The notes beneath the pieces are model-generated. The model was given only the letters and a program-made list of their open reading frames with translations. It did no database searches and was not told where the DNA came from. Both the position numbers and the translations under genes were made by a program. A stretch of DNA of 52,296 nucleotides, taken from the NCBI GenBank assembly GCA_039920085.1, contig JBDSEK010000183.1, positions 1-52,296 of the forward strand, read 5' to 3'. The DNA comes from Devosia sp. (GTDB taxonomy: Bacteria; Pseudomonadota; Alphaproteobacteria; Rhizobiales; Devosiaceae). Shown piece after piece: positions 1-52,296 of the stretch. The number at the start of each line of letters is the position of its first letter. Positions within the stretch are counted from its first letter, which is position 1.

Positions 1-1173
1 ATCCTGACCTTCATGCTGGCCGTGCAGATCGTCACCGGCATTGTGCTGGCGATGCACTACACACCGCAGGTCGATCTGGCTTTCGACTCGATCGAGTTGA
101 TCCGCCGCGATGTCAATGGCGGCCGCATCATCCAGGCGGTGCACGCTGTCGGCGCGTCGATGTTCTTTTTCGCGATGTATATCCACATCTTCCGCGGGCT
201 CTATTTCGGCTCCTACAAGGCGCCGCGCGAAGTGCTCTGGATCCTCGGCGTCATCATTTTCCTCTTGATGATGGCCACGGCGTTCATGGGTTATGTGCTG
301 CCCTGGGGTCAGATGAGCTATTGGGCCGCGGCGGTCATCACCAATATCTTCGCCGCCATTCCGATTGTTGGCGATCCAATCCTGCAGCTGCTGCGCGGCG
401 GCTTTGCGGTCGACAACCCGACGCTCAACCGCTTCTTCTCGCTCCACTATCTGCTGCCCTTCGTGATCGCGGCGGTGGTGGGCCTGCACATCTGGGCACT
501 ACATGTGCCCGGCAACAACAATCCCATCGGGGTTGAGGTAAAGTCGGATCGCGACACTGTGGCGTTCCATCCATACTACACGATGAAGGATTTCTTCGCG
601 ATCGTAGTGTTCTGTATCCCGTTTGCGTGGTTCGTCTTCTTCGCACCCGACATTCTCGGGCACCCGGACAACTACATCCAGGCGAACTCGCTGGTGACGC
701 CGCCCCATATCGTGCCGGAATGGTACTTCCTGCCGTTCTACGCCATCCTGCGCGCCATCGATTTTAACCTGCAGCTGGGCAGCTGGGTGATCGTCGACAG
801 CAAATTGCTGGGCGTCATCTTTTTTGGCGGCTCGATTCTGATCCTCTTGTTCGTGCCATGGCTCGATACCTCGAAGGTGCGCTCGGGCACGTTCCGGCCG
901 ATGTTCAAATGGTTCTACTGGCTGTTCGTGCTGAACTTTCTGGCGCTGCTTTATTTCGGTGCGCAGAGGCCAGATGCACCGGTTGGTCCATGGACCGTCG
1001 CGGATGTCAGCAAGCTCTCGGTGGCTTATTATTTCGCCTACTTCATCGTCATCCTGCCGCTGCTCGGCCGGTTCGAGCGGCCGCGGCCGCTGCCCGCCAG
1101 CATTTCAGAGGCGGTGCTGACTCAGCCTATTTCCGTCAGCGGGGCCGACCCTGCCATGCCGACTGCACACTGA
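1..1173 (+). CDS. petB: Cytochrome b of the bc1 complex (5'-truncated by the window edge)
   Basis: [23 protein letters not shown] and [13 protein letters not shown] motifs; frame is open to position 1. Confidence 0.97.
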
Positions 1174-1192
1174 GCCGGGACCGCACCAGAAC

Positions 1193-2062
1193 ATGATCAA
1201 GCTTCCGACCATTTTCGCGGCGTCCCTATTGGCCGTCGGGTTGTTCGCCGGCCCATCCCTCTCTCAGGAGGGGCACGAAGCACCGGCGATCGAGCGCCAG
1301 CCCTGGAGCTTTGCCGGGCTGTTTGGCACCTACGACAAACATCAGTTGCAGCGCGGCTTTCAGGTCTTCCGCGAGGTGTGCTCCAGCTGCCACAGCGCTC
1401 GGCTGCTGGCTTTCCGAAATCTCGAGGAAGAGGGCGGGCCTGAATTCTCGGAAGCACAGATCAAGGCCTTGGCGGCGGAATACACTATCAATGATCCGGA
1501 CGCCGAAGGCGGCACCCGCAAGGGTCTGGCGTCCGATCGCTGGCCGGGGCCGCCGCTCAGCAGGGCAGACCTCGTGGCCTCGTTCGGTAGCGTGCCGCCC
1601 GATCTGTCGGTGATGGCCAAGGCCCGCAATGTGGTCTCGCCGTTCCCGCAATGGGTCTTCAACTACTTCACGATTTATGCGGAGGCCGGGCCGGACTACA
1701 TTCATGCCCTGCTCAACGGCTATCACGAGACGGTCCCCGAGGGTGCGACCGACGCCGAAGGGAAGCCATTCGTGCTGCCCGAGGGCAAATTCTACAATGA
1801 CGTGTTCCCGGGTCACGCAATCGGCATGCCGCCGCCGCTGACGGAGGGTGCCGTGGCCTATGCGCAGCCCGAGGCGGGCGGCGTCGCGGTGCCGGTGACG
1901 GTCGAGCAATACTCCGAAGACGTCTCGGCGTTCTTTATGTGGGTGGCGGAACCGCATTTGGTGGCGCGCAAGGAAGCCGGGCTGCGGGTGATGCTGTTCA
2001 TCCTGCTGCTGGCGGGGATCATGTACATGGTCAAGAACCGGCTGTGGTCGAAGGTTCATTGA
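1193..2062 (+). CDS. petC: Cytochrome c1
   Basis: Signal peptide, QLQRGFQVFREVCSSCH heme motif, PPDLS, MPPPL, C-terminal TM helix; follows petB. Confidence 0.96.
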   Translation: MIKLPTIFAASLLAVGLFAGPSLSQEGHEAPAIERQPWSFAGLFGTYDKHQLQRGFQVFREVCSSCHSARLLAFRNLEEEGGPEFSEAQIKALAAEYTINDPDAEGGTRKGLASDRWPGPPLSRADLVASFGSVPPDLSVMAKARNVVSPFPQWVFNYFTIYAEAGPDYIHALLNGYHETVPEGATDAEGKPFVLPEGKFYNDVFPGHAIGMPPPLTEGAVAYAQPEAGGVAVPVTVEQYSEDVSAFFMWVAEPHLVARKEAGLRVMLFILLLAGIMYMVKNRLWSKVH

Positions 2063-2084
2063 GCCTGCGGCCAAGCCATCGTTG

Positions 2085-2111
2085 AAGGGCCCTTTGGGGC
2101 CCTTTTCCTTT
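2085..2111 (+). terminator. Rho-independent terminator after petC
   Basis: AAGGGCCC-tttg-GGGCCCTT stem followed by TTCCTTT. Confidence 0.75.
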
Positions 2112-2165
2112 GGCGCGACGCGTGGCAGTTTGGCGCTGTCGTTACTCAACGTCCAAGGGGCCGCC

Positions 2166-2360
2166 ATGGCGCCGTTCCGAGCCGCTGTTACAATCGTCGG
2201 AGTTGCCGTTGCCGCCGCGCGCCATCCGATGGTTCGCGCCGCGATCAAGGCAGCGCCGCTGCTGATTACGCCGAGGATGCGCGAGATGGCGGCGGAAGCG
2301 ACGCTGGAGACGGCGTTCCGCGCGGGTGCACTAGCGCGCAGGGTCGTGCGCCGCACCTGA
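2166..2360 (+). CDS. Small hypothetical protein (about 64 aa)
   Basis: ATG at 2166 after AAGGGG; stop overlaps the apt start (TGATG). Confidence 0.5.
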
Positions 2361-2890
2361 TGCTCGACCTCGCGAGCCTTATCCGCACCATCCCCGACTA
2401 TCCCAAGCCGGGGATTTTGTTTCGCGACATCACGACGCTGATCGAGCACCCGCAGGGTTTTCGCGAAAGCGTCGAGCGGCTGGCGGAAATGCATCGTGGC
2501 ATCGGCGTCACGCACGTAGCCGGGATCGAGGCGAGGGGCTTCATCTTCGGCGCGGGCGTCGCCATTGCGCTCGGCGTCGGGTTCGTGCCGGTGCGCAAAA
2601 AAGGCAAGCTGCCCGGCGAAACCATCGGCCAGAACTACGCACTCGAATACGGTGTCGATACCATCGAGATTCATGCCGATGTGCTGACGGACCGTCACAA
2701 GGTTCTGCTGGTCGACGATCTGGTCGCCACCGGAGGCACGGCGGTCGCCGCAACTGGCCTCCTCAGGCGAACGGGTGCCGTCGTTGAGAATGCAGGGTTC
2801 GTGATCGACCTTCCCGACCTGGGCGGAGCACAAAAGCTGCGCAACGCGGGCGTAGCTGTCAGGGCCCTAGTGGAGTTTTCCGGACACTAG
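2360..2890 (+). CDS. apt: Adenine phosphoribosyltransferase
   Basis: [38 protein letters not shown]-binding motif. Confidence 0.97.
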
Positions 2891-3035
2891 GCCCAACATC
2901 GGTTTTGCACTGAAAACCGCTACTCTGGCTCAATATCGATCTTCTACTTATTGGCAATCACTCCCCGCTCGGCGATGATTCTAAGCGGAGGGGGCCGCTT
3001 CGGCGGTTGGTGTCATTTTTTCGACCACGCACCTA

Positions 3036-3719
3036 TTGTCACGACTGGACGACATTCAGTTCGCTGACACCACCGGCGATCTCAACGATGCCTTCGATCA
3101 GGCCGTCGCCGATTTCGGTGGGCAGGGTTTCGCGATTGGCGTGATCGGTCCCGGCGTCCCGTGCGTTCAGCAGCAGCGCGGTCTGCAACGCTGGATCGAC
3201 TATTACACTGAATCCGGACTCTACCGTAGTTGCGCGTTCACCAAGCGCACTTTGAGCTCGCTCATCCCCTTCACCTGGGACGAGGAAATCGCCGAGGCGG
3301 GTGAGGGTGCCTTGGCAGTTGTCTCCGCCGCGGAGGCCTTTGGCGTGAAACATGGCCTCCATGGTCCTGTGGTGACGCGAGAGGGCTTTCGTGGCGGCGT
3401 CTTCGTACAATCGGAACGAGCCGAGCTCTCCGACGAGCAGAGGCCGGCACTCATCCTGCTGTCGCTCGCCGCGCATGGGCGGCTGGAGCAGCTTGGGTCC
3501 ATGAGTGTTGCCGCACAAGCGGATCTATCGCCCCGTGAGCGCGAAATCCTGATTTGGTTTGCCGAAGGTAAGTCCTGCGAGGACGTCGCCGCGATTGGCG
3601 GAATTTCGCGGGCAACGGTGATGTTTCACTACCGAAATGTGGCGGGTCGCTACGGCACGCTCAATCGTACACACACAGTGGTCGAAGCCATGCGACGCGG
3701 TGCCTTGGCCCTCAATTAG
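3036..3719 (+). CDS. LuxR-family regulator with autoinducer-binding-like domain (LuxR solo)
   Basis: WIDYY...PFTW N-terminal domain plus LSPREREILIWFAEGKS LuxR HTH; no luxI in the window. Confidence 0.85.
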   Translation: MSRLDDIQFADTTGDLNDAFDQAVADFGGQGFAIGVIGPGVPCVQQQRGLQRWIDYYTESGLYRSCAFTKRTLSSLIPFTWDEEIAEAGEGALAVVSAAEAFGVKHGLHGPVVTREGFRGGVFVQSERAELSDEQRPALILLSLAAHGRLEQLGSMSVAAQADLSPREREILIWFAEGKSCEDVAAIGGISRATVMFHYRNVAGRYGTLNRTHTVVEAMRRGALALN

Positions 3720-4354
3720 GCCTTAAGTGTCAAGCGGATCATTTCGGCCGTGTTGCGTGCCCCCAGTTTGTGCATGGCCGCGGCGCGGTGGACTTCGACC
3801 GTGCGCGGGGAGATACCGAGGCCCTGTGCAGCCTCCTTGTTGGTTTCGCCGGCTACGACGCGGCGCAGGACCTCAAGCTCACGCGGCGTCAAGCTCGACA
3901 GACCTTGCACGTTCGGTACACCATTGGCACCTTCCCCAATTCTCAGATCGGCCCGCAACTCGTCAGTAACCGCGCGAACGATTTCGGTGAATTGGAACGG
4001 CTTTACAAAAACCGATACAGCTCCGGAACGCACCGCTTTGACAACTTCGGCCGCTTCGGGATTGGTCTCTGCCAAGGCAAATATCCGCACGCCGAAGGCC
4101 AAAATGCGCAGCGCTCCTACGAGATCGGCCTCCTGCCGCACCAAGGCGAGGTCGACTAGAATGACATCCGGACGGTGCAACTCGATCAAGCGTGCCAGAC
4201 CGTCGACGGTCTGGGTATGGGAGCTCATGAAGCCCTGCTCGGTGAACGCCGCTGCCAGCCGCTCGCACTCGGCCGGATCGGGGTGCAAGGCGTAAACCAC
4301 GCGGTTGCGGTTGAGAAATGGACGGTAGGTTGGCGATGCGTCAGTCCCGGCCAT
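3716..4354 (-). CDS. FixJ/NarL-like response regulator (REC plus LuxR HTH)
   Basis: PDVILVD, VFVKPF, LTPRELEVL...GETNKEAAQGLGISPRTVEVHRA. Confidence 0.85.
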   Translation of the reverse strand: MAGTDASPTYRPFLNRNRVVYALHPDPAECERLAAAFTEQGFMSSHTQTVDGLARLIELHRPDVILVDLALVRQEADLVGALRILAFGVRIFALAETNPEAAEVVKAVRSGAVSVFVKPFQFTEIVRAVTDELRADLRIGEGANGVPNVQGLSSLTPRELEVLRRVVAGETNKEAAQGLGISPRTVEVHRAAAMHKLGARNTAEMIRLTLKA

Positions 4355-4534
4355 ATGGGTTATCCCTCAGCAGAACGACGACTTACCTAGTATGCTCAAC
4401 TAAGGCGCGCGGGGCCGCCCTTGCGCAACTATCGAAATGACTAGGAATGGCGATCTCATGATCACAAATTCTCGATCAAGATTTTCCTAACACTTGCAAA
4501 ACGAGAGAATAACGTTCTCCAGGTTCACTCAGTT

Positions 4535-4891
4535 CTAGCGTGGTGTACAGGCGAGGATCGGTTTGACCGGTGTGTATAGTGTCAGGGTGTTGTTACCCTC
4601 GGCATCGAAGCTCACGAGGCCGACCGTGACCCCCACCAGTGTCAGATTGCCGTCGACAAAAGTGACACCGTCTGAAGCGAGTTGCGCATTGCCTGAGCCG
4701 GACGCGGTCGAGCCGAAATTGGCCGATGCATAGCCATAACTCCCCGCAAATATGGTCAGGATGCCGGCCTTGGTGTTGTCGATGAGGGCGGTGCAGCCCC
4801 AATTGCCTTCTGCGGGACTGATCGTCTGCTGGGCAGCGACGGAAGTCATGCCACCGAGCGAGAGGGCAAATAGGCAAAGCAGTCGGCGCAT
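4535..4891 (-). CDS. Hypothetical exported protein
   Basis: N-terminal signal peptide, two Cys; lies 4 nt after the MaoC gene stop. Confidence 0.65.
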   Translation of the reverse strand: MRRLLCLFALSLGGMTSVAAQQTISPAEGNWGCTALIDNTKAGILTIFAGSYGYASANFGSTASGSGNAQLASDGVTFVDGNLTLVGVTVGLVSFDAEGNNTLTLYTPVKPILACTPR

Positions 4892-4895
4892 CGGG

Positions 4896-5453
4896 TTACC
4901 CTTTCGAGGCGAGCAATTTCCCCAAAAGGGGCACGCGGGTCAACGTCATGAGGATCGCCGTGCTCCATGGCATTTTGTAGTCGCGGAGCTTGGAAAAGCC
5001 GACCAGCTCGGCGTGATAGACCACCTCGCCACGCTGGTTGCTGCCCTCAAGCGTATTGAACAGCAGGCCCCAGCCCGGGATGGAGTTGGATGCACGCTTA
5101 CCGGTGACCATGAGGGTGTATGTTACGATGTCGCCCGGCCGTACCGGCGCTTTAAAGCTCATTGTGTTGACGCCCGGCGAGGGGCCGGAGACGCCGGGCT
5201 CGCGCCCAATCGCCCGCAGGCGCGCTTCTTCCGCGAAGAGGGCGTCGACCATCTTGCGATGTCCGACGACCACCGTGTGCCAGCCCGATGCGACCAAGCC
5301 ACCGAAATGGCTGTGCCGGGCAGCCTCTGGGTCGAGGTGAAAATATTGCGGGTCGTAGAGGCGGCCAAAGCGGATGATTTCGGCCTCCGTGAATTCGTGA
5401 TCTCCGAGGGGAAAGACTTCGTCGACGGCGATATCCTCGAACCAGCGGGTCAC
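4896..5453 (-). CDS. MaoC-family (hot-dog) dehydratase
   Basis: WFED, YDPQYFHLDPEAA...FGGLVASGWHT, PVRPGD. Confidence 0.9.
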   Translation of the reverse strand: MTRWFEDIAVDEVFPLGDHEFTEAEIIRFGRLYDPQYFHLDPEAARHSHFGGLVASGWHTVVVGHRKMVDALFAEEARLRAIGREPGVSGPSPGVNTMSFKAPVRPGDIVTYTLMVTGKRASNSIPGWGLLFNTLEGSNQRGEVVYHAELVGFSKLRDYKMPWSTAILMTLTRVPLLGKLLASKG

Positions 5454-5965
5454 GGTCGTTCTCCACTGGTGGGGGGAGTGGAGGGGTCGCGCAGTTCGAC
5501 CAGATTGGCGAGGCGCATGGACATTGCCGGCTCGCGGCGCTGATTGCGGATGTCGAAATCGAGCGTGACGATGCCGCGTTCGGGATGGGAGCGCGAGCGA
5601 CGGAGGGCCACGATGGTGGCGGTGCCGCCGATCGAATCATCGACCATCACCGGCTTCTTCCATTTGAGGTCAGAAAAGCCGAGCCCGCCCATCGATGCTA
5701 CGCGGCTCAGGAACGCATCGTCCAGCATCTTCAGCGAGAGAGCGGCGGTCTGCCAACCGCTGGCCGCGAGCCCCCCGAGCAGCGACGCTTTGGCCGCCGC
5801 CTCATCAAGGTGAAAGGGGAAGGGATCGAACTCGCGGGCGAATTCGATGATCATCGGCTTGGTCACAATCGTGCCGCCCAATTCGATCACTTCGCCCAAA
5901 GCGAGGTCCTCGAAATAGCGGCGATTTTCGGTCACGGGGTTCACCGGCGGGCTTTTAGCGCGCAC
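5450..5965 (-). CDS. MaoC-family dehydratase (start uncertain)
   Basis: YFEDL, FDPFPFHLDEAAA...GGLAASGWQT; tandem paralog overlapping the next gene by 4 nt. Confidence 0.9.
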   Translation of the reverse strand: MRAKSPPVNPVTENRRYFEDLALGEVIELGGTIVTKPMIIEFAREFDPFPFHLDEAAAKASLLGGLAASGWQTAALSLKMLDDAFLSRVASMGGLGFSDLKWKKPVMVDDSIGGTATIVALRRSRSHPERGIVTLDFDIRNQRREPAMSMRLANLVELRDPSTPPTSGERP

Positions 5966-5983
5966 CGCCGGTGAAAGCGATTG

Positions 5984-6289
5984 CTACTTGGCGCGCACCT
6001 CCGCGACGACCTCGCCGGACACCGGGTCGGTGACGCCAAGGCCGTTGCCGAGATCCTCGAGTAGCGGACGGATTTCATCAAGAAAGCCGATCATGGTCGG
6101 GCGCGCGGCGACGATGTCGTCGAATTTCGCCCATTTGCCGATGAAGCAATAGGTCCGATCGCCGGTCTTGATCAACGCGCCGTCGATAGCGCCCCGCATC
6201 TCGTCGTCGAAGGATTTGCGCTGGCTTGCGACGAACTGGTCCTCCATGCCTGGTTTCACCCGGAACCGAACCACATTGTAGGCAGTCAT
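5984..6289 (-). CDS. Dimeric alpha/beta-barrel (ABM-like) small protein
   Basis: YNVVRFRVKPGMEDQF N-terminus, GVTDPVSG C-terminus; GGAGG RBS. Confidence 0.75.
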   Translation of the reverse strand: MTAYNVVRFRVKPGMEDQFVASQRKSFDDEMRGAIDGALIKTGDRTYCFIGKWAKFDDIVAARPTMIGFLDEIRPLLEDLGNGLGVTDPVSGEVVAEVRAK

Positions 6290-6362
6290 TTGCGACCTCC
6301 CTTGGCTTGTCGTTTGAGCAAGACTAGACCCGGGCGCGGCTACTAGCCAGCGCGCCCAGGGC

Positions 6363-7460
6363 CTAGGTGTTAAAGCGGAACAGCATCACGTCGCCATCCT
6401 TGACGACATAGTCCTTGCCCTCGTCGCGCGCCTTGCCGGCTTCCTTGGCTGGGACTTCGCCACCGAGCGTGACGTAGTCGTCATAGGCGATGGTCTGGGC
6501 ACGGATGAAGCCGCGTTCGAAATCGGTGTGGATGACGCCAGCCGCCTGTGGGGCGCGGTCGCCTCTGTGGATGGTCCAGGCGCGAGCCTCTTTGGGGCCG
6601 GCGGTGAAATAGGTTTGAAGGCCCAGCAGCTGGTAGGCTTCGCGGATCAATCGATTGAGGCCGGGCTCGCCGAGCCCAAGGCTTTCGAGATATTCGGCCT
6701 GCTCGGCATCGGGGAGCTGTGCGAGCTGGCTTTCGATCTCGGCCGAAATGACGATCACGGCGGCGTTGTGCTGGCGGGCATAGGCCTCGATCTGTTTGGT
6801 CATGGCGTTGCCGGTCGCGGCCGAGGCCTCATCGACATTGCACACGTAGAGCGCCGGTTTAGAAGTCAGCAGCTGGAGCTCGCGGAACGCCTTCTCCTCG
6901 TCGGAGCTTCGCTCCACCAGCCGCGCCGATTTGCCGTCGCTCAGCAGTGCGAGCGCACGGTCGATGAGATCGAGGACGAGCTTGCTCTCCTTGTCGCCCC
7001 CCTTGGCTTTCTTCTCGACACCGTTGCGGCGCTTCTCAAGGCTTTCGAGGTCAGCGAGCATCAGTTCGGTTTCGACCACTTCGGCGTCGGCGATGGGATC
7101 GACCTTGTTGGCGACGTGGATGATGTTGGGGTCTTCGAAGCAGCGCAGCACATAAGCGATCGCGTCGCATTCGCGGATATTGGCGAGAAACTGATTGCCG
7201 AGGCCTTCGCCCTTGCTGGCGCCTTTGACGAGGCCCGCGATATCGACAAAGCTCATCCGTGCCGGAATGACCTGCGCGGATTTGGCAATGATCGCGAGCT
7301 TGTCCAGCCGAGAATCGGGAACCGCGACCTCACCGGTGTTGGGTTCGATCGTGCAGAACGGGAAGTTCGCGGCCTGCGCATTGGCGGTGCGGGTCAGCGC
7401 ATTGAACAGCGTCGATTTGCCGACATTGGGCAAGCCAACAATGCCCATCTTGAAACCCAT
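6363..7460 (-). CDS. ychF: Redox-regulated ribosome-binding ATPase YchF
   Basis: GIVGLPNVGKST, NFPFCTIEPN, DIAGLVKGASKGEGLGNQFL, TGS domain. Confidence 0.98.
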   Translation of the reverse strand: MGFKMGIVGLPNVGKSTLFNALTRTANAQAANFPFCTIEPNTGEVAVPDSRLDKLAIIAKSAQVIPARMSFVDIAGLVKGASKGEGLGNQFLANIRECDAIAYVLRCFEDPNIIHVANKVDPIADAEVVETELMLADLESLEKRRNGVEKKAKGGDKESKLVLDLIDRALALLSDGKSARLVERSSDEEKAFRELQLLTSKPALYVCNVDEASAATGNAMTKQIEAYARQHNAAVIVISAEIESQLAQLPDAEQAEYLESLGLGEPGLNRLIREAYQLLGLQTYFTAGPKEARAWTIHRGDRAPQAAGVIHTDFERGFIRAQTIAYDDYVTLGGEVPAKEAGKARDEGKDYVVKDGDVMLFRFNT

Positions 7461-7517
7461 TGAACTCTCCGGAGGAAGCTTCCGCTCACATCGTGCCGGG
7501 CGGCGGGCAAGTCAACA

Positions 7518-8246
7518 CTAGTCCGTCTTTCGTCCGAAGAGCTTCGCGAGCAGTTCGGCCATGGGCCCGGTCTTGGGCGCCTTGGGCAACGGCGCTGGGC
7601 GGGCCGCGCGGATGTGGCTCTGGGCTTTTTTGCGGGTCGGGTCGGCGGTCTCGGGCCGCTCAGGTCGGGCCGCGCCATCGCCCTGCACGGCCAATGCGAG
7701 CTTGTTCATCAGGCCGCTATCGTCGCCCTTGACGATGAGGCCGGCATTGTCGGCGAGCGTCGCAAGCAGCGGATCGAGCCACAGCCGGTCGGCCTTGCTG
7801 AAGTCTGCGAGCACGTGGCCGATGACGCGATCTTTGTGGCCGGGATGGCCGATGCCGAGCCGGATGCGGCGATAGCCCGTGCCGATGCGCGGATCGATGG
7901 AGCGGAGGCCGTTGTGACCGCCATTACCACCGCCAATCTTGACCCGCACCTTGCCCGGGACGAGATCGAGTTCGTCGTAGAGCACAGTGAGATCGGCCGG
8001 GGTCAGCTTATAGAATTGCATGGCCTGCTCGATGGCCTGGCCCGAGCGGTTCATCATGGTGAGGGGCTTTAGAACCAGAACCTTCTCGCCCTCGATCGTT
8101 CCTTCGGAGACGAGCGCGGTGAATTTTTCGCGGTAGGGCGCCAGGCCATGGCGGGCGACGATCGCGTCGGCGGCCAGAAAGCCGATATTGTGACGATTGC
8201 TGCGGAATTTGTCGCCCGTATTGCCGAGGCCGGCGATCAGGTGCAT
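7518..8246 (-). CDS. pth: Peptidyl-tRNA hydrolase
   Basis: GLGN, RHNIGF, KPLTMMNRSG, GGHNGLRSI, RIRLGIG. Confidence 0.96.
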   Translation of the reverse strand: MHLIAGLGNTGDKFRSNRHNIGFLAADAIVARHGLAPYREKFTALVSEGTIEGEKVLVLKPLTMMNRSGQAIEQAMQFYKLTPADLTVLYDELDLVPGKVRVKIGGGNGGHNGLRSIDPRIGTGYRRIRLGIGHPGHKDRVIGHVLADFSKADRLWLDPLLATLADNAGLIVKGDDSGLMNKLALAVQGDGAARPERPETADPTRKKAQSHIRAARPAPLPKAPKTGPMAELLAKLFGRKTD

Positions 8247-8303
8247 CGCGTTGCTCCTCAGGGCGAGACGACCGGGGCGGCCGAAGCCGCCCCAAAGCCG
8301 ATC

Positions 8304-9023
8304 TTACTTCTTGTCCTTGCCGGGCGCGGCAGCGGGAGCCGCCTTGGCACCAGCGGCGGGAGCTGCCTTGGCACCAGCCGCGGGAGCTGCGCCAGCGGCA
8401 GGCGCCGCAGCGGCGGCCGCCGCCTCGGCGGCAGCGGGAGCCGCTGCCTCTTCCGACCTCAGCGCGGAGGGCGCCGCGATGGTCGCAATCGTCAGATCCG
8501 CTTCGTGGCTGCGAACTTTGGTGCCCTTGGGCAGGGTCACGGACGAAATATGGATCGAGTCGCCAATGTCCTTGCCGGTCAGATCGATGACGATCTCTTC
8601 GGGGATGGAATCGGCGAGGGTCGAGAGCTCCACCGTGTGATGGACGATGTTGAGCACGCCGCCTTTCTTGATGCCCGGGCTCTCTTCCTGATTGATGAAG
8701 TGAACCGCCACATTAACGTTCAGGCGGGTGTGGGCGCCGATGCGGAGGAAATCCACATGCATCGCCTTGTCGCTGACCGGATCGAGCGCATAGTCGCGCG
8801 GGATCACGCGGTGCTCGGCGCCATCCACATCGAGGGTGATGATGTGGGAGAGGAAGCCACCGTCATAGATGCGGCGCATCGCGTCATTGTAGGAGATCGA
8901 GACGGGCAGGGGATCTTTCTTGTCGCCGTAAATGACGGCGGGAATCATGCCTTCGCGACGCAGTGCTCGAGCGGCCCCCTTGCCCACCCCGCTCCGCGCC
9001 TTGGCTTTCAGTGCAGTCGCCAT
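8304..9023 (-). CDS. rplY: 50S ribosomal protein L25/Ctc with Ala/Pro-rich tail
   Basis: GKGAARALRREGMIPAVIYG, HVDFLR; conserved rplY-pth-ychF order. Confidence 0.96.
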   Translation of the reverse strand: MATALKAKARSGVGKGAARALRREGMIPAVIYGDKKDPLPVSISYNDAMRRIYDGGFLSHIITLDVDGAEHRVIPRDYALDPVSDKAMHVDFLRIGAHTRLNVNVAVHFINQEESPGIKKGGVLNIVHHTVELSTLADSIPEEIVIDLTGKDIGDSIHISSVTLPKGTKVRSHEADLTIATIAAPSALRSEEAAAPAAAEAAAAAAAPAAGAAPAAGAKAAPAAGAKAAPAAAPGKDKK

Positions 9024-9152
9024 GGAACGTATCCTTGGGTTAGTGCGACGGACTTGGGTTACCCCAAAACATCGCGCGCCCGTCCTCCAGGGGTGACAGG
9101 CGCTTCATGGCGCGGGTCTATAGGGGAAAGGCCCCAAATGGGCAAGTGTGGC

Positions 9153-9542
9153 CTATTTCGGCGGCGAATAGCCCTTTGGTGCTTCCATCATCAGGCCAAT
9201 CAAATGCCCGTCGGGGTCGCGGATGAAGGCCATCCAGAGGTCGTGGTCGGGCATGGGCGAGATGAGATGCGCCGCGCTGACGATTTCGACGCCTTTCTCC
9301 TCCAGTTCGGCTTGCGCCAGCAACAAATCGGCGACCCGGAAATAGAGCGCGCCCTGGGCCACCAGGGGGCCCTGGCCCTCCTCGGGCGGGGCGAGCATCA
9401 GCCGGGTGCCCGCGCAGTCGAAGAAGGCGAGATCGCCATAGCGGTAGAGCTTCTTCAGCCCCAGGGTCTGTTCGTAAAAGGCCTCGGCGCGGTCGGTGTT
9501 GCTGACCGCGATGGCAATCTGCCCGATCTGGCTGAGCTGCAT
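9153..9542 (-). CDS. VOC/glyoxalase family protein
   Basis: IGQIAIAV...AFY, WMAFIRDPDGHLIGLM. Confidence 0.9.
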   Translation of the reverse strand: MQLSQIGQIAIAVSNTDRAEAFYEQTLGLKKLYRYGDLAFFDCAGTRLMLAPPEEGQGPLVAQGALYFRVADLLLAQAELEEKGVEIVSAAHLISPMPDHDLWMAFIRDPDGHLIGLMMEAPKGYSPPK

Positions 9543-9575
9543 CTTGGCCTCCCAGTAGGAGTCTAGCCGATTGCC

Positions 9576-10817
9576 TCAGCCATCGGGAAGTGCCGAGAGG
9601 CGGGCGCGCAAATAGGCTCGTACGGCCTCGTCGGTGGACAGGCCGATGGAGAGGGTGAGGGCCTGATGCGCCTCGGCCTTCAGGCCCGCTTCGGCGAGCA
9701 GATGGCCGCGAGCGGCCCAATAAGGCTGGTAGGTCTGCATGCGCTTGTCGGCGGCGAGGGACTCGATCTCGCGAAGCGCCACTTCGGCGCCGGCGGTTTC
9801 GGCAAGTGCGATAGCGCGGTTGAGCGCGACGACGGGCGAGTGTGTGCGCGCCAGCAGATGGTCGTAGAGCGAAACGATCACCTGCCAGTTCGCCACGCCA
9901 CCGAGGCGACGGGCCGAATGCGCGGATTGTATGGCGGCCTCGAGTTGGTAGCGGCCGCTGGGGCCGCCACGGCTTGCCTCGCTCAACAGCGTTTCGGCCA
10001 ATCGGATATGCGAGTCATCCCAGAGGCTTGTGTCCTGCTGCTCGAGCGGGACGTAAGCGCCCGCGGCACTGCGTCGGGCGGAACGACGTGCTTCGGCATA
10101 GAGCATCAGCGCCAGCATGCCTTTGGCTTCGGGCTCGTTGGGGAGAAGCGAGATCGCCAGCCGGCCGAGCCAGATCGCCTCCCCAGCCATTTCGGGCGTG
10201 CCGGATTCGTCCAGTTCGCTCCAGCCCTTGGAATAGGCGGCATAAATGGCGTCGAGCACGGCCTCGAGGCGGTCCGGCAGCTCTTCGGGTTCGGGTATTG
10301 CGAAGGGCACGCCGGCGTCCTTGATCCGGGCTTTGGCCCGCACCAGCCGCTGGCCCATGGTTGCCGGTGGGACAAGGAACGCGGCGCCAATATCCTCGGC
10401 GCTCATGCCGAGAATGGTTTGCAGGATCAGCGGCGCTCGCATGCCGGGCTCGATGGCCGGATGAGCGCAGGCGAACATCAGCGCGAGGCGCCTGTCCGGG
10501 ATCGGCTCGGGCGTGTTGGCGGCATCTTCGAGCTCGTCGGCAATCACCTTCAACTGAGCCTCCCCAATCTGGCGCGTCTGGCGACGCCGGAGTGCGTCGG
10601 TCTGCCGGCGCCGCGCCACCGTGAGCAGCCAGGCGTCTGGATTGTCTGGAACGCCCTCAGTCGGCCAAGAGCGGAGTGCGGCGGCGAAGGCTTCGCCGAG
10701 AGCGTCTTCGGCGCCCGCGAGGTCACGGGTGCGGGCGGCGAGGAAGGCGACGAGGCGGCCGTAGCTGTCGCGCGCAACGCGCTCAGCCGTCCGGACCGCC
10801 TCGCCGGCATCGATCAC
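9576..10817 (-). CDS. ECF sigma factor, ECF42-type (C-terminal TPR/DUF6596 extension)
   Basis: Sigma region 2 (AEDALGEAF...W...PDAWLLTVARR), LMFACAHPA, YQLEAAIQ, PVVALNRAIA; GTG at 10817 overlaps the YCII stop. Confidence 0.88.
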   Translation of the reverse strand: MIDAGEAVRTAERVARDSYGRLVAFLAARTRDLAGAEDALGEAFAAALRSWPTEGVPDNPDAWLLTVARRRQTDALRRRQTRQIGEAQLKVIADELEDAANTPEPIPDRRLALMFACAHPAIEPGMRAPLILQTILGMSAEDIGAAFLVPPATMGQRLVRAKARIKDAGVPFAIPEPEELPDRLEAVLDAIYAAYSKGWSELDESGTPEMAGEAIWLGRLAISLLPNEPEAKGMLALMLYAEARRSARRSAAGAYVPLEQQDTSLWDDSHIRLAETLLSEASRGGPSGRYQLEAAIQSAHSARRLGGVANWQVIVSLYDHLLARTHSPVVALNRAIALAETAGAEVALREIESLAADKRMQTYQPYWAARGHLLAEAGLKAEAHQALTLSIGLSTDEAVRAYLRARLSALPDG

Positions 10818-11158
10818 TTCCAGTTGCCTGCCTCCGGGACATGGACGGGACGAATTTCGATCGCGCCATAGCGGCTCGAGGGGCAGCGCTTGGCCCAAGC
10901 CACGGCTACATCGAGATCGGCGGCCTCGACAAAGAAATAGCCGGCGAACTGCTCCTTGGTGTCGGCATAAGGGCCGTCGAGCACGCCGTTGCTTCGCACG
11001 ATGGTTCCGGCCTTTGCCGGCTCGAGCCGCTCGCCGGAGCTCGACCCGTCGGCCTTGGCGAGAGCTTCGTTAAAGGCGGCATAATCGGCCCACAGGGCCT
11101 TCTGATCGGCAGCGGCCATGGCGGCATCGTCGTGGTGGATCAGCATCATATAGCGCAT
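10814..11158 (-). CDS. YCII/DGPF-domain protein
   Basis: MRYMMLIH, DGPYADTKEQFAGYF, IEIRP; usual ECF42 partner. Confidence 0.92.
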   Translation of the reverse strand: MRYMMLIHHDDAAMAAADQKALWADYAAFNEALAKADGSSSGERLEPAKAGTIVRSNGVLDGPYADTKEQFAGYFFVEAADLDVAVAWAKRCPSSRYGAIEIRPVHVPEAGNWK

Positions 11159-11202
11159 TTGGTTCTCCTTTCAGCCGGAGCATAGCGCTCCGATGCTGCA
11201 AT

Positions 11203-11229
11203 GACGCGCGGGCTTTGCGAATTTCGACA
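11203..11229 (-). promoter_or_regulatory. Putative ECF42-type autoregulatory promoter
   Basis: Minus strand TGTCGA-N17-CGTC, 44 nt upstream of the YCII start; resembles the ECF42 motif (-35 TGTCGA, -10 CG(A/T)C). Confidence 0.6.
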
Positions 11230-11273
11230 GGGCGGCGGAAAGAGGGATTTGCGGCCAGAGGCGTCGGCGGAGG

Positions 11274-12206
11274 TCAGTCGAACAGGCTCGATACGCTTTG
11301 TTCGCTGGCGGTGCGTGCGATGGCTTCGCCGATCAGGGGGGCAATGGAGAGGCGGCGGATGTTTTTGACCGCGGCGACTTCGGGGCGGGCTTCGATCGAA
11401 TCGGAGACGACCAGCTCTTTGAGCTTGCTCGCGGCGACACGGTCGGGCGCGGTGTCGGAGAGGACGCCGTGGGTGATGTAGGCTGAAACGTTGCGGGCAC
11501 CGGCCTTCAACAGAGCCTCGGCGGCGTTGACCAACGTGCCGCCGGAATCGACGATGTCGTCGATCAGGATGCAATCATGGCCGGCGACATCGCCGATGAT
11601 GTTCATCACCTCCGATACGCCAGCCTGGGGGCGGCGCTTGTCGACGATGGCGAGGTTGGTGCCGAGGCGGCCGGCGACATTGCGGGCGCGCACCACGCCG
11701 CCGATATCGGGCGAGACGATGATCGTGTTGGAGGTGTCGTAATGTTCCTTGATGTCGCGCACGATCACCGGCGCGGACGAGAGATTATCGGTCGGAATGT
11801 CGAAGAAGCCCTGGATCTGGGCGGCATGGAGATCGAGGGTGAGGACGCGATTGGCCCCGGCGATGGTGATGAGGTTGGCGACGAGCTTGGCGGAAATGGG
11901 CGTGCGCGGCGCCGATTTTCGGTCCTGCCGGGCATAGCCGAAATAGGGCAGCACGGCGGTGATGCGGCGCGCCGAGGAACGGCGGAGCGCATCGGTGACG
12001 ATGAGCAGTTCCATCAGGTTGTCATTCGCGGGATAGCTGGTCGATTGCAGCACGAACACATCCTCGCCGCGCACGTTTTCATGCACTTCGACATAGACTT
12101 CCTTATCGGCGAAGCGCTTGACGGTGCAGTCGGTGAGGGGAAGCTCGAGATAGTCCGAGACGGCAGCGGCAAGAGCGCCGTTAGAGTTGCCGGTGACCAG
12201 CTTCAT
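11274..12206 (-). CDS. prs: Ribose-phosphate pyrophosphokinase
   Basis: [33 protein letters not shown]. Confidence 0.98.
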
Positions 12207-12289
12207 GGCGCGTCCCTCATGAATTGGCGGCTGTTTATAGGCCGGGCGTCGCGGGCGCAATGCGCCTTATGACAGAACTGTAAACGAGT

Positions 12290-13063
12290 TCATTTGCGCC
12301 CGATGATGGCGATCTGCCGGCCGGTATTGGTGCCCTGATGGGTGGCGTAGCGGTGGGAGAAATACCGGTTGGGTTCGGCATAGGTGCACAGTGCGAGGTC
12401 GCTCACGAGGCCGACGCCCCCGGCGAAGAGCTGCTCGGTGAGAAGGCCCGGAATATCGAAATGCTCACGGGACTTGCCCGGAGGAATGGAGATGTGGCGC
12501 GAAGCGGCGGGGTCGAGCGCGAGGATCGCCGCGGCGGTATCGGGACCGATCTCGTAGTTGGCGGCGGAGATGGTGGGGCCGATCGCGGCGCGAATATTCT
12601 GGGGCTGCGCGCCGAGTGCCACCATGGCCTCGATCGTCGCCTTGGCGATGCCGCCGGCGGCGCCCTTCCAGCCGGCATGGGCGGCGGCAAGGATGCCCGC
12701 CTCCGGATCGGCGAGGAGGATGGGGGCGCAATCGGCGGTGAGGACGGCAAGCAGCAGGTCCGACCGGTTGGTCACCATCGCATCGGCTTCGATGGCGATA
12801 GACGGGCCGGGGCGCTCCGTAAGGGTCACGACCCGCGTCGAATGGATCTGGCGGAAGACGACGAGGTCACGGATGCCGTGGCCGCCCATGGCGTTGGCGG
12901 CGCTGCTGCGGTTGGAGACGACCAGATCGGGATTGTCGCCTTGCGCGATCGACATATTGTTGCTGGCGAGCTCGCCTTTCGAGCGCCCGCCCTCGCGGCC
13001 GTAAAAGCCGTGAATGAGGCGCGGGTGGGCCAGGGCCTTGCTGGTCGTGTAAGGCGCGCTCAT
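12290..13063 (-). CDS. pgeF: PgeF/YfiH (peptidoglycan editing factor, laccase-like domain)
   Basis: QIHS, ADAMVT, LTADCAPILL, AHAGWKG, IGPTI, YFSHR. Confidence 0.92.
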   Translation of the reverse strand: MSAPYTTSKALAHPRLIHGFYGREGGRSKGELASNNMSIAQGDNPDLVVSNRSSAANAMGGHGIRDLVVFRQIHSTRVVTLTERPGPSIAIEADAMVTNRSDLLLAVLTADCAPILLADPEAGILAAAHAGWKGAAGGIAKATIEAMVALGAQPQNIRAAIGPTISAANYEIGPDTAAAILALDPAASRHISIPPGKSREHFDIPGLLTEQLFAGGVGLVSDLALCTYAEPNRYFSHRYATHQGTNTGRQIAIIGRK

Positions 13064-14133
13064 CGGAAGCCCAAGGGTTTGAGGCCTGGCGAGTGGGCGC
13101 AGAGGACTTTGAATAGGGTGCCCATCTGTGCCGGAGAGGTCAGGCGCTCGACGGCGCGGGCGATGTTGGCAGCCTCGCCGGGATTGGCGGTAGCCAGCGC
13201 CTTGGCGCGCTCGCCGAGACCGAGCCGGAGCAGGAATTCGCCCTGGGGGGCTGGCCCTTCGATTTCAAGGCCCTTAGCCTTGGCCGCTTCGCCGAACAGG
13301 CCGAAATTGACGTGGGCGCTGAGGTCGGTTTCGCCGGGCGCGTCGAGCGAATCGGCGAAGGCATGGTCGCGCACCGCCTGCAGCGTCTCTCCGGTCTGGG
13401 TGCGGTCATAGCCATAGTCGATACCGAGGAGAGCGCCGCCCTGAAGGGCAATCTTGTGCGACAGGCGCTGCATGGCTTCGACGGCCGCGGCACCAAGCTC
13501 AAGGATCTCGCCGGCGAAGGCACCGCGCACTTCAGGCGGGGCGGCGGAGTCGGCGATGGGGGTTGGCGAGAGGCCGAAGGCACGTTGGTCTTCGATGAGC
13601 CCGATCAATCGTTCATGCCAGCCATCGTCGGTGCGGACGAACTGGCGAATGGGCAGGGCGTCGAAGAACTCATTGGCAATGACGATGATTGAGTCCTCGC
13701 TCACCGCATCGATCTCGGTGGTCCAATAGGGATTGAACTTGCCGAGGCGCTTCAACTGCTCAGCCTTGAGGTCGGGATTGGAATCGAACAGCTGCAAATG
13801 CATGGCGTCGATGAAGCCTTCGGCGCGGGCGGCGGCGCGTAGCGCGTCGGCCATCAGCGTGCCGCTGCCGGGGCCGAGTTCGAGCAGGGTGAAGCTCGTG
13901 GGCTGCCCCATCTGCTGCCAGAGATTGACGGCGAAAAGGCCGACCAGCTCGCCGAACATCTGGCTAATCTCGGGTGCGGTGATGAAATCGCCGGCGGCGC
14001 CGATCGGCCGGCCCTTGGCGTAATAGCCATGGCGCGGATGGCCGAGGCAGAGCGACATATAGGTCGCGAGCGACATGGGACCGGTGGCGCGGATCTGCGC
14101 ATCGATCTGCGCCGCGAGGGGAAGACTAGCCAC
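13060..14133 (-). CDS. MidA/NDUFAF7-family SAM-dependent methyltransferase
   Basis: GDFITAPEISQMFGEL, ELGPGSGTL, ANEFFDALP, DYG, DLSAHVNF. Confidence 0.92.
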   Translation of the reverse strand: MASLPLAAQIDAQIRATGPMSLATYMSLCLGHPRHGYYAKGRPIGAAGDFITAPEISQMFGELVGLFAVNLWQQMGQPTSFTLLELGPGSGTLMADALRAAARAEGFIDAMHLQLFDSNPDLKAEQLKRLGKFNPYWTTEIDAVSEDSIIVIANEFFDALPIRQFVRTDDGWHERLIGLIEDQRAFGLSPTPIADSAAPPEVRGAFAGEILELGAAAVEAMQRLSHKIALQGGALLGIDYGYDRTQTGETLQAVRDHAFADSLDAPGETDLSAHVNFGLFGEAAKAKGLEIEGPAPQGEFLLRLGLGERAKALATANPGEAANIARAVERLTSPAQMGTLFKVLCAHSPGLKPLGFR

Positions 14134-14938
14134 GGCGCCGCGCCCGGCTGAAAGCGATGAGGCCGATGCCGGCGACGAGGATCGGCAGGCTCAACAGCAT
14201 GCCCATGGTCAGCCAGCCGCCATAGAGGTAGCCGAGCTGGGCATCGGGCAGGCGGAAGAATTCAACGAAGATGCGGCAGAGCGCGTAGCCGATGCCGAAG
14301 ATGCCGGCGGTGAGGCCGGGGCGTTTCAGTGTCTTGAAGCCATGGGTCGCGGTGCGGACCACGATCCACAGCAGGACCCCTTCAAGCAGGGCCTCGTAGA
14401 GCTGGCTCGGGTGGCGGGGCAGCTGCTCGGGGTCATTCGGAAAGATGACGGCCCAGGGCAGATTGGCCGGCGCGCCGTAGAGCTCGGCATTGATAAAATT
14501 GGCGAGGCGGCCGAGCAGCAGCCCGATGGTCGAGATGGCACCGAGGAGATCGAGGCTCGAGAGCACGCTGCCGCCCTTGGAACGAGTGAAGAGCGCCATC
14601 GCAACGATGATACCGACAAGGCCGCCGTGAAAGCTCATGCCACCATCCCAGAGCGCGACGATCTCGCCGAGGTTCTGCGCGTAGTGGGAGAGATTGTAGA
14701 ACAGTACGTAGCCGATGCGGCCGCCGAGCACGATGCCGACCACCGCCCAGAAGGCAAAGTCCCAGATGGCCGGGGCGGGGAAGGGCGGCTTATCGTTGGC
14801 CCAGAGGGCCGGACGCCTGAGCAGGCTAGTTGCGTACCAGGCGCCGCCAAAGACGCCGGCGAGATAGGCCAGCGCGTACCAGCGGATGGCGAGGGGGCCG
14901 AGCTGCAGCGCGATGGGATCGATGGGTGGGAAGGGCAC
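14126..14938 (-). CDS. lgt: Prolipoprotein diacylglyceryl transferase
   Basis: IRWYALAY, GGMSFHGG, GRLANFINAELYG, RHPSQLYE; GTG start with GGAG RBS. Confidence 0.96.
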   Translation of the reverse strand: MPFPPIDPIALQLGPLAIRWYALAYLAGVFGGAWYATSLLRRPALWANDKPPFPAPAIWDFAFWAVVGIVLGGRIGYVLFYNLSHYAQNLGEIVALWDGGMSFHGGLVGIIVAMALFTRSKGGSVLSSLDLLGAISTIGLLLGRLANFINAELYGAPANLPWAVIFPNDPEQLPRHPSQLYEALLEGVLLWIVVRTATHGFKTLKRPGLTAGIFGIGYALCRIFVEFFRLPDAQLGYLYGGWLTMGMLLSLPILVAGIGLIAFSRARRRG

Positions 14939-15046
14939 GCGGCGCTCCAATGGACTGGCGCGACCTTGTAGGCCGGCCGCCGCACTGGTCAAGCCGCCGC
15001 GTAGCTCCTAAATAGGGGGCGAATCCACCCTTTGAGGAGCCTTTCG

Positions 15047-15307
15047 ATGGCGCAGAACAGTCCTTTTCTCGATGGCGTCGGGCGGCTGATGAACGATGCG
15101 GCGGGCGTCGCGGATGGGGTCCGGCGCGAAGTCGAGACCATGGTCAAGGCGCAAGCCGAGCGCTTCGTCAACGACATGAATCTGGTCAAGCGCGAAGACT
15201 ACGACGCGCTGCGCGAATTGGTGCAGAAGCAAAGCGCTGAACTGCGGGCGCTCAAAGCGGAAGTCGCGACGCTGAAGGGCGGCACGGACGCTGCGCCCAA
15301 AGCGTGA
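15047..15307 (+). CDS. UbiK/BMFP-family accessory factor
   Basis: MNLVKREDYDA plus coiled coil; divergent from lgt; GAGGAG RBS. Confidence 0.85.
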   Translation: MAQNSPFLDGVGRLMNDAAGVADGVRREVETMVKAQAERFVNDMNLVKREDYDALRELVQKQSAELRALKAEVATLKGGTDAAPKA

Positions 15308-16026
15308 GGATTGCCGTCATCTCCGACGTCCATGCAAACCGCCTCGCGCTCGAGGCGGTGTTGGAGGATATCGGACGGCAAGGCGTCGATTCGACGCTTA
15401 ATCTGGGCGATCTAGTTGCGGGACCCCTGGAGCCCAACTGGACCGCCGACATTTTGATGGAACTCGATATCCCGACCGTCCGGGGCAATCACGAGCGGGT
15501 GCTGATCGACAATCCGCCGGAGCGGCTCGGGCCAGTCGACCGCTTCGCGCAGGAACAGATGGAGGAGCGGCACCGGGTCTGGATCAACCAGCTACCGGCG
15601 ACGCTGTCGCTGCTAGGCGACATTTTTCTGTGCCATGGCACCCCGAGCTCCGATGAGGGCGCCTGGCTCGATAATTTCTGGGACGGAAGGCAGGTCGTTG
15701 TCCCCGATGAGTCGCAAGTTACCGCCAAGGCGGAGGGCTTCGACTTCCCGGTGCTGCTGTGTGGGCACACCCACATTCCGCGCGCCGTGCGACTGCGCGA
15801 TGGGCGGTTGATCGTCAATCCGGGCAGCGTCGGGCTGCAGCTCAACCATGGCTCACCCGACGCGCGCTACGCACTGATCGAGCAGCGCGACGGCAAGTGG
15901 TCGGTGACGTTCCGGGCGATTCCCTACGATAATTTCGCGGCGGCGCGCATGGCCGAAGCCAATGGCTTTCCGGCCTGGCGCGAAGCTCTGACCGGCGGTT
16001 GGGTGGGCGCCAGCGGCCTATTCTGA
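15304..16026 (+). CDS. Metallophosphoesterase
   Basis: SDVHAN, LGDLV, RGNHE, CHGTP, GHTH, NPGSVG. Confidence 0.92.
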   Translation: MRIAVISDVHANRLALEAVLEDIGRQGVDSTLNLGDLVAGPLEPNWTADILMELDIPTVRGNHERVLIDNPPERLGPVDRFAQEQMEERHRVWINQLPATLSLLGDIFLCHGTPSSDEGAWLDNFWDGRQVVVPDESQVTAKAEGFDFPVLLCGHTHIPRAVRLRDGRLIVNPGSVGLQLNHGSPDARYALIEQRDGKWSVTFRAIPYDNFAAARMAEANGFPAWREALTGGWVGASGLF

Positions 16027-16083
16027 GCGTGCCGACCCAGCTGTCCGATTGTGACACTCATTTCATGTGCGGGAGCCGTCAGG

Positions 16084-16100
16084 GTTAAGAGGTTCTTAAC
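16084..16100. promoter_or_regulatory. CtrA-binding box
   Basis: GTTAA-GAGGTTC-TTAAC matches TTAA-N7-TTAAC on both strands, in a GC-rich intergenic region. Confidence 0.6.
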
Positions 16101-16288
16101 AGTCACGGCTCGATCATCCACAGAAGAAAGCCCGGACGGCGCTTCCCGCCTATCGGCGGAATCAACGCCTTCGCCTAGGGTCTCCCCAGGCAGTCCGTAG
16201 GCGATCCGCGTGCGCAAGTTGCTGTGTGTAAAGCGTAAATCGGCTTTTCGGCCATTCATCTTCACGCGCTTTCCAAGGCGGAACCCCT

Positions 16289-16789
16289 ATGTCTCTGATT
16301 GAATTCGAGCCCGATCGTGCGGCCCATCCGGTCGACATCATCGAGCAGATCGCCGCCATCAACGACTGGAGCTTCGAACGCCAGGATACCGACGAGATTT
16401 CGATCTCGGTCCGGGGCCATTGGAGCGATTACCACGTGTCGTTCAACTGGATGGAGGACCTCGAATCCCTCCATATTGCCTCGGCGTTCGATCTCAAGGT
16501 GCCCGAGCCGCGCCGCGCCGAGGTCAAGCAGCTGATCGCGCTGATCAATGAGCAGTTATGGATCGGCCATTTCGACATCTGGCCGCATGAAAATGTCATC
16601 ATTTTTCGCAACTCGCATTTGCTGACCGGGGGAGCGGACGTCAGCCCGCAGCAGTGCGAGGCGCTGTTGCGTTCGGCGACGGAAAGCTGCGATCTCTATT
16701 ACCAGGCCTTCCAGTTCGTGGTGTGGGCGGGTAAAGCGGCGGGCGAAGCGCTTTCGAGCGTGATGTTCGAGACCGTGGGAGAAGCGTGA
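16289..16789 (+). CDS. YbjN-domain protein
   Basis: HPVDIIE...WSFER, INEQLWIGHFDIW, YQAFQFVVWAGK; typical position upstream of proC. Confidence 0.85.
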   Translation: MSLIEFEPDRAAHPVDIIEQIAAINDWSFERQDTDEISISVRGHWSDYHVSFNWMEDLESLHIASAFDLKVPEPRRAEVKQLIALINEQLWIGHFDIWPHENVIIFRNSHLLTGGADVSPQQCEALLRSATESCDLYYQAFQFVVWAGKAAGEALSSVMFETVGEA

Positions 16790-16801
16790 CAGCTTACCGC
16801 C

Positions 16802-17626
16802 GTGGCTGAGGGGGTTCTCGCCGATATCGGGCCGGTCGTTTTGATCGGGGCCGGCAAGATGGGGCTGGCGCTGGCTCGCGGCTGGATCGCGAGCGGGCTG
16901 AGGCCTGAGCGGCTGGTCCTGGTTGATCCGCAGCCGGGCGACGCCACGCGCCGCTTCGCCGAAATCGCCGGCATCAGCCTGATCGACTCTCCGCTCGGCA
17001 TTCTGACCCATGTGATGGTGCTGGCGGTCAAGCCGCAGGTCATGGTCAAGGTGTTGCAGCAGATCGCTCCGGCAGTTGGGCGGCAAACGCTTGTGGTGTC
17101 GATCGCCGCGGGCATCCCGCTGGCTATGCTGTCCGAAAGCCTCGGCACGTCGCGGGTGATCCGGGCGATGCCCAACACACCGGCGCAGATCGGCAAGGGA
17201 ATCACCGGGGCGGTGGGGCTGGGGGTCAGCCGCGCCGACCGGATGCTGGCCAGCGATCTGCTCAGCGCGGCGGGCCAGCTGGTCTGGTTTGACAGCGAAG
17301 CAAAGCTCGATGCGGTTACGGCGCTGTCGGGTTCGGGGCCGGCCTATGTGTTCTATCTGGTCGAGGCGATGAGTGCGGCGGGCATCCGGCAGGGGCTCGA
17401 GCCTGAACAGGCAACGCTTTTGGCGCGGCAGACGGTTATCGGGGCGGCGGCGCTGCTTGAAGCCGATGCCTCATCGGCTTCAGTTCTGCGCGAGAATGTC
17501 ACCTCGCCGAACGGTACGACGGCGGCGGCGCTCAAGGTGCTGATGTCCGAGGCCGGGCTGATGAGCCTGATGGACCGGGCGGTCGAAGCGGCGCGGCGGC
17601 GATCGGAGGAGCTGGGCCGCGGGTAG
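16802..17626 (+). CDS. proC: Pyrroline-5-carboxylate reductase
   Basis: IGAGKMG, LAVKPQ, RAMPNTPA, SGSGPAY, VTSPNGTT. Confidence 0.96.
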   Translation: MAEGVLADIGPVVLIGAGKMGLALARGWIASGLRPERLVLVDPQPGDATRRFAEIAGISLIDSPLGILTHVMVLAVKPQVMVKVLQQIAPAVGRQTLVVSIAAGIPLAMLSESLGTSRVIRAMPNTPAQIGKGITGAVGLGVSRADRMLASDLLSAAGQLVWFDSEAKLDAVTALSGSGPAYVFYLVEAMSAAGIRQGLEPEQATLLARQTVIGAAALLEADASSASVLRENVTSPNGTTAAALKVLMSEAGLMSLMDRAVEAARRRSEELGRG

Positions 17627-17659
17627 AATGGCGATCTACCGAGGCGAAGCGACTATTCC

Positions 17660-18178
17660 TTACAAATCTTCTGTGAGCTTCAAGCGGTCGAGGAGGGTGC
17701 GGTCGCCGGGTTCGACCATGCCGACAAAGAATCGGAGGACGGTGCGTTTGCCCTCGGCAGGTAGGGCGGCGATGGCGGCATCGATGCGGCTGGTTTGGGT
17801 AGCGGACAGCGTTTCGAAAAAGCGCCGGCCTTTCTCGGTTGCGTAGAGCAGGCGCTGGCGGCGGTCGGCGGCGCCGGTCTTTTGCTCGACATAGCCATTG
17901 TCGATCAACTGCCTCAGCACGCGGGCGAGGCTCTGTTTGGTGATCTTGAGGATGTCGAGAATATCGGCCACCGGCATGCCCGGCTTTAGATTCACGAAAT
18001 AGAGCACGCGATGATGGGCGCGGCCGAAGCCTTGGCGTTCGAGCATCGCGTCGGCGTCGCCGACAAAATCGCGATAGGCAAAGAAAAACAGGCCCATGAC
18101 ATCGAGCGGCATGGCCGTGTCGTCGCTCGCTCCGGGATTTATGTCAGCAGTATTGACATTTATTTTGGCCGGTGCCAT
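17660..18178 (-). CDS. MarR-family transcriptional regulator
   Basis: FFFAYRDF, GRAHHRVL, ITKQSLARVL, DRRQRLL. Confidence 0.9.
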   Translation of the reverse strand: MAPAKINVNTADINPGASDDTAMPLDVMGLFFFAYRDFVGDADAMLERQGFGRAHHRVLYFVNLKPGMPVADILDILKITKQSLARVLRQLIDNGYVEQKTGAADRRQRLLYATEKGRRFFETLSATQTSRIDAAIAALPAEGKRTVLRFFVGMVEPGDRTLLDRLKLTEDL

Positions 18179-18305
18179 TGTTTGCCCGTTGGTGCGCAAA
18201 AGACTTATCCCAAAGCGCCCCTGGTTTGCCAAGGCCGGGGTGCTGGGGCAAGATTGGTGAAGATTCAGAGCCCGGCGTTGGCGCGGGCCCACGAGGAGAG
18301 GATCG

Positions 18306-19193
18306 ATGGCACTTCCAATGGACCAGCGCGATGGCTGGATATGGTTCGACGGCGAACTCAAACCGTGGGCGGACGCCAAGATCCATGTGCTGACACATGG
18401 TCTCCACTATGCGAGCTGCGTGTTCGAGGGCGAACGCGCCTATGGCGGCGAAATCTTCCGTTCACGGGAGCACACCGAGCGGCTGCATGCCTCGGGCCGA
18501 ACGCTCGATTTCACCATTCCCTACGGCGTCGACGAGATCGAGGCGGCAAAGCGTCTGGTGCTCGAGAAGAACAATCTGGTCGATGCCTATGTTCGGCCGG
18601 TCGCCTGGCGTGGTTCGGAGGAACTCTCGGTTCCCGGCCGCAACAACAAAGTGCACCTGGCGATCGCCAGCTGGGTGTGGCCGTCCTATTTCTCGGTCGA
18701 GGAGAAGCTCAAAGGCATCCGACTCGGCTGGAGCAAGTGGAAGCGACCGAGCCCCGAAACCATCCCATGCAAGGCCAAGGCCGCCGGCCTCTACATGATC
18801 TGTACGCTGTCGAAGGACGCGGCGATGGCCGAAGGCTATGCCGACGCGATGATGCTCGACTATCGCGGTTATGTCGCCGAGGCGACGGGCGCCAATGTGT
18901 TCTTCATCAAAGGCGATGAGATCCATACGCCCGACCCCGATTGCTTCCTCAACGGCTTGACCCGGCAGACGGTGATCGGCCTCGCCAAAGCCAAAGGTTT
19001 CAAGGTGATCGAGCGGCACATCAAGCCGGAGGAACTCGCCAATTACGACGAGTGCTTCCTGACGGGCACGGCGGCCGAAGTGACGCCGGTGTCGCTGGTG
19101 GGCGAATACAAATTCGCGCCGGGCAAAGCATGCGAGACGCTGATCCATGCCTATGCCGAAGCCGTGACGCCGAAGAAGGTCGCCGCAGAGTAG
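18306..19193 (+). CDS. ilvE: Branched-chain amino acid aminotransferase
   Basis: HGLHYASCVFEG, KAKAAGLY, EATGANVFF, FLTGTAAEVTP. Confidence 0.95.
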   Translation: MALPMDQRDGWIWFDGELKPWADAKIHVLTHGLHYASCVFEGERAYGGEIFRSREHTERLHASGRTLDFTIPYGVDEIEAAKRLVLEKNNLVDAYVRPVAWRGSEELSVPGRNNKVHLAIASWVWPSYFSVEEKLKGIRLGWSKWKRPSPETIPCKAKAAGLYMICTLSKDAAMAEGYADAMMLDYRGYVAEATGANVFFIKGDEIHTPDPDCFLNGLTRQTVIGLAKAKGFKVIERHIKPEELANYDECFLTGTAAEVTPVSLVGEYKFAPGKACETLIHAYAEAVTPKKVAAE

Positions 19194-19202
19194 CGGAAGC
19201 CT

Positions 19203-19631
19203 CTAACGTTTCCTCAAAGCATCGAGCGCCCCGGCGAGCAGGTCCGGGGCGTTTTGGCGTGTGCCATCGGGGAACAGCACGAAGAGGCGCGGGATGGTCG
19301 AGCCGTTGTAGAGGCTCACCATGTATTGGGCTTCGGACAAACCCGCATAGACACCGGGTCTGAGGCTTTCGACATCGAGCCGGAGCTGCGGCCCATCGGG
19401 TCGCGCTGCAGCGAGCGCGACGACCGACGCAAGAGCTGGGCTGCTGTCGAGCAATTTTGTGCGGAAGGCGAGGATGTCTTCGGCACCGGTCCGACCCGCG
19501 TCGAAGCAGCGATCGATCAGGGCATCGATAAGGGCGGCCACGAGCCGCGCTTTACGCGCCGAAAGCGGCGCGGCGACGGCATCGGCGAGCGCAGCTTCGG
19601 CATAAGAAAAATGCTGTTCCAGTGAGAGCAC
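19203..19631 (-). CDS. Hypothetical protein (about 142 aa)
   Basis: GTG start overlaps the upstream hydrolase stop (TAGTG); no family recognised. Confidence 0.55.
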   Translation of the reverse strand: MLSLEQHFSYAEAALADAVAAPLSARKARLVAALIDALIDRCFDAGRTGAEDILAFRTKLLDSSPALASVVALAAARPDGPQLRLDVESLRPGVYAGLSEAQYMVSLYNGSTIPRLFVLFPDGTRQNAPDLLAGALDALRKR

Positions 19632-20305
19632 TAGGCCAGATGCTTGCGGAAGAATTCCAGCGAGCGTGCGGAGGCCTTTTTGCACGACGCCTCGTCGAAC
19701 CGCTCCGGGCGATCGGCATTGCAGAAGCCGTGCCCGGCTGGATAGACGTAGATGCCAGCATCGGGATAACGGGCGCGCAATTGTTCGACCTGCTCGAGCG
19801 GGATGCCGGTGTCCTTGTCGCCATAGTGCATCTCGATCGGGATTTTGGGCGCAAGGTCGATGTAGTTCGGGATGCCGCCGCCATAATAGCCCGAGGCGGC
19901 ACTCAGTCCGAGGCCGGCATGGGCGGCGCGCCAACTAACGGCGCCGCCGAAACAATAGCCCATGATGCCGACCTTGCCACCTTCGGCCGCCGATTTCACT
20001 GCCGCCTCGACATCGAGCAGAGCTTTGTCCTGGCTGAACGTCTTCATGATCTCACCCATGCGTGCCATGCCGCCGGGGCCATAATCTTCGCTGCGGTAAT
20101 CGAAGGAGACGCGGTCGAACATCGAGGGGGCAATGGCGAGGAAGCCATGCTTGGCCCAGCGATCAGTGACGGTGCTGATCCAGTGATTGACGCCCCAGAC
20201 CTCCTGGATGACGACGACGCCGCCACGCGGTATGCCCTCGGGGCGGGTGCGGTAGGCGTTCAAGACGAACCCGTCGCTGGCGGCGATGGTGATGCGTTCG
20301 CCCAT
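19631..20305 (-). CDS. Dienelactone hydrolase family protein
   Basis: VVIQEVWGVN, GYCFGG nucleophile, AGHGF. Confidence 0.93.
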   Translation of the reverse strand: MGERITIAASDGFVLNAYRTRPEGIPRGGVVVIQEVWGVNHWISTVTDRWAKHGFLAIAPSMFDRVSFDYRSEDYGPGGMARMGEIMKTFSQDKALLDVEAAVKSAAEGGKVGIMGYCFGGAVSWRAAHAGLGLSAASGYYGGGIPNYIDLAPKIPIEMHYGDKDTGIPLEQVEQLRARYPDAGIYVYPAGHGFCNADRPERFDEASCKKASARSLEFFRKHLA

Positions 20306-20551
20306 TGGCCCGATCCTCCTCAAGATGAGGTGCGATCGGAGCACGAAAGTCGCGTCGGGGCAAATTGCGGCGGGTGAACGCGCATCAGTGAACGACCGTC
20401 CGACGACCACGCGCGGTGCTTGCCGAATGCACAATGATTCTCCATTCTGGGTGGAGCGTCAGTCGCGGTTTGGGAGCCGGCAATATCCGTTAAAAGGCAA
20501 CGCAGCCGCCGGCATTGGGCCAACCGTGGACTTCTGGCCGGGGGCCTACTG

Positions 20552-21094
20552 TTGCTTGCCATTGCCGTCCCCGCCAATGCGGGCGCGACGTTCCGCACCG
20601 ACTACCGCTATTACAGCGTCGGCGGCACGACGGAGAGGGCGATCGTCTCGTATATGCGGCAGCATCCCTACACCGGTAACACTGGCCACGCTTACGCCAA
20701 TATCAAGCACCGCTTCCAACTCGACATCGACACGGTGCAAGACGGCAAGATCTGCAAGGTCGAGGACATCGATCTGGCGATCTCCTTTGTCATCACTTTG
20801 CCGAAATCGTCGAGGCCCGCAGCCTTGACCCGGAGCGCCCGGCAATCCTTCGAGGGCTTTGCGAACTTCGCCAAAAAGCACGAGGAGACGCATCGTGCGA
20901 GCTTTGTCGATTGCGGCAAATCCTTCGTCGCCAAGGCAAAGCGGCAGAGTGCAGGGCAATGTTCGGCGCTCACCCGCGACATCCGAAATCTGCTGCGATC
21001 ATCGGATCGCGATTGCGAGGCCAAGCAGCGTTCCCTCGACCGGCGGGACAGTACTCGCGTCAACAGCCTGCCGCTGTTCCGCAAAGGGCGCTAG
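20552..21094 (+). CDS. DUF922-like putative secreted Zn-dependent protease (start uncertain)
   Basis: YYSVGG, ITLPK, HEETH motif, Cys pattern. Confidence 0.7.
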   Translation: MLAIAVPANAGATFRTDYRYYSVGGTTERAIVSYMRQHPYTGNTGHAYANIKHRFQLDIDTVQDGKICKVEDIDLAISFVITLPKSSRPAALTRSARQSFEGFANFAKKHEETHRASFVDCGKSFVAKAKRQSAGQCSALTRDIRNLLRSSDRDCEAKQRSLDRRDSTRVNSLPLFRKGR

Positions 21095-21540
21095 TCGCTC
21101 CAGCGGGCCTTGGCACGCTCATCCTCGCTGCGCTGTTCGACCCATTGCTCGCCGCTGGACGTTGCTTCCTTCTTCCAGAAGGGCGCCTCGCTTTTGAGGT
21201 AGTCCATCAGGAACTCCGCGGCCGAGAACGCCGCCTGCCGATGGGGCGCCGCCGTCATCACCTGGACGATCGGCTCGCCGGGGCTCAGCGTGCCGTAGCG
21301 GTGGATGATGGTGACGGCGCTGAGGGCAAAGCGGGTGGTTGCCTCGGTGGCGAGCCGGGCGATCTCGTTACTGGCGAGGTCCGGATAGCACTCGAGCGTC
21401 AGGGCTTCCACAGGCGCATCGGGGCGGGAGCGGACGAGGCCGGTGAAGGTGACGGTGGCGCCGGCGCATGCAGCGGCGGCGATGAAGGCGTTGGTCTCGG
21501 CGCCTGGATCGAAAGGCGCTGTCTCGACGCGGATCTCCAC
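21091..21540 (-). CDS. moaE: Molybdopterin synthase catalytic subunit
   Basis: GATVTFTGLVR, HRYG, HRQAAF, DYLKSEAPFWKKE. Confidence 0.95.
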   Translation of the reverse strand: MEIRVETAPFDPGAETNAFIAAAACAGATVTFTGLVRSRPDAPVEALTLECYPDLASNEIARLATEATTRFALSAVTIIHRYGTLSPGEPIVQVMTAAPHRQAAFSAAEFLMDYLKSEAPFWKKEATSSGEQWVEQRSEDERAKARWSD

Positions 21541-21541
21541 T

Positions 21542-21793
21542 TTAGCCGCCGGTCATCGGCGGCAGCAGCGCGATCGTGGTGGCGCCGGCGATCGGGGAAT
21601 CGAGCTTGGCGAGCCGCGCATTGATCGCGGCGCGGATCAGGCGCTCGTTTGCGAAGACCAGGTCAGCGGCTTCATCGCGGGAGCGCAGCCAGCCGATGAG
21701 ATCGCGCACCGTGACGACTTCGGGGGGCGGGGCGATGTCTTCCTCGCCGCGGCCGAGCCGTTCGCGGAAGAGGGCGAAATAGAGGATCTTCAT
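21542..21793 (-). CDS. moaD: Molybdopterin synthase sulfur carrier
   Basis: KILYFA N-terminus, PPMTGG C-terminus. Confidence 0.95.
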   Translation of the reverse strand: MKILYFALFRERLGRGEEDIAPPPEVVTVRDLIGWLRSRDEAADLVFANERLIRAAINARLAKLDSPIAGATTIALLPPMTGG

Positions 21794-22374
21794 GGCAGCG
21801 GCGGAGCGGGCGGCGGGCTGCCGAAATTGGCCCAGGTTGAGGCGAGATATTGCCAGCCGGTCCAGACGGTGAGGATGGCCGCGAGCCAGAGCAACCCGCC
21901 CGAGATGAAGCCGAAGCTCGGCAGCAGGCTATCGACGAAAACGAAGAACAGCGCGACAAGTTGGAGCGTCGTCTTCCACTTGGCGAGGAAGGTGACCGGC
22001 ACGCTGATGGCGCGGCCGCCCAGATATTCGCGAAGGCCGGCGACGAAGATTTCGCGCAGCATAATGGCTATGGCGGGCGCCAGCTCCCAGACGGAAAAGT
22101 CGCGGGTCCAGGCGAAGGTGATGAGCAAGGCGCCGACAAGCAGCTTGTCGGCGATGGGGTCGAGCATCTTGCCGAGATCGGAGCCGGTCCCCATCCGGCG
22201 GGCGAGGTAGCCGTCGAGCCAGTCGGTGATGGCGGCGGCGACATAGAGCAGCAGCGCCAACCAGCGCAGCCAGCCCCAGCCGATGACGAGCAGCAGGCAG
22301 ATCACCGGAATGGCGGCGATGCGCGCGAGGGTCAGCTGGTTGGGCAGCGATTTCAGTTCGGCTGGGATCTGCAT
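21790..22374 (-). CDS. pgsA: Phosphatidylglycerophosphate synthase
   Basis: PNQLTLAR, TDWLDGYLARR...GKMLDPIADK, AKWKTTLQ. Confidence 0.95.
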   Translation of the reverse strand: MQIPAELKSLPNQLTLARIAAIPVICLLLVIGWGWLRWLALLLYVAAAITDWLDGYLARRMGTGSDLGKMLDPIADKLLVGALLITFAWTRDFSVWELAPAIAIMLREIFVAGLREYLGGRAISVPVTFLAKWKTTLQLVALFFVFVDSLLPSFGFISGGLLWLAAILTVWTGWQYLASTWANFGSPPPAPPLP

Positions 22375-22427
22375 GGCCGGAGGGAACAAGATTGGGGCGG
22401 GTGGGTCAAGATGTCATGCCGTGAGGG

Positions 22428-23717
22428 TCAGGGCAGAAGGCCTGGAAAATAGCGATTGGCGCCGGGCAGCATGTGGTCTTTGAGTTCGGCAACGGGCAAA
22501 ACCAGCAAATCCTCGGCGCAGGCCTGGATCGCGTGTGGCAGTCCATCGAGGCGGAAGACGATCTGGTCCGGCTGGCGAAAGCCGATGGCGAGATTGTTGC
22601 GGACGAGCTTCTCGTAGCCGCATTCCTCCGTGAACCCGTCATCGGTGGAAAGGCTCGCCCGGCTGAGGATGAAGCCGGCGAGATCTTCGTCGGCGCCCCA
22701 ATTGTAGCTTGCGGGGTCCTGGCGCGCGGTTTCGAGATCGACGATTTCGCTGCTCATGAAATCGCGCGCCACGAAGCCCTTTACAAGCAGGCTTGGATCG
22801 ACGGGCTGGCCAGTTGCAACGTCGATGTTGAAACTATGGGCGTGGTTCTCGGGATAGGCATTGCCGCAAAAGAGGCTGCCGCTCTCGGTGAAACTAAGAA
22901 GTTGAGGGCTTAGGTAGTCGACGACGATCTGTTCTTCGTCGAAGCCGCCCAGTGTGCCGCCATCGGGGGGCACTTGGCCGCCCGGCGCCATCGATGGAAA
23001 GATCTGCGCCTTGCAGTTGAGCGCGGCAAGACGCATTGCCCAGTCGCGTTGCTCAAGGATCGCGTTGACCGGGGTGATGTCGGCCCCGCCCAGATCGGTG
23101 ACGCGGGGGTACTGGAACAGAGTTCTGGAGTCGGTAACGTATTCGAATTCGACGTTGCCCCAGCGGCTCCTGTCCGAATGGGTGACCGGGACATCGACCT
23201 TGAGGAAGTCATAGGGCGAGGTCTCGGGCGTCAGGACATCAATGCCGCCAAGCAGATATGTGCCGAATTCGGCGAGGTCAGCGGGAGAAGGGGGATCGTT
23301 TGACACAAAAGGCCGAGTGCCGGTTCGCTCGAGGTGGATGGGCAAGAGATTGCTGCCCGTGGGTCCCCAGGTTCCCGAGAGGGTCGCGCCGTCATCAGCT
23401 GTCGTGAGAGCCCAGATCGCCGCTGGCTCTCGTTCTACGATCAACCCACTTTGGTCGATCTCGCATTCTTCCGGATCGCAGGGCGACTCTTCGAGCAGCT
23501 CAATTTGCCCGTCAGTGACGTTCCTGGTGCTGAGTGGGATGTCGATGCCTTCGGTCACATAAAAATAGCGACCAAACACCCCCGCCGCTGCGCTCTCCGG
23601 TGGCTCGGAGAATTCGACGACGATGGGAATGGCATTGAGATCGCCGCGATAGGTCACCGCATCGGCGAACGCCGGCGAGGCGAGGATAATGGCGGCGGCG
23701 AGCAAAGCAAGGCGCAT
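22428..23717 (-). CDS. Hypothetical acidic secreted protein (429 aa)
   Basis: Signal peptide MRLALLAAAIILASPAFA; long ORF between uvrC and pgsA. Confidence 0.8.
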   Translation of the reverse strand: MRLALLAAAIILASPAFADAVTYRGDLNAIPIVVEFSEPPESAAAGVFGRYFYVTEGIDIPLSTRNVTDGQIELLEESPCDPEECEIDQSGLIVEREPAAIWALTTADDGATLSGTWGPTGSNLLPIHLERTGTRPFVSNDPPSPADLAEFGTYLLGGIDVLTPETSPYDFLKVDVPVTHSDRSRWGNVEFEYVTDSRTLFQYPRVTDLGGADITPVNAILEQRDWAMRLAALNCKAQIFPSMAPGGQVPPDGGTLGGFDEEQIVVDYLSPQLLSFTESGSLFCGNAYPENHAHSFNIDVATGQPVDPSLLVKGFVARDFMSSEIVDLETARQDPASYNWGADEDLAGFILSRASLSTDDGFTEECGYEKLVRNNLAIGFRQPDQIVFRLDGLPHAIQACAEDLLVLPVAELKDHMLPGANRYFPGLLP

Positions 23718-23787
23718 GGCGTTTCCGTTTGTGTCGGATAGGGGGTGCGGGCTGAATTGGACGTGAATGTGTCAGCCGCCCTGCGAC

Positions 23788-25665
23788 CTAGTCGCTGCGG
23801 TTGAAATGGTCGTAGACCAGTTGCGCAGTGGCATTGGAGATGCCGGGGATGGCGGCGAGGTCGGCGAGGGAGGCGCGGCTGACGGCTTTGGCGGAGCCGA
23901 AATGCTGCAGCAGGGCGCGCTTGCGGTTGGGGCCGATGCCTTCGATTTCGTCGAGCGGGTTGCGCACGATATCCTTCTTGCGGCGGGCGCGATGGGTGCC
24001 GATAGCGAAGCGATGCGCCTCGTCGCGGAGCCGCTGGACGAAATAGAGCACCGGGTCGCGATGCGGCAGCATGAACGCCTCTTTGCCCTCCATGAAGAAT
24101 TTCTCGCGGCCGGCGTCGCGCTCTTCGCCCTTGGCGATGCCGATAAAGGTGACTTCGCGCGGTAGCTCGAGTCCGGCGATGACTTCGCGCACGGCGTTGA
24201 GCTGGCCCTGTCCGCCGTCGATGAACACGACATCGGGCCAGTCGGGCATGCCACTGTTTTCATCCTCGGCGTCGGGCTCGCTTTCGCTGGCGAGACGCGA
24301 GAAGCGGCGGGTCAGCACTTCGCGCATCATGCCGAAATCGTCGCCGGGAGTGATGTCGGTCGAGCGGATATTGAAGGTGCGGTAGTGCTTTTTCGAGAAG
24401 CCCTCCTCGCCCGAGACGATCATGGCGCCCACGGCATTGGTGCCCGAGATGTGGGAGTTGTCATAGACCTCGATGCGGCGCGGCGGCTCGTCGAGGCTGA
24501 AGAGCTCGGCGACCCCTTCGAGCAATTGCTTTTGGGTGGCGCCCTCGGCGAGCTGCCGACCCAGGGCCTCGCGCGCATTGTTGAGCGCGTGATTGACGAG
24601 GTCGCGCTTGTCGCCGCGCTGCGGCACTTCGACATAGACGCGCGCGCCGAGCCGGGAGGTCAGCGCCTCCTCCAGGACGGCGCGATCGGCGGGCTCGTGG
24701 CTCAAGAGGACGAGTTTGGGTGGCGTACGGTCTTCGTAAAACTGGCCCATAAAGGCCTGGAGGACGTCCGTGTCACTCAGACTGGCATCGGCTTTGGGGC
24801 GGAAGGCGTGGTTGCCCCAGTTCTGATGGGCCCGGTAAAAGAAGACCTGGACGCAGAACTGGCCGGCTTCATGCGCGATGGCGAAGACATCGGCCTCATC
24901 GACTGAACGAGCGGCGGCGTCGGACTGACCCTGGACCAGCGCAAGCGCTGAAAGGCGATCCCGAAGCAGCGCGGCGCGTTCGAAATCGAGCGCCTCGGCG
25001 GCGCCGTTCATATCCTTTTGCAGATGGTCCTGCACCGATTGGGAGCGGCCGGTGAGGAATTGGCGCGCCTCGTCGACGAGTCCCCCATAGGCTTCGATCG
25101 AGATTTCGCCGGTGCAGGGCGCCGAGCAGCGCTTGATCTGATGCAGCATGCAGGGCCGGGTGCGGGCCTTGTAGAAACTGTCGGAGCAAGTGCGCAGCAG
25201 GAAGGCCTTCTGCAGTGAGGTGACGGTACGCTTGACGGCGAGGGCCGAGGCGAAGGGGCCGAAATAGTGCCCTTTCTTGCGTCGCACGCCGCGATGTTTG
25301 GTGAGCTCGGGTGCTTCGTGCTCCGTGGCGATGAGGATATAGGGGAAGCTCTTGTCGTCGCGCAGCAGCACGTTGAAGCGCGGCTTCAGCCGCTTGATGA
25401 GGTTGGCCTCCAGCAGCAGCGCCTCGGCCTCCGTTTCGGTGCGAACGAACTCCATCGAATGGGTCGCAGCGATCATTCGCTGCAGGCGAACTTCGAGCGC
25501 TTCGGGGCGGGTGTAGTTGGTGACGCGCGCCTTGAGACTGCGGGCCTTGCCGACATACATCACCTCGCCCGCAACATCGATCATCCGGTAGACGCCGGGA
25601 GAAGAGGGCAGCGTCTTGACGAAGGCGCGGATGATCTCGGCGCCCAATTGCGGGCTATCGGTCAT
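23788..25665 (-). CDS. uvrC: Excinuclease ABC subunit C
   Basis: PGVYRM...YVGKA GIY-YIG domain, [25 protein letters not shown], HhH. Confidence 0.98.
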
Positions 25666-26456
25666 CGCTTGTTCCGACGCGGCGTCGGCCCGCGCTGCGA
25701 TGGGAAATCGAGATGCCGTCCGCCATCGAGCGCGATCATCTGTCCGGTCACTGAGCGAGCGCTTAACAGATAGAGCACGGCGTCGCCGATATCGCCCGGG
25801 CTTGCGCCATAACCGAGCGGCGAAGCCGCTTGGGATTTGCGGAACACGGCTTCCGACTGGCTGGCTTCCGGAAGGGTTGGGCCGGGACCGATGGCGTTGA
25901 CGCGGATGCGCGGGGCGAGCGATTGCGCGAGCGTCTGCGTCATGGTCCAGAGCAGCGCTTTAGAGAGCGTGTAGCTGAAATAGTTTGGCGTCAGCCGCAG
26001 CACGCGTTCGTCGATGAGGTTGACGATGTTGCCCTCTGCGCCCTCGGGCAACTGCGCGGCGAAATCGCGCGCCAGGAAGGCCGGCGCCTTGGCGTGGATC
26101 GCCATATGCCGGTCCCACAATGTCTCATCAAGATCGCGAGCAGAATCCGGCTCGAACGATGAGGCATTGTTGATGAGAGCGGTCACCGGCCCGAAGGGCA
26201 TCGCGGCACTGGCCATCAGCCTGTCGCGCTGGGTGCGGATCGCGAGATCGGCTTTGGCAGTGGCCGCTTTTCCACCCGCAGCGACAAGCTCGGCGCAGAG
26301 CGCCTTTGCCGCCGCCTGCCGGCCTCGGTGATGGATAGTAACGGCCCAGCCGGCGCCGGAGAGAGCGCGCGCGATCGTCGCGCCGATGCGGTCGGCGCCG
26401 CCGGTGACGAGCGCCACGGGCGCAGCTTTGGAAGGATGATTCGGCCGGGCGATCAT
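25662..26456 (-). CDS. SDR oxidoreductase (pteridine reductase-like)
   Basis: [26 protein letters not shown]. Confidence 0.92.
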
Positions 26457-26659
26457 GGGATGGACCAAGATAGGATTTTGTCGGTCTATCGGGAAGGGCG
26501 GACCGAAAATGACAGCGGGAAGGGCCTTGCAGGCCCCTTTGGAGGGGTATGGACGGGGGAAGATGCCGGGCAAACCCTTTCGAGGTGCACTTGAGACGCG
26601 TAGAATTGCGTTTGCGAAGGCGGGGGCCTTCCCCGCCAGAGGGAAGGAGAACTGTTCCT

Positions 26660-26947
26660 ATGGATTGGCTTGGACTGATCATTCAATTGATCGGCGGCGC
26701 GGTCGGGGGCTATGGAACCGGTCGCGTTGCCAAGAATATGAGTTTGGGGACCACGGGCGATGTGATCGCAGGTCTGGTCGGTGGTTTCGGCGGCACGTGG
26801 CTCGCCGGAATGATTCCGGGACTTGCGGCGATGCTGACGGGCGGTGGGGCCGCGTATGTCGGCCAAGCCCTGACGGGCGTCATCGGCGGCGGCATCCTGA
26901 CGGCAATCGTCGGGGCGATCCGCAAGGCGACGATGAAAACAACTTAA
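26660..26947 (+). CDS. Small Gly-rich membrane protein
   Basis: AAGGAG RBS; three hydrophobic GxxGG helices. Confidence 0.75.
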   Translation: MDWLGLIIQLIGGAVGGYGTGRVAKNMSLGTTGDVIAGLVGGFGGTWLAGMIPGLAAMLTGGGAAYVGQALTGVIGGGILTAIVGAIRKATMKTT

Positions 26948-27011
26948 GCCGCGTCGGCCTCATAATGCCGGGCCGCGCTATTCGCGGTCCGGCAAATACC
27001 GGACCTTAGAC

Positions 27012-27935
27012 ATGATAGACCAAGCCTCGCGTTCGGTGTCGGATAACACCGCGCGCGGCATCCTCTTGGCGTTGATTGCGACGCTGGTGTTTTCAACGCA
27101 GGACGCGACCTCGAAATTCCTGGTGGCGTCGGTGTCGCCATTCCAGATGACCATGATGCGGTTCTGGGCCTTCGCGGCCCTTTCGCTGTTCCTAGTCTGG
27201 CGGCAGGGGCCGTTGCGCGAGGCCTTCCGGTCGCGCCAGCCCTGGACCCAGATCACGCGCGGCCTGTTGCTGGTGGTCGACATCTGGATGTTCGTGCTGG
27301 CGCTGAGGACGGTGCCGCTCGACGCGGTGCAGGGGATTACGCTGGTTTATCCATTGCTCGTGACGCTGGTGGCCATTCCGTTGCTGGGCGAGCGGGTGGG
27401 GCTGTTCAGGATCGGCGCCGTCGCCACCGGACTCGTTGGCGCGCTGGTGATTGTGCGACCTGGTGGGGTGCCGCTCGATTGGGGCGTGGCGTTCGCGGTC
27501 GGGTCGGGCAGCTGTTACGCCATCTATATCGTCTTGACGCGGCGCGTCTCGGCGACGGATTCGGCGAGCACGAGCATGTTCTATGTCGGCATGGTCGGAC
27601 TGGTGGTGAGTTCGACCGTCGGGATTTTCTTCTGGCAGCCGCTCGACCTGCAATCGGCATTGCTGATCGGCTACATCATGCTGACCGGATGCGTCGCGCA
27701 TGGGCTGATGATCCTCGCGCTATCTATGGCGCCGGCCAGCGTGCTGCAGCCCTTCAGCTATACGGCGCTGCCCTGGGCGCTGGCCTTCAGCTATTTCGTC
27801 TTCCACGAACTGATCGATCCGATCTCGCTGCTGGGGGCGGCAATCGTGGTAGCGGCCGGCCTGGTGGTGATGGCGCGCGAGCGGTTGAAGTCGGTACCGG
27901 CCAAGATCGACGCCGCCCCCCCGGGAAAAGAATAG
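27012..27935 (+). CDS. DMT/EamA-family transporter
   Basis: About 10 TM helices, LLGERVG, APASVLQPFSY. Confidence 0.92.
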   Translation: MIDQASRSVSDNTARGILLALIATLVFSTQDATSKFLVASVSPFQMTMMRFWAFAALSLFLVWRQGPLREAFRSRQPWTQITRGLLLVVDIWMFVLALRTVPLDAVQGITLVYPLLVTLVAIPLLGERVGLFRIGAVATGLVGALVIVRPGGVPLDWGVAFAVGSGSCYAIYIVLTRRVSATDSASTSMFYVGMVGLVVSSTVGIFFWQPLDLQSALLIGYIMLTGCVAHGLMILALSMAPASVLQPFSYTALPWALAFSYFVFHELIDPISLLGAAIVVAAGLVVMARERLKSVPAKIDAAPPGKE

Positions 27936-28016
27936 CGGCCGGGGCGTTGCAAACTCTTGAAATCGCACGGCGCGATGGGCACGTCTTGTTGCGAGCGATG
28001 AGCGGGGAGGCGTCCG

Positions 28017-28457
28017 ATGCCGGTATTGGTCGAAATTGCCCTGGCGCTGCTGCTGGTTGGCACGGCGGTGAGCTATTTCACGCGCGGCAAGGCGCTGACC
28101 GAGCGGCAGGCGATGACCGAGCGCCGGGTCGACGCCTATGTCGAGACCATTCGCCGCGAGGGCGGCAATAGCGAGCTGAGCGCGATGAGCGACACCGAGT
28201 TGCGCGATCTGCTGCTGTCGAGCGCGCACAATCTGCGGGTGATGCGCGACCGGCGGCGCTATCTGCTGTTCGCGGGCGTGCTGGTGGCGCTGATTGCGGC
28301 GATCCTGGTCGGCACCGAAGATGGCGCCCGCGGCTTCGGCATTGCGCTGTTTGCGGGCGCGCTCGTGCTCTACGGCACCAATGAATTTCTCGGCCGGCAG
28401 ATGGTGGCGCCGATGCTGGACAAGGGCATCGATGTGGAACGGCTGCGGGTCGAATAG
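28017..28457 (+). CDS. Hypothetical membrane protein
   Basis: GGAGG RBS, three hydrophobic segments, host-like codon usage. Confidence 0.7.
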   Translation: MPVLVEIALALLLVGTAVSYFTRGKALTERQAMTERRVDAYVETIRREGGNSELSAMSDTELRDLLLSSAHNLRVMRDRRRYLLFAGVLVALIAAILVGTEDGARGFGIALFAGALVLYGTNEFLGRQMVAPMLDKGIDVERLRVE

Positions 28458-28465
28458 CTCCCTGG

Positions 28466-28687
28466 CTAAAGCCGCCGCATCTTGCCGTACATGAAGATGA
28501 TGGCGCCGGCGGCGACCAGGACGACCGGGGCGATGACGAGGGCCGAGAGCAATGTCGGGTCGAGGGTGATGCGACCCTTGCCGGCCATTTCGCTCAGGCC
28601 GTAACGCTCGAGGGTGAACATCCCGGCGCCGAGCAGCACCAGCGTCGAGGCGAGCTTCAGATAAGGCTTCATGCCTTTTTCGGCCAT
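28466..28687 (-). CDS. Small hypothetical membrane protein
   Basis: AAGGAG RBS, two TM segments. Confidence 0.65.
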   Translation of the reverse strand: MAEKGMKPYLKLASTLVLLGAGMFTLERYGLSEMAGKGRITLDPTLLSALVIAPVVLVAAGAIIFMYGKMRRL

Positions 28688-28726
28688 GGCGGTCTCCTTG
28701 GCGGAGAATTAGTGGGTACAATAGCA

Positions 28727-28754
28727 AAGCGCCAGCCCCGAGGGACTGGCGCTT
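28727..28754 (-). terminator. Probable terminator hairpin after the SH3-domain gene
   Basis: AAGCGCCAG...CTGGCGCTT stem with a short T run. Confidence 0.55.
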
Positions 28755-28779
28755 GATGTCATTCGTTTAACGGCGAAAA

Positions 28780-29112
28780 TCAGCCTTTGACGCAGACCTT
28801 GCCGAGCGGGCCCATGAAGCAGAACTGCACGCCGGGCGCCGGATCATCTTCATAGTCGAGTTCGAGCTTGTAGGAGCGGATCCAGCCATTCGGGCCCGGG
28901 ATCGCGATCTTGTACCAATTGCCCCACTCACCGATGATCTGGACCAGATCGCCCTCTTCGACGTCGTTGACGACCGACGAGGAGTTCGAGTGGTTGTAGC
29001 GGATCAGCGAATCCTGCTCGACGATCGCGTAGGTCGCGGCGAGCGAGGAGGTGGCGGTGGCGAAGACGAGGGCGGCGGCGATGGCACCGGTCTTGACGAG
29101 GGAGAGGGTCAT
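28780..29112 (-). CDS. Secreted bacterial SH3-domain protein
   Basis: Signal peptide; GDLVQIIGEWGNWYKI...GWI. Confidence 0.8.
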   Translation of the reverse strand: MTLSLVKTGAIAAALVFATATSSLAATYAIVEQDSLIRYNHSNSSSVVNDVEEGDLVQIIGEWGNWYKIAIPGPNGWIRSYKLELDYEDDPAPGVQFCFMGPLGKVCVKG

Positions 29113-29211
29113 TTCTGAATTCCTTTCGTTCATGGCGGCAGCGCACTGCCTTGTCCCGAACCTAGGATGGCTTAGATGAATGGAGGCTGACCGAGCCATT
29201 TAGAGGCAATT

Positions 29212-29553
29212 TTAGTCAAACATGCCCATGGCGTCGTCCTCCCAGCCAGGCTCAAGCACGCTCATAAAGGGCGTAACGAGCGCCTGCTTGGCGCCGCCTG
29301 TGAGCTCCGAGCCGCGCACCCAGCCATCGGGCCCGTCCCAGCGGACATGGCACCACTCGCTGTGGGGCGGCGTGCAGTAATCGATCTCGACATCGGTGCC
29401 GCGCTTGATGCGCGCGAGTTCGCTGCCCTTGCCCCAGGCGCGCGGATAGACGATCGCGGTCTCGCGCGTCGTGACAATGGGCCAGGCGGCGGCGGGCAGG
29501 GTGGTAAGGGTGAGGCTGGTGGTGGCGATGAGAGTGGCGAGGATCAGTCGCAT
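29212..29553 (-). CDS. Secreted bacterial SH3-domain protein
   Basis: Signal peptide; GTDVEIDYC...WCHVRWDGPDGWV. Confidence 0.8.
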   Translation of the reverse strand: MRLILATLIATTSLTLTTLPAAAWPIVTTRETAIVYPRAWGKGSELARIKRGTDVEIDYCTPPHSEWCHVRWDGPDGWVRGSELTGGAKQALVTPFMSVLEPGWEDDAMGMFD

Positions 29554-29617
29554 GATGTGCCTTTCTGCCCCCGCGCGATGATAGCGCGGGGGATCGGAGT
29601 TGCGCAATGATCCGCCC

Positions 29618-30757
29618 CTAGCGGTCGACGCCGCCCCAGATGGCTTCCGCCGTCCGCACCACCAGATCGAGCTTCCGCTTCTGGTCGTCCATGGTGATGG
29701 CATTGCCCTCTTCGGTCGAGGCGAAGCCGCATTGCGGGGCGATGCCGAGCTGGTTGATGTCGGCATATTTGCTTGCCGCTTCGAACTTCTGCTTGAGGTC
29801 GTCGAGATCTTCCAGCACGCCGGTCTTGGTGGTGATGAAGCCTGGCAGCACGCGCTTCTTGCCCTTGGGCAGAAGCCGCAGCGGCTCGAAGCCGCCGGCG
29901 CGTTCGCTGTCATACTCCATGAAGTAGATATCGACGCCGGTCTGGTTGAACACGGCGTCGGCGGCCGGGTCGTAGGCGCCGTCGGCGACCCAGGTCGATT
30001 TGAAATTGCCCCTGCACATATGCATGCCGATCAACATGTCCGCCGGGCGGTCGACGATGGCGTCGTGCATCATTCTGGCGTAGCGGCCAATCAGCCAATC
30101 GGGGTCTTCGCCCCTGGCCTTGCGTTGCTCGCGGATCTTGGGATCGCAGAGATAGGCGAAGAAGATGTCGTCCATCTGCAGATACCGGCAGCCGGCGGCG
30201 TAAAAGGCGGCAACGGCTTTCTTGTAGGTCTGGGTGATTGCGTCGAAATAGGCCTCGGCGTCGTGCTTATAGGCGGCGACCGCGATGTCTTCGTCGGCGA
30301 TACGGAAATGGATGGCGCTCGGCCCGGGGATCGAGATCTTGGGCGTCACCTTGGTGTGCGCCGCGACGAATTTGAAATGCTCGAGCATGGGGTGGTCGGC
30401 GGGGAAATCGAGCGGCCCGCTGATCACCGGCACATCCGCTTTGGTGGTCGTGCCATGGAACTGGATGCCGCCGCCTTCGCGCTCAACGATATCGAGCCCG
30501 TCGAGCATGCCCATGAAATCGAAATGCCACCAGGCGCGGCGGAACTCGCCATCGGTCACCGCCTTGAGGCCGGCCGCCTCCTGCATCTTGATGACATCGA
30601 TGATCGCCTCGTCTTCGATGCGCTTGAGCTCTGATGCCGGGAGCGATTTGTCATCGTAATGCGCGTGCCGGGCGGCCTTCACGGCGTCGGGACGCAGAAA
30701 GCTGCCCACGACATCGGCGCGGTATGGCGGTTTGGGTGTGGCGGTAGCGGCATCCAT
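29618..30757 (-). CDS. Cobalamin-independent methionine synthase II family (short MetE-like)
   Basis: RADVVGSFLRP, TDGEFRR, HMCRGN, MEYD, PQCGFAS Zn ligands. Confidence 0.92.
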   Translation of the reverse strand: MDAATATPKPPYRADVVGSFLRPDAVKAARHAHYDDKSLPASELKRIEDEAIIDVIKMQEAAGLKAVTDGEFRRAWWHFDFMGMLDGLDIVEREGGGIQFHGTTTKADVPVISGPLDFPADHPMLEHFKFVAAHTKVTPKISIPGPSAIHFRIADEDIAVAAYKHDAEAYFDAITQTYKKAVAAFYAAGCRYLQMDDIFFAYLCDPKIREQRKARGEDPDWLIGRYARMMHDAIVDRPADMLIGMHMCRGNFKSTWVADGAYDPAADAVFNQTGVDIYFMEYDSERAGGFEPLRLLPKGKKRVLPGFITTKTGVLEDLDDLKQKFEAASKYADINQLGIAPQCGFASTEEGNAITMDDQKRKLDLVVRTAEAIWGGVDR

Positions 30758-30836
30758 GCGCGATCTCCCTTTTGGGCAACTATGAAGCAGGCGGCGCCAA
30801 TGGCAAGGGCGGCGTTACCGAGCGCGCAGTCGGCGC

Positions 30837-30859
30837 TCCCTCCCCTTAATGGGGAGGGA
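30837..30859. repeat. Palindromic repeat hairpin (CCCTCCCC-N5-GGGGAGGG type)
   Basis: TCCCTCCCC-ttaat-GGGGAGGGA; same architecture as the hairpins at 31074-31097 and 37605-37628. Confidence 0.6.
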
Positions 30860-30933
30860 CCGCAAGAGCCGCTGGATGCAACGGCTTTGGTTCGCCTTTC
30901 CAGAAGAATTTGAAGGCGCCTCAATCCCTCAGT

Positions 30934-31023
30934 CGTCATGGCCGGGCTTGACCCGGCCACCCAGAGACGTGCGGTACGAGCGGAAAGTCTCGCTGGGTTC
31001 CCGGATCAAGTCCGGGGATGACG
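30934..31023. repeat. CGTC-tagged REP-like palindromic doublet
   Basis: CGTCATGGCCGGGCTTGACCCGGCCACCC ... GGGTTCCCGGATCAAGTCCGGGGATGACG inverted pair. Confidence 0.8.
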
Positions 31024-31049
31024 GCGGAGAGATTTGCGCGTGAGCCAAG

Positions 31050-31097
31050 ACCCTCACCCGGCCCCGCGGGCCACCCTCTCCCGAGGCGGGAGAGGGG
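31050..31097. repeat. Palindromic repeat element, intergenic copy
   Basis: ACCCTCACCCGGCC-ccgc-GGGCCACCCTCTCCC-gaggc-GGGAGAGGGG; second copy lies inside uvrB. Confidence 0.8.
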
Positions 31098-31106
31098 AAG
31101 AAAGCG

Positions 31107-31610
31107 CTACATACGCACCGTCGCGTTATCGCCGACCTTCGGCTTGGCACCCGTCACCGCCGCCGCGAGCATTTTGACCATGGCGACGGCTTTGCCGGGG
31201 GAGTCCCAGAGCTCGGCGGTTTCGGGGGTGACGGTCAGGAGGCGGATGTCGGGGTCGTTTTCGTCGTCCCACCAGGCCTTGTCGAAGGCGCTCCACAGTT
31301 CGGCGATCTTGGCGCGGTCATTGCTGAGTTCGGCATTGCCGGCGATGGAAATGAACTTCATGGCGCCGGTGTCGGCATAGCCGAGATTGACGGACGGGTA
31401 GGTGTCGAGCTGCCAGTGCTTGGAGCTCTCGTCGGAGACGAGGAAGTAGATGGCGTGCTCGTCGCGCTCGACGCGGGACGAGAGCGGGCGCGACTGCTGG
31501 TGCTCGCCGTCCCAGGTGACGAACATGCAGAAATCGATTTTCTTCGCGAGTTCCCAGACGCGGTCGGCGATCTCGTCGGCGGTCATGTCGGTCTGCTGCT
31601 GTTTGGGCAT
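31107..31610 (-). CDS. Pyridoxamine 5'-phosphate oxidase-like general stress protein (Gsp26-like)
   Basis: IDFCMFVT...QSRPLS, FISIAGNA, DPDIRLLTVTPETAELWD; GAGGAG RBS. Confidence 0.88.
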   Translation of the reverse strand: MPKQQQTDMTADEIADRVWELAKKIDFCMFVTWDGEHQQSRPLSSRVERDEHAIYFLVSDESSKHWQLDTYPSVNLGYADTGAMKFISIAGNAELSNDRAKIAELWSAFDKAWWDDENDPDIRLLTVTPETAELWDSPGKAVAMVKMLAAAVTGAKPKVGDNATVRM

Positions 31611-31637
31611 GGCGTTCTCCTCGGATGTGAGGAACGG

Positions 31638-31662
31638 AACGCGGTGCATAGGGGAGAGTTGC
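31638..31662 (-). promoter_or_regulatory. Putative EcfG (general stress sigma) promoter
   Basis: Minus strand GCAAC-N16-CGTT, one mismatch to GGAAC-N16/17-CGTT, 27 nt upstream of a general-stress gene. Confidence 0.5.
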
Positions 31663-31677
31663 GCCAAGCGCGCCCAA

Positions 31678-32070
31678 TCAACGCGACGGCTCGATAGTGC
31701 GGCGGAGGCCGAAGGCGGCGAGCAGGATGACCATCACGATGCGCAGCCCCAGATTGAGCGCGATGGGAAGCGACCACGCCTGTGCGAGGGCGATCGCATC
31801 TGCAATGGCGGAGGCGGCGTGGAAGACAAGCAGGGTGGTGGTGGCGAGGCGCAACACGTCATGGCTGGGCGAATGGACGGAGCCGATGCAGAGCGCGGCG
31901 ATGCCGATCTCGGCGGCGCCGAGCAGCCAAGCGACAAAAGCTTGATCCGGCGCCAGCGCGATGCCGACAACCGACGGAATGGCGCCAGGGAAGACGAACA
32001 GCATGATGCCTGCCGCTAGGGTGGCGATGGCGTTGATGAGGATGAGGGTGCGGAGGATGGTGAGGCGCAT
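31678..32070 (-). CDS. Hypothetical 4-TM membrane protein
   Basis: Four hydrophobic helices. Confidence 0.7.
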   Translation of the reverse strand: MRLTILRTLILINAIATLAAGIMLFVFPGAIPSVVGIALAPDQAFVAWLLGAAEIGIAALCIGSVHSPSHDVLRLATTTLLVFHAASAIADAIALAQAWSLPIALNLGLRIVMVILLAAFGLRRTIEPSR

Positions 32071-32097
32071 GAGTGGGAGGTTAGCGCAGAACGTCTG

Positions 32098-32268
32098 TTA
32101 AATCGGGCGACAAACGTGGCGGCTTTCGCCACCGATGGTAAGCCTTGCGGTGTCCCCGGCGACGCGGATGGGCTTTGGGAGAGCCGGGTCGGCGGGATCG
32201 TTGAAGCCTTCGTCGAGCGCCCGCGACGCCTCCTCGATGCCGGCGGATTGGGCCGCGGCCGGCGATTT
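32098..32268 (-). pseudogene. Possible startless 3' gene remnant at the island boundary
   Basis: 56 open codons with host-like usage (KSPAAAQSAGIEEASRALDEGFNDPADP...) ending in TAA; no start codon before an in-frame stop inside hamB. Confidence 0.3.
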
Positions 32269-32269
32269 G

Positions 32270-34381
32270 CTATTCGAGCGCCGCGGCTAGAATGAACCTG
32301 TCTATTTCTGACAAATCCTTGTCACTCTCCCATCCGGACAATCGAAGCGAGGTCAACGCTTCGAACCGATCTTTAGAGTTACCAACTAGGCGAGTGATAC
32401 GCTCGCTTAGAGGAATTGGGATGCCCGCTTCCTCAAGCTGCTTCATCCAAATCGGTCGAAACCAATTCTCGAGTCCGACGGCGAACACGCTGTAATTGGG
32501 TGCAATCTCCGTTTGATCCAGCGCGACCAAGGCCTGAATTGCTCCAATCGTCCGCGGAAACGAAAATTCACACGCTTGAAGAAACTGAAATGCCGCGTCC
32601 AATCCTGCTCGGCGGTCCCCTCGTGAGAATACGTGGACGAACCAATGAAGAAATCCCGGAAGGGTCTTTATGCTTCCCAACTGGGACCACGCCCAAGCGA
32701 CTTGCTTGGCAGTGTGAATGCCAACAGAATCTTGGCGCGCGTGTGCCACCTGAAGGACAATATCAGCTAGCGTTACGCGCTGCTCTTTGGTCGGATAGCC
32801 TGTCCACTCCAGTAGCGATGGATCTTCGTCGAGAACTGAAAAAATGCACTCGCGCATAAGGATCAGCGCCTCGATGCCGATGGCACCGTGTTCCCGGATA
32901 ATGTCCAGCGGTATGCCCGTCACCGAGGCCAAGTTGTCCTGCCGCGTTTGGCCTGCAGGCGACAGTTGGGGGCGCTCAACGTTCGCGACTATGTAGTCGC
33001 TCGCATGCTCCGGGTTGCTCAGGACAGGAACCTCGACATGTGTCTCAACTTCCGCCGGTGGCGAGTGATACAAGAACGCATTGCCCACGAAATGTCGCAT
33101 CATCCGACCTACCCGTCCGCGAATGTTGGCGAATGAGAAAAAGTCAAAGTCGGTGCGATTGATCTTTTTGTCGTAGATAAAGACATTCGCCGCGGACGTA
33201 TTGACGCCCTCAATCAAAGTTGACGTGCAGATCAGGACCTTTAGCTCCCCGGCATCGAACAACCGGACAAACAGTTGGCCTAGAGAACGAGGCAATCGAC
33301 CGTGATGCACCGCGATACCCGCGTCCGCACCGGCGGCCACCAGCCACTCGTCGTGATAGTTCTTAGCGATCCATTTTCCAAGCTTAGGACCCAGATCTGA
33401 CTTGTAGTTGATACCGGCATCTCGAATTGCTTGAAGAAGGTCCTGCGCACTTCCAGGCGTAGCGGTGAATACGAGAGAACTCTCGTCACCAACCGATCGA
33501 AGGTCAGCGAGAAACGCTTCCTCGCGGCTGCCGGAAGCACTTCTGTCAATGATGTTGACCGTCACGGTCCGATAGTCAGTCCGAACAAATCTGAAGTTTC
33601 CGGTCCAGTGGTCACCAAGGGAGATGTCCCTTATGTGGGGGCCGGCCATAAAGCATTGCTTGGCTTGGGGCAGCGCCCGATAGACTGCTAGGTTCAGCGT
33701 TTCAAATCGACCATCGTCGCGGGATGGATCGAGTTTGTAAAACTCGTCCACAAAAAGCAGATCGATCCGTAGCTTGTCCTTCCGTTGCAGAAAGCGCTCT
33801 TGAGTGAGCACGAAGACGGTTGGCTCATCTTCCGAGTAATGGTCGGAGGTTGTCGTGAGGATCCGGAAGCGCTCACCAAAGTGTCGCTTTAGTCGGCGAC
33901 GACACTCATCGATCAACGCGATAGTCGGTAGGATCATCACCACAGTGTGAGGCGATGCCTTTTGAATAAATGCATCGACGAGCAAGCTCTTGCCGAAGCT
34001 CGTGGGCGCGCTCAAAATGACGTTGTCGCCGGCAAGCAGCCACAACAGGACCTGCATCTGTTTGGTATGGAGATAGAGCTTATCTCCAAGCGTTACCGAG
34101 TGGGCCTCCATCAGCGTCTGGGTTGCTAGGCTGAGGTCTTGTGCGTCTACATAGGGGAATAGACCGCAAGCTTGAGCCAGTAGGTCGACGGCTCCGTCTG
34201 AACCCTTAGGAAGCTGCCGGTTCCGCTTCGCCTCCAACAGCCGAATAGCGGTTTCTAGGGCGTCGCTTGATTCCCTGTCCGTTTCCGCGAGGACCGCGCC
34301 TGCGTCAAAGATGGAGGAAAAGACATCCTCCGAGCTGAGTTGCTCGTCGCCTCCTAGAGACCTTAGCCGCTCAAGGCTCAT
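32270..34381 (-). CDS. hamB: Hachiman HamB-type SF2 (Ski2-like) helicase
   Basis: SAPTSFGKS Walker A, VDEFYK, HHG, CTSTLIEGVN, NIRGRVGRM; ATGA overlap with the DUF1837 gene; atypical codon usage. Confidence 0.88.
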   Translation of the reverse strand: MSLERLRSLGGDEQLSSEDVFSSIFDAGAVLAETDRESSDALETAIRLLEAKRNRQLPKGSDGAVDLLAQACGLFPYVDAQDLSLATQTLMEAHSVTLGDKLYLHTKQMQVLLWLLAGDNVILSAPTSFGKSLLVDAFIQKASPHTVVMILPTIALIDECRRRLKRHFGERFRILTTTSDHYSEDEPTVFVLTQERFLQRKDKLRIDLLFVDEFYKLDPSRDDGRFETLNLAVYRALPQAKQCFMAGPHIRDISLGDHWTGNFRFVRTDYRTVTVNIIDRSASGSREEAFLADLRSVGDESSLVFTATPGSAQDLLQAIRDAGINYKSDLGPKLGKWIAKNYHDEWLVAAGADAGIAVHHGRLPRSLGQLFVRLFDAGELKVLICTSTLIEGVNTSAANVFIYDKKINRTDFDFFSFANIRGRVGRMMRHFVGNAFLYHSPPAEVETHVEVPVLSNPEHASDYIVANVERPQLSPAGQTRQDNLASVTGIPLDIIREHGAIGIEALILMRECIFSVLDEDPSLLEWTGYPTKEQRVTLADIVLQVAHARQDSVGIHTAKQVAWAWSQLGSIKTLPGFLHWFVHVFSRGDRRAGLDAAFQFLQACEFSFPRTIGAIQALVALDQTEIAPNYSVFAVGLENWFRPIWMKQLEEAGIPIPLSERITRLVGNSKDRFEALTSLRLSGWESDKDLSEIDRFILAAALE

Positions 34382-35220
34382 AGGAAAGGCACAAGGAGTT
34401 GATCGAACTTCTCGACTAAGTCCTTCTTCTTGTTCAGCGGGACGAAAACCAAGTGAAAGCGAAGTCTCAAGTCGGTCACACGCTCGGCGAAGAAGGAACG
34501 AAGGCCTTCAACTTCGGCGGCTATCGATTTGGTATATTCGTCGCACAACTTGTCGAACGATCCGACTGCGTCACTGTCGTAAGCGATGAGAATTGGGAAT
34601 GCCGCCATTTCCAAGAGTTTGTCACCCGAGGTTGTTGACTTGAATAACGCCAACACCTCGTCTCGATGGGGCACGTCTGGGGCAACATGACCGAAGATCA
34701 TGGCCTTCTCGGTGTCCAAAAAGGTCGGAAGGAGGTGCGTACGGACCGACGAGATAGCGTCAGTGATGGCATCCTTCGGATTTGTGTAAAATTTGGATTC
34801 TCCAAGCCAAATTTCAAAGCCGGCCCCAGTCCTAAGAAGGTGAATTCCGTCGAAACCTTTGACTGTGTCGTTGGATGATGTCTTCAGCACAAGCTTGCAG
34901 ATTATCGGGACGGTTTCGAATTCGGAAATACATGCGATGTGCAACAGGAGTTCTCCAAGTTCACCGCGAGTGTCCGTTCGTCTAGTCTTGTAGATATGGG
35001 CAGCGGCAAGTCGAAGCATCTCAACAAAATTGTCGGACCCAAATCCTGACTGCATGTCCTGGCTAAGAGCTATGTAAGGCAGCCACTGAAAGAGGTGCTC
35101 GGCCAACCGCTTACTGCGCCAAGCGCCACCATCGTAGCCCGCGCACAGGCAACGCATTTGGACTGAATCAACAAAGTAAGATGCCCTGACTTCCAAGAAA
35201 GCATCAGGGAATTTGATCAT
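34378..35220 (-). CDS. hamA: Hachiman HamA-type DUF1837 PD-(D/E)xK nuclease
   Basis: GELGELLLH, VKGFDGIH, IWLGESKFY, FPILIAY, FHLVFVPL; 280 aa directly upstream of the helicase. Confidence 0.88.
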   Translation of the reverse strand: MIKFPDAFLEVRASYFVDSVQMRCLCAGYDGGAWRSKRLAEHLFQWLPYIALSQDMQSGFGSDNFVEMLRLAAAHIYKTRRTDTRGELGELLLHIACISEFETVPIICKLVLKTSSNDTVKGFDGIHLLRTGAGFEIWLGESKFYTNPKDAITDAISSVRTHLLPTFLDTEKAMIFGHVAPDVPHRDEVLALFKSTTSGDKLLEMAAFPILIAYDSDAVGSFDKLCDEYTKSIAAEVEGLRSFFAERVTDLRLRFHLVFVPLNKKKDLVEKFDQLLVPFL

Positions 35221-35278
35221 TCGCTAGTGATCACGCAATTCTAGCGAATGCACAATCCCGCAGCATAGACCTTATTGA

Positions 35279-35308
35279 GAACATAGCAAGAACAGCTGCG
35301 CGGCGCAA
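35279..35308 (-). promoter_or_regulatory. LexA (SOS) box overlapping a sigma70-like promoter of hamAB
   Basis: GAAC-ATAGCAA-GAAC at 35279-35293; minus strand TTGCGC-N17-TATGTT (35308-35280), with the box covering the -10 element. Confidence 0.72.
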
Positions 35309-35344
35309 ACTCCTAGTCGATGCGCTACCAAGTCCCCCCGATTA

Positions 35345-38074
35345 CTACTCGTCGTTTGAAGCGTCGAGCGTATCCAGTTCCATAGTCCGCAACCGCTTCA
35401 CCTCATCCCTCAGCCTCGCCGCCTTCTCAAACTCCAAATTCGTCGCCGCCTCGCGCATCTGCTTTTCGATGTCCTTGATCACGGCGGCCAGGTTCGCGCC
35501 CACCTGCAGCTGTTCCTTGCCGCTCTTGTCCTTGCCGATCGAAATCGTGACGTGGTCCTTTTCGTAGATCGAATCCACGATCTCCTTGATGTTGGACTTC
35601 ACACTCTGCGGTGTAATGCCGTTCGCTTCGTTGAAGGCCATCTGCTTTTCGCGGCGGCGGTTGGTTTCGGCCAAGGCCCGGGCCATGCTGCCGGTTTCGT
35701 GGTCGGCGTAGAGGATGACCTTGCCGTCGACGTTGCGCGCGGCTCGACCAATGGTCTGGATCAATGAGGTCTCGGAGCGCAGGAACCCTTCCTTGTCGGC
35801 ATCGAGGATCGCAACGAGGGCGCATTCGGGGATGTCGAGGCCTTCGCGCAGCAAATTGATGCCGACCAGCACGTCGAAGACGCCGAGCCGCAGATCGCGG
35901 ATGATCTCGATGCGCTCGATGGTGTCGATGTCGGAGTGCATGTAGCGGACGCGGATGCCCTGTTCGTGCATGTATTCGGTGAGGTCTTCCGCCATCTTCT
36001 TGGTGAGCACGGTGACCAGCGTGCGGTAGCCGGCTTTGGCGACGCTGCGGATCTCGTCGACGACGTCGTCGACCTGGGTCTTGGCCGGGCGCACTTCGAC
36101 CGGTGGATCGATGAGGCCGGTGGGGCGGATGACCTGCTCGGCGAAGACGCCGCCGGCCTGTTCCATCTCCCACGCGCCGGGGGTGGCCGAGACATAGATT
36201 GTCTGCGGGCGCATGGCGTTCCACTCCTCGAAGCGGAGCGGGCGGTTGTCCATGGCCGAGGGCAGGCGGAAGCCATATTCGGCGAGCGTCGCCTTGCGCC
36301 GAAGGTCGCCGCGATACATGGCGCCGAGCTGGCCGATGGTGACGTGGCTCTCATCGACAAAAACCAGCGCATTGTCGGGCAGATATTCGAACAGGGTGGG
36401 CGGCGGCTCGCCGGCTTTGCGGCCGGAGAAATAGCGCGAATAATTCTCGATGCCGGCGCAGGAGCCGGTGGCTTCCATCATCTCAAGATCGAACAGGGTG
36501 CGCTGCTCGAGGCGCTGCGCTTCGAGGAAGCGGCCGGCGCCGTTGAGCTCCTGCAGGCGCCCCGCCAGCTCTTGGCGGATAAGCTTGATGGCGCCGGTGA
36601 GGGTGGCGCGCGGCGTCACGTAGTGGCTGTTGGCGAACACGCGGATGAACAGCAGGTCGGAGCTTTTCTTGCCGGTGAGCGGATCGAACTCCTGGATGGA
36701 TTCGATCTCGTTGCCGAACAAAGTGATGCGCCAGGCGGCGTCCTCATAGTGGGCCGGGAACAGCTCGATGGTGTCGCCGCGCACGCGGAAGGTGCCGCGC
36801 ACGAAGCCGGTGTCGCCGCGCTTGTATTGCAGGTCGGTGAGGCCGCGGAGCAGCGCGCGCTGGTCGATGGTCTGGCCCTTGCGGAGATCGAAGGTCATGG
36901 CTGTGTAGTCTTCGACCGAGCCGATGCCATAGATGCAGCTCACCGAAGCGACGATGATGACGTCGTCGCGTTCGAGCAGCGCCCGCGTCGCCGAGTGGCG
37001 CATGCGGTCGATCTGCTCGTTGATGGTGGATTCCTTCTCGATATAAGTGTCGGTGCGCGGCACATAGGCTTCGGGCTGGTAGTAGTCGTAATAGGAGACG
37101 AAATACTCGACTGCGTTTTCGGGGAAGAAGCTCTTCATCTCGCCATAGAGCTGCGCGGCGAGGGTCTTGTTGGGGGCGAGGATCAGCGCCGGGCGCTGGG
37201 TGCGCATGATGGTCTGCGCCGCGGTGAAGGTCTTGCCCGAGCCGGTGACGCCGAGCAGGACCTGGTCGGTCTCGCCATTATCGATGCCCTCGACGATATC
37301 GGCGATGGCGGTGGGCTGGTCGCCGGCGGGCTGGTAGGTCGTCACCAGCTTGAACGGGATGCCGCCTTCGGACTTTTCGCGCGGCGCGGGACGGTGCGGA
37401 CGCCAGGCCTCATTGCCCTCCACCTCCTTGCGGCCGTGCAGAATGATGTCTTCCAGCGCCCTGACGGTGGCGGAGATGCCGACAGTCTGCGCGCCTTCGA
37501 GGTTCTGGCCGGGCAGGGCGACTTTCTTGCCGGGGATACGGGAGCCGGGGACCCTCACCCGGCCGGTCTCATTTGCTGCGCGCTGGCGCGTCGCCGGTGG
37601 GCCACCCTCTCCCCCCTGGGGAGAGGGGACGGAGGCACGCGCCGTGTCGGTCGCACCTGCGAGGGCTTCTCGCATCGTCGCCATAACCGACGGGTCCTTG
37701 GCGGCGGCGCGGGAGATGTCGCGGGCGGTAATCCGTCCGGTTGAAGGGACATGCCCGAAGCCCGCCTGTTGTTGTTCGCCGAAGCCAGAGAAGTCCGGAC
37801 GCTCCACGCCATTGGCCTTGGATTTGGGCGATTTGAGCGACATGCCCGTCGCGGCCGAGCGCTTGCCCTTGCCTTTCCCCTTGTCGACCAGAGGTTGGGG
37901 CACAAGTTCGCCGGTGGTGCCTGCCTTTTCGGCGGCGCGGCGGGCGGCGTTGTCGAGCTGGCGCTTGTTCCGCAGCCGCTCCTGCGGCAGCCGCTTGTTC
38001 AGCCGTTCGGCCTCGGCCTTCTCGATCTCGCCGATGAACTCATCGATGGAAAAGTCGGGTTGCTTCTCGGCCAT
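35345..38074 (-). CDS. uvrB: Excinuclease ABC subunit B with long N-terminal extension
   Basis: [48 protein letters not shown]-terminal UVR domain. Confidence 0.98.
37551..37628. repeat. Palindromic repeat element inserted in frame in uvrB
   Basis: ACCCTCACCCGGCC-N34-GGGCCACCCTCTCCC-ccctg-GGGAGAGGGG; conserved blocks identical to 31050-31097. Confidence 0.8.
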
Positions 38075-38277
38075 GAGAGACTCGCGGGGACGGATGCTGA
38101 CGGGACGACCTTATGTAGGGCGCTCGCCAGGAAATGTCAGTGGGACTGCGGATAGGCCCTTTTAGCACGCGCCGAGCGGAAAAGTCACGCCGGGCTAGGG
38201 CCTGGGGGCGAAGGTCGCCAGGCTTGCTATGTCAAAAAGCATGGTGGAAAGGGCAAATATCAGGCAGGAGTTGCAGC

Positions 38278-39615
38278 ATGCCTACTTCGCTGCGGACAGT
38301 CGTCTGGTCGACCGCGATCTTCCTGCTCGTTGGCCTGTTGGCCCTGGTGGGTATTGTCGGAGCAACCCTATGGCTGGGTGAACGGGCCCAGGCCTACTCC
38401 AGCGTCGCCGCGGAGGCCCGCCTCACCCGCTCGGCGGCCATCGAGTTCCGCAACGCGCTGCAAGGGGCCGAATCCGGGCAACGCGGCTATGTGATCGCTC
38501 GCAACGAGATTTATCTGGCGCCCTACGCCACGGCCAAGACCCAGGCCGCGCGGCAATTCTCGCTGCTCGAGGGGCGGCTAGCGGACCAGCCCGAGGCGCG
38601 TGTGCCGCTGGAGCGCCTGGCGGCGATTGTCGACGAAAAATTCGCCGAGATGGACCGGATTATCGCGCTGGAGCGCGCCGGCCAGCACGCCGAAGCGCTC
38701 CTCATCTTCAACAGTAACCGCGGCAAGGCGCTGATGGACGAGGCCAATGTCTTCGTCTCCGGCCTGGTTCGCCGCATCGAGGACCAGCTGGCCACGGGTA
38801 TCGCCGAGCAGCAGGCCAATGCGGGGCTCTTGCGGCTGGTGTCGGCGGCCGGCGCATTCGTGATCATCGCGGTGGTCGGCGGGGCTGGGTACATGCTTTC
38901 GCGCTATGCGGCGGAGGCCCGGCAGGCGCGCGACGAAGTGCGGGCCCTCAATGCCGGGCTCGAGCGGCGGGTGGAGGAGCGGACGGCCGATCTCGTGGTC
39001 GAGCGCGACAAGGCCGAGATTTTGCTGTCGGAGGTCAATCACCGGCTGGCCAATAGCCTGGCGCTGGTCGCCTCGCTGGTCAGCATGCAGGCCAAATCGC
39101 TGGAGGATCCGGCCGCCAAGGCGGCGCTGGGAGAAGCGCATGACCGCATCCTCGCCATCTCGCTGGTGCATCGGCGGCTCTATGGCTCGCGCGACGTGCG
39201 GGCCGTGACGCTAGACGAATATTTGGCCGCGCTGCTCGAACAGCTGAAGGCGTCGCTGCATGGTGACGGGCAGGCGTCGATCAAGCATTCGCTCGATCCG
39301 GTGACGCTGCCGACCGACACCGCGATCAATCTGGGCGTGGTGGTGACCGAGTGGGTCACCAATGCGTTCAAATATGCCTATCCGAACGGCAGCGGCGAAG
39401 TGCGGGTCCGGCTGGCGCGCCTGCCGGAGGGCAGGGTGGAGCTGGCGGTCGAAGACGATGGGGTAGGTCACCCCGAGGGCGAGGCCGTCAAAGGGACCGG
39501 CCTCGGCACGCGCATTGTGCGCGCTATGGCCGCGTCGATGCGGGCCGATGTCGAATATAGCGCGCGTCATCCAGGATTCTCGGCACGCTATGTGTTTACG
39601 CCAGCGGCGGGGTGA
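38278..39615 (+). CDS. CHASE3-domain sensor histidine kinase (HisKA_2 type)
   Basis: TM, AESGQRGY...YLAPY CHASE3, TM; EVNHRLANSL H-box, EWVTNAFKYA, DDGVG, GLG. Confidence 0.92.
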   Translation: MPTSLRTVVWSTAIFLLVGLLALVGIVGATLWLGERAQAYSSVAAEARLTRSAAIEFRNALQGAESGQRGYVIARNEIYLAPYATAKTQAARQFSLLEGRLADQPEARVPLERLAAIVDEKFAEMDRIIALERAGQHAEALLIFNSNRGKALMDEANVFVSGLVRRIEDQLATGIAEQQANAGLLRLVSAAGAFVIIAVVGGAGYMLSRYAAEARQARDEVRALNAGLERRVEERTADLVVERDKAEILLSEVNHRLANSLALVASLVSMQAKSLEDPAAKAALGEAHDRILAISLVHRRLYGSRDVRAVTLDEYLAALLEQLKASLHGDGQASIKHSLDPVTLPTDTAINLGVVVTEWVTNAFKYAYPNGSGEVRVRLARLPEGRVELAVEDDGVGHPEGEAVKGTGLGTRIVRAMAASMRADVEYSARHPGFSARYVFTPAAG

Positions 39616-39619
39616 GGCG

Positions 39620-40747
39620 ATGGCATTGCGGTTGATTGTTGCGGTGGTGGTCTCGGTGGGCCTGTCGGGCGCGCCGGCGCTAGCGCAGCAGGGGCCAGCA
39701 GGCATCACCACGCCGAGTGTGCTTGCGCCGTTCGATCCCCAGGCTGCCGCGTGCAGCGCGCCCAGCGGCCTCGGCAAGTCCCTGCTGTTCGCCATGGACA
39801 ATGATCGCGACTTCATCACCGGCGCGGGGGCCGGACTGATGGCGGCGGCGAAGGATCGTGGGCTGTCCTATGCGGCGGTCAATGCCCAGAGCGACGCCGC
39901 GCGGCAGGCTGAGCAAATTCGCGCCGCGATCACCGCGAAGTCCGGGGCGGTGGTGACGGCACCGGTGGACGCATTGGCACTGGCTCCAATCCTGCAGGAG
40001 GTCATCTGGAGCGGGGCGTATGTCGGCACCATCGTGCCGCCGCCGGCGATCACCATCCTCAACGCGCCACAATATTTGACCGGCAGGACGCTGGCCGAGG
40101 ATGCGGCTCGCCACATCAGGGAAAAGTTTGGCGGCAAGGCCGATGTGGTGCTGCTCACCCATGACAGCCTGCAGTTTCTGGCGCCGCGCTTTGCCGCGAT
40201 GCGCGATGTGCTGAGCGAAATGCCGGAGGTGACGATCGTCGCCGACATTTCGCCCGCGACGGTAGATGAAGCCGGCGGCTATCACGCCATGCAGACGGTG
40301 CTCGAGGCCTTTCCCAATGTCGATGTGGTGCTCGGGGCCGACACGGTGGTGCTCGGGGCCCTCCGGGCGTTGCGCGAGGCAGGCCGCGACCGGCCCGATC
40401 AATATCTGGGCGGGATCGACGGGGAACCGCAGGCGGTTACCGAGATCCTCGGCGGAACGGGGCCGTACAAGGCGAGCATCGCCTTGTCGTCGCCGATATT
40501 CGGCTACGCACTCGGACAGTATGCGGCGGACTGGCTCGAAGGGCGCAGCGTGCCGCAGGCCATGGACGTGCTGCCCTTCGCGCTGACCAAGGACAATATC
40601 GCGCAGTACCGCGCCGACCAGAACGATCCGGGCGCGGTGTTCGCCGACCCTGTCCGGCGCGATGCGTATCTGAGGATGTACGGCAATATCTGCGCCGACA
40701 GCCGCGACCAATACCTCAATTTCCCCTGGTCCTCCGAGGCCGGCTGA
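39620..40747 (+). CDS. Periplasmic sugar-binding (RbsB-like) protein, orphan
   Basis: Signal peptide; AQSDAARQAEQI, VVTAPVD, GIDG; no permease or ATPase gene nearby. Confidence 0.85.
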   Translation: MALRLIVAVVVSVGLSGAPALAQQGPAGITTPSVLAPFDPQAAACSAPSGLGKSLLFAMDNDRDFITGAGAGLMAAAKDRGLSYAAVNAQSDAARQAEQIRAAITAKSGAVVTAPVDALALAPILQEVIWSGAYVGTIVPPPAITILNAPQYLTGRTLAEDAARHIREKFGGKADVVLLTHDSLQFLAPRFAAMRDVLSEMPEVTIVADISPATVDEAGGYHAMQTVLEAFPNVDVVLGADTVVLGALRALREAGRDRPDQYLGGIDGEPQAVTEILGGTGPYKASIALSSPIFGYALGQYAADWLEGRSVPQAMDVLPFALTKDNIAQYRADQNDPGAVFADPVRRDAYLRMYGNICADSRDQYLNFPWSSEAG

Positions 40748-40822
40748 GCCCGCCGCGATGGCGGCACTCAGCCGCCGCGAAAGCGCCTTCATGCAGCCGG
40801 CCGCGCGCTGTAGCATCAGGGG

Positions 40823-43800
40823 ATGGTGGGGCCGCTGCAGATCGCAGGAAGAAGGGTGACGCGATGGGCCGCGGCGCTGCTGGCTGTCGTGCTGCTGGCG
40901 CTCGTGGCGCTGCCGGCGTGGGCCGATCCGGCTGACGATCTCGCGGCGCGGGTCGCGGCGATCGAGGCGGTGTTGGCGGACAAGGACGGGGTCGCGGCGG
41001 AGCCGCTGGCCGTTGAGGCGTTGGCGCTGGCCGAAGCGACCATCGGCGCGGACAGCCTCGAGGTCGCCAATCTCAACCGGCTGCTGGGCGACGCCTATTT
41101 CTATCAGGAGCGGTTCGCCGAGGCGGAGCCCCACTACCGTGTGGCCTTTGCGCTGCGCGAGAAGCGGCTCGGCACCAATGATGTCGACACGGCGGTGTCG
41201 GCGAATGATCTCGCCATCATCCTCAAGCGGCTGAAGCGCTTCACCGAGTCGCAGATCTACTACGAGAAGGTGCTGGCGATCCGCGAGGGGCTGTTCGGCG
41301 AGAATTCGCCCGAGGAGGCGAAAGCGAATTTCGAGCTGGCGCGGATCATCGGGCTGAATGGTAAAGGCGTCGAAGCCGCGGCGATGATGGATCGTGCCAT
41401 CGCCAAAGCGGCGATCGCCTATGGGCCGAACGATCCGACATTGGCCGACTGGATGATCGAAAAGGCCGCGATCCTGCACGAAGCCGGTGAAACCGAGCTG
41501 GCCGAGACGGCCTATGTCCAAGCCATTGCGTTTGGCGAGAGCGTCTATTCGCCGGACGACACACTGCTTGCCTATGCACGGCAGTCGCTGGGCTTCATCT
41601 ACTACGAGACGGGACGGAGCGCGCAGGCAGTACCGCTCTATAGGGCCGCGCTGGCGGTGCGCGAGACGGCGATGGGGCCGGATGCCCCGGCAACGATCAG
41701 CAATGCCTATCGGCTGGCGCAGGCGTTGTGGGCAATCGACGAAATCGCCGAGGCCGAAGCGATGTTCCGGCGCGTGCTGGCGGCGCGCGAGACTTCCGAT
41801 GGCCCGGCCTCGCTTTCGGTCGCCGACGCGCTGCGCTGGATCGGCCGCGCAGCAGCGGCGCAGAACCGGCGGGCGGAAGCCGAGATCGTGTTGAAGCGCG
41901 CGCTAGCGATTTCCCAGGTGCAGCTTGGGCCCGAGGATGTGCTCACCGGCTTTGACCTCATCGCGCTGGGCCAGCTTTATCTCGGGCAGGAACGCTTCGC
42001 CGAGGCGCGGCCACTGCTCGAGCGCGCAGTGGCGGTGTTCGATCTGTCCGAGGAAAACCGCAGCAGCGCCGCAGCCGGGCGGATGGCGCTGTCGCTGCTC
42101 GCCCATACAACCGGCGACAACAAGGGAGCGATAGCGCAGGCCGAGGCGTCACTGGCGGATATGCGCGCGCTGCACGGCGTCGAGAGCCGCGACGCGGCCG
42201 ATGTGATGCTCTCGCTCGCCTTCTACCAGCTGGAAGCGGGCGAGACTGATGAGGCCGAGCGGCTGGTGGGCGCCGTGCGCGATATTTACGCCAATGTGGC
42301 GCCCGACAGCGGCGCGGCGGTGCGGGCGACGAGCCAACTGGGCCGCATCCGCGAGGCCGAAGGCGATTATGAGGCGGCAATTGCGCTGCACCGCTCCGCG
42401 CTCGCGACGCTCACGGCGCGCTATGGCGCGGGCAGCGCGGAAATCCAGCCGGCGCTGGCGGATCTGGGCAACAGCCTGTTCGGCACCGGCGATATTGAAG
42501 GGGCGGCCAAGGCGTTTGCGCAAGCGGCGGCGATTGTCGAGCGACTGGCGGCGGTTGATAGTGAAACGGCGTTCCTGTCGCGTACCGGCGATGTCGAGGA
42601 TCAGGCGATTGCGCGGGCGCGGGTGTTCGATGATCTGATCAAGGCCAATTACCGGCTCGCCGAATCGGTGCCGGAGAAAGCGGCGGACTATTCGACCGAG
42701 GCCTTTGCGGCGGCGCAGCGGGTGACGGAGTCGGAAGCCGCGGGCGCTCTGGCGCAGATGGCAGCGCGGCAGGCGGCGGGCAGCGGCGAACTCGCGGCAC
42801 TGGTGCGTGAGCGACAGGATCTGGTTGCAGGGTGGCAGCGGCAGGACAGCGCTTTGACGCAGGCGCTGGCCGACGAAGCGCCCGATCGCGACGGGATCGC
42901 GGCGCTGCGGCAAGCGCTGGACGAGAGCGATGCGCGGATCGCCGCAATCGATGCGCGTCTCTTGAGTTCCTATCCGGGCTTCGCCGCCCTGCAGCGACCG
43001 GCCGCGCTGAGTGCCGAAGCAGTGCAGGCGCGGCTCGGGGACAATGAGGTACTGCTGTTCTTTGCCGATACAGGTGCACTTGCGGGCAGCGAGGCCGAGA
43101 CGTTCCTGTGGATCGTGCCCAAGGCCGGCGAAATGCGCTGGCTGCGCCTGTCACGGACCAGCGGCGAACTCTCGGCGGCGGTGCGAGAATTGCGCAACAG
43201 CATGGGGGTCGGCGCGGTGACGCGTGGGCCGAACGCGGTGGCGCGGCAGCAAGGGTCGGACCGGACCAGCAAGGTGCTCGAGGCGGCGCATGCGCTTTAT
43301 GGTGCGGTGCTTGGTGAAGCGGAAGCGATGATCGCGGGGCGCGATCTGGTGATTGTGCCGTCGCGTTCGCTGTCGGCGCTGCCGTTCCACGCGCTGGTGG
43401 CAGAGTTGCCGCCAGCCAGTTCGGCGGACCGCTATCGCGATGCACGGTGGGTGGCGCGCGAGCATGCCATCACCATCCTGCCGTCGGTGGCGTCGCTTTC
43501 GCCTGAGACGGAGAACGCCGGCGCGACGGAGATAAGCCGCACGGCCTATGTGGCTTTCGCCAATCCGCTGCTGGTGGGACGCCGCGGCACGGATCGGCGG
43601 GCCTTCAATCGGACTGGCTGCGCGCCGGTGATTGCGGTCGCGGAGGCGGATGAAGAGATCGCGCTGCCGGCGCCGTCGGCGCTGTTCCGGGGCGCCGAGG
43701 CGGATGTCGCGGCGGTGCGCGCTCTGCCGCCCTTGCCGGAGACGATTGACGAGGTGTGCGCCATCGCGGAATTGCTCGGCGCCGATGCGGGAGCGCTGCA

Positions 43801-44323
43801 TCTGGGCGCCGAGGCGAGCGAGGCGAATGTCAAAGATTTGTCCGCCCATGCGCAACTGGCGCAGGCGCGGGTGGTGCACTTTGCGACGCATGGTCTGGTG
43901 GCAGGCGATCTGAGCGGGCTGGCAGAGCCGGCGATCGTCCTGACGCCGCCCGAAACTGCCAGCACCGACGACGACGGACTGCTGACGGCGTCGGAGGTGA
44001 CGCTACTGAAGCTCGATGCCGATTGGGTGATCCTCTCGGCCTGCAACACGGCGGCCAGCGACGGCGGCGGCGAAGCGCTGTCGGGTCTCGCCCGCGCCTT
44101 CTTCTACGCCGGCGCGCGAGCGCTAATGGTGTCGCACTGGCCGGTAAGCTCCGGCGCGGCGGTGCGCCTCGCCAGCGGCGCGATGGCCGAATTGTCGGCG
44201 TCGCCGGAGATCGGCCGCGCGGAAGCGCTACGCCGCGCCATGGTGACCGAGATCGAAGCTGGTGGGGCGCGCGCCGACCCCGCGAGCTGGGCACCCTTCA
44301 TCGTGGTGGGCGCCTCGCGATAG
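40823..44323 (+). CDS. Secreted TPR-repeat plus CHAT (caspase-like) protease
   Basis: Signal peptide ending PAWA, many TPRs, LPFHAL, HFATHG (His), LSACNTA (Cys), GLARAFFYAGA, SHWPV, WAPF. Confidence 0.92.
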   Translation: MVGPLQIAGRRVTRWAAALLAVVLLALVALPAWADPADDLAARVAAIEAVLADKDGVAAEPLAVEALALAEATIGADSLEVANLNRLLGDAYFYQERFAEAEPHYRVAFALREKRLGTNDVDTAVSANDLAIILKRLKRFTESQIYYEKVLAIREGLFGENSPEEAKANFELARIIGLNGKGVEAAAMMDRAIAKAAIAYGPNDPTLADWMIEKAAILHEAGETELAETAYVQAIAFGESVYSPDDTLLAYARQSLGFIYYETGRSAQAVPLYRAALAVRETAMGPDAPATISNAYRLAQALWAIDEIAEAEAMFRRVLAARETSDGPASLSVADALRWIGRAAAAQNRRAEAEIVLKRALAISQVQLGPEDVLTGFDLIALGQLYLGQERFAEARPLLERAVAVFDLSEENRSSAAAGRMALSLLAHTTGDNKGAIAQAEASLADMRALHGVESRDAADVMLSLAFYQLEAGETDEAERLVGAVRDIYANVAPDSGAAVRATSQLGRIREAEGDYEAAIALHRSALATLTARYGAGSAEIQPALADLGNSLFGTGDIEGAAKAFAQAAAIVERLAAVDSETAFLSRTGDVEDQAIARARVFDDLIKANYRLAESVPEKAADYSTEAFAAAQRVTESEAAGALAQMAARQAAGSGELAALVRERQDLVAGWQRQDSALTQALADEAPDRDGIAALRQALDESDARIAAIDARLLSSYPGFAALQRPAALSAEAVQARLGDNEVLLFFADTGALAGSEAETFLWIVPKAGEMRWLRLSRTSGELSAAVRELRNSMGVGAVTRGPNAVARQQGSDRTSKVLEAAHALYGAVLGEAEAMIAGRDLVIVPSRSLSALPFHALVAELPPASSADRYRDARWVAREHAITILPSVASLSPETENAGATEISRTAYVAFANPLLVGRRGTDRRAFNRTGCAPVIAVAEADEEIALPAPSALFRGAEADVAAVRALPPLPETIDEVCAIAELLGADAGALHLGAEASEANVKDLSAHAQLAQARVVHFATHGLVAGDLSGLAEPAIVLTPPETASTDDDGLLTASEVTLLKLDADWVILSACNTAASDGGGEALSGLARAFFYAGARALMVSHWPVSSGAAVRLASGAMAELSASPEIGRAEALRRAMVTEIEAGGARADPASWAPFIVVGASR

Positions 44324-44400
44324 GGGTTGCGGGGTGACGGGAGGGCTCATACCTCTCAGCGGTGCGGCTCCCCACCGCCATCAGCATGAGGTTGCCAAAA

Positions 44401-45306
44401 ATGAGTTCCGAGGATGCGCTCCGCTCGATCGTCGCGCTGCGCTCGAGTATTCCCGAGGACGCCTTCACTGCTGCCGGGCTTGGGACGCTGCGCGAAGGCA
44501 GTGGCGTGGTCATCGACGATTCGGGCCTGGTGCTGACGATCGGTTACCTCATCATGGAAGCGAGCGAGATTTGGATGACGACGCTCGATCGGCGCGTCGT
44601 GCCCGGCTATGCACTCGGCTACGATCACGTCACCGGCTTCGGCCTCGTGCAGGCGCTGGGTCAGCTCGAGTTGCCGGCGGTACCGCTCGGCAATTCGGCC
44701 GATCTGCAGCTGGGCGATGCGGTGCTCTTCGGTGATGGCACGGGTCGTTCGGTGGAGGCGGCGATCGTCGCCAAACAGGAGTTCGCCGGATATTGGGAAT
44801 ATTTGCTCGACGAGGCGCTCTTCATTGCGCCAGCCCATCCGTCCTGGGGCGGGGCAGGGCTGTTCGACGCCGAGGATAGGCTGGTCGGAATCGGCTCGCT
44901 GCGCCTTCAAATGCTGCAGCGCAACCGCCCGTCCGACATCAATATGGTGGTGCCGATTGATCTGTTGAAGCCGATCCTCAACGACCTCACGACACGCGGA
45001 CAGGTGAACCGCCCGGCGCGGCCATGGCTCGGCATTTTTCCGGCCGAGAGCGACGGCGCGGTGGTGGTGACGAGTGTCGCCGAAAGCGGACCGGCCGCGA
45101 AAGCCGGGATCAAGCGCGGCGACATTATCTTGGACGTTCGCGACGCCGGGGTCGAGGGCCTCGCCGATTTCTACCGCAAGCTGTGGAGCAGCGGCGAGGC
45201 GGGAGCCGAAGTGCCGCTCAGGATCGTGCGCGATGGACGCGAGAGCTGGCTCAGGATCAAATCGGCGGATCGGCAGAGCTTCATGAAGCGACCGCCGCTG
45301 CAATAG
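44401..45306 (+). CDS. HtrA/S1C-like trypsin-fold plus PDZ protein, catalytic residues substituted (start uncertain)
   Basis: GSGVVIDDSGLVLTIGYLI, LGNSADLQLGD, HPSWGGAGL, PWLGI...GPAAKAGIKRGD PDZ. Confidence 0.88.
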   Translation: MSSEDALRSIVALRSSIPEDAFTAAGLGTLREGSGVVIDDSGLVLTIGYLIMEASEIWMTTLDRRVVPGYALGYDHVTGFGLVQALGQLELPAVPLGNSADLQLGDAVLFGDGTGRSVEAAIVAKQEFAGYWEYLLDEALFIAPAHPSWGGAGLFDAEDRLVGIGSLRLQMLQRNRPSDINMVVPIDLLKPILNDLTTRGQVNRPARPWLGIFPAESDGAVVVTSVAESGPAAKAGIKRGDIILDVRDAGVEGLADFYRKLWSSGEAGAEVPLRIVRDGRESWLRIKSADRQSFMKRPPLQ

Positions 45307-45446
45307 GCCGTCGTTCGTAACTCCCGGTTAAGCCTAGTTCGCGCTGAAGCCGCGATGTTTACCAAGCGTAACCCACCAGAGCCTTAGCGTCGACGCTGTG
45401 CAGATTTGCGCCTGCCAGATGCGGTGGGCCGGCGTGGGGGCTTATC

Positions 45447-45950
45447 ATGCGGCAAAGCGCGCGATCGATTGGGTATGGAGTGCTGGCCATTGCGCTGGCT
45501 GTCGCCCCGCTGGCCGGATGTTCGGCAGGCGCCAGCAATTTCGGCAATTCCAACCTGGAAGCGGCGGAGCTGCCCAATATCGGCAGTTACACCGCCGAGG
45601 GCGCGCTCAGCGAGGCGCGGGCGCATTTTCGCAACAATGATTTCGGCTATTCGGCGGCGCTCTACAAACGCGCGGCGGAGCTGGCCCCCAAGAACGCGGA
45701 AGCCTATGTCGGGCTTGGCGCGTCCTATGATCGGCTCGGGCGGTTCGACCTCTCCGATCGCGTCTACGAAGCGCTGTTCAAGCTCTCGGGCGGCACGGTG
45801 CAGTACTACAACAATGTCGGCTATTCCTATATGCTGCGCGGCAATCTGAGCGCAGCGGTGAAGAGCTTCAAGAAGGCCATCACCATGGACCCCGACAATA
45901 TCGTGGTCGCCAACAATCTGCAGATCGTCGCCAACGCGGCGAAGGCCTAG
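45447..45950 (+). CDS. TPR lipoprotein, TadD-like
   Basis: LAGC lipobox, TPRs (GLGASYDRLGRF, YNNVGYSYMLRG); adjacent to cpaBC. Confidence 0.75.
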   Translation: MRQSARSIGYGVLAIALAVAPLAGCSAGASNFGNSNLEAAELPNIGSYTAEGALSEARAHFRNNDFGYSAALYKRAAELAPKNAEAYVGLGASYDRLGRFDLSDRVYEALFKLSGGTVQYYNNVGYSYMLRGNLSAAVKSFKKAITMDPDNIVVANNLQIVANAAKA

Positions 45951-45959
45951 CTGGCTCTG

Positions 45960-46112
45960 GCTCTGCCCCCAACGCCCCTTCGGTCGCGAGCTTCAACCGC
46001 GACTGGGCTTTTTGTTGCTCTGTCCCTCGCCCCCTTCGGCTGCGAGGTCCAACCGCCGGCTGGTGCTTTGTCGCTCTATCCCTCGCGCCCTTCGGTCGCG
46101 AGGTCCAACCGC
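45960..46112. repeat. Three tandem degenerate about 56-bp units, each with a hairpin-like core
   Basis: GCTCT...CCCTTCGG...GCGAG...CAACCGC at 45960-46000, 46017-46056 and 46073-46112. Confidence 0.8.
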
Positions 46113-46114
46113 TG

Positions 46115-46363
46115 CTAGGGCGCCGGATCCTCGACCGGGACGATGACGGTCCCGTCCTTGCCGAGGCCCTTGGTGTTGTATTGGGAATTGTGGGACGGGT
46201 CGGTGGTCTCGGCGGCGAGATTGGCCTTAACGGCATTGCCGCTGGCGTAGCCGACACGGTCCTCGTGGTTGAGGTAGTCCCAGGCGCAGCCGCCGAGTGA
46301 CAGCGTGAGCGCTGCGGCGAGCAATGCCAGGCGGGTAGCGGCGATGGCGGCGCGAGGGTTCAA
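46115..46363 (-). CDS. Small lipoprotein associated with the Tad secretin
   Basis: LGGC lipobox; start overlaps the secretin stop. Confidence 0.65.
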   Translation of the reverse strand: MNPRAAIAATRLALLAAALTLSLGGCAWDYLNHEDRVGYASGNAVKANLAAETTDPSHNSQYNTKGLGKDGTVIVPVEDPAP

Positions 46364-47757
46364 GTGCCGTTCCCCAGATCGATGATGTAGCCATAGGGAC
46401 CGGCAATGCCGGCGCCGGTTTGAAAGTCCTTGATCATCTTGGACGTGACCTCGAGCTTGCCGAGGGCGAAGAATTCGGGGTCGTTGGCAACGACCGTCTG
46501 GTCGAAGGGGGTCGCGACGACCTGTCCGGGCGTTGCCGGCTGCACGAGGCGCGGTGTGACGATCACCACGAGTTCGGTTTCCTGCTTCTGGAAGCTCGAG
46601 GATCTGAACAGCGAGCCGAGCACCGGAACGTCGCCGAGCCAGGGCAGCTGGTTCTGCGTCAGCTTGGTTTCGTTTTGCAGCAGGCCCGCGACCGAGAAGG
46701 ACTGGCCATCGCGCAGCTCAACCGTCGCGTCGAGATTGCGGGTGTTGAAGATCGGATCGCCCGCATCGGTGAAGCCGCCGATGCCGCTGACCTCAGGAGT
46801 GAGCTTGATCTGGATGCGGTCGCCTTCGAGCACCACAGGCACGAACACAAGACGGACGCCGAAATCCTTGTATTCGATGGAATATTTGTTGTCGCCCAAT
46901 TGTACGCGGAGCGGGATCTGGCCACCGGCGAGAAAGCTCGCCTTGACGCCCGAAAGGGTGGTGAGGTTGGGCTCGGCGAGAGTGCGGACGAGGCCCTTTT
47001 GCTCGAGCGCCGTGATCGCCATCTGGACACTGATGCCATTGGCGATAACGCCGGTGATGAAGGCGGAAAAGCTCTGCGCGCCCTGAGTGGGATCGCCCGG
47101 GCCGCTGCCGATTTCACCGACGAAGCCGGGGCCGCTGCTTTTCCATTCGATGCCGAGCTCGCGCCCGGCCGAGCGGTTGGCTTCGAGGATACGAACCTCG
47201 AGATTGACCTGACGGCCGCCGCTGAGCGTCATCGTGTTGATGAGCGCAGGGCTTCCGTACTGGGCGACGATGTCCATCGCTTTTTGCATCGAGACCTCAT
47301 CGGGCACGGTGCCCGAGAGGCGGACGCGGCCGTTGACGGTCGACACTTTGACAGCGGAATTGGGGATCGCCGATTTGATCGAGCGCGCGATGTCGGAGGT
47401 GTCGGCGCCCACTTCGACCGCGAGCAGGCCGACGGGTGCGCCCGAGGAGCTGTAAAGATTGACGGTGGTGGTGCCGAAGCCCTTGCCGACGAGATAGAGC
47501 GATTTGTCGGTGATGGGCTGTGCATCGGCGATGGCCGGGTCGGCGGAGACGATCTTGCCGACGGCTTCCGAGATGGTGACCGTCACCGCCTGCGAGATAG
47601 GCAAATTGATGCGGAGGACGGAGGTCGTCGCGAGATCGTAGTTGATTACCTGCGGGGCGGCCACAGCCGAGCCCGGCGCGAGCAGCAGGGCGGAAAGGGC
47701 GAAAAGGCACGCTATGGCGCGGCGGGCCTGCCCCTCCAGGATCGAAACTTCACTCAC
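46360..47757 (-). CDS. cpaC: Flp/Tad pilus secretin CpaC/RcpA
   Basis: N-domain plus BON-like region, QVNLEVRILE, LAEPNL, FLAGG, PWLGDVPVLGSLFRS, ETELVVIVTP. Confidence 0.9.
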   Translation of the reverse strand: MSEVSILEGQARRAIACLFALSALLLAPGSAVAAPQVINYDLATTSVLRINLPISQAVTVTISEAVGKIVSADPAIADAQPITDKSLYLVGKGFGTTTVNLYSSSGAPVGLLAVEVGADTSDIARSIKSAIPNSAVKVSTVNGRVRLSGTVPDEVSMQKAMDIVAQYGSPALINTMTLSGGRQVNLEVRILEANRSAGRELGIEWKSSGPGFVGEIGSGPGDPTQGAQSFSAFITGVIANGISVQMAITALEQKGLVRTLAEPNLTTLSGVKASFLAGGQIPLRVQLGDNKYSIEYKDFGVRLVFVPVVLEGDRIQIKLTPEVSGIGGFTDAGDPIFNTRNLDATVELRDGQSFSVAGLLQNETKLTQNQLPWLGDVPVLGSLFRSSSFQKQETELVVIVTPRLVQPATPGQVVATPFDQTVVANDPEFFALGKLEVTSKMIKDFQTGAGIAGPYGYIIDLGNGT

Positions 47758-47847
47758 TCGGACGCTCTTTCGTCTGCACTGGGAGCGAAGGTTAATCGCG
47801 GTGGGTCAATATCGGCTTAACGGAGCGGGCCGGATTGGGGCGAAGCG

Positions 47848-48864
47848 CTATTTGAGCCAAAACGGGCTGGTCATGCGGATCGCCTGATTGGCGGAGACCG
47901 TTTCGAGCTTGCCGCCCTCCATGAAATCGCTCAGCGAGCGGAGCACAAGCGAGAGCTTGCCCAGGGCCGTGGCGTTGACGATGACTTCGGCCTGCGCGCT
48001 GTTGAGTTCGAGCGTCGCCAAGGCGGGCGCCGCGAAGATTTCGGCGCGTGGATTGGCGGGATCGGCTGGAGCACCCGTGGTGCCGGTTTCGCCCAGCCTC
48101 GCGTCGATGGCGAGGACCCGCACATTGCGGAGGATGGTCTCGGAGACCTGGAGGCCATTGGCATTGGTGCGTGCGAGCACGATGTCGACGTGATCATTGG
48201 GGACGATGAAGCCGCCCGAGGCTGCTTCCGGCGCCACCATGACGGAAACACCGCGCATGCCGGGCTCCAGTACGGCGGATAGATAGCCCTGATCGGCGAG
48301 GACGAGCTTCTGGCGGCGGATGGGTTCGCCCGGGAAGAATTCGTAGCGGGCGACGGCGCCGCTCATATCGGTGATGGCTTCGGGCGTCGCGGTGTCGGTA
48401 ATATATTCGGGGCGGAGGGCGGTTTCGGGCCATTCCTGCCAGGCAACGAGGCTCTCGCTCAGGCGCTGGCCCATGCCGATATCCTGCGTTGCAACAAGGA
48501 CGCGCGCGGTGGGCGGCGCGATGATGGCGGGGGCGGCGACCTCTTCGACAGGCGCGCTGGCCGGCTGCAGCCGCTGCACGGCAAGAAAAGCGGCGAGGCC
48601 GCCGGCGACGATGGCGACAACGACCAGCAGCAGGCGCGGCTTCATCAGCATGCCGAGCGGCAAGCGCGACAAGAAGCCAGCGCCGGCTTCTTCCTCTCCG
48701 GCGCTGCGCTGCATTTCGGCGCGTAGCAGATCGATGCGCAATTGCGCTCCCGTGGCGTAGGGCGAGCGTTCCTCCTCGCGCTGGGGCAGCGGCTCGGGCG
48801 GCGCGACGGATTCGGGAATGGAGTCCTCAAGGCTGAGGGAAATCGGTTTCATGCGCCGGAGCAA
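47848..48864 (-). CDS. cpaB: Flp pilus assembly protein CpaB/RcpC (start uncertain)
   Basis: TM, SAF domain (VLVATQDI...GEPI), PGMRGVSV, GGFIVPNDHVDI, NVRVLAID, GKLSLVLRS. Confidence 0.9.
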   Translation of the reverse strand: MLRRMKPISLSLEDSIPESVAPPEPLPQREEERSPYATGAQLRIDLLRAEMQRSAGEEEAGAGFLSRLPLGMLMKPRLLLVVVAIVAGGLAAFLAVQRLQPASAPVEEVAAPAIIAPPTARVLVATQDIGMGQRLSESLVAWQEWPETALRPEYITDTATPEAITDMSGAVARYEFFPGEPIRRQKLVLADQGYLSAVLEPGMRGVSVMVAPEAASGGFIVPNDHVDIVLARTNANGLQVSETILRNVRVLAIDARLGETGTTGAPADPANPRAEIFAAPALATLELNSAQAEVIVNATALGKLSLVLRSLSDFMEGGKLETVSANQAIRMTSPFWLK

Positions 48865-49004
48865 TCTATCCTCGGTCGAAGGGGGCGGCTGAGCTGCGGA
48901 AATCCCGCACTCAGAGTTCTACGCGAGAGAAATCTTTGCTTGGTTCCGGGTAAAGGATCAGTTCGAGCGAAAGGGCCAAGCCGGAGTTAACCCTACCGAA
49001 TTCC

Positions 49005-50255
49005 CTAAAGCTCGCGTTCGGCGAGCTCGCGGAAGGCATCGGGCACCGAATTGCCGCGGTCGAAAACGACCGAGCCATAGCCGATGGCTTCCCAGCCGAA
49101 GCGGTCGCGGACTTTGTCCATCGCCTTGTCGGCGAAAAAGCGCGAGGCACCGCGCCGTGTGCCGGGACGCCGGTTCTCACCGGGCAGGCCAAGGCCAAGC
49201 TCAAGTTGTAGCACCGGCTGGTGTTCGAGATGGGAGACCGAGATGGCGAGCAGCGAGATGAAGCGCTCGCCGGGGTAGTCGGCGAGGACGGACCAGACGA
49301 GGTCCTCGGCGATCTCGGCGACGATCGCGGTCGCGGCGACAGGGGCATCGAGGGTGAGGGCCCGGGTGACGGCATGCAAATCGGCGAAGCGCACGCGCAC
49401 CGTGATGCAGCGGCCGGCCAGCGCCTTGGCGCGAAGGCGCGTCGCGATGCGGTCGGCCAGGTGGATCAAAGCCGGGCGGACGATTTCGACCTTGGGCAAC
49501 TTCTTGCCGAGTGCGGACTGAGCGCCGGCCGAGCGGGCGCGGGCATCCATGACGATGGCGCGCGGGTCCTGGTTGAAAGCGAGGGATTTGAGCTTTTCGC
49601 TGGCCGCGGGGCCGAGCAACTTTTCGAGCGACTGGCCAGGCGTTGCCGCAAGCTGGCCGATGGTCACCACACCCATTCCGGCGAGGCGGGCTTTGGTGGC
49701 CGGGCCGACGCCCCACATCAGCTCGACCGGCAGATTGTGGAGGAATTCGAGTTCGGTCGCCGGGTCGATGACACAGAGGCCATCGGGCTTGGCGACCTGC
49801 GAGCCGATCTTGGCGAGATGCTTGGTGCGCGCAACGCCGACAGAAATGGGCAAGCCCACTTCGGCGCGGACGCGTCGGCGGATGGCGGTGGCGATCTGCG
49901 TGGGTGAGCCGAACAAATGCTCGGTTCCCGCGACATCGGCAAAGGCTTCGTCGATGGAAATGCGTTCTACCAGCGGCGTGTAGTCGTCGAGAATCTTGAG
50001 CGCGGCAGCGCCGAGGCGCTGATACTCCTTGAAATGGCCGCCGACGAAAATGAGATCGGGACAAAGCTCCTTGGCCTTGCGGCCGGGCATGCCGCCGCGG
50101 ACACCGAATCTCTTGGCTTCATAAGATGCCGCCAGCACCACGCCGCCGCCAACGGCGATGGGCTTGCCGAGCAGGGTCGGGTCGAGGAATTGCTCGACCG
50201 ACGCATAGAATGCGTCGAGATCGGCATGAAGAATTGTCGCGGCAGACGCAGCCAT
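49005..50255 (-). CDS. dinB: DNA polymerase IV (Y family)
   Basis: ILHADLDAFYASVE, ASYEAK, SIDEAF, KPDG. Confidence 0.95.
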   Translation of the reverse strand: MAASAATILHADLDAFYASVEQFLDPTLLGKPIAVGGGVVLAASYEAKRFGVRGGMPGRKAKELCPDLIFVGGHFKEYQRLGAAALKILDDYTPLVERISIDEAFADVAGTEHLFGSPTQIATAIRRRVRAEVGLPISVGVARTKHLAKIGSQVAKPDGLCVIDPATELEFLHNLPVELMWGVGPATKARLAGMGVVTIGQLAATPGQSLEKLLGPAASEKLKSLAFNQDPRAIVMDARARSAGAQSALGKKLPKVEIVRPALIHLADRIATRLRAKALAGRCITVRVRFADLHAVTRALTLDAPVAATAIVAEIAEDLVWSVLADYPGERFISLLAISVSHLEHQPVLQLELGLGLPGENRRPGTRRGASRFFADKAMDKVRDRFGWEAIGYGSVVFDRGNSVPDAFRELAEREL

Positions 50256-50275
50256 GGCGACCCGGTTAGTGTTGG

Positions 50276-50290
50276 GAACAAATAGAGAAC
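50276..50290 (-). promoter_or_regulatory. LexA (SOS) box upstream of dinB
   Basis: GAAC-AAATAGA-GAAC, 20 nt upstream of the dinB start; TTGACA on the minus strand at 50309-50304. Confidence 0.85.
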
Positions 50291-50326
50291 AAATCGACTG
50301 GGGATGTCAACCGGCTGCCCGGCGGA

Positions 50327-50608
50327 TTACTCCGCCGGAGCCAGGCCGTAGCGGATGCGGGCTTTTTCGCGGGCGCGGGCGATGAGCACTTCGCGGTCGC
50401 GGGGCGGGGCGTCGGTTTCTAGCGACTTAAGCAGCTTGCGGACGATCTTGTCGATGTCCTCAACTGCAGCGTGGAAGGCCGCTTCGTTGGCCTTGGAGGG
50501 ATGAGTGTAGCCGCTCACCTTGCGCACGAATTGCAGCGCCGCCTCATGCACCTCGTTGCGGCTGGCGGGCGGCTCGAAATTGAACAGGGGCTTGATGTTG
50601 CGGCACAT
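50327..50608 (-). CDS. DUF2277-family protein
   Basis: MCRNIKPLFNFEPPA...AALQFVRKVSG. Confidence 0.88.
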   Translation of the reverse strand: MCRNIKPLFNFEPPASRNEVHEAALQFVRKVSGYTHPSKANEAAFHAAVEDIDKIVRKLLKSLETDAPPRDREVLIARAREKARIRYGLAPAE

Positions 50609-50955
50609 GGCGCGGATCTCCAACAAACGCACGACGTTGGTGGAAATTTCGCACTGGTGACGAACGCGATGCAAGTGCTTGCTCTCGCCTCTGACGCTTT
50701 CAAGATTTCGCCGCAGACCAGGCGAATGATTGCTGGAAAAAGTGTTTCGAGGTGGGTGCGGCGGGCTCGAGCATCCCGGTGAAACCGAACCACGCACGGC
50801 GGAAGTCTCAACCATTGCTGTGGGTTAGAGCGCGAGGCCGGCGCGGTCATTCGCCAGCCGGCGGCGAACGCAGATCGCCTATTCCGATCAGAGGCTGGTT
50901 GAGGACAGAATCGAGGAGGAGACTCGCGCAAGTGAGTCGCAGCAGCGAGGGAGAG

Positions 50956-51234
50956 ATGTTGATGTCGATGTCCCCAACACACGCGCCTGAAGAGGCGATC
51001 CGCGAGAAGGCGTATTATCTGTGGGAGGCCGACGGCAAACCGTATGGCCGCGACCAGGAATATTGGCAGCGCGCCGCGGTGGCGCTCAGCAGCAAGGCGC
51101 GGCTCGATAGCCTGGTGAAACCGGCGCCGAAAAAGGCGAAGCCGGAGCCGGCCAAGAGCAAGGCGGCGGCCAGCAAGAGCGGTGCCGCGCCGACCAAAGC
51201 GCAGACCGCCAAGAAGAAGCCGAAGAAGAAGTAG
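50956..51234 (+). CDS. DUF2934-domain protein with Lys/Ala-rich tail
   Basis: IREKAYYLWEADGKPYGRDQEYWQRA. Confidence 0.85.
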   Translation: MLMSMSPTHAPEEAIREKAYYLWEADGKPYGRDQEYWQRAAVALSSKARLDSLVKPAPKKAKPEPAKSKAAASKSGAAPTKAQTAKKKPKKK

Positions 51235-51355
51235 CCACGCGGTCGGCTTTGCGCCTCAGAATTTCATCTGATAGGCGTCGGACTGGCCAGCGCTCGAGGC
51301 ATGGTTCGGAGAGCTAGCGGCAATTCACTGGTCGCCGCCTTGATGCTCGGGCAAA

Positions 51356-51772
51356 TTACGCTGCGGCCACAGCCGGCTTGAAGTTGAGTGCTACGCCATT
51401 GATGCAGTAGCGCAGGTGCGTGGGCGGCGGGCCATCGTTGAAGACATGGCCGAGATGGCTGCCGCAGGTCCCGCAATGCACTTCGGTGCGTGTCATGCCG
51501 TGGGTGCGATCGACGGTGTTTTCGACGGCGCCGGGGATGGGGTCGTTGAAGCTGGGCCAGCCGGTGCCGCTCTCGAACTTCACCTTGCCCTCGAACAGGG
51601 CGGTGTCGCAGCCGGCGCAATGGAAGGTGCCGGGGCGCTTTTCATAGAGCAGAGCGCAACTGCCGGGCGCCTCGGTGCCGTGGGCGCGCATGATGCGGAA
51701 CTGTTCGGGGGTGAGGAGTTGGCGCCACTCGGCGTCGGTGCGGCTGACGGGGTAGGTCTTTTCCATCTGCAT
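51356..51772 (-). CDS. msrB: Peptide-methionine (R)-S-oxide reductase
   Basis: GTE, CAGC, KFESGTGWPSF, CGSHLGHVF, RYCING. Confidence 0.96.
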   Translation of the reverse strand: MQMEKTYPVSRTDAEWRQLLTPEQFRIMRAHGTEAPGSCALLYEKRPGTFHCAGCDTALFEGKVKFESGTGWPSFNDPIPGAVENTVDRTHGMTRTEVHCGTCGSHLGHVFNDGPPPTHLRYCINGVALNFKPAVAAA

Positions 51773-51856
51773 GTGAGGCTCCCGCTGGTTGCGGGCTGAT
51801 ATAGGGGCACGGGCGGCAAAGGTCACGTCACAAGCCGATCACGAGCGCGGCAGCAA

Positions 51857-51880
51857 AACGCCGCCCCGAAGGGCGGCGTT
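51857..51880 (-). terminator. Terminator hairpin after the crystallin-domain gene
   Basis: Minus strand AACGCCGCCC-ttcg-GGGCGGCGTT then TT. Confidence 0.65.
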
Positions 51881-51906
51881 GCATTTCTTCGACCGCGAGA
51901 GCGGGA

Positions 51907-52296
51907 TCAGTCGACCGCGTAAGAGGTGATCTTGTTGTTCACCGAGGAGGGGAGATCCTCCATCGTCTCATCATATTCGCGGCAGATGCCGCCGAAATCG
52001 GTCGAGGTGCAGACGGTGACCACGGCGCCGCCTTCGATCAGAATCGACTCGATGTTGTTGTCAAAATTGCCGGGGATGTCATCATCGCTATCACCCGGCT
52101 CGACGCAGAAATTGGCGCCGCTCAGCCCGTCGCCCTGGTAGAAGCAGACTTCTGCTTGCTCCTCGGGCACGTCTTCTTCCTCTTCATCATCGCCCAGATT
52201 TAGGACCACATCGGGCCCGATGATGATCGAGAAATTGAACGGTGAATCCGGCCCGGTTGCCTTGGGCTTCAACAGACTCTTGGCAAGGAAGCCTTC
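51907..52296 (-). CDS. Beta/gamma-crystallin-domain protein (5' part beyond the window)
   Basis: VCFYQ...G, FDNNIESI, VTVC...FGG, NNKITSY Greek-key pattern; frame is open to 52296. Confidence 0.75.
   Translation of the reverse strand, partial: EGFLAKSLLKPKATGPDSPFNFSIIIGPDVVLNLGDDEEEEDVPEEQAEVCFYQGDGLSGANFCVEPGDSDDDIPGNFDNNIESILIEGGAVVTVCTSTDFGGICREYDETMEDLPSSVNNKITSYAVD

Follow-up and report, generated by a model that had tools for sequence, protein, structure and literature searches.

The Hachiman anti-phage operon in the window, the whole 52,296-nt stretch of Devosia sp. DNA analysed here, carries a predicted LexA operator of the host's own type ahead of hamA. Our main reading, to which we give a probability of about 0.68, is that LexA would hold hamAB down until damage triggers the SOS response, raising HamAB as DNA ends of the kind that activates other Hachiman systems appear. 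The features on which the argument is built are the following.

32270..34381, minus strand: hamB, a Ski2-like helicase (703 aa) belonging to the AbpB clade; 4 nt are shared with hamA
34378..35220, minus strand: hamA, 280 aa, with D124, E141 and K143 invariant and no Cap4 N-terminal fusion
35213..35255, minus strand: inverted repeat with the hamA start codon paired in its perfect 10-bp core, folding z -2.55
35262..35289, minus strand: candidate promoter 2, TTGCTA-N16-TATGCT, read from the sequence, with the box over its -35
35279..35293, no strand assigned: predicted LexA operator GAAC-N7-GAAC, 21.2 bits, genome rank 9
35280..35308, minus strand: candidate promoter 1, TTGCGC-N17-TATGTT, read from the sequence, with the box over its -10
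35345..38074, minus strand: uvrB, the co-oriented upstream core gene, whose 3' end adjoins a variable-cargo slot
50276..50290, no strand assigned: box ahead of the dinB-like gene, 25.0 bits, part of the training set

The product of hamA matches the PADLOC HamA profile (1.2e-96) and Pfam PF08878 (DUF1837), that of hamB matches the PADLOC HamB profile (2.6e-195), and hamA is followed directly by the helicase gene, which is the Hachiman layout. Residues D124, E141 and K143 of HamA show no variation across 59 aligned homologues. The HamA model has a pLDDT of 90.3, and its best three Foldseek matches are 8zue_A, 8vxy_A and 8vx9_A. HamB is closest to K-12 AbpB (structure match 8zue_B, E 9e-72), and its motifs SAPTSFGKS, DEFY and RGRVGRM align with those of AbpB and form an intact Ski2-like set. 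Judged by these profiles and models, the cassette is a genuine Hachiman of the AbpB clade, and its stand-alone HamA is predicted to be active; phage restriction and damage-triggered DNA degradation are known for other members and would apply to the window's HamAB by analogy. We read the cassette as foreign and horizontally acquired, because its GC3 is 0.59–0.61, compared to 0.80–0.87 for uvrB, uvrC and dinB. Only one of 63 other same-genus genomes has a HamA match, and that one is distant; a close relative of the cassette, P0001, is 88% identical. No target-site repeat or mobility gene is evident in the neighbourhood of the cassette. Finally, one Logan contig of run X1, which is probably the source sample of the assembly, spans 31677–35467 with zero differences and bridges the uvrB end, the box, hamA and hamB.

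The 15-mer at 35279–35293 reads GAACATAGCAAGAAC on the plus strand and GTTCTTGCTATGTTC on the gene strand (GTTC-N7-GTTC). It is separated from the hamA ATG (35220) by 58 nt, exactly as the initial annotation had described, and it begins 51 nt past the uvrB stop (35345) in the 124-nt gap between uvrB and hamA. A bare GAAC-N7-GAAC match is by itself not beyond chance in the window (3 matches, where shuffles average 1.23 and 14 of 100 of them have at least 3), and the 2.48-Mb genome holds 70 such matches. What is beyond chance is the make-up of the spacer and the position of the hamA box. A LexA matrix from host SOS promoters, proposed in the initial annotation as a check, was built from ten boxes ahead of this genome's SOS genes. 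In a genome scan scoring only positions with GA at the half-site start, the hamA site obtained 21.2 bits, within the training range of 20.5–25.0 bits, and came ninth genome-wide, among the boxes of SOS genes. In the leave-one-out analysis the training boxes scored 17.2–23.7 bits and the hamA site 19.2–21.8 bits. When the 124-nt intergenic region was shuffled, 3 of 5000 sequences reached at least 18 bits. The hamA box differs by one mismatch from the box ahead of the ssb-like gene, and the matrix scan found no site of at least 13.9 bits ahead of uvrB. With its host-like score and its place within ~200 nt of the start, the hamA box has what is looked for in predicting members of a LexA regulon. 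These scores indicate that it is very probably a real LexA operator.

The host encodes the SOS machinery that such an operator would need. Its LexA has the Ala-Gly, Ser and Lys motifs of the cleavable type, recA is encoded, and overlapping one-mismatch boxes lie ahead of it. Perfect boxes with AT-rich spacers precede lexA itself (two), ssb, uvrA, radA, comM, dnaE, imuA, dinB and a radical-SAM gene; all of these names except dinB are our presumed identities, recognised from the N-termini. The dinB box, to which the initial annotation had pointed as a control within the window, is indeed present, 20 nt ahead of a gene that Pfam assigns to the IMS family. The motif agrees with the SOS consensus reported for Caulobacter, where SOS genes are described as having one box at no more than 200 nt and identical boxes can give different induction levels (10.1101/2025.01.26.634973). 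Compared to the alphaproteobacterial SOS regulon, the GTTC-N7-GTTC motif is the same, and here it stands ahead of an acquired defence nuclease-helicase.

The promoter itself is a tentative call, namely one of two weak candidates, both of which the box overlaps. The one put forward by the initial annotation (TTGCGC at 35308–35303, a 17-nt spacer and TATGTT at 35285–35280) is present, properly spaced and covered by the box at its -10; however, a generic sigma-70 scan returned 0 sites, and neither this candidate nor the second one passes it. The gap between uvrB and hamA contains only a 5-bp hairpin and no strong terminator, and hamAB might be transcribed by read-through from uvrB. Five RNA runs contained only small matching shares, and the one aligned, X16, covers uvrB-like sequence and not hamAB, which is evidence in neither direction. 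The inverted repeat at the hamA start, matched in folding by 3 of 200 shuffles, could act as an extra translational brake. Over its full length, the intergenic DNA matches none of the other loci examined.

According to the initial annotation, finding the box at this place in relatives, whatever the downstream cargo, would make it a relic of the locus. The DNA 3' of uvrB differs in every relative shown, which defines a variable-cargo slot, and no relative has a box at the position of the hamA box after uvrB, so that by this test the box is not such a relic at that position. Of 29 rows, 28 were compared, two of which (L108 and L085) comprise only 53 and 350 nt, and none of the 28 has a box near the uvrB stop; the genome of the remaining one, L096, was covered by a second, longer comparison. 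One of the 28, L103, has a 21.2-bit box at +725 from uvrB, ahead of an unrelated gene. Moreover, four of 11 same-genus regions downstream of uvrB, up to 12 kb long, hold a LexA box 2.4–6 kb from uvrB. The gene that these four boxes serve encodes 65 aa, lies on the opposite strand and was not found in the window's own genome (G000), and blastn detects no likeness between the boxed same-genus DNA and the hamA upstream DNA. The uvrB neighbourhood, as far as predicted boxes tell, is one that hosts SOS promoters, but not that of hamA.

A scan of alphaproteobacterial hamAB upstream DNA, suggested alongside, gave a divided answer. In a close set of 40 HamA loci (at least 45% identity), which form 21 clusters and whose hosts are not all alphaproteobacteria, four of the 21 lineages (the window, L002, L150 and L164) have a box of at least 18 bits within 250 nt of hamA, a cut-off chosen after the scores had been seen, while shuffles lead one to expect 0.023. 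The other 17 have none, and at a 20-bit cut-off three of the 21 are boxed. L002 and L164 encode sister HamA proteins at different loci, which we take to be dapA-smpB and groEL, respectively. Both keep the arrangement TTGAC-box-TAnAGT facing hamA, each also has a divergent ORF upstream, and a search of viral contigs for this arrangement gave no match; in the host of L002 the same motif precedes uvrA- and ssb-like genes. The box-bearing HamAs fall in three places of the tree, requiring a minimum of 3 changes, and a single clade is neither shown nor rejected (AU p 0.057). None of 45 usable control loci of Shedu or SIR2 is boxed (47 were examined, of which 2 were too short); the contrast to HamA gives a Fisher p of 0.026, or 0.085 if L002 and L164 are counted once. 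By contrast, in an evenly drawn sample of PF08878 loci at the alphaproteobacterial order, class and genus levels, some of them weak matches that may not be hamAB, 0 of 36 reach 18 bits anywhere in the locus. This sample leaves out L113 (a duplicate), L118 (our own locus) and L148 (below the cut-off), and it rejects the box as a general Hachiman trait. Three further kinds of candidate were set aside: L214–L216 (23.7 bits), in which an 11-nt tandem repeat gives false high scores; L142 (17.4 bits), whose box faces a divergent gene read as dnaE2-like; and L166, where the perfect core (8.6 bits) falls within an ORF further upstream.

CTGT-N8-ACAG is a LexA box unrelated to GAAC-N7-GAAC. It is found ahead of two AbpAB-type copies. 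At L237, alone among seven same-phylum loci, a near-consensus CTGT-N8-ACAG lies 210 nt ahead of an AbpA-type gene, and the same box precedes recA of that host; it is absent from the other six. In the E. coli locus L238, two tandem boxes are placed at -53 and -33 of an AbpAB-type operon, which sits in a P4-like satellite at ssrA and occurs in 5 of 5426 genomes. L238 is the only one of seven named gammaproteobacterial or phage records that has the box. K-12 abpA has no SOS box, no HamA gene scored in the close set has CTGT-N8-ACAG in the 300 nt ahead of it, and a DNA search with L229 gave no E. coli match. Going by these predicted sites, SOS-boxed copies are a minority of Hachiman and use two different LexA motifs.

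The course of events that we infer for hamAB is the following. LexA on the box over the predicted promoter would keep hamAB low in undamaged cells, and upon DNA damage RecA bound to ssDNA would lift the repression, resulting in more HamAB. The same ssDNA would activate HamB, and cutting by HamA would produce more ssDNA and more SOS signal. The resulting feed-forward loop would set a damage threshold at low cost in undamaged cells. The two-tier trigger, suicide and anti-prophage roles envisaged by the initial annotation may follow from such control. What is reported of other systems bears on both sides. In other HamAB systems, loading of HamB onto 3' ends of ssDNA releases the HamA nuclease, by which phage and host DNA alike are cleared (PMC12278908), and the expression level of Hachiman is described as setting both defence and cost (PMC13064477). 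Against this, activation of K-12 AbpAB reportedly needs neither RecA nor LexA (PMC10732053), GAPS4 is stated to defend without RecA (PMC13748975), and expression of E. coli defence systems is reported to fall on average as recA rises (10.64898/2025.12.14.694197). These findings of RecA independence and of negative correlation concern systems without a shown box.

Three other explanations of the box have to be weighed. LexA might truly act at the box, which would still be a leftover, captured when the cassette landed behind the SOS promoter of an earlier occupant of the slot; the link to hamAB would then be incidental, or read-through from uvrB would override it. The boxed 65-aa gene in four of 11 same-genus regions, the boxes ahead of other cargo in the slot of one same-order genome, the lack of a strong terminator past uvrB and the three tree places of box-bearing HamAs would all fit. 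We nevertheless consider it unlikely, since the same-genus boxes are 2.4–6 kb off, belong to an opposite-strand gene and show no resemblance by blastn to the DNA ahead of hamA, the box in the window is a perfect one, and the promoter of L002 and L164 is the same although their loci differ. That the motif arose by chance in AT-rich foreign DNA, and that LexA does not act on it, is more improbable. It would be in line with the 70 bare matches in the genome, the insignificant count in the window and the false high scores that the tandem repeat gave in L214–L216, but it sits badly with just 3 of 5000 shuffles reaching 18 bits, with rank 9 among the boxes of SOS genes and with the recurrence of the box ahead of other hamA genes.

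Finally, the operon might have been recruited to repair DNA or to clean up the genome, with a Hel308-like HamB placed in the SOS regulon between uvrB and uvrC, and not be a kill switch. The cassette does sit in the uvrB-uvrC interval, HamB resembles Hel308 (see also PMC12278908), and a lethal nuclease induced during repair would look costly. Yet the HamA nuclease residues are invariant across the 59 homologues, a HamA match exists in just one of 63 other same-genus genomes and is distant, the cargo of the slot changes between relatives, and HamAB and AbpAB, where tested, are reported to sensitise cells to damage (PMC12278908, PMC10732053). We regard this explanation as very improbable, and repression of hamAB by LexA until the SOS response is triggered remains our preferred reading.

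Among characterised systems, AbpAB of E. coli K-12 (type I Hachiman, PDB 8ZUE; PMC10732053, PMC13689553) shares the 4-nt gene overlap with the window and is reported to be triggered by DNA damage (PMC10732053). The window's HamA model matches AbpA with E 5e-9 and TM 0.65, and HamB matches AbpB with E 9e-72. In AbpA, however, a Cap4-like nuclease is joined to a HamA domain that is inactive and lacks the D124/E141/K143 residues, whereas the window's HamA keeps them and has no N-terminal extension. With a 280-aa HamA, no Cap4 fusion and an intact active site, the cassette is not an AbpAB variant. HamAB of ECOR31 (PDB 8VX9, 8VXY; PMC12278908) likewise combines a stand-alone D-E(X)K HamA with a Ski2-like HamB; the HamA folds match at E 2e-4 to 1.5e-3 and TM ~0.5 with 8–9% identity in the structural alignment, but its HamB has 1174 aa, compared to 703 aa in the window. 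The ECOR31 paper contains no occurrence of LexA or SOS and leaves open how premature activation is controlled (PMC12278908). Pez-Ham of Streptococcus thermophilus is also a Hachiman held by a repressor that balances cost and defence; there it is the co-encoded PezAT antitoxin, while the repressor proposed for the window is the global SOS repressor of the host (PMC13064477). In Moraxellaceae, the damage regulator DdaA directly controls anti-phage genes (RM, CRISPR-Cas, Zorya), but DdaA is a WYL activator that replaced the SOS system, and that text makes no mention of Hachiman (PMC12392091). PMC13689553 and PMC13192584 add nothing on LexA control. A LexA-regulated Hachiman was not found in the literature searched, mostly the main text of freely accessible papers. 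Damage control of defence genes (DdaA) and repression of Hachiman (PezAT) are known already. What appears to be new, on the best reading of the sequence, is a LexA/SOS box on a Hachiman operon, which makes a known system a new variant in its regulation.

DNA damage is both what Hachiman senses and what it inflicts, and a LexA operator would be a specific and easily tested answer to the problem of limiting premature firing; the only transcriptional control of Hachiman found in the literature searched is that by PezAT, as described in PMC13064477. If our main reading is true, boxed copies would need RecA, unlike the box-less K-12 AbpAB, and immunity or self-killing would increase under DNA-damaging drugs or when prophages are induced; with its two boxes, the E. 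coli copy L238 brings this within reach of common laboratory strains. A broader view, for which the odds are in our opinion somewhat less than even, is that Hachiman has come under SOS control on several independent occasions, always through the LexA motif of the respective host (GAAC-N7-GAAC for alphaproteobacteria, CTGT-N8-ACAG for E. coli and one other proteobacterium), as a two-key self-amplifying kill switch armed only when damage or phage replication exceeds the SOS threshold. Should this view hold, the kill switch would provide a route from the SOS response to cell death or a block on induced prophages.

The DNA that follows the uvrB stop codon is a cargo slot varying across the genus and the order, as seen at the 3' end of uvrB in other genomes (loci L082-L110), and low-GC genes of defence-like appearance are frequent in it. 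By our reading of these loci, the cargo includes a phosphatase paired with a kinase, and elsewhere genes for HD-domain proteins or ATPases. In the relative G060 (L103 / L310) the slot holds two adjacent genes, the first of which is presumably DUF5131-like:

L310:10466-11260, 264-aa gene, preceded by a predicted LexA box of 21.2 bits
L310:9214-10455, 413-aa partner, next after the 264-aa gene

Two further genes of the window were recorded, and uvrB frames of comparable length are also seen in relatives:

35345-38074, uvrB open frame, with ~240 additional low-complexity residues ahead of the helicase core
40823-44323, TPR-CHAT (caspase-like) protein of 1166 aa

The hamA start codon in the window is paired within a hairpin (35213-35255), no clear Shine-Dalgarno site precedes it there, and the leader contains an upstream ORF of 11 codons. 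A short CAACC..GGTT-like element, common to the HamA loci L001, L149, L150, L156, L157, L163 and L166, lies directly before the hamA start codon in these loci and is absent in the window.

The assembly of the window's genome, G000, has two copies of the recA promoter region (C68:22759 and C91:10784), a doubling that is probably a contig-end duplication. Elsewhere in G000, high-scoring predicted boxes at C98:215, C14:9506 and C127:329 precede small genes, which on this sequence evidence are candidate new regulon members. LexA-type boxes also precede accessory-looking genes in G1216 (L327, L332), the host of L002, which is one of the other box-bearing close HamA lineages; by our reading, one of these genes is an ORF of 323 aa and the other resembles adenylosuccinate synthase.

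Finally, a conserved 65-aa gene, of which none was found in G000, lies 2.4-6 kb past uvrB and on the opposite strand in L304, L306, L307 and L308 (G020, G002, G014 and G008, respectively), and is further present in L305, L106 and L319. It is accompanied by a predicted LexA box, which scores 18-21.5 bits in four of its loci. Judged by its sequence context, the 65-aa gene is possibly an undescribed SOS gene at the level of the genus.
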